DNA of 63,786 bases, counting the filler, from Octopus bimaculoides (taxonomy: Eukaryota), in assembly GCF_001194135.2 (NCBI RefSeq). It is 7 parts of 7 records of this genome, joined end to end, with 100 filler letters (N's around TTAATTAATTAA, not from the genome) between each part and the next. Parts side by side here need not be neighbours in the genome. Positions count along the whole stretch, not along the records: positions 55,378 to 61,007 come from NW_026334859.1; 6 more parts are not named here. One strand, given 5' to 3'. Positions within the stretch are counted from its first letter, which is position 1. The number at the start of each line of letters is the position of its first letter. The notes under the pieces were generated by a model. The model made no database searches and had not been told where the DNA came from. It saw only the letters and a list, made by a program, of their open reading frames with translations. A program made the position numbers and the translations under genes. Of the stretch, positions 1-63,786 are shown one piece after another.

Positions 1-25624: not shown

Positions 25625-26780
25625 GAAAGAGAAAAATTACTAACATTAAGCTACAACAAATGACATTAGATACCAAGAACCCTCCTAAGTATCCTAGCTG
25701 TCCCTAATAACATTGTTTTCTGGAGCTGTACTATATTTGGTTTTATGCTTATTGTCTCTATTCATCTGTTCAAACCTTTAGGGATAGTTCCCAATGCACC
25801 TATAAATACCGAGGATACATTTTACACTCACTTTCCAAACAGTCAGCAATTCAATAGCTAGTTCCTGGCACTTTTCTACTTTTCTATACCTCTCATATTG
25901 ATTTTTTTCATCATTTGGGACTGTAAAGTGAATTATCTGTCATGTTCTATTCTCTTTATCTACTAGTTCTAAATCAGGCCTTGTAGCTTCTATTACTCTA
26001 TCAGTCTAAATGTTAAGTCCCACAGCATATTTTATTTCTTACTTTCTAGTATTTTACTAGGTTCATGCGCTTACCACTTATCAGTATATTCAAATCCTAG
26101 CTTTCTACATAACTTCCAACTCAAAGTGGATTACTCTCCATTGGTTGTTATAACTTTCCTTGTATTCTTTATGTGCCAGCATAGTACATTCACTTACTAT
26201 ATCAGTTACACTTTCGTCTTTTCATTTGCATAACCTACATTGGGAATATACTTGGTATTTTTCTACCTTGACTTTTATCCAATTAGTCCTTAATTCTTGA
26301 ACCTGTGCTGCTACTAACAAACTCCCTATTTTCCTTTTCAGCTCTCCATTCTGAAAACATAACCATGTCTCACTACTAGTATTTCCTACAACTATATTTG
26401 TGAATCTACTATGCAACGCCTTCTCCTGCCAGTCAGATCATTTCTATTCTTTTTTTATGTTTGTCTTTACTACCGCTTTGTCTTTCTTTTTCAGCTGTCT
26501 TGTCATCTCTTCTACCTCCACTTTTGTCATCCACTTTCTGCTCCTAATAACATTAGCTTGATCTATTAATCTCTCCTCAGTCACTTTAAACACACTCTTC
26601 TCTATCCAAAGTGTTAACATACGTTTTCTATAGCCCCTTCTTTTAGGTTCACTTGCTAAGTAGCTTTTCATCACTATCCCGTTTTTCGCTGGTCCACTTC
26701 CTCTTCCTTACTCTATTATCTGCTGATGCTGTTTTAGCATAACAGCAGTGGTCAGTCTGCATCTTTACTGAACCATTGCT
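25625..26780 (-). mobile_element. R4/Dong-type LINE lacking the RT domain (internal deletion derivative)
   Basis: N-terminal SYLASEPKRRGYRKRMLTLWIEKSVFKVTEERLIDQANVIRSRKWMT joined near 26445 to WQEKALHSRF...SLLVAAQVQELRTNWIK...CRLC...IGALGTIPKGL...LQKTMLLGTARILRRVLGI*. Confidence 0.8.
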
Positions 26781-27643
26781 GAGTGAGAGGCCTTCCTTCG
26801 TTGTTACAACCAGAGTTCCTTCGGAAACACCTGTCTCTCATAAACTATGCTAAAGAAACGTTCGTCACCATCGTCATCACCGCTATTATTTTTCGACATT
26901 TGATAGTTTCAAGTCACTTTCTAGTGCGTCATTTGTTGCACCTTTGCGATGGTAGGGTGGTGTTTGCAGCATTTTTCTTTTATCGGGTGGAGGAAAGGGA
27001 GGGAAATGGGAGAAATATTGTATTGTCTCAGTATATTTTGTTATGGAGTTTGGTTTGCGTCTTCTGTTGTATTATTTCATGCATTGTATGTTGTGTGTGC
27101 ATCGCAAGTTGTGTTCTGTCGTGTATCTGCCTTCTATAACACGTTGTAGGATTTGTTCATTTTGATGGGTATTTACGTATGTGTTTATACATATATGTTT
27201 TATTTTGAGGAGTGTTGCATAGTAGCATGTGAAATTCATAAATCAACTACTTCATAGTATTTGTGTATATCTGTCCACCGTTCAGTTCTATATTTAAGAA
27301 ATGAGGAATTATGTACATTATTTACATTATTTACATTACTTATATATATATGCACAATCCATACCAGAAACATCATTTAGTCCCGAGATAGCTCAGATCA
27401 AGGTAGAGTTTTCTTTCAATGTTTCATTGTTTTTGCGGCTTTTTAATTCATGCTTCGACATGGTTTCAGAGCTGATCCATCTGCCCGGCAGCTCGCTGTC
27501 ACTTCTCCATGCTCTTTGGTATTCGCTGCAGTATTTTGTTGTGGGTTCGTTTTTACAACGTTTACTTTCTTAACTGAACACCGCCCATGGACATTTCTTG
27601 ATGTTTCTCTCGTAGTTATTATTACTGAAGCGTAAAAACAGCA

Positions 27644-27675
<32 letters not shown>

Positions 27676-28099
27676 NNNNNNNNNNNNNNNNNNNNNNNNN
27701 NNNNNNNNNNNNNNNNNNNNNNNNNNNNNNNNNNNNNNNNNNNNNNNNNNNNNNNNNNNNNNNNNNNNNNNNNNNNNNNNNNNNNNNNNNNNNNNNNNNN
27801 NNNNNNNNNNNNNNNNNNNNNNNNNNNNNNNNNNNNNNNNNNNNNNNNNNNNNNNNNNNNNNNNNNNNNNNNNNNNNNNNNNNNNNNNNNNNNNNNNNNN
27901 NNNNNNNNNNNNNNNNNNNNNNNNNNNNNNNNNNNNNNNNNNNNNNNNNNNNNNNNNNNNNNNNNNNNNNNNNNNNNNNNNNNNNNNNNNNNNNNNNNNN
28001 NNNNNNNNNNNNNNNNNNNNNNNNNNNNNNNNNNNNNNNNNNNNNNNNNNNNNNNNNNNNNNNNNNNNNNNNNNNNNNNNNNNNNNNNNNNNNNNNNNN

Positions 28100-28262
28100 G
28101 GTACTGTATTGAAAACGTTTTGCGTAGGATGTGTGCAGTGCCCAGCAGTGCAATTTTCTGTATGTTATATATACATGTATGTCCTGATGTTGTTATGCAT
28201 TTGTCTGAATATTTTTTATTATACCTAAGGCACCTACTATGATAGGAATTGTTTCTGTTTTT
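28100..28262 (-). mobile_element. R4/Dong-type LINE C-terminal fragment (same family as 21069)
   Basis: KTETIPIIVGALGIIKKYSDKCITTSGHTCIYNIQKIALLGTAHILRKTFSIQ. Confidence 0.85.
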
Positions 28263-28278
28263 ATTATTATTATTATTA

Positions 28279-28335
<57 letters not shown>

Positions 28336-28349
28336 GTATTAGTATTATT

Positions 28350-28632
28350 ATTATTGACTTTGCACAGCTTCTAACGCTGCAGATGTACTACAGTGTCAGC
28401 TGTTCACTACCGTTGAACTAAGGTAGCACCTCTTATTTTTCGAACACCTTCCAGAGAATTCGAGCGGTTCCAAGCAGTGCTGTTTTCTGCAAGTGCTCCA
28501 CCCTTATTGCAGCTCATATTTGTTCTACGTACTTCTCGAGATTTTTGCTCACTGTTCCCAGAACTCCAATGGTAGTGAACAGCTGACACTGTAGTACATC
28601 TGCAGCATTAGAAGCTGTGCAAAGGCAATAAT
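28350..28632. mobile_element. Two R4/Dong-type 3' ends joined head-to-head, tails outward
   Basis: 28350-28415 reverse-complements 28567-28632 (3 mismatches); spacer encodes LGTVSKNLEKYVEQI*AAIRVEHLQKTALLGTARILWKVFEK* on the minus strand. Confidence 0.85.
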
Positions 28633-28639
28633 AATAATA

Positions 28640-29017
28640 ATGATACTTCACGAAAGGGAAAACCATCTTAATTCCCAAATCCACGGAAACGGAAAAACCA
28701 CAAGACTATAGACCTATAACCTGTCTTCCTACGATCTACAAAGCCTTTACTGCAATAATATCGCAGAGATTGAGTAAGCGCCTGGAAAATAACAACCTGT
28801 TTCCAGAAGAGCAGAAGGGATGCTGCAAGGGCTCATACGGCTGTAAAGATCAATTATTGATCAATAAAGCCATAACTGAAGACAGCCGAAGAAAGAAGAA
28901 AGGCCTCAATATGGCCTGGGTGGACTACTAAAAGGCTTTCGACAGTGTTCCCCACACGTGGATTCTGGAAACACTAGCCATAAACAAGGTGGCACCAATT
29001 ATTATAAAATACATAAG
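28640..29017 (+). mobile_element. R4/Dong-type LINE RT fragment
   Basis: RPITCLPTIYKAFTAIISQRLSKRLENNNLFPEEQKGCCKGSYGCKDQLLINKAITEDSRRKKKGLNMAWVDY*KAFDSVPHTWI. Confidence 0.9.
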
Positions 29018-29117
29018 NNNNNNNNNNNNNNNNNNNNNNNNNNNNNNNNNNNNNNNNNNNNTTAATTAATTAANNNNNNNNNNNNNNNNNNNNNNNNNNN
29101 NNNNNNNNNNNNNNNNN
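29018..29117. other. Assembly pad 2
   Basis: 44 N + TTAATTAATTAA + 44 N. Confidence 0.95.
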
Positions 29118-29302
29118 GTGGAATTGAACCTGTACCCATGTGTTTAGGAAGCAACCTTCTCACCACACAACGACGTCTCCTCAAAAGTTTGAAAAAAGGG
29201 AAGATCAATTATCTCCTTTCATGTGTCGTCAACTAAAGTTTGTGATGACGCACTTATATATACATTTATACATATATCCATACGTACATACATAACTACG
29301 TG

Positions 29303-29337
<35 letters not shown>

Positions 29338-30332
29338 GTGTTTGTGTGTGTGTGTCCGTGCGCGTGCGTTTGTGCGCGCGTGGACATTCGTATACTATCT
29401 ATGTTCGTTTCTGAATAAATATTAGTCAAAATGACAAGGTATTATTCCTAATGGCAACTTTATTGATCATATAGAGGTTGTGTCCCTGCAGCTGGTCCTT
29501 ATCTGCGTTAACTAAACCATTGAAGTAAAGAACTGTGCATATCATCGGATTGCAAAAATCCTAATAATTTTTATATCTGTTTGGGAATTTTTAAAACAAA
29601 TGTCGTTACTGATAAATATACAGACTTTGGTTTTCACTGATTTTTCAGAGTTTTATGAAAATATCTTGCTACCAGGCAAAAGATAAGTGTAGATAAGTCA
29701 TATCCTTTGATGCGTTACTATCATGCCTGTGAGATATACAATATTTGGAGAGACAGAAATAATCTATATAAATTTAGCCTCTGTCGAATACAGTCCATCT
29801 TTTATGTCTGAATAGTTCTACTGCTACTTTAGTCATAGATACATAACTAGATTTTAAAAAATAGTTTTGATGGTGCTGCTATTAAAGTAATTCATGTCTG
29901 AGATGTTTACTTGTTCTGAAAATTTTTTTGTAAGTTTTGTAAAAGGTGGTGAAGTTTCAAACAAGCGCCGATATCGATTTTTAACATATCCACGAGGCCA
30001 AATATTTTGTGCCTGTAATATATCCAGTGGAATTGACTATAGTTTAATCGATGGTACTTCTATCTTCGACCCCCGACATAACAGTTATTTCTAAAACAAG
30101 AAAAAATATAGATTTCGGGTGATGCTTATATGCGATTGCATTCAGGCCAATGTATTTCAGTGTGTTTTATGTATCCTGCATAAAAATCTTCCAGGTTGTC
30201 ATTTAATGATGCACTCGAAACTGTGTTGCTGTGTAGGGGACTGCGTGATCAAATAAAGAGAGCTGCACATTTTGGAAAGAATATTTTCCTAATATTAATA
30301 TCATTATACATTTAGTGGCTACATTCACGAGA

Positions 30333-30575
30333 GGGGCGGCTCATGTCTTGGTGGTAAGAGGTATTGCTCTAATGATCGTAAGATTGTCGTTTCGATACCC
30401 GGGCCGGGTGACGCATTGTGTCCTAGAGCGAAATAAAAATTAATTTCGCGTTGGTCCAGTATTGAATAATACTACGATGCACGGACGTCACGTCCAGGAA
30501 AGAAGTATATACTCCACCGAATCTGCGAAACGACGCTTATGAGTCTATGGCTCGGGGAGAATCTTTCAGACTTTC
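30333..30575 (+). mobile_element. SINE family C (V-domain-like), diverged
   Basis: tRNA-like head (ggtggtaagaggtattg...tttcgatacccggg), tail cttatgagtctatggctcgggg, homologous to 17101-17335. Confidence 0.6.
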
Positions 30576-31224
30576 ATTTATTTACTCCTCTATTCTGACT
30601 GTCACAAGGCCGCGGTGAAGTTCAGGCACAACTTAGAAGTATATAGTTGGTTATGCTAACAAGAATTAGTGAAGAGGTGGCCACTATGTAACTACAAACT
30701 AATACCAGGATGACAACGGCGATACTTTTTTTTTAAACGTAACGTACAATTCTTTGAGTTAGGCATCGTAAAGAATGGAAAGCTATATCGACATCGTATT
30801 TTATTTGCTGTTCTAAAGAATCAGACAAAACAAATTACTGTAATTAATAAATATATATTTTTATAATTGATTTGGAACTTTCTATATTCTCATAGAAAAT
30901 ATTTCTGTTGTTCAAAAATTAACTCAACGTTAATCTTTATACATTCGTATATTTATTACATTGCCTCTATGTTGTCTTTTAAAAATGATACACTGTTGAA
31001 CTAAAATGAATAACATCGTATTCAACTTTCGAATTTATTAAGTCGTTATTGGGTTTTTATANNNNNNNNNNNNNNNNNNNNNNNNNNNNNNNNNNNNNNN
31101 NNNNNNNNNNNNNNNNNNNNNNNNNNNNNNNNNNNNNNNNNNNNNNNNNNNNNNNNNNNNNNNNNNNNNNNNNNNNNNNNNNNNNNNNNNNNNNNNNNNN
31201 NNNNNNNNNNNNNNNNNNNNNNAT

Positions 31225-31256
<32 letters not shown>

Positions 31257-32387
31257 ATATACATATGTATGAAAATGTATACATTCATGTGCATATGTGG
31301 GTGTGGGTGTTTGTGCACGTCTGTTTGTGTATGTGTGTGCGTGTGTGTGTGTCTATTTGTATTCAACACTGGTCATAAGGAAGACTGTATCAACATTCAC
31401 TTCCCGATTATAAATTCTTATAAAGAAAATATGAATTATTACGTTATCATCGAAATGAATTTTCGAAAAGTAATTTTAATTATTAAGCAACAAATTTATC
31501 TTCTATTAATTCTACCAAAACATTCTAGTTTAAGGAATTATGAAGTTTTCATTTATTAACCAGTTTATTAAATTAATTCTTTTAACCATAAGTTATTTCC
31601 ATCTTGAAGAATTGCCGTACACTACTTAGAGATATTTGAAAATTTAATCTAGTTTTATGTAGAATTCAAAGAATTTCTCATGCGTTATCTTGAATTGATT
31701 TAACGATTCCTGATGTCATTTCATATTTTTAATTAATTTCCTTTGGGTAATTTTATACCGATTCCTTGAGTGATCTCATACGCCATAGACATGAGATCCT
31801 TTCTATTTCGCGTAAAATGTTCAATTCGAAGAATTAAATACGAGTGGTGAATAAAATATTAAAACAATACCTAGCATAGTAATAGAGGAATTCAATGGCG
31901 TTTTTCGATTGTTTTGTTTCTTTCTTAACATATACAGCTTATTGCTAGGCTACTTTTCAAAGTATTTAACTACATCACTAAGGTACAATACATCACACAC
32001 CAATCAAGCTAAGTAGCACAGATAGTACAGATGAGTAGTGTCATCCGTGAAATGAGTTTGCTGAGGAAAAAAGAGAGGAGAATTGATAGCGGTCTACTAA
32101 GTTCAAAACATAAATATCACAAGACGTACTATTACTAAAATATATATCATTAAAACATTGTCATCATATCTACTTAATGATATTTATTTCCATTGAATAT
32201 AAGTATCACTTATTTTATTGGTTTGCAAACTTTGAACGGAAATGTCGATTTTCATGATTTAAATACAAAACATAAAGGAAAATATCCAAGCAATGCGGAC
32301 AGTATTTTGTTGACAGATGTATCTTCCATGCTGTCTATCATATTTAGACGTAAATATAAGTTATTAAAGAATTGCAATTGTTTTACC

Positions 32388-32468
<81 letters not shown>

Positions 32469-32539
32469 GTATATATATATGTGTGTGTGTGTGTGTGTAT
32501 GTGTGTGTTTGTGTGTGCGTGTGTGTGTATGTGTTTATA

Positions 32540-32697
32540 TATTATCATCATCACTATTCTCATCATCCTCATCAACAACATCATCATCCATATTACTGTC
32601 ACCGTCATCCGCATTTTCATCACCATCATCGACATCATTGTCTTCGTCGTCATCTTCATCACCATCACTATCACATCCTCATCATCTCCATCAACTT

Positions 32698-32736
<39 letters not shown>

Positions 32737-32915
32737 GTCGTCGTCTTAATTAACACAAATATTGATGGCGTCGCCGACATCATCATCACCGCCAACATAA
32801 TCGCCGTCGTCGTCATCGTCATTGTCACTGTCATCATTGTCAACGCCATCATCATTATCATTGTCACCACCAACAGCAGTTGTAGCAGCAACAGCAGCAG
32901 CATCACCATCATCAT
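32540..32915. repeat. Compound (CAT)/(CGT)/(CAC) trinucleotide low-complexity tract
   Basis: Seen directly; produces spurious poly-H/S/I/M/D ORFs. Confidence 0.9.
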
Positions 32916-33025
32916 TATTTCCCTTCACTCATTGATATTTCCGCCGGTAAGTAGATTGCTACATGTCAAACTACATCATGTAGCCTTTATTGTCGATAAA
33001 ACATTACCATAACCTTTGCTGTGCC

Positions 33026-33083
33026 ACATGCTTTCAAACATGCTTTCAAACATGCTTTCAAACATGCTTTCAAACATGCTTTC
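33026..33083. repeat. 12-bp tandem repeat (acatgctttcaa) x ~5
   Basis: Perfect units seen directly. Confidence 0.95.
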
Positions 33084-33419
33084 CGTAAAATCATAAAATT
33101 TATTTCGATATTCAACAACCCCAACAAACCATTTAAAAAATTTACCACTGTTTCCGAGACTTCAATTCCAATTTGGATAGTACGTTTTCGACAAGGCAAC
33201 ATTCTTTGAAGTTTATATGTAAGATTCTTAGTATTTTTATTTCTTGTCTTTCTCTAACATCCTTCTATTGCCTTACGTAGTGAGGATTCCTGGTTCTTTT
33301 ACCAGTACTGTTAAAATTTGTGTTTTTATAGGGAAATTTGTGATAGGGTGTCGATCGGATAAACATGAAAAATATAACTTACGCTAGGAGTGTTGCTAAA
33401 CTGTCATAAAAATTCTTCA

Positions 33420-33810
33420 GATGTAGCTGTGTAGTAAGACGTTTTCTTCCAAACCATATGGTTCCGGTTTCAGTACCACCTGGGAAAGTGTCTTCCACTA
33501 TAGCCTCGGACCGACCAAATCCATGTAAGCAAATTTGGTGGACGGAAACTGAATGTAGCCGTCGTATATATACATATATATCTACGTACGTTGTCTCCGT
33601 GTCTGTGTTTTTCTACCAACACCACTTCAGAAACGGAGTTCCTCTGCTTACATCCCAGTAACTTAGCGGTTTGCTAAAGTATTGATAAAACAAGTTCCAG
33701 GCTTTAAAAAAATTACTGGGGTCGATTCCTTCGGCAAACATTCTTCAAGGTGGTACCCCAGCATGGCCGCAGTCTAATGACTGAAAAAAGTGAAAGATAA
33801 AAACAAGATA
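33420..33810 (+). mobile_element. SINE family A
   Basis: Family A head, core (ggaaagtgtcttccactatagcctcgg) and tail. Confidence 0.8.
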
Positions 33811-34599
33811 AGACATAACAACAGACGTATACCAGTATCTAACAGCATACTTGACTTCCTAGAAATAGTTCCCAACTCTCCTTCACATTACACTTGATGT
33901 ACAAATTAAGCAGTAGCGTATTATTACTCCAGGACCAATTTCTGCGATTGGTAACCATCGACTCCAGGAAAATTGACAGTAGTAGTCACTGGCTAATCAT
34001 GCGCGATATCAAGGGCGTGTATTATACTAAGTATTGTTGATAGTAAAACCCGTGAAAAGCTTGACAGCTTCTGGGAAACAAATGCATCTTGGATTACCAA
34101 ACTCTATCGTACTTTCGATTTCTTTTTATTTGATCTTTTTCGTAAGTATGAAAGAGAGCATGGCCTCACAATTCCCTCCGCGATTCGTGATATTGCTGAT
34201 ATTAATGTCCTTGATCGTTTGTAAGATAACGGCTACAGAACAGACGTGATCAGGGAGCAAATTTCAAAGGATCAACGTTCTGGGAGAAACGATTAGTGCT
34301 GGCANNNNNNNNNNTGGTGGTGGTAATGGTGGTGGTGGTGGAGGACAGTGTGAGGAAGAACAGCTGAGATAAGGTAGCTGCGTATGTCTGAGCAGAATTG
34401 GGATAAGCTAAGGCAGTGCCGAGGGGAGAGGGACCATTGATGGTACGGCAGAAAATGTAGAGGCTGTGCTGTGTCCGACAGTTGAACGGGAGATAGAAAT
34501 GGATCAAAGACTATGACACACACGCACTACTGGAATTATTGGCTTATTCATTTTCTCCATTAGACACATAATATGGATGACCATCATCATCGTCATCAT

Positions 34600-34950
34600 C
34601 ATCAGTCATTAGACTGCGGTCATGCGGGGGCATTGGTTTGACGAATTTTATTAGAATGAACCAACCTCATTTTTTTTAAACCCTGGAACTCATTTTATCA
34701 GAGCTTTTACTGAACCGCTGTGTAACGGGGCAGTAAACACACCGATACTGTTGTCAAACTGTGGTGGGGAATACAGGCACAAAATGCACACATAGATATA
34801 TACATATATGTACGACGGGCTTCTTTCATTTTCCGTCTACCAAATCCACTCACAAGGCTTTGGTTGACCCAACACTATAGTAGAAAATACATATGGTTTC
34901 ACGTAGTGAATCTGAAACCAGTACCATGTGCTTGGTAAGCAAATTCCTTA
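34600..34950 (-). mobile_element. SINE family A, diverged
   Basis: Reverse-complement core ttccgtctaccaaatccactcacaaggctttgg. Confidence 0.75.
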
Positions 34951-36592
34951 CCCAAAAGCCATATTTGCACTTATAATTGATGAAAGGAAATATTCGAGCT
35001 GTATAACATCTGTGATGAAGGCCATTGTATAGGATGCATATGTGATGAGATTTATTTAACGTTGACCAATAAATATCCACATCCCGTTCTATGCTCGTCT
35101 GCTAATACGCAGTCTACCTGGTTTTGTTATTTGTTTCTTTCTTTGCTATTTTATTTTCGCTTGTCTTCAATTAATTTACAGGATTATACGTTAGTATAGA
35201 ATATTCTCAAATCGCCGCTTCATAACTGTTTTATTCTCTTAATCATTCTTTATTTATAGCATTTAACACTGATTCACTAGTGTCCATTATCTATATTTTA
35301 TTACGGTTAATACAATATTTACTTTTAATGTGGAATGTCTTTATACATATATATATANNNNNNNNNNNNNNNNNNNNNNNNNNNNNNNNNNNNNNNNNNN
35401 NNNNNNNNNNNNNNNNNNNNNNNNNNNNNNNNNNNNNNNNNNNNNNNNNNNNNNNNNNNNNNNNNNNNNNNNNNNNNNNNNNNNNNNNNNNNNNNNNNNN
35501 NNNNNNNNNNNNNNNNNNNNNNNNNNNNNNNNNNNNNNNNNNNNNNNNNNNNNNNNNNNNNNNNNNNNNNNNNNNNNNNNNNNNNNNNNNNNNNNNNNNN
35601 NNNNNNNNNNNNNNNNNNNNNNNNNNNNNNNNNNNNNNNNNNNNNNNNNNNNNNNNNNNNNNNNNNNNNNNNNNNNNNNNNNNNNNNNNNNNNNNNNNNN
35701 NNNNNNNNNNNNNNNNNNNNNNNNNNNNNNNNNNNNNNNNNNNNNNNNNNNNNNNNNNNNNNNNNNNNNNNNNNNNNNNNNNNNNNNNNNNNNNNNNNNN
35801 NNNNNNNNNNNNNNNNNNNNNNNNNNNNNNNNNNNNNNNNNNNNNNNNNNNNNNNNNNNNNNNNNNNNNNNNNNNNNNNNNNNNNNNNNNNNNNNNNNNN
35901 NNNNNNNNNNNNNNNNNNNNNNNNNNNNNNNNNNNNNNNNNNNNNNNNNNNNNNCGGCATTCTTTCGATACAACAATAAATCAAATGTTTAATGTGTCTT
36001 TCTATACGAGTTTCTTTGTTGTTGTTAACTCTTTCTATTCGATTTTGTATTTGATTTGGGAGTTTATGATCATATTTTTTTATTTTTTTATAGTTTTATA
36101 TTTTCATTCTTTTTCTTTTTTTTTCTTACTTTTATATTATATATTCTATCTACCCTATAAATAATGGATAGTTTCTTGTTTGTATGTAACTATAACTAAA
36201 ATGTTTAATCGTACCATACGTCTCCCTGCATTATTCTACACACCGAATATATTTTATTTATGTTGATGTTTATTTATTTATTAGTACGGTATTTACTCTT
36301 TTTTTTTGGTTCATAATACATTAAATACTCCAACTTTCTTTGAAGATAACCTCTACATAATTTTCTTTCAGAGATAATCACTACATTATGTGCGGCTTTA
36401 TCTATGAGTAGTTAATATGAATCTTTCATGTTCCAGCATCAAATACTCCCACACAACTCCTTCTATACACTCGCCTTCAAAAGTAGATCATATCTACACA
36501 CTTTAATTTTACTTTTGGCGTAGTTAATTATGGAGTCTACTAGAAATACGTTATATAAATATATATATATATGTATAATGTATATATATATG

Positions 36593-36697
<105 letters not shown>

Positions 36698-37958
36698 TAA
36701 TACTGCTAACTCCATTTGTAGATTCAACCATTTTTTTTACCTTAATATCAGATTCTATTTCATTGCACATGGCTTCATAAAGCGTCATGTATTCATGAGT
36801 AAAAATATATGGATTGCTGTTTTTGTGAATATACAGGTGCCTGTGTCTATGTATGTCTGTATGTATGTATGTATGTATGTATGTATGTGTGTATGTATGT
36901 AACTATGGACGTCGTTCCATGTCGCTGAATGTTTGATTATAAGGGTTTGCTTAAAAGTTGATACGGTATAATCATTTTGAGGGTGGGGGGAATCATTCTT
37001 ATTTTAAAATATTCTATTTAATTGAAGAGACTGTATTGCCGCCACATCTTGGCGCTACATTCAGCGAAATTACATGTATTTTAGACATTCAACTACTTAC
37101 ATGGTATTTTGTTTGACAAACCTGTTAAATGTTTTGGCCTAGCACATTCCACATATAACATTTCACAGAGAAACCTTGTGCAGAGCGTACACCAAAGGAT
37201 TATGAGGTGATAAACTTAGAATCTGAATGGAAATCTTTGCACACGGACCCAGTAGCATTTTGTCTTATTCAGTCTTTGTTTATTTAAGTAACTTTATAGA
37301 AATTTCAAAATCAGACGAACACATACACACACATACGCTCAAACACACACACATACGCTCAAACACACACACATACACGCATATACATACATACACACAC
37401 ATGCGCATACGCACACACACATACAGACACAGACACAAGCCATCACTTCGTCGGTTACGACGACAAGTATTCACGGTCATCCATTCAACGGAACAAACTG
37501 CACGTGAAGTGACCGTGTACGTGACTGAGCAATTCACAAACACGCGTTCTGTGAATGCAGCTGTGGGGAACATTCAGCATGACACATTATGACAAGGTTG
37601 GCCCTTTAAATGGCAGGGACAACTAATTTTTGCCAACTGAGGCAACTGGGTTAACGTGAAATAAAGTGTCTTGCTCAAGAAAACACAACGCGCCACGGGG
37701 AGGCGATCTTGCAGCCTTACGACCGTAAGAATACCCTAAAGTCTGCGCCTTCACCACGCGCGCGCGCGCATATCTACGCATACGCATATAAGCAAGCACA
37801 CACATACACATACATACTCGCATGCAGGAAGAAATCAACCGATTCACTCGTACAATGACACCTATATGTTTACTACAATTATCGCCATTCTTTTTGATGT
37901 CAGTCTCCATATCTTTAGACGCAGACCAATATATATATATATATATATTTATTTATAT

Positions 37959-38168
37959 AAGGGCATTGCTATAGAACTTTGAACCGTTGATAAGGATTCT
38001 GCAAGATACACTTTCAGTTTCATGCCCACAATGTTTGGAGAAACTATATTATAGTCAAGTCTGTTTTTGAGAAGCCAGTTTTTGAGAGTTGCATTTCCTC
38101 GCGTACGGTAAAAATGTGTTTATTATGGTAGTTTTAGCGTGAGGCATTCTTCTATAGTAATGCCCTTA
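37959..38168. mobile_element. Small MITE inserted in a TA-rich site
   Basis: aagggcattgctatagaa (37959-37976) mirrored by ttctatagtaatgccctt (38150-38167), with mirrored TA-rich flanks. Confidence 0.6.
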
Positions 38169-38335
38169 TATAAATATAAATAAATATATTCTAGCAGTAA
38201 TTCAGACACGTATGTTTTATAACGGTACTTACTGTAGTATTTCCGAAGTGTAGATTCCAAGTTAGATGAACAGAATAAAAATAAGTATCAAAGATGTACA
38301 GGTGTGCATCTTTGTACACCTGTACACCTTTCTTA

Positions 38336-38382
<47 letters not shown>

Positions 38383-39099
38383 CAACAATTTCTAAAGATA
38401 AAGAAAATTAAACGATTGGAACGAAAAGATACCAACGCAGGAAGGCTCTTCGTCCGAAGGTGAATTAATCGATATACATTTCCGTAATATATTTCAGTGG
38501 TTTGATCGACATAAATTGATAAGCGTTGCGAAATTTATGTATTTTAAGATCATGTGCGAAGCTCCCGCACCCCACTTTGTTAAAAATAATAACGTTGGCG
38601 TTTTATCACCTATGAATACATAAGAAGCTGTTTGCATCATGTCAGTATCCCCAAATCCACTCGCCCTCAAGCGTCTAGTTAAAGGTTAAGGGAAGAAAGG
38701 AAAATGGTTGGTAATAAATGCGCAAGAACATTGATGTATATGCTTAAATTCGTTAATCGTCATTATTCGCAAGTTCAGTGTCATGGCACAGCTGTTGGTG
38801 TGCGTTTATATCAATCCTGATTAGCTAGATGTACGATCAAACACGTGTCATGTGGGTTAATCGTGGGTTAATTTGTACATCGGGATCAATATTGTCCAAA
38901 TTCTTTCTTTGCTTTCAAGGCGTAATGTCCTTTATTTCAGGGCGATTCCGTGGCATAAGTCAATTAACAGTGTAGCTTCATCATTGGCTTTCATCAAGCC
39001 ACATACTTATCGATAAAATATTCATACGATCATCTCCTGAAAAATGTAACCAAGGACGCTATTAAAATACATACATACATACATACATACATAATGATA

Positions 39100-39410
39100 T
39101 AAAGTTTTGAGATAAAGAAGAGAAACTGTGTACAGCTGTGGAAATTAGCTGACCAGCAGATATTAACATAAAGCTGAAGATTAGTGAAAAAGACAATATC
39201 TACGCTGAACTATTGAGAAATCTGCAGTTACTTTATCCATATAACAAGTTCAGGTTTATACCTGTAAATAATTGTAGCGCTGGGATATGCAACACACTAC
39301 CTAAATACCAATCTTGTGAAATTGAGCTTCTCAAAATCAGAAAGGAGAAAGCTAATTTGAAGAGTACAGATTCAAGCCATCAGTGGAACTGTAAAAATCT
39401 GTAAAATTTT
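39100..39410 (+). mobile_element. RLE-encoding non-LTR retrotransposon C-terminus (second family)
   Basis: AVEIS*PADINIKLKISEKDNIYAELLRNLQLLYPYNKFRFIPV..VALG...QIQAISGTVKICKIF. Confidence 0.7.
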
Positions 39411-39419
39411 CCAGAAGTT

Positions 39420-40700
39420 TGCCATTTCTCCTTGTCTGTAAAGGAATTTTGATATTCATTGAGTAGTGTTCTGATTTTATTCATTATTGTTTTTTCTGGG
39501 TGTCTTGGTTCTTCCTTGTAGTAGGTTTGGACTGTTAAAATTTCCAATATTTTGTCTTTATAGTAGTTCTTGTCCATGATTACTATCGCCCAGTCCTTAT
39601 CGGCTTTTCTTACGACGATTGAGTTATCATTCTTCAGTGTTAGTAAGGTTTCTTTTCTTCTTCACGAAGGTTTTGCTTGCATCTATAGGTATTTAGAGGA
39701 AATTTAGAAATTGCGTCTATATACGCGTCTAAATATTTGTCCTTTCCCTTTGTAAGGAGTGAAGTGGGATTTATTTCTGACTATTGATTCATCATTTAAA
39801 TCTTTATTGCCGAACAATTCTGTAAGACGGATGTGGCGGTTGAAATGTTCAATATCAGATTTCAGTTCAATGCGATTAGGGGTGGGTGTCGAGTAAAATT
39901 GAAACCTTTTAATAGGAGGTTATCTCATCCTTGTTGAGGTTTCTGTGTTCATTAAAATGTTGTGTTGTCCTGGGTCTGGCGCGTGATTGTGGTATTTTCT
40001 CCCTAAAAAAGGAATTGTGTTATCGTATCACCATTTTCTAAGTTCCGGGGTTCTGGTTCCCATGTAGGCGGGGAGATGGTTCATGTTTTTTGTAGGGATT
40101 TCGTTGCCTATCGGCTCTTTTTCCGTCCCATCTTCCATGTTTTTTGGTCCATTCAGGATACATGGGATTATTCGTCGTAAATTGTGGGTTTCTTGAGTTA
40201 CCATAGAGATAATTAATATTATGGTTTCTTTATTCTCATATATTCATCCATTTAAGGTATAACGGGTTGATGGTTGCCTATGTGTTATTTGTCTTTCATG
40301 TCTTTTTACCTCTGCAATTGTCCATCTAGGGCGTTTGATACACAGGTTGATAGGTTGATGGGTGTCTTCTACATTTCATGTGTTGGCTTATTGCAGTGTT
40401 ATGCATTGCAAAATATGTGTTTATAGTCTGCACCAGACTGGAGATGGAAGTCATTTCCGCATATGTACTAGAGTAACCAGAGGTTCGATAGCTTAGTCCG
40501 GTTTCTCTGGAGTTGGTGTCTATGTTTGTTTTCGATTTCCTCGTATTATTTTGGTGTTGTTGTGGTTTTGTTTCCATAATGAATTTTTCTCCATAAATAT
40601 TTTTTCAAAGGTACTGAATCATTCCTGTTGTTTTTCTCACACTTTTATGGATTCTTCTTTTTATTCCCACTTTCTGTCTTCTTTCGAGCACGTTGTTGCA
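39420..40700 (-). mobile_element. Penelope-like element, 5' region and N-terminal RT-adjacent domain
   Basis: KGFNF..PTPNRIELKSDIEHFNRHIRLTELF...LKNDNSIVVRKADKDWAIVIMDKNYYKDKILEIL matches the PLE KADKGxxxVIMDxxxY region. Confidence 0.8.
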
Positions 40701-40776
40701 ATTTGTCATGACATTCATTGTCACTCCGTCCGGCGATCAATGATTCCTGCATACACAACTACATCAATTATTTTTA

Positions 40777-40820
<44 letters not shown>

Positions 40821-41173
40821 NNNNNNNNNNNNNNNNNNNNNNNNNNNNNNNNNNNNNNNNNNNNNNNNNNNNNNNNNNNNNNNNNNNNNNNNNNNNNNNN
40901 NNNNNNNNNNNNNNNNNNNNNNNNNNNNNNNNNNNNNNNNNNNNNNNNNNNNNNNNNNNNNNNNNNNNNNNNNNNNNNNNNNNNNNNNNNNNNNNNNNNN
41001 NNNNNNNNNNNNNNNNNNNNNNNNNNNNNNNNNNNNNNNNNNNNNNNNNNNNNNNNNNNNNNNNNNNNNNNNNNNNNNNNNNNNNNNNNNNNNNNNNNNN
41101 NNNNNNNNNNNNNNNNNNNNNNNNNNNNNNNNNNNNNNNNNNNNNNNNNNNNNNNNNNNNNNNNNNNNNNNNN

Positions 41174-41206
<33 letters not shown>

Positions 41207-42390
41207 AGCCTACCGGTCGGGTGGTTTTAAGCTGGCTCCTATGGAGGGCTCTTCATTAGGCCTTGGACCCAACAATGACACTTCATGCATTGACTACATA
41301 TTATATTCTATTAAACTTGAACAATATTTTTCAAGCAATAAACATTTTTCAGCAAAATAATGATATAATTTCTAGACTTGGAACTTATTGAAAAGCTACA
41401 TGATAAACATTAGTACCACCACCATCGCCACCACAGCTGCCATACACATACCATTCAGACTTCTGACGCCACTACCATCAATATCTTTGACTTCGCTACC
41501 TTCCGCTCCACCACCATCACCACTGTCTTTCACATTACTTACTCTCACCGTCATCCCTGACTGCTTTAGCTACCACCACCACCATCATAACCGACGCCTC
41601 CGCCTCTGTCATAACTACAGCTCATACTATTACTACCACCCCATCACTATCACAATAGGCTAAATATGTGTGTAAAAGAATTGTGTTTAGTATGTTAGTT
41701 CAGTGTTCAGTCCCTCTTTCTCTGACATACCCACTCTTTCTATCTCTTTTATTATTACTCCCACTGTCACCATCAACACTACTACTTTTAATAAAAAAAC
41801 GTCATAAACTCTCCCTAAATTTCTTTGTCTCTTTATCTCTCTTTTTCTTTTTTTATCTCTCTCTCTCTATCTATCTCTCTCTCTTTCTCTCTCTCTCTCT
41901 CTTTCTGTCTTCGCCACCACCCTCACCGTCTCTATGCCTACTATTACTCTCACCCCAGCATGAGCAATAGTAGGAGTGTCAGTGAATAGTGAGTGAGGAG
42001 TCGAAGTGTGACACACAGGCACAGTGATATCAGTTTTCGCATTTATGATATATATATATACATATATATATATANNNNNNNNNNNNNNNNNNNNNNNNNN
42101 NNNNNNNNNNNNNNNNNNNNNNNNNNNNNNNNNNNNNNNNNNNNNNNNNNNNNNNNNNNNNNNNNNNNNNNNNNNNNNNNNNNNNNNNNNNNNNNNNNNN
42201 NNNNNNNNNNNNNNNNNNNNNNNNNNNNNNNNGTATCCATGTGTGCAAATTCTGCGTGAATTAAGAAATGGTGACGACTGAAAGTTTGCAAATAGAATTA
42301 TAAACCTTCACGTAAAATGTATCATATAGTCAATATACGGGGAAGTCATATCGTTCTATTTATAAAGTATACGCATGTGTAGAGAGATAT

Positions 42391-42424
<34 letters not shown>

Positions 42425-42470
42425 GCAGACAGACAGACAGACGGACAGACAGACAGACGGACAGACAGAC

Positions 42471-42507
<37 letters not shown>

Positions 42508-43050
42508 TAAAGATTAATTCTTCGTTATCCCACGCTTATGTCCTAAAAACATTTGACGACACGAGCTAATTTAGCCTAGCTCCACTCAATGCAACGCAGC
42601 TGGGACGCTCTCTTCTTTATCAAAGTTTCCACTGGATTAAGACTGAACTTTGGCTCTACAAAAACAGAACACCAACACACAGGTTATAATCAAATAAATA
42701 CAAACAAAATTTACCTGAAGAATGGAAGATACGTATAAATGTTGGTTTCCCTCATTTATTACTTCTGCTTCGTATTTCTCTCAATCCTACATCAAATTTC
42801 CATTTTTTTTCACTTAGTCTCACTGAACCTACCTTTACCCGTTGCATTTAGAGTCTCTCCCTGATATATATATATATATATATGCATATATGTGTGTGTG
42901 TGTGTGCACGCACATCTACTCACATATACATATATATACACACACATATATAAATATATAAATATATGTATATCATACATTTATATATCGTATATATATA
43001 CATATATACATATATATGTGTGTGTGGTGTGTGTGCGTGTATGTGTGTGT

Positions 43051-43088
<38 letters not shown>

Positions 43089-43540
43089 TGTGTGTGTAAG
43101 TGTGTGTGTCCATCTTCCAATTGTTTGCACTCTCGTATACTACGTTAATCTATAAAGATTCCACATTTTGTAAAATTTTATCTCTTCTTCCATCTACACA
43201 ACCTGATGTTTTTCTCTTCCATCAATCATCCTTTACGATCTCTCAAATTATCATTTTTTTTTACATATCATTTATATCACGCTCCATCATCTTCTCTGTA
43301 TCTCGACTCTATATTTATTTTACTTCTGTGCAATGCACCATTCACTTCTCTCACCAGAAATACTAGCAATCTTTCAATACCTTATGTAAAATAACCTTTT
43401 GTATTTATCTCGCATCCTCTCCGTCCAAGAAATCCCCCACCGCTATGTCTTTCTATTTATATATATCAGAAATTTTCCATCTATCTAATCTATATATTGA
43501 TCTATCTATCTATCATTCTATTAGCTGTCTCGCTCTATTA

Positions 43541-43641
<101 letters not shown>

Positions 43642-44225
43642 TGTGCGTGTGTATGTAACGTAAAGGAACAAGATTGAGAATACGTCAGGTACCTGATATA
43701 ATCCAGATCTGGCTAACCACATCGAATGATAGGTTACATTCAGAATCGTTTACGATAAACAATTTAACTTTCTTCACTTGATAGATAAAACCTGAGATCA
43801 CTTCATTGGTTTTCATACACCATACACAGTATATAATCAAGATGTCATAAAGAAGAATAATACATCTTCAAACTTGCCTATTATAGAATCTTTCTCATAA
43901 AATTCAAATCCGACACGTGTTTCTGTTGGATAGGTGTCCTCCTAGTGTCCTTTGATGTAGCAGTCATGTGCATTTAGATGATTTCGATTAAATCAACTTC
44001 AGTGCATATTAATCCAAAGGCTGACATTTATTAACCTGCAATTATAAGCAAGAATACAGAATATAATTTTTTTTTTTTTTGCGATGGACTAACTTCCTTT
44101 CTGAAAAGAAACATTTATTCCATCAGTTTTTTTGCAGTTCCTTTTAAATTTATCCATTTATCTCACCTCTCATCCCAAAATAATGAATTGCAACATCCGC
44201 AAGGACAATGACGCCAAATTACATC

Positions 44226-44325
44226 NNNNNNNNNNNNNNNNNNNNNNNNNNNNNNNNNNNNNNNNNNNNTTAATTAATTAANNNNNNNNNNNNNNNNNNN
44301 NNNNNNNNNNNNNNNNNNNNNNNNN
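44226..44325. other. Assembly pad 3
   Basis: 44 N + TTAATTAATTAA + 44 N. Confidence 0.95.
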
Positions 44326-44655
44326 GCAAATCGACCTCAGGACTTATTCTTGGTAAGCCTAGTACTTATTCTATCAGTTACATTTTGCCGAACTACTAAT
44401 ATACGGGGATGTAAACACACTAGCATCGGTTGTCAAACGATGGTGGGGGTGGGGTGGGGACAAACACAGACACACATATATATATATAGATATATACGAT
44501 GGGCTTCTTTCAGTTTCCGTCTACCAAATCCACTCACAAGGCTTTGGTCGGTCCGAGGCTATAGTAGAAGACGCTTGCCCAAGGTGCCACGCAATGGGAC
44601 TGAACCCGGAACTATGTGGTTGGTAAGCAAGCTACTAACCACATAGTCACTCCTA
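44326..44655 (-). mobile_element. SINE family A
   Basis: Well-preserved reverse-complement copy. Confidence 0.9.
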
Positions 44656-44689
44656 TATATACTTTTTGTCAACTGAATGTTTTTGCATG

Positions 44690-45110
44690 TAAGTAACATG
44701 GATAGATTTCTCTCGCCGAGATCTATCATGACGGTGGATAAAATTTGGGGGAAATTTTGAGTTTATGATTTGTAAATTTATAAGTTTATCACTGTGCTTA
44801 CGATGGGAGAGTTTATATCTAGGGAAACATCTAAAAAATCAACTTTTGGCAAATTAGTAGTGACGCTGCTGATTCTGAGGCCTAATTGAGTAAAGGTAGC
44901 AATGAGTTTTTTCCTAAATGTATCAAGAGTGTGACCATCACAGCCATGGGAAATTCCCAATCCATCATCTTAATACAGACTAATATCATGGAATGGGAAC
45001 TTGGATCTCAATGTATTTAATAGAAAGAGACTTACAAAATTGCAGATATCAGCACTGTCAATACATGAAAGAATTCATCTGTATCAAATCTTTTAACCTA
45101 TGCTGAGCCC
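44690..45110 (-). mobile_element. Penelope-like RT fragment
   Basis: DSADICNFVSLFLLNTL...LY*DDGLGISHGCDGHTLDTFRKKLIATFTQLGLRIS..TNLPKVDFLDVSLD matches PLE DGAEICELVGL / YRDDGL / VxFLDV motifs. Confidence 0.8.
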
Positions 45111-45540
45111 TTACTAAATTAGAAGTGTTTTAATTCTAAAATAATCATGAATATAGACTAGCTTCATTAAAAACCTGTAACTTCTTTGCTTATCGACATA
45201 TCGTGATTTTGAAGAAAAGCTTCTTAATCAATTCTATTGCGTATCTTATGTCTCAAAGTGATTCTAATTATATGTAAATACAGGTAAATTCAGCAAAATA
45301 CAAAAATATTAAAATTTTGTTTAAACATCACCATAGAAAATGAGTCATCAGTTTATATTCAATTGGTTATACAACAAAATTTTAATATAGAAGACGTGTG
45401 CACATCACTTGATTATGAGCTGAATTTAATGCACAGTAGAACAGGTATACCATAAAGGTGAAATAAAATGAAATACAGGAATTTGTTTTTGAAGAAAACT
45501 AGAAAATGAAACATTAACTAAATGAAATAAAGATTTACAA

Positions 45541-46155
45541 TAGAACAAGTAGACATATATTTTTCAACACGTAAATACTGAACAGTATATATAAAGGATA
45601 AAATCCTTTTAAGAGCAGAAAAATTTGCCAGTAACCAGCCATGAGGATCAAACTCATACCCCTCCAATATCCGGTTGGAGTGCTCTACCCTTTAAGTTAA
45701 GCTGCCGACCGGCAAATTCTTCTGCAATTTTTGAAGTTATAAAGTCATCTAGAAACACTAGATTGTCATACAGATGTTCAATATTTACATATTGAAAAAT
45801 ATATCTTTCTATTTGTTCTACAACACATTCCAATGCTTCAAAAACAAACTTATGTTTGTTTATATATGATGTACTCTATATGACAATCTAGTGTTGCTGG
45901 ATGACTTTATAACTTCCTAAAATTGCAGAAGAATTCGCCGGTTGGCAGTTTAGCTTAAAGGGTAGAGCACTCCAACTGGATATTGGAGGGGTGTGAGTTC
46001 GATCTTCATGGCAAATTTTTCTGCTCTTAAAAGGATTTTATCCTTTATAAATACTGTTCAGTATTTATGTGCTGAAAAATATATCTTTCTACTTGCTCTA
46101 CAATACATTTCAACGCTTCAAAAACAAACTTATGTTTGTTTACATATGACATTAT
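45541..46155. repeat. ~260-bp unit in partial tandem (+) plus an inverted copy (-), each with a tRNA-like segment
   Basis: 45541-45773 reverse-complements 45876-46100; 45775-45885 is directly repeated at 46035-46155. Confidence 0.9.
45633..45706 (-). other. tRNA-like cloverleaf inside the repeat unit (not called a functional tRNA)
   Basis: GGCAGCT-TA-ACTT-AAAGGGTA-GAGC-A-CTCCAA-CCGGATA-TTGGAG-GGGT-ATGAG-TTTGATC-CTCAT-GGCTGGT; second copy on + at 45944-46012 has GTTCGATC but lacks the 3' acceptor strand. Confidence 0.6.
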
Positions 46156-47104
46156 CTAGAATAGAAATTAAATCAAAACTTGTCACTCACCTTACAGGCA
46201 AATTAAAATTACAGGTAAGCAAAAAGGTAAATTTGAAAAATATTTATAAAACCTAATCATATATATCATTCACACACAGTAGTGTGTGAATAATATTTTT
46301 AAGGTCAACATTTAATCACTCACAACAACTTCTAGGCTTTGTCACTAACTCAGTTTTTAACCAAATTAGATGATGCTTACATTTTTAGATTGGTCACATA
46401 TTAAGCTACACTTTCAGCTACAAAATTTGAAAATACTTTGGTAGAAAAAAAAGTTTCAGTAAATATGCCAGGTCAAAAACAGGAGAGTCCAAATGCTTTT
46501 TGTTTATTTTTTGAAATTTATATTTTATTTTAGCTTATATGATAGATCTTGGCAAAAAGTACTGAGGTAAAAACCGGCGGAAAAATAAGGAGATTAATGC
46601 CTAAAATTGACTTTGACTCCAAATATTATTCTTATTTCAAAAGAAAACTATATTTAAATTCAACTTTTCTGATTGATAGATCTCCATTAGAGGAATCTGA
46701 TGATGCAAATTATATCAAAAAAGTTTTTTAATAAAAAACTACTGGGCCCAAATGTGCTGGAAACAGTGGTAATACCTAGAAGCAAATTCAAAACCTATAA
46801 AAAAATTTTTACCTCATATGATAGAACTCATCAAGACGAGTGTTGTGGTGCTAATCTTTTCAAATTATTTTCATATTATTCACACACGCTTCTGGTGCAA
46901 AAAGCATGCTTGATTATATTGCTAGTGATGTGAGTAATTTTTGCACCAGAAACCAGCATGAGTTTCTCTCATGGTATCAGCTGCAGTATAGTCTGTTTTA
47001 ACAGAACATCTACATTTAAGTGGGGATAAATGTTACTGATTTTACTTGTACTTACTTGTAATCAGAGTATCTTTCGGGCAAAAATTGTAAGAGAGTTTTT
47101 TGTA

Positions 47105-47420
47105 CATCGTTGTCATCATTTAACATCTGCTTCCCAAGCTGGTGTGGGTTAGACAGTTTGACTGGAACTGGTAAAGCGGAGGGCTGCACCAGGTTCCAGT
47201 CTGATTTGGTATGGTTTCTACAACTGGATGCTCTTCCTAATGCCAACCACTCCAAGAGTGTATTGGATGTTTTTTATGTGCCATTGGCATGGGTGCCATT
47301 TACATGACTCCGGCAACGGTCATGGTTACAATTTCACTGGGTTTGACAAGTTTTCTCAAGCAGAGCATATTGCCAAAGGTCTCAGTCACTTGTCATCACC
47401 TCCGTGAGGCCCAACATTAT
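47105..47420 (-). mobile_element. RTE LINE 3' UTR / RTE-tail element
   Basis: Contains ctacaactggatgctcttcctaatgccaacc and a (GAT)n-type tail; same UTR is attached to an RTE RT at 53030-54125. Confidence 0.75.
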
Positions 47421-48027
47421 TAATAAAAAACAAAAACCAAAAAAAAGTTATAGTTTTTGTATTTGGTTAGCTAGATTGTGAGTTGAAACAAATTCAGTGT
47501 CTTGGGAAGCTCATTACACCAATAATAACAGCATACACACACTGTGCCTTGGAAGGGCAATCATACCAATAATAACACACATACCAGTGCATGAGTTATT
47601 ATTATTATTGGCATAATGACTCTCCCAAGACACAAAAAGTTATAGTTGTTTACAAAACCAACTTTAAACTCTTAATTATTTTAAAATTTAATTAAAATAC
47701 ATCTTTTACCTAGAGATATAGTAAAGAAAGGGTGAAATTCAACATCTATAGCTAAAAATTATTAGCACTTGTGTATTTAACTACCTGTTCTTTCCAACCC
47801 TCACCCAACACTTTTCTTCCAGATAGATCTATTGAAGGAGCATGAAAAAATTCATTTTTGAAGTGATTAGCAGAAGGAAAAGCATTTATCTGTAAAAAAC
47901 AATTGTTTCAATAGTATCCAGATATCCAGTCTGCAAAATTCATCTCGCTCATACACTACCATGGAAAAATGAATCCCAAATATTAGGGAGAAAGCAAAAA
48001 CACTTTTACAAATGAATGATTATTTAC

Positions 48028-48154
48028 CTCATCCTTAGTCCATCGGCCTTTATTTATTACTTTACTGCTTGAACTGAATGATATATTATAATCATGATCC
48101 AATACCTCGCTGTCAGTGTCATCCTCACTTTTGAATGACTGTCGATTACTGCCT
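48028..48154 (-). CDS. MYB: Myb-family transcription factor, exon-2 equivalent (acidic N-terminus + start of repeat R1)
   Basis: ttttttgttgtAG acceptor, GAG|GTAAAT donor, 127 nt, phase 2 in / phase 0 out; encodes GSNRQSFKSEDDTDSEVLDHDYNISFSSSSKVINKGRWTKDE. The DHDY...RWTxEE pattern and intron phases match vertebrate c-MYB exon 2 as I recall it. Confidence 0.85.
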
Positions 48155-48444
48155 CTACAACAAAAAAAGCAAGTTTTTAATTTACAATTCATATCACAAA
48201 AAACTAAAACTTGAAACGTTTTTTATTGCTGAAATAACTAACCCATTATGGTGATTGCAAACGTGAATTATAGTGACTGAATGTAACACAATACGGTCTA
48301 ACTGAATGAAACAATACAAAGATTATTAGTAGTCCGGCAGAAGCACTGGTTGCAATATCCCTTCTACACATGAGCTATAAACAATCAAAATCTGTATTAT
48401 AAAGATGATGAAAGCTATTGTTAATGTACAACTTTAAATCATCG

Positions 48445-48960
48445 TTGTAATCATCATTTAACTTCTGCCTTCCATGCTGACATGGGTTGGATAGTTGACA
48501 GGAGTCGGCCAGGTAAAAGACTACATCAGGCTAGTGTTGGTTTTGGCATGGTTTTTACAGCTGGATGTCTTGCTAATACCAACCACCCCACAGAGTGGAC
48601 TTCTACGTTGCATTTCACATGGCACCAGCACAGGTGAGGTCAGTTTTGGCATGCTTTTTGCAGCTGGATACTCTTCCAATTGCCACCTACTTCACAGTGA
48701 GGTCTGCATGCTTTTTACATAGCACCAACACAGGCATGGTCACCAAGTAACTTCCAAGACAAGGAATTTTTGAGAGGGGAGGGGACATTGGCGGAGGAGA
48801 TCTAGTGTCAGATGATGAAAGGATAGAGTGTGACAGAGAGGATAGAGAGACAGAGGAGGTACATGGTTATCCACCCAGAGACAGACAGACAGACAGAGGA
48901 AGAGGGAAAGGGAGAGGATGGCAGACAGAGGGAGGGGACAAGTAACAAGAATGACGGCAG
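48445..48960 (-). mobile_element. RTE-tail element
   Basis: Reverse-complement homologue of 50920-51358. Confidence 0.7.
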
Positions 48961-49449
48961 AAACAGGTGTGCTGTCATAGAGGAGATATATAGTTATCCA
49001 ACCAGCCATCCAGAGATAGAGGTGGGGAGAGAGTAGGAGACAGCAAGAGTGCAAAAGAGAGCAGGAGAGAGATGGTGGTGAAGTGCCAGGGAATACTCAC
49101 AAAGAACAGGGATCAGAGCATAGATGGGATTGTAAAGTAAGGAACAGAGACATAAATGGTGGCATGCCCTCAAGGTATGGAGGTCATAATATACATGGTC
49201 AGGTATTGCTGAGAAAGTACAAGTAGGGAGTGGGGTTGCAGTGACTGGTGAGAACCTAAGGAGAGGGTAATGCAGTGATACAGTGAGCAGGGCAATGAGG
49301 GCAGGGATAAGGAGTGGGAAATAATCATAGGGTATGAAAAGGAAATGTGAGAAATAGAAAAGATGCAGTTTGGTTTGTTGAGGCAGGAGGTGTGAAAATT
49401 TTATTGTTAAATGTGGATAAGACACAACGCTTCTGGCATTCAATTTTGC

Positions 49450-50390
49450 TGATGTGGGCAGGTCCTCTCTAGAACCTCATATCACCAGACATCTCATTCC
49501 ATTGTCATTTACTCCATGAGCTCCAACATCCTAAGACTGGTCCACACCACTTCATCCCATGTCTTCCTGGATCTCCCTCTTCTACAGGTGCTATCAACTT
49601 TCGGTGACTGACACTTCTTTACACAGCTGTCTTCATTCATACGCATCACATGTCCAAACTAACATAGTGTCCTCTCTTGCATGCCACATTTAATTCCTCT
49701 TATACCCGACTTTTCTCTCAACACAGTTGCACTTTGTTGGTCATGCACACTGATGTTGCATACTACCTTCATTGCTCTCTAGTCTACACACTTCTGCATT
49801 CAGAGCCCAGGTCTTACTACCATGGAATATAGCCGTTCATACACACGCATCATAAAATCTACCCTTCATTCTGGGAGAGAGTCCTTTTGTTGCCAACAGA
49901 GGTAGTAGTTCTCTGAACTTCATCCACCCTATTCTTATTTTAGAAACAATACTTTCAGAGCATCTACCACCATTAATAATTTGGTCACCTAAGTAGCAGA
50001 AGCTATCTACTACCTCAAGAGAGTCTCCTGGGCATCTGAGAGAGTCTAAGTCCCGTGTGCTCTTAGTGCTTAATATTCCTGCACATCTGCCACACATGAA
50101 GACAACCTTATCTGTTAAACCACCTGTGATTCCACTGCATCTCTTATGTGTTCATAGCTTTCACTGAGTGCAGCGAATGGAATTACTTCCCACTCCTTTC
50201 CTAGATATTGAGAAGGGCCATTTACCAGCTGGAAGGAGAGTCTTATCTGCTTTCTTGCTAACAACAACTTTAGTGTTTGCTAGGTTAGCTTTAAGTCCAT
50301 TTGATTCCAGGTTTTGCTTCTATATCTGGAATTTGTTCAATTCTACTTCAGATTCTGCAATATTTAGAATATGCTGACCATATGGTCAGC
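49450..50390 (-). mobile_element. RTE LINE, RT C-terminal fragment
   Basis: LEVVDSFCYLGDQI...GWMKFRELLPLLATKGLSPRMKGRFYDACV. Confidence 0.85.
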
Positions 50391-50919
50391 ATATTCTAAA
50401 TAAATCCTTTTGTCATACAAATGGTGTCATTTGTTAGCAATCTTCTATGAAAATATGCCTGGTCATTGTACTACTTGTTTGAAAGACTAAGGGAAATATT
50501 ACCTTACTTGGAAACAGATGAGTGTTGGTTACAGGAATACTGTCTGGCCATAGAAAATGTGCTTCCATGAATTTTACCTAACTCATGCAAGCATGGAAAA
50601 TTGGGCATTAAAATGACAATGATTTGCATGTGTGTGTGTATGCATGTCTATGTGTGTCTTATCTGTATTTTTTTTAGAGAAGTTTGTATGCTGTGAGAAA
50701 AGTAATTTGACATCTTTAGACTTATTCCTAAAAGTAAAAATATCAAATGAAAAATGTCATGCAATAAGACACATAGACATTTTCTTTTTGATATGAGTCT
50801 CATAGTATCTCACTATTAACTGCATTCTTTCATGTGGTGCACACATACACACACACACACACTGACCTAAAAAGAATGCATGCTTTTCCTCTTTCTCTTT
50901 TTCTCTCTCTCTTTGTAAT

Positions 50920-51358
50920 CCATGTACCTCCCCTACAGCAAGACACCTCTTTCTGTCTCACTGTCTCACTCCAACCTTTTATCATCTGACACAAGATCAC
51001 CTCCTCTAATGCTCTCTCCCCTCTCAAAAATTCCTTGTCTTGCAAACTTACTTGGTGACCATACCAATGCAGGTGCCACTTAAAATGCATCCAGTCCACA
51101 CCATAAAGTTGTTGGCATTTAGAAGGGCATCCAGCTGTAAAAATCATACCAAAACTGACCTCACCTGTAGTAGTGCCATGTAAAAAGCACCCAGCCCACT
51201 CTGCAGAGTGGTTGGTGCTAGGAAGGGCATTCAGCTGTAAAAAACCATGCCAAAAGAGACACAGAAGTATGGTGCAGGCTTCTTCCTGGCTGGCTCCTGT
51301 CAAACCATCCAACCCATGCCAGCATGGTAGAAGGACATTAAACAATGATAATGATGTT
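50920..51358 (+). mobile_element. RTE-tail element
   Basis: ggaagggcattcagctgtaaaaaaccatgcc...catggtagaaggacattaaacaatgataatgatg tail. Confidence 0.75.
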
Positions 51359-51499
51359 GACCTTTGTTGCACTAGAGAATCAGAAAGTCAACCATTCTCA
51401 TTCGTTTCAGTAGTGTGGCTCCTGTAACTGAAAATTCCTTTTTCTCACAAAAAAAGCACCAACACCCAACACTGAATGTGGATTCTTTTTTTAAATATT

Positions 51500-52810
51500 G
51501 TAGACAATAACAATTTTAGGGATGCAACCATCAATGTTGGTACAATGAAAAGGAGGTCTGGTGAGATTATCAAAATCATGGAGTGTCGCCATTTCAATGT
51601 GTGTTATGTGCAAGAAGTGAGATGGAGGGCAGGGCTCTACTAGATTCCTCACGGGTAAGAAATAGAGGTTCAAATTCTTCTGGATAGGCAAGAGTGATGG
51701 AGTGGGTGGTGTGGGCATATACTCTTAGCAGAAAAGTGGGTGGATATGGTAATTGAAGTAGTCAGAATATGTGATAGGGTTATCAAGACTTATCATAGAT
51801 AAATTAACAATAACATTAATCTCTGCCTATGCTCCACAGTCTGGGCTAGCTGATGAGCAGAAGGATCAATTAATTGTATGAGGTCCTTCTGCAGACTACT
51901 TCAACGACAAATGACAAAGACTTAGTTATTGTAGCTGGTGACTTCAATGGACATGTCGGGTAGCATCCCCATGTTTTCCATGGTATGTATGGCTTTGGCC
52001 CCAGGAATGAGGAGGGAACAAAGCTACTGGAGTTCTGTAATAAAATGATCTCATGATCTGCAACACTAACTTCAGAAAACCAGCCAGCCACTTAATCACT
52101 TATCAGTCGGGTGGGAACATAAGCCAGATTGATTACTTCCTCAGCAAGTGCAAAGTCCCAGCTAAGCCGAGGGTGACATGGTGGTGGAACAAGGAGGTGG
52201 ACAGTGCTATAAAAGCAAAGAGACAGGCCTGGAAAGACTGGAAAAATGGTGGAAGCAGAGAATTGTATCAGGTAGCCAGAAGGGAAGCTAGGCAACATGT
52301 TTACATGGCAAACGGAATAGTAAAAGGTAAGAGGTTTGCCAATGTTCTACAGCATGAGAATCAGAGGCGTGAGGTGTTCAGGATTGCAAAGTAGTTTATC
52401 AGAGAGAATAGAGATGTGGTGGATAAGAAATGTGTGTGAATGGATAATAGTATGCTTGCACTTAGTGACCCCGAGAAGAAAGATGCACAGAAGTACCACT
52501 ATGAAAGGTTGTGAAATGTGAAAAATGCATGGGAGGAGAGTCTTTCAAATATCGAACCAACTGAGGGACCAGCCATCAGAGTTGATAACAGTATAATAAA
52601 TATGGCAGTTAAGGATATGAAGACAGGGAAAACCCCTGGATCATCAGGAACCACTGCTGAGATGGTTAAAATATCTGGTGGTCTATAAGGAAGTTAGGAG
52701 TAAACAGGTGAATTTAGCATACAAGTAGGGGTTCACCAGGGCTCAGTTCTTAGTCTTCTCTTATTCATCATAATCCTTCAGGCCATAATGGAGGAATTCA
52801 AAACTGCATG
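51500..52810 (+). mobile_element. RTE LINE ORF remnants (APE endonuclease, linker, part of RT) with internal deletions
   Basis: VAGDFNGHVG...ICNTNFRKPASHLITYQSGGNISQIDYFL...TWWWNKEVDSAIKAK...GVHQGSVLSLLLFIIILQAI. Confidence 0.85.
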
Positions 52811-53029
52811 CCCATGGGAACTGTGTAGTTTCAAATTGTTTGGATGTTGGTTCCTCAAATGTGTTGTACAATACCTCCATGGGGATTTCATTTCTTGTGA
52901 CTATTTTTTTCGTGAACCTTTTTTTCAGTTGGTTAATGTCTTTTATGTTCGACATTTTTTCCTTTTACCAGGAATAGCATTCTTCCAATCTGTTTAATAA
53001 TTACAGTCCTCCCATCTTTCTTTACCATC

Positions 53030-54125
53030 ATCATAATCATCATTGTTTAACGACCGTTTTCCATGCTGGCATGGGCTGGACAGTTTGACTAAGGTCTGGA
53101 GAGCCAGTGGCTGCACCAGGCTCTTTCCTAACGACAACTACTACGAGAGTGTAGTGGGTGCTTTTTACGTGCCACCGGCACACAAGCCAGTCAGGGGGTG
53201 CTGGCATCGGCAACATTTGGATGGTGCTTTTTACATGCTACCAGCACAGGAGCCAGTCAGGCAGACCTGGCATCGACCACATTCAGATGGAGCTTTTTAT
53301 GTGCCACCGGGACAGGAGCCAGTCAAGGGGCACTGGCCAGTTACGATACTGATTTTACTTGACTCAATAGGACTTCTCAACGATATCATATCGCCCAACA
53401 CATCAGGGTACTCTTAACTGGGCAGGACATGCATGGCTGTGATCTCACTTTAGTTGCCAGGTCTTCTCAATCACAGTATATCTCAAAAGGTCTCGAAATC
53501 CTGTCATTGCCTCTGTGAGGCCCAATGTTTGATGGTCATGCTTCACCACCTCATCTCATGTCTTCCTGGGTCTACCTCTTCTACAGGTTCCTTCCAAAGT
53601 TAGAGTGGCACTTCCTCACAGCTGTCCTCATCCATACGTAGCACATGATCATATCAGTGCAATCATCGCTCTTGCACACCACATTTGATGCTTCTTAGGC
53701 TCAACTTTTTCTCAGGGCGCTTACACTCTGTCGTGTATGCACACTGACATTACACATCCAGCGGATCATACTAGCTTCATTTCTTTCAAGTCTACACATG
53801 TCCTCAGCAGTCATGGCCCATGTTTCACTGCTGTGTAGCATGGCAATTCGCACACATGCAGCCTACCTTTCATCCTGAGCAAGAGGCGCTTAATTGCCAG
53901 CAGAGGTAGGAGCTCCCTGAACTTTGCCCAGGCTATTCTTATTCTAGCTGCTACACTCTCAGAGCAAACACCGCCACTACAGACTTGGTTGCCTAGGTAG
54001 CAGAAGCTATTAACTACTTCTAGTTTCTCCCCCTGGCATGTGATGGAATCTGTTTTCTGTACATCTTCAGTGTTTATTGCCCCTGTGCATCTGCAACCCA
54101 CAAAAACTATTTTCCTGGTTAACCT
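53030..54125 (-). mobile_element. RTE LINE 3' portion (RT C-terminus + 3' UTR with ~62-bp internal repeats)
   Basis: GEKLEVVNSFCYLGNQVCSGG...AWAKFRELLPLL; UTR repeats ggtgctttttacgtgccaccggcac at 53157-53330. Confidence 0.9.
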
Positions 54126-54129
54126 TTGA

Positions 54130-54690
54130 TATTGCTGCACCTTTTATGGAGCTTCTGCCCACACCTATCTGACCTATCTGAATTTCAATGTGACTTCCGA
54201 TCTGGTAGCGGGACAATGGATATGATTTTCACAGCAAGACAGATGCAAGAGAAATGCTATGAGCAGAATATGGATCTTGTTCTGGTATTCATTGCTTTAA
54301 CAGAGGCCTTTCATACTGTGAAAGAGCTTTGCTATGGAAAATACTTGGCAAACTTGGGTATCTGGATCACTTTGTATCTGTAATTAAATCATTTCATGAT
54401 GGGATGGACGCTTGGATGGACAATGTTGGTGGCGGCATGGCAAGACCCATCCCTGAAGAGAATGGTGTCAAACAGGGTGACATCCTTGCCCCAACTCTCT
54501 TTTCTTTGTACTTTGCTACTACTTTTACTTAGGTTAGCTCTCTGGGAATATATGCCAGGTATTGATCTTCTGGCCGCCTCTTTAATCTGTGTCAATTTGC
54601 TACCAATTCAAAAGTTTTCCACTCTCTTATTCGTGACCTCCTTTATGCAGATAACTGCAACTTAGTCACTCACACAATGGATGACATGCA
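54130..54690 (+). mobile_element. RTE-BovB-like LINE RT fragment
   Basis: QCDFRSGSGTMDMIFTARQMQEKCYEQN...LWKILGKLG...VIKSFHDGM...GVKQGDILAPTLFSLYFA. Confidence 0.85.
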
Positions 54691-54719
54691 AATACTTATG
54701 AATCATGTATATATATATA

Positions 54720-54950
54720 CTTTCCATGCTAGCATGGGTTGGACGATTTGACTGAGGACTGGTGAAACCAGATGGCTACACCAGGCTCTAATCTGATTTG
54801 GCAGAGTTTCTACAGCTGGATGCCCTTCCTAACGACAACCACTTAGAGAGTGTAGTGGGTACTTTAACGTGCCACCATCATGAAGGCCAGTCAGCCAGTA
54901 CTGGCAACGGCCATGCTCGAAATGGTGTATTTTATGTGCCTCCCGCACAA
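54720..54950 (-). mobile_element. RTE-tail element
   Basis: tttccatgctagcatgggttggacgatttgactgagg...ggatgcccttcctaacg. Confidence 0.8.
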
Positions 54951-54959
54951 ATATATAAA

Positions 54960-55092
54960 TATCGGAGTGGTTGGCGTTGAGAAGGGCATCCAGCTGCGGA
55001 GGCTCTGCCAAATCAGATTGGAGCCTGGTGCAGCTATCTGGCGCCAGTCCTCAGTCAAACCGTCCAACCTATGCCGGCATGGAAAGCAGACG
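54960..55092 (+). mobile_element. RTE-tail element, opposite orientation to its neighbour
   Basis: gaagggcatccagctg...ggaaagcagacgttaaacgatgatgatgat. Confidence 0.8.
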
Positions 55093-55277
55093 TTAAACGA
55101 TGATGATGATGATATACATGTAAATATTTGTGCCGGTGGCACGCGAAAAAACATCTGAGTGAGGTCATTGCCAGTGCTGCTGTATTTCGCACGTAAAAAA
55201 CACCATTTGAATATGGCCATAGCCAGCACCGCCTGACTGGCCCTCGTGCCGGTGACACGTAAAAGCACCCACTACAC

Positions 55278-55377
55278 NNNNNNNNNNNNNNNNNNNNNNN
55301 NNNNNNNNNNNNNNNNNNNNNTTAATTAATTAANNNNNNNNNNNNNNNNNNNNNNNNNNNNNNNNNNNNNNNNNNNN
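55278..55377. other. Assembly pad 4
   Basis: 44 N + TTAATTAATTAA + 44 N. Confidence 0.95.
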
Positions 55378-55975
55378 ATATACATATACATACATATATA
55401 CACATATATGCATACATATATATACACACATACATACATATATACAGATATGAATATATACATACATATGTGCATGTATATATATATACATACATACATA
55501 CACACACACAAACATGTATATAAATACATAGTGAAACTATTAAAACTGAAAGTATTATCTCACATTACAATGTTATTGTTTCACTTTTGACATGTAAGAC
55601 TGAAAAAGTGTAAGAGATAAGAGATTACTCCTGGCTCGCATTGGGCAAGAAGTTGAAAATGTTTTGGCCTATGACATTGCATGTACCCTAAATAAGGCAT
55701 ATGTAAAAGTTGAATGAAATCAGTTGGGTAGTTCTCGTGTTTTAGTGATACACACATACAGACAAATATTCTCAGTTTTATATATATATATATATATATA
55801 TAAATTATACAGACACTATCACATTTTCATCCACACCCATACAGATATTAACACACGCTCTGCCTCATATAGAAGCAGAGTGAAGCAGAGTTTGAGAGAG
55901 AGATGGAAGAAATTAATTAAATATTTAGAGAGTTAGTGTCAATGAAAGTGTATTAACAACACTGATCCCACTTAC

Positions 55976-56047
55976 AATGCTCTTAAACTGGGAAGATTTT
56001 CGAAAGTTCGTTCTCCAATGCTCGGGATTTTATTATGTTCAAGGTAC
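55976..56047 (-). CDS. 72-nt LRR exon (third in transcription order) of an extracellular LRR protein
   Basis: ttttatgttgcAG / TT|GTAAGT; phase 2-2; (L)YLEHNKIPSIGERTFENLPSLRA(L) fits LxLxxNxIxxIxxxxFxxLxxLxxL. Confidence 0.9.
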
Positions 56048-56391
56048 CTGCAACATAAAATGGAGTTGAAAAGAACTTGTATAGAACAGGTTCGTGATAA
56101 TGTATATCATTTTGTCAAAACAATTAAATGGATGAATAACAGATGTAGAAGGAAGCAAGAAGTACAAAAGGAGAAAGAGGAAGAGGAAGGAAGAGAATGA
56201 GGAAGATAAGAAAAAGTAAAACAAGTAAAAAGAGAAGAATAAAAAGACAGAAAAAAGAAAGAAAAATGACAGAAAAATAAATGGGGTGAATTAGAAAACT
56301 GTGCAAAGTGGTTGTAGAAGGGAAGCAAAAAGGACAAGAAAATAATGCAGACAAGAAGAAGAAGAAGATAGAGGATCGAGAGGAGAGGAAA

Positions 56392-56493
56392 ACGGGGAGG
56401 AGAGGAATACGGGGAGGAGAGGAATACGGGGAGGAGAGGAATACGGGGAGGAGAGGAATACGGGGAGGAGAGGAATACGGGGAGGAGAGGAAT
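56392..56493. repeat. 17-bp tandem repeat (acggggaggagaggaat) x6
   Basis: Perfect units seen directly. Confidence 0.95.
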
Positions 56494-56719
56494 GGAGATG
56501 CATTAGAAAAAACTACGAAAGCAAGAACCAGAATGGGAAAGAAAGGAGAAGTAGAAAAAAGGAAAAGAAAAAGAATAAGAAAAGGCAGAAGACTGAAAAG
56601 TGAATAAGCTGTTGATAAAGAAGCAATGAGTGAATATTAATAAGAAGGATAAAAAGAATATAAAATTGAAAACTACTGTCACAAGTACAAATATTTATAT
56701 GTGCACAGTGCTGCCACTG

Positions 56720-59520
56720 AACAACATGATGGGATTAAATCCCGTTCCAATCTCCTATTTCTGAATGCCCAAAGTTTATGCAACAAGATACACCTTTTTG
56801 ATTCCTAAATCAAAAGTATTGACCCCGATTTCATCACAGTCACAGAAAAATGGGCACACTGTGATGGTAATTTTAGCATAATTGGTTACAGCTTGTTTCA
56901 CAAAGACCATGCTAATCATGGTGGAGTTGGCATAATAATCTATATTTGGTCAAACTTTTCAATAATTCCTTGTGATGATCTGAATAAATCACAACACAAG
57001 GCACTCTTTTCGAACTATGCATTAACATGTCAGCACTGATACTTGGAGTTGTCTATCGCCCATCAAATTACCATCAAGGCGCACAACTTTTGAAATTCTC
57101 AGGGCTGCATCTAGGAAATTATTTTTTCATTGCTGGTGACTTCAACTACCCTGAAATTGATTGGGCAAATTTACGTTGGCTGCAAAGCACAGGCGATTTC
57201 CTTGCTGTAGTGCTGGATGCAAACGAGTACCAAGTCGTCACCTCCCCCACAAGAGGTAACAACACTTTGGACCTGTTCTTTACCACCACTCCTGAAACTG
57301 TTATCAGAGTTACTACCAAGGAACCTCTAGGCAACTCCGAACATGTTATGATCATTGCCAATGTGTCCCTTATAGGCAGAAACAAGAAACACCACCACCT
57401 CCAAACCACTCACTTTGACTAAACACAGCAGACTGTAACTATTGCCGTAATGTGTTACGACGCCCAAACTAGTTTGAATTTTACGAGTTCAGGGACGTCA
57501 AAACTGTTTTTCAGAATATCCACAGTACAATCTGGGCTGCATGTGAAGCATCAGTACTACGCAAACATTCTAAAAATAAAAAAGTGCAATTTGGGAGACA
57601 GCTTAGAAGAGATGAAATATAGACAGCTTAGAAGAGATGAAATATAGACAGCTTAGAAGAGATGAAATATAGACAGCTTAGAGCAAAAGATGCAATTAAT
57701 CATCCAACCATCTCAAGCAAATGACAAAAAAGGCAGTACTTGAGTTTGGACAATGTATAACAACCAGCCCTGACAGCAAAGTGTTCTGGAAATATGCACG
57801 TTCGAAGCAGGGATCTCACTCTCCAGTTGGTCTTCTTTACAACCACCACACAGATCGGATCACTGATGACCCCAAGGAATGTGCCGTGCTTATTGCTGAA
57901 TGCTGTGTTAGCATTTTTACTGTTGAAAATTCAAATGTACCTTCTTCACCAACTCTGAGAGCAAATTCCAAAACATCTGTGAAATTCACATGCGCAATGC
58001 TTTGATCACACCTCAAGAATAAGTGCAACTATGCCTTTCTTGGTCTTGATGGTGTTGCTTATTTGCTTCTCAAATGTGGTGGGTTCTTTCTTTTACACCA
58101 GCTTTCATTCTTCTTTCAATTTTGCCTTGACAACTGGAAAATTGGAAAATTGCCAGTGCTGTTCCCCTTTTTAAAAAAAGTGGTCACACATCATCTGTTA
58201 ACTACCGTCCAGTCTGACACAGGACTCCATTACCAAACTGATAGAGTCTTGTGTTAGAGAAAGACTCTGGAACGTTTGGAGCTCTCACAGCCTTATTCGA
58301 CCCCAACAATTAGGATTTCTCCTTAACTCCAGCTGCTGTAGTCAACTCAAGTTTCTTGGCATCACCCAAGTTACTGATGGCAGCTCATGGGTGGATGTTA
58401 TTTACTTTGACTTCGCTAAAGCCTTCAATTCTGTTCCACACAAACAGCACATGGCAAAACTTTCTGCAATAGGTGTGAAAGATGATCTCTATAACTGACT
58501 GAAGTCCTTCATTCTCAGTCAGAAAGATGTATTCACAGTTCTAGGAAATTATTCTTCACTCTACAAGATGACCTCTGGTGTACAACAGGGATATGTACTT
58601 GAAACCCTACTATTTGTTGCATATATTAATAACATAGGTGCCAACTTGAGAAATGTTTTAGTGTTGAAATATGCAGATGACATCAAGCTGTACCTCAAAA
58701 TAAAAAGAACAGACCCTATGCGTCGACACAAAGCAACAATGGATCTCTGACTGGCTACTCAAGCTAGTTGTGGACAAGTGCATCACCATACATTTTGGGA
58801 GGAAAAACTCAACCATTACATACTTCTTCAACAACACCAATCTAAAGAAGTCTTCTGGTGAGCATGGTCCGGGTATTATTGTAAACAGCGATCTGCGTTA
58901 GACAAACCACATCTCTAAGATTGTCAAGAAGGCTGAGGGTGTCCTAGCATTACTTAGTAAGACCTTTGTCAGCCACTCTCCAGCTATCTATTTAAAATTG
59001 TATATGACAATGGTATATCCATATTTAGAATTTTCATCGCCAGTCTAGGACCCCTATCTTGCTCAGCATATAAATCTCCAGGGAAACTGTTCAGAAACAT
59101 GCAACAAAATGAATACCCGTTGTCAGGCATCTACCATACTCTGAACGTCTTGCTTCCCTGGGCATGGACACATTGAAGCTCAGACGTCTGGCAACTAACT
59201 TGGTAGACACCTACAAGATTATCCACCATCTTTCCAACAACAACCTTGAATCCTTTTTTTGAATTCCATATATCAAACGCGCCTGGACATGCTCACAAAA
59301 TCAAAAAACAACACAGCACCCATGACTTTGGAAGCATTTTTTCATGCTCAGAATTGTTGAAGCATGGAATAAACTACCCACATCAGCTGGTAGCTGTTGA
59401 AACACTACATCCTTCAAAACTTCCATGCTTCCTGAAATCCACCAACAATACATCTGATGGCATTTTTCGTAGTTCTAGTGCACCAGAGCACTGTATACAA
59501 CAATTTCTTTCATATAAGAT
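56720..59520 (+). mobile_element. CR1-group LINE ORF2 (APE + RT), decayed, in the LRR-gene intron
   Basis: LLFLNAQSLCNK...ILGVVYRPSN...IAGDFNYPEIDW...TSPTRGNNTLDLFFTT...VIYFDFAKAFNSVPH...SGVQQGYVLETLLF...KYADDIKLY; (ATAC)-type tail. Confidence 0.9.
57596..57682. repeat. 25-bp tandem repeat x3.5 inside CR1 ORF2
   Basis: agacagcttagaagagatgaaatat repeated perfectly. Confidence 0.95.
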
Positions 59521-59716
59521 ACATACCTGCATACACACACATATGTAACCAACATCACATTCACACACATATTCACTTGTATGCACATTCACATACTCTC
59601 AACGCACATATAGAGAGAAAGTGAGAGGTTTCGAGAGAGATAAAAATGAAAAGGAAGGCATCATGAATTTAGAAATATATCGTCAATGGAATAGTATCAA
59701 CATTGTTCAGACTTAC

Positions 59717-59788
59717 AAATGTTTTAAGTTTGGAAGGTTTTGGAAGGATCCATCTTCAATAACCATAATATCATTATTACTCATATAT
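59717..59788 (-). CDS. 72-nt LRR exon (second in transcription order)
   Basis: tttttggttacAG / TT|GTAAGT; phase 2-2; (L)YMSNNDIMVIEDGSFQNLPNLKH(L). Confidence 0.9.
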
Positions 59789-59951
59789 CTGTAACCAAAA
59801 AAGAGTATGTATAGTTTTGATGAAGGGAGAGAAGAAACCAAAATAAAAGACAGGGAAGAGAAGAGAAAATTGGTGATAAGGGATATCAAAAAGAAGTAGA
59901 AAGGTAAATTGAACAAAGATGAAGAATAAGAGAAGAGAACAAAGGAAAAGT

Positions 59952-60046
59952 GAAGAAGAAGAAGAAGAAGAAGAAGAAGAAGAAGAAGAAGAAGAAGAAG
60001 AAGAAGAAGAAGAAGAAGAAGAAGAAGAAGAAGAAGAAGAAGAAGA
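59952..60046. repeat. (GAA)n microsatellite
   Basis: Seen directly; a second long (GAA)n/(CAA)n tract lies at ~60640-60750. Confidence 0.95.
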
Positions 60047-60371
60047 AAGAATGGTAGTAGTTTGCAAAAGGACAATGAGAGAAAAAGAAGCAATGGAAGA
60101 AGATAAATGAGAATGAGAAGAAAAAGAATATAAATTAAATAGTCACAAATACACACAGACCCAAATGTGTTTATGCACATACATACACAAAATTTCACAC
60201 ATCCAAACACACTCACATTCACAGTCACACTCAGATTCACACGTACTTACATACACACATATTCATACACTCATACAGTGATATACTGTGGAAAGGTAAA
60301 TAGAGAGAAAAAAGTAGGATGCAAAGGTATTAAATAATTAGAAATATATTGTCAATGAAAGAGTATCTTAC

Positions 60372-60443
60372 AATTGCTGTAAAACTGTGAGATCTTTGAA
60401 AGCCCCTGCTCTAATAGTCGTGATTTTATTATACTTTATATAT
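60372..60443 (-). CDS. 72-nt LRR exon (first in transcription order within the window)
   Basis: cttttgtcttacAG / TT|GTAAGA; phase 2-2; (L)YIKYNKITTIRAGAFKDLTVLQQ(L). Confidence 0.9.
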
Positions 60444-60722
60444 CTGTAAGACAAAAGTGAGCTGATAAACATTTATACAGAGCAAATTAGTGATATTAGA
60501 TATTGTGGCTAAACAATGATATGAAGGAAGAGAAATAAAAGAAGTTGATAACGACGATGATGATGACAATGTTAATGAAAACGATGATAATGATAACTCC
60601 TGAATGAAAGACGGTACAGAAGAAAGTGCAGGCAAGTAAAGAAGAAGAAGAAGAAGAAGAAGAAGAAGAAGAAGAAGAAGAAGAAGAAGAAGAAGAAGAA
60701 GAAGAAGAAGAAGAAGAAGAAG

Positions 60723-60753
<31 letters not shown>

Positions 60754-61007
60754 AAGAGAAGAAAGAGGAAAAAGGAGGAGACGAAGAATAAAAAGGGGAA
60801 AAAGATGATGTGGGATAAAAATTTTGAAGTTAACGCAAACAAAAAAAGAGAAAAGAAGAAAGGGAAAGAAGTAAAATGGGAAGTAGAAGAAATGAAAAGA
60901 TTCAATAAAATCTGGCAGAAAAGAAGAGTAATTACAAGACAGATAAAGAGAAATTGAGGAAAATTCGAAAAAGTAAAAGAAAGCAAATAATAATAATAAT
61001 AATAATA

Positions 61008-61107
61008 NNNNNNNNNNNNNNNNNNNNNNNNNNNNNNNNNNNNNNNNNNNNTTAATTAATTAANNNNNNNNNNNNNNNNNNNNNNNNNNNNNNNNNNNNN
61101 NNNNNNN
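61008..61107. other. Assembly pad 5
   Basis: 44 N + TTAATTAATTAA + 44 N. Confidence 0.95.
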
Positions 61108-61540
61108 CTCTTGCTCGATGAGGTCGGGGTCATCCCAAGTTAGCAGTCTCAGAGGTATCATCGCGTGTAGACTCGAGCAGGTCCACCACTACCACTCCCC
61201 CGTTGCTGGCCGTCCCATATCAGCCCCTCAGCATCTCCCAAGGTGGCATCGAACCTCTGGAGTGGGGCTTTCCATGAGGCCACCCACCCGCAGCTACTGC
61301 GTCAAATGAGAATAAAACCCTGGTAGGATGATCTGTCCGGAGGCAGAGGACATGTCCGAACCAGCACATGTAGTGGATGGACATGAGACGGTAGGCTGTG
61401 GGCTGATGTGTGCGCGGATACAGCTCTTCGTTGGAAATATGATGTTACCATTTGACGATTTCGATGATCCTCAGGGCTTTACTGTCGAGGCGTCGATCCA
61501 CTTTACTAGGGTCTTCTTGAGGACCCACATTTCTGCTCCA
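61108..61540 (-). mobile_element. RTE-clade LINE C-terminus (third RTE family), decayed
   Basis: GAEMWVLKK...DSKALRIIEIVKW*HHISNEELY...WFGHVLCL...HPTR. Confidence 0.75.
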
Positions 61541-61548
61541 TACATACA

Positions 61549-61580
<32 letters not shown>

Positions 61581-62280
61581 CACGTCCATACGCACGCAAG
61601 CACACAATAACACTCGTCCACACTTGCCCCCATTCACACATACACACTCACACGCACTATTCTCACATACACACTCGCGCTTGCGCACCTTAGTTCGTTG
61701 GGGGTCACTGTTACCTTTATTATTATTGAGTAAGAGAGCAGGGCATGCCATCAAAGTGGCTCTGGGGTAAAATATACAAAGTCCATTATACCCATCATGA
61801 CTACCCGTCTGATAAGGGTATACCAAGCACATGCATCATAACCATATATGCGTGACATGGTGATCTCATATCAAGATTAACAGCGCATGACCTCGCAGGT
61901 GGGGTGCAGTTGGAATTTTCTTCAGGTCGATAGCGTATCCCACTCAAAATAAGGATATTGAACGAAGTACTCATGTTTCCAGAGGTGAATTATCCAAACC
62001 CCAAAGAATTCCTCTCAACACATGGCTATGATTCTCCCCTACTACTTCTGCTCGTGATCAGAGATACACATATCGTCATATTAACTATAATTATAACGAT
62101 CAAGACATACTCAATTGGTTAAAATCAAACAGCTGACAAGCAAATCTGTGGTATTGAGCAGAATATTTGCTGTAGCTCATCTTTTATACCAAGACAAAAC
62201 ATTGTACATGATAACACTGCCAATCATTTTAGATGAGGAGCCATGAAAGCCACAGTCTGGTACTGCATCAGGGCATTTAC

Positions 62281-62316
<36 letters not shown>

Positions 62317-62467
62317 CATTATTATTATTATTATTATTATCATTATTATCATTTCCCTTTCATCCAACTTCTTTTTTCCAGTCATCTCTCTATTTTGGAC
62401 CGTTGAACTCTGTATATTTTTCTCTCTCCGTTTTTTCCATTCACTCTCCTTTTTTTCCCTCTTAATC

Positions 62468-62503
62468 CATTCTGTCGAAAAGCGTAGGCTCGAAACGTGA
62501 ATG
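62468..62503 (+). ncRNA. Degenerate minimal hammerhead-like motif
   Basis: CATT-CTGTCGA-A-AAGC-GTAG-GCTC-GAAA-CGTG-AATG; stem I CATT/AATG; core A6 and the cleavage-site base are non-canonical. Confidence 0.5.
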
Positions 62504-62614
62504 ACTTTTCCATTCTTCCCGTGTATTAAACTAATACTATGTATGTATGTATGTATGTATGTATGTATGTATGTATGTATGTATGTATGTATGTATGTAT
62601 GTATGTATGTATGT

Positions 62615-62714
62615 NNNNNNNNNNNNNNNNNNNNNNNNNNNNNNNNNNNNNNNNNNNNTTAATTAATTAANNNNNNNNNNNNNNNNNNNNNNNNNNNNNN
62701 NNNNNNNNNNNNNN
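62615..62714. other. Assembly pad 6
   Basis: 44 N + TTAATTAATTAA + 44 N. Confidence 0.95.
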
Positions 62715-62879
62715 GGGGGGGGGAGAGAAAGAAAAGATAGTTGAAAGAACAATTGGAAAGAAGAAGAAAAAAGACAAAAAAGAAACATATTTGGAGAACA
62801 TTTAAAGAAAATAAAAGAAGCGGTGGACTGCTCAAAATTTTGAATATTTATTACATATATATTCTGTCCTACTCTAGGC

Positions 62880-63080
62880 ACAAAACCCGAAATTTTGGGG
62901 GAGGGGGCCAGTCGATTATATCGATCCCAGTACGCAACTGGCACTTAATTTATCGACCCCGAAAGGATGAAAGTCAAAGTCAACTTTGGCGGAATTTGAA
63001 CTCAAAACGTAAAGACAGATGAAACACCACTCAGCATTTCGCCCGGCGTGCTAACTATTCTGCCAACTGGCCGCCTTATA
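62880..63080 (-). mobile_element. SINE family B (Meta-domain-like)
   Basis: Homologous to 10382-10590 (cgaccccgaaaggatgaaag...ggcggaatttgaactca...gcatttcgcccggcgtgcta). Confidence 0.85.
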
Positions 63081-63237
63081 TTACATATATATTAATTGAT
63101 GGTGGGGACAGCGAATCTTGTTATACAGCTATAATATACCACCAAGTATATTAAACGCTTATAAATTAATACTGCGTCCTACCCGTGTTAGCAATGCGAT
63201 TCAATCACTTTTTAAAGTTACCCCCACAGATTTTCTA

Positions 63238-63317
63238 TTGAAACTACAGACAGCACCTCAAGTTACGACGTTCTGTATCCGAAACGCCGCAACTTGAGGT
63301 GCTATCTCTAGTTTCTA
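63238..63317 (-). other. 80-nt near-perfect hairpin (pre-miRNA-like or mini-MITE)
   Basis: ~33-bp stem, 10-nt loop; on the minus strand three transitions form G-U pairs and one G-G mismatch remains. Confidence 0.5.
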
Positions 63318-63347
63318 TCTAAAATTTGAACAGATAACTGCAAAAAG

Positions 63348-63398
<51 letters not shown>

Positions 63399-63448
63399 CG
63401 TTTATATATTTATTAGCTAACTGAAACTGGTAACATGACCATCCATAA

Positions 63449-63786
63449 AAAACATTAAGTCAAACCCAAAGGCCTTCTTTCATTACGCAAAAGAAACAGC
63501 CTCAGTACGCTGCAAGATTGGACCCCTCTTCGAAAAGGATGGCTCCCTCACAGACAGTCCAACTAGGATCAGTGAGGTACTGAATGAGCAATTCAAAAGT
63601 GTCTTCACCACTCCATTGGAGCACAGACAAGTAAACAAACCAGTGGACTTCTTTGCTACCTCCCCTATAACCAGTGAGGCAGTTACGATGGAATACATCA
63701 ACATTAGCGAAGAAGATGTACTACTAGCTATACATGAAGTGGACACAAACTCAACTGCTGGCCCTGATGGTTTCCCAGCAATCCTC
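63449..63786 (+). mobile_element. CR1/L2-group LINE ORF2 fragment (pre-RT linker), open frame running off the window end
   Basis: KNIKSNPKAFFHYAK...KIGPL..KDGSLT...SEVLNEQFKSVFT...STAGPDGFPAIL with no stops. Confidence 0.9.

What the first reader, a model, noticed from the sequence alone, without database searches (positions are those of the whole stretch)
55880..60540. LRR receptor growing by tandem duplication of whole exon cassettes
Seen: three 72-nt, phase 2-2 exons each encode exactly one 24-aa LRR with quite different residues, and their introns are homologous. The donor-side motif gtcaatg(a/g)aa..gtat occurs at 55938, 59682 and 60351. About 80 bp of acceptor-side sequence aligns between the 56047 and 60443 exons. 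Each exon has a long GAA-rich (plus-strand) tract on its acceptor side and an AC-rich tract on its donor side. A 2.8-kb CR1 later separated two cassettes. Established: one-LRR-per-exon phase-2 structure occurs in LGR/RXFP/GRL101-type GPCRs and other ectodomain LRR proteins, and symmetric exons can be skipped or duplicated in frame. Inference: a microsatellite-bounded exon cassette array that could vary in copy number or splice combinatorially, as in a diversified sensory or immune receptor. Family identity cannot be fixed from three exons.
Basis: partly seen in the sequence, partly recalled or inferred. Interest (0 to 1): 0.7.

Follow-up and report, generated by a model that had tools for sequence, protein, structure and literature searches.

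The report
Octopus LRR exon-intron cassettes, tandemly duplicated
Three consecutive 72-base exons of an octopus leucine-rich-repeat gene, each encoding one repeat, arose by an old tandem duplication of a whole exon-plus-intron unit; this way of building LRR genes is already known, and nothing here shows that the array is still growing or is spliced combinatorially.

Summary
On the minus strand, 60372-60443, 59717-59788 and 55976-56047 are 72-nt exons with AG/GTAAG splice sites and phase-2 introns on both sides. Each encodes one 24-residue LRR (Pfam LRR_8, E 4e-22). The flanking introns are homologous. Collinear blocks of 97-222 nt align at 67-70% identity, well above shuffled and positional nulls. 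The same order of tracts recurs in every unit. A decayed 2.83-kb LINE (56690-59515, antisense, endonuclease + RT) was inserted later, because its two flanks match contiguous sequence in the uninterrupted neighbouring intron. The LINE is 82% identical to an Octopus bimaculoides copy, so the host is an octopod.

The duplication is old: exons are 58-62% identical, dS is saturated and dN/dS is about 0.4. I found no excess of replacement changes, no selector/docking-type RNA pairing, and no transmembrane or signalling domain in the piece. The family cannot be fixed, because the best matches are generic extracellular LRR arrays at 49% identity or less. Arrays of 72-bp phase-2 LRR exons made by cassette duplication are already described in gonadotropin/LGR receptors, Slit, brown-algal ROCOs and Tetrahymena. 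This is an ordinary new member of a known kind.

The parts
60372..60443 (-). Exon C, first in transcript order: 72 nt, phase 2-2, one LRR (YIKYNKITTIRAGAFKDLTVLQQ)
   Evidence: acceptor ttttgtcttacag|A, donor TT|gtaaga
59717..59788 (-). Exon B: 72 nt, phase 2-2, one LRR (YMSNNDIMVIEDGSFQNLPNLKH)
   Evidence: acceptor ttttttggttacag|A, donor TT|gtaagt
55976..56047 (-). Exon A: 72 nt, phase 2-2, one LRR (YLEHNKIPSIGERTFENLPSLRA)
   Evidence: acceptor ttttatgttgcag|G, donor TT|gtaagt
60324..60367 (-). Conserved donor-side intron block of cassette C (RNA sense GATACTCTTTCATTGACAATATATTTCTAATTATTTAAT). It starts 5 nt after the 5' splice site because C lacks 17 nt that A and B have.
   Evidence: (family D9)
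59655..59698 (-). Conserved donor-side intron block of cassette B. It shares 21 of 23 bases with C in the core TTAGAAATATATYGTCAATGRAA (plus strand).
55911..55954 (-). Conserved donor-side intron block of cassette A
60444..60529 (-). Acceptor-side intron block of cassette C, homologous to that of cassette A
56048..56136 (-). Acceptor-side intron block of cassette A, homologous to that of cassette C
60520..61007 (.). Purine-rich tract (81% R on the plus strand, so pyrimidine-rich in the pre-mRNA) upstream of exon C. It includes (GAA)~27(CAA)9 at 60639-60750 and runs off the end of the piece.
59810..60130 (.). Purine-rich tract (87% R) of the C>B intron, with a pure (GAA)32 at 59952-60047
56140..56660 (.). 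Purine-rich tract (84% R) of the B>A intron, with a 17-nt minisatellite of 6.7 copies at 56380-56493
60140..60290 (.). AC-rich tract (GU-rich in the pre-mRNA) on the donor side of exon C
59516..59620 (.). AC-rich tract on the donor side of exon B. It aligns to 60178-60262.
55740..55870 (.). AC/TA-rich tract on the donor side of exon A
56690..59515 (+). Decayed, 5'-truncated CR1-like LINE, antisense to the gene. It was inserted between the purine-rich and AC-rich tracts of the B>A intron.

Best explanation
The piece is an internal segment of an octopod gene, transcribed from the minus strand, that encodes a 24-residue 'typical-class' LRR solenoid of the kind found in extracellular proteins. Each repeat has its own 72-nt exon bounded by phase-2 introns. 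The intron splits the codon of the fourth-position leucine as TT|R.

The three exons and their complete introns descend from one ancestral unit of roughly 0.65-0.9 kb. In transcript order that unit reads: exon, about 45-110 nt of donor-side block, a GU-rich tract, a long pyrimidine (UUC-rich) tract, and an acceptor block. The unit was copied head to tail, most plausibly by unequal crossing-over (inferred).

The copies are old. Their scaffold residues have been kept by purifying selection, while the solvent-exposed x positions have drifted. A CR1-like LINE later landed antisense in one intron and decayed there.

Shown here: exon structure, LRR identity, paralogy of the introns, secondary insertion of the LINE, octopod origin.

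Inferred: unequal crossing-over as the mechanism; that the exons are expressed and constitutively spliced; that the donor-side block, which is better conserved than the exons, is kept as a splicing element.
For: - Exon and splice anatomy.
- LRR_8 at E 4e-22.
- Only these three LRR units occur in the piece.
- The introns are homologous against dinucleotide shuffles and against a positional genomic null.
- Collinear HSPs of 97-222 nt.
- The junction between the purine tract and the AC tract is also homologous between introns, at about 78% over 76 nt.
- dN is 0.42-0.51 against a saturated dS of 1.1-1.4. All eight scaffold positions are kept in all three exons.
- The LINE carries APE and RT domains over three frames with many stops. 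Its flanks are contiguous in the paralogous intron. It is 82% identical over 1.8 kb to an O. bimaculoides copy ending at the same ...TTTCTTTCATAT terminus.
- Precedents for cassette duplication of 72-bp or 90-bp phase-2 LRR exons: PMC11378527 and PMC6564038.
Against: - There is no transcript evidence.
- No protein in the 5.8-billion-sequence collection shares even three 5-residue words with the spliced peptide, although that collection holds the O. bimaculoides proteome. The exons are therefore in no annotated gene model there.
- The acceptor flank of exon B shows no detectable homology.
- The similarity pattern is mosaic. A-C are closest in the exon and the acceptor flank, whereas B-C are closest in the donor flank. 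A single simple duplication history does not explain this.
- With only three units, the rest of the gene and the array length are unknown.
Confidence: 0.8

Rival explanations
1. This is a currently dynamic, microsatellite-bounded cassette array in which the number of cassettes varies between individuals or species, or exons are chosen combinatorially, diversifying a sensory or immune receptor.
For: - All exons are symmetric, and any junction reads TT+A/G = Leu, so skipping or duplication stays in frame and in register.
- The (GAA)n tracts of cassettes B and C are 96-100% identical over 77-100 nt. That gives a substrate for unequal recombination that would add or remove exactly one cassette.
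- A 30-40-nt donor-side block is better conserved (82-87%) than the exons (58-62%). Regulated exons often show this pattern.
- Brown-algal ROCO 72-bp LRR exon arrays are alternatively spliced (PMC11378527).
Against: - No young copies are present. Exons are 58-62% identical and synonymous sites are saturated.
- dN/dS is about 0.4, with no excess of replacements.
- Pairing of the donor block with the acceptor flanks was not consistently better than shuffles; only 1 of 6 tests reached z -3.
- The donor regions show no stable structure.
- No receptor domain lies in the piece.
- No population or transcript data are available.
Confidence: 0.1
2. A dead or unexpressed LRR exon array, either a pseudogene fragment or a leftover of a decayed gene. 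It would be open in frame only because the exons are short.
For: - No protein in the collection shares words with the peptide, although O. bimaculoides proteins are present.
- The locus is heavily invaded by microsatellites, minisatellites and a LINE.
Against: - All six splice sites are canonical.
- All three 24-codon frames are open in sequence that is about 65-70% A+T.
- Every LRR scaffold position is retained although synonymous sites are saturated, and dN/dS is about 0.4. This implies purifying selection over most of the time since duplication.
Confidence: 0.12
3. The intron similarity near the exons is maintained by selection on a shared cis-acting splicing element (or by intron-limited gene conversion), not only inherited from the duplication. 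On this reading the donor-side block ATAC.CTTTCATTGACA.TATATTTCTAA is a functional intronic element present once per cassette.
For: - The block is 82-87% identical between cassettes whose exons are 58-62% identical.
- B and C share 21 of 23 bases in its core.
- It keeps its position 5-22 nt downstream of the 5' splice site despite a 17-nt indel.
Against: - Homology is not confined to the block. It extends through the AC tract, through the junction of the tracts and, for A-C, through about 90 nt of acceptor flank. Common descent of the whole unit is therefore needed anyway.
- The identity contrast rests on 30-40 nt.
- No RNA structure or pairing partner was found.
- No binding factor can be named from the sequence.
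Confidence: 0.3

Closest known systems
Glycoprotein-hormone receptor and LGR4/5/6-type LRR ectodomain genes, which have one LRR per ~72-bp exon and all introns in phase 2
   Same: Exon size is 72 nt, there is one 24-residue typical-class LRR per exon, and introns are phase 2 on both sides. Phase 2 in the gonadotropin receptors is stated in PMC11378527, citing Koo 1991. Among solved structures, LGR4 gives the best single-stretch match (36 bits over 70 residues).
   Different: No 7TM, hinge or LDLa domain can be seen in the piece. IGFALS, LRIG1, LRRC15 and TLR13 score about as well. In those old vertebrate genes no similarity between the introns of neighbouring LRR exons is known to me (own knowledge), whereas here it is still detectable.
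Slit genes, which have modular LRR exons
   Same: LRR exon modularity with potential for in-frame alternative use of LRR exons (PMC6642158, citing Little et al. 2002).
   Different: The Slit-defining LRRNT/LRRCT-capped four-domain layout, EGF and LamG domains are not observable here. There is no specific sequence affinity.
Brown-algal LRR-ROCO genes (Ectocarpus, Saccharina)
   Same: Arrays of exactly 72-bp phase-2 exons. Each encodes one LRR from nucleotides 3-71 plus split junction codons. The arrays were built by duplication and shuffling of exon-intron units (PMC11378527).
   Different: They come from a different kingdom and are cytosolic ROC-COR proteins. Alternative splicing and positively selected concave-face sites are documented there, but neither is shown here (dN/dS about 0.4).
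Tetrahymena 90-bp-exon LRR gene arrays
   Same: [quoted passage not shown] Expansion of exon/intron units there is attributed to unequal crossing-over, and LINE-like elements sit next to the units (PMC6564038).
   Different: The exons there are 90 bp and the LRR is a different type. Thousands of genes include very young, near-identical units. Here the three units are old and the single LINE is an ordinary secondary intronic insertion.
Dscam-type mutually exclusive exon clusters and lamprey VLR cassette assembly
   Same: Tandem arrays of homologous cassettes encode a variable binding surface.
   Different: No docking/selector pairing was found. These cassettes carry ordinary splice sites and would be joined in series, unlike VLR donor cassettes, which are copied somatically. 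There is no evidence of alternative use.

Membership tests
Leucine-rich repeat, typical 24-residue class (Pfam LRR_8, PF13855) | LxxLxLxxNxIxxIxxxxFxxL consensus with a 24-residue period, scoring above the Pfam gathering threshold | tested here: met
   LRR_8 scores 78.1 bits against a cutoff of 27, E 4.2e-22. The scaffold L/I/N/F positions are kept in all three units.
One-LRR-per-exon phase-2 gene architecture (gonadotropin receptor/LGR, Slit, ROCO type) | Each repeat lies on its own exon of about 72 nt, all flanking introns are in the same phase (2), and splice sites are canonical | tested here: met
   Three exons of exactly 72 nt, AG...GTAAG, with 1 + 69 + 2 codon geometry.
Tandem exon-intron cassette duplication | The introns flanking neighbouring exons are homologous and collinear, beyond chance | tested here: met
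   z 5.6-11.4 for donor flanks and z 6.5 for the A-C acceptor flanks. HSPs reach 222 nt, E 8e-16. The positional null picks the homologous sites. The tract junction is homologous. The acceptor flank of B is the exception.
LGR/RXFP/GRL101-type LRR GPCR | A rhodopsin-type 7TM domain (plus LDLa modules in the RXFP/GRL101 type) in the same gene | not testable with these tools
   The piece holds only 5.6 kb and three LRR exons. No octopus genome can be searched by DNA here. No protein containing these LRRs was found.
LGR/RXFP/GRL101-type LRR GPCR | LRR sequences specifically closest to LGR-family ectodomains | tested here: inconclusive
   LGR4 gives the best single-stretch PDB match, but IGFALS, LRIG1, LRRC15, TLR13 and chondroadherin score alike. 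The best matches library-wide are uncharacterised amphioxus LRR-TM proteins at 49% identity or less.
Rapidly diversifying immune or sensory LRR receptor | Excess of non-synonymous change (dN/dS > 1) at the variable positions between paralogous cassettes | tested here: not met
   Nei-Gojobori dN 0.42-0.51, dS 1.1-1.4, ratio about 0.37-0.45. Power is low: 23 codons and saturated dS.
Mutually exclusive or combinatorial cassette splicing (Dscam-like) | Conserved intronic RNA pairing elements (docking and selector) associated with each cassette | tested here: not met
   Duplex energies of the donor block against the acceptor flanks are not consistently better than shuffles. No stable local structure was found. 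A docking site outside the piece cannot be excluded.
Mutually exclusive or combinatorial cassette splicing (Dscam-like) | Transcripts that differ in cassette content | not testable with these tools
   No transcript data are available. The peptide is absent from the protein collection.
CR1-clade non-LTR retrotransposon | An APE endonuclease followed by a reverse transcriptase in one ORF2 | tested here: met
   Exo_endo_phos_2 at E 4.7e-08 and RVT_1 at E 1.8e-15, on the plus strand, spread over three frames.
CR1-clade non-LTR retrotransposon | Phylogenetic placement of the RT within CR1 rather than Jockey, L2, RTE or another clade | not tested
   There is only indirect support. The nearest named proteins are O. 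bimaculoides 'mobile element jockey-like' RTs at 71-81% identity. A C-terminal LPYSERLASLGMDTLKLRRLATNLVDTYKI segment resembles the CR1 ORF2 tail (own knowledge). CR1 families are reported in octopus genomes (PMC8967140, PMC13282606).

The most novel reading that the evidence does not exclude
These three exons are the visible part of a large, so far unannotated octopod LRR gene or gene family. It would be built from dozens of microsatellite-flanked single-LRR cassettes. Recombination between the near-identical (GAA)n tracts would change the cassette number between individuals, and a conserved intronic element just downstream of each 5' splice site would regulate which cassettes are included. 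That would be an animal counterpart of the Tetrahymena and brown-algal LRR exon arrays, generating binding-surface diversity.
Probability: 0.07. Interest if true: 0.7.

Novelty: new member of a known kind. Interest (0 to 1): 0.27.

Why it matters
As it stands, this is a clean textbook-style example in a cephalopod of how LRR solenoids lengthen. A symmetric phase-2 exon is copied together with its intron, and enough intron homology is left to see the duplication unit and to time a LINE insertion relative to it.

It would matter more under two conditions. The first is that the full gene turns out to be a long, lineage-specific, copy-number-variable array. The second is that the conserved donor-side intron block proves to be a splicing control element repeated once per cassette. 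Both can be tested directly with existing octopus long-read assemblies and Iso-Seq data.

Tried and rejected
1. Finding the gene.
- The search for homologous proteins with the spliced 72-aa peptide found no protein sharing three 5-mers.
- Exact look-ups of four window ORFs in the assembly index found nothing.
- A metagenome scan for the 23-nt intron core found nothing.
- The full HMMER scan gave 41,568 LRR hits ranked by array size. The best window identity was 48.6%, to uncharacterised amphioxus LRR-TM proteins. These do not identify the family.

2. RNA bridging or exon-looping. I tested whether the donor block pairs with the acceptor flank of the same intron or of the same exon. Only 1 of 6 comparisons beat shuffles. 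The donor regions fold no better than shuffles. Rejected.

3. Positive selection. dN/dS is about 0.4. Rejected at this low power.

4. Extra or degenerate LRR exons elsewhere in the piece. There are none. A weak tblastn hit at 55640-55675 has no LRR frame.

5. Structured RNAs. Rfam gives only sub-threshold mir-297/466-type hits on the (ATAC)n microsatellite, which are artefacts. No tRNA or SINE signal was found.

6. Chance similarity from low-complexity sequence. Dinucleotide shuffles and the positional scan exclude this. However, similarity inside the pure GAA and AC tracts carries no information on its own.

Full report
**What is in the sequence**

The usable piece is 55378-61007. It has about 35% G+C and is full of simple repeats. 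The gene lies on the minus strand.

Three exons of exactly 72 nt sit at 60372-60443 (C), 59717-59788 (B) and 55976-56047 (A), in that transcript order. Each is preceded by a pyrimidine tract and AG, and followed by GTAAG(T/A). Each starts with one base that completes a codon and ends with the two bases TT, so the introns on both sides are phase 2.

Spliced together, the exons read YIKYNKITTIRAGAFKDLTVLQQ-L-YMSNNDIMVIEDGSFQNLPNLKH-L-YLEHNKIPSIGERTFENLPSLRA. This is three regular 24-residue LRRs, and Pfam LRR_8 matches at 78 bits, E 4e-22.

The split codon is always TT|A or TT|G, which is the fourth-position leucine of LxxLxLxxN. Any exon could therefore be joined to any other without losing frame or register.

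A profile built from the three units finds no further LRR unit, on either strand, elsewhere in the piece. The expected positions of the neighbouring cassettes lie beyond both ends of the piece.

- The motif GTCAATGRAA occurs at exactly 55938, 59682 and 60351 and nowhere else, against 0.08 expected.
- B and C share 21 of 23 bases around the motif.
- Local alignments of the 110 nt on the donor side are significant for all three pairs: z 5.6, 9.0 and 11.4, with none of 300 dinucleotide shuffles reaching the observed score. On the acceptor side only A-C aligns, over 89 nt at z 6.5.
- I also used a positional null, sliding each flank along the whole piece. The top hits for every donor flank are the other cassettes' donor flanks, and the A and C acceptor flanks are reciprocal best hits. 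The acceptor flank of B matches only low-complexity purine tracts.
- blastn gives collinear HSPs that run through intron, exon and intron: A 55916-56136 against C 60329-60529 (66.7% over 222 nt, E 8e-16), B 59555-59698 against C 60219-60367 (69.8% over 149 nt), and A 55923-56019 against B 59667-59760 (70% over 97 nt).

**The duplicated unit is the whole period, not just the exon edges**

In transcript orientation each unit reads:
1. exon
2. donor-side block
3. GU-rich tract (AC-rich on the plus strand)
4. long pyrimidine tract (81-87% purine on the plus strand)
5. acceptor block.

The junction between the purine tract and the AC tract is itself homologous between the two complete introns. Window 56614-56689 aligns to 60081-60153 at about 78%.

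The period is 655 nt from C to B. From B to A it is 3741 nt, which falls to about 0.9 kb once the LINE is removed.

**The LINE**

Window 56690-59515 carries Exo_endo_phos_2 (E 5e-08) and RVT_1 (E 2e-15) on the plus strand. It is therefore antisense to the LRR gene. The domain hits are scattered over three frames, with 32-51 stops per frame, so the element is decayed. It begins near the start of the endonuclease domain, so it appears 5'-truncated.

Its RT is 71-81% identical to O. bimaculoides proteins annotated as 'mobile element jockey-like'. At the DNA level it is 82% identical over 1.8 kb to a copy on O. bimaculoides chromosome record CM046601.1. Both copies end at ...CAACAATTTCTTTCATAT, which fixes the 3' end at 59515. 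This also shows that the piece comes from an octopod.

The sequence left of the LINE aligns to 60081-60153 and the sequence right of it (59530-59611) aligns to 60178-60262 of the uninterrupted C>B intron.

The name 'CR1' is plausible. The C-terminal LPYSERL...LKLRRL...YKI segment resembles the CR1 ORF2 tail (my own knowledge), and CR1 families are reported in octopus genomes (PMC8967140, PMC13282606). I did not test it phylogenetically.

**How old, and under what selection**

| Measure | Value |
|---|---|
| Exon nucleotide identity, in register | 58-62% |
| Exon amino-acid identity | 8-9 of 23 residues |
| dN (Nei-Gojobori) | 0.42-0.51 |
| pS | 0.58-0.63 (dS 1.1-1.4, saturated) |
| dN/dS | about 0.37-0.45 |

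All eight scaffold positions are retained in all three units: L/M/I at position 6, N at 9, I at 11, I at 14, F at 19, L at 22, L at 1 and the split L at 4. The copies are therefore old and have been under purifying selection. Nothing indicates recent growth or an excess of replacement changes, although 23 codons give little power.

One feature stands out. A 30-40-nt donor-side block (RNA sense ATAC.CTTTCATTGACA.TATATTTCTAA) is 82-87% identical between cassettes. That is more than the exons, and the block stays close to the 5' splice site despite a 17-nt indel in C. It could be a retained splicing element.

I tested the idea that this block pairs with acceptor-side sequence, either bridging the intron or looping out the exon. 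I found no consistent signal, and the donor regions fold no better than shuffles. Its role, if it has one, is unknown.

The similarity pattern is mosaic. A-C are closest in the exon and the acceptor flank, and B-C in the donor flank. This hints at a two-cassette super-repeat or at exchange between cassettes, but three units cannot resolve it.

**What gene is it?**

This cannot be decided.

- The spliced peptide shares fewer than three 5-residue words with any protein in the 5.8-billion-sequence collection, although that collection includes O. bimaculoides proteins. The exons are therefore in no annotated model there.
- A full HMMER scan finds 41,568 LRR proteins. The best window identity is 48.6%, to uncharacterised amphioxus LRR-transmembrane proteins.
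- Among solved structures, LGR4 gives the best single stretch (36 bits), but IGFALS, LRIG1, LRRC15, TLR13 and chondroadherin are equivalent.

The repeats are of the extracellular 'typical' class. 'Receptor' remains a guess.

**Comparison with what is known**

One LRR per roughly 72-bp exon with all introns in phase 2 is the classical structure of gonadotropin-receptor and LGR ectodomains. It is also found in brown-algal ROCO genes, where exon shuffling and alternative splicing are documented (PMC11378527). LRR exon modularity, including in Slit genes, is reviewed in PMC6642158. Tetrahymena has tens of thousands of equal-length, phase-2 LRR exons expanded as exon/intron units, and the authors attribute this to unequal crossing-over (PMC6564038).

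The present locus fits this kind. What it adds is residual whole-intron homology in a cephalopod, and microsatellite tracts that are part of the repeated unit.

The pure (GAA)32 of cassette B and the (GAA)~27 of cassette C are 96-100% identical over 77-100 nt. They could mediate unequal exchange that adds or removes exactly one in-frame cassette. That is a reasonable inference, but nothing here tests it.

**Verdict**

This is a new member of a known kind, of low to moderate interest.

Noticed in passing
window 56380-56493: A 17-nt minisatellite (GAGGAGAGGAATACGGG) of 6.7 copies at 98% identity lies inside the purine tract of the B>A intron. It is a recent local expansion with no counterpart in the other cassettes.
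   Followed up: no
window 57596-57682: A perfect 25-nt tandem repeat of 3.5 copies (AGACAGCTTAGAAGAGATGAAATAT) lies inside the decayed LINE, between the endonuclease and RT regions.
   Followed up: no
window 59952-60047 and 60639-60750: There is a pure (GAA)32 in cassette B, and (GAA)~27 followed by (CAA)9 in cassette C. These long uninterrupted GAA/TTC runs sit at equivalent positions in adjacent cassettes and are 96-100% identical over 77-100 nt. They are a possible substrate for unequal recombination.
   Followed up: partly
window 55540-55740: About 200 nt of non-repetitive sequence lies in the intron downstream of exon A, between two AC/ATAC-rich tracts. It has no counterpart in the other two cassettes. 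It shows no LRR frame, tRNA or Rfam match. Its origin is not identified.
   Followed up: partly
window 55379-55523: Rfam mir-297/mir-466/mir-3149 matches (up to 56 bits) all fall below their gathering scores (80-100 bits). They lie on the (ATAC)n microsatellite and are repeat-derived artefacts, not miRNA genes.
   Followed up: yes
window 60367-60371 versus 55955-55975 and 59699-59716: Cassette C lacks 17 nt that A and B carry between GTAAG and the conserved donor block. As a result the block starts 5 nt from the 5' splice site in C, against 18-22 nt in B and A.
   Followed up: partly
exons and flanks of A, B and C: A and C are more alike than either is to B in the exon (alignment z 14.9, against 5.3 and 0.8) and in the acceptor flank. 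B and C are most alike in the donor flank. This is compatible with a two-cassette super-repeat or with exchange between cassettes.
   Followed up: no
L001 2665-5182 (O. bimaculoides CM046601.1, 30278214-30286813, reversed): A copy of the same LINE family (76-82% identical) lies immediately upstream of an annotated kinesin-domain gene. A 199-aa fragment of its RT is annotated as 'uncharacterized protein LOC106870015'.
   Followed up: no
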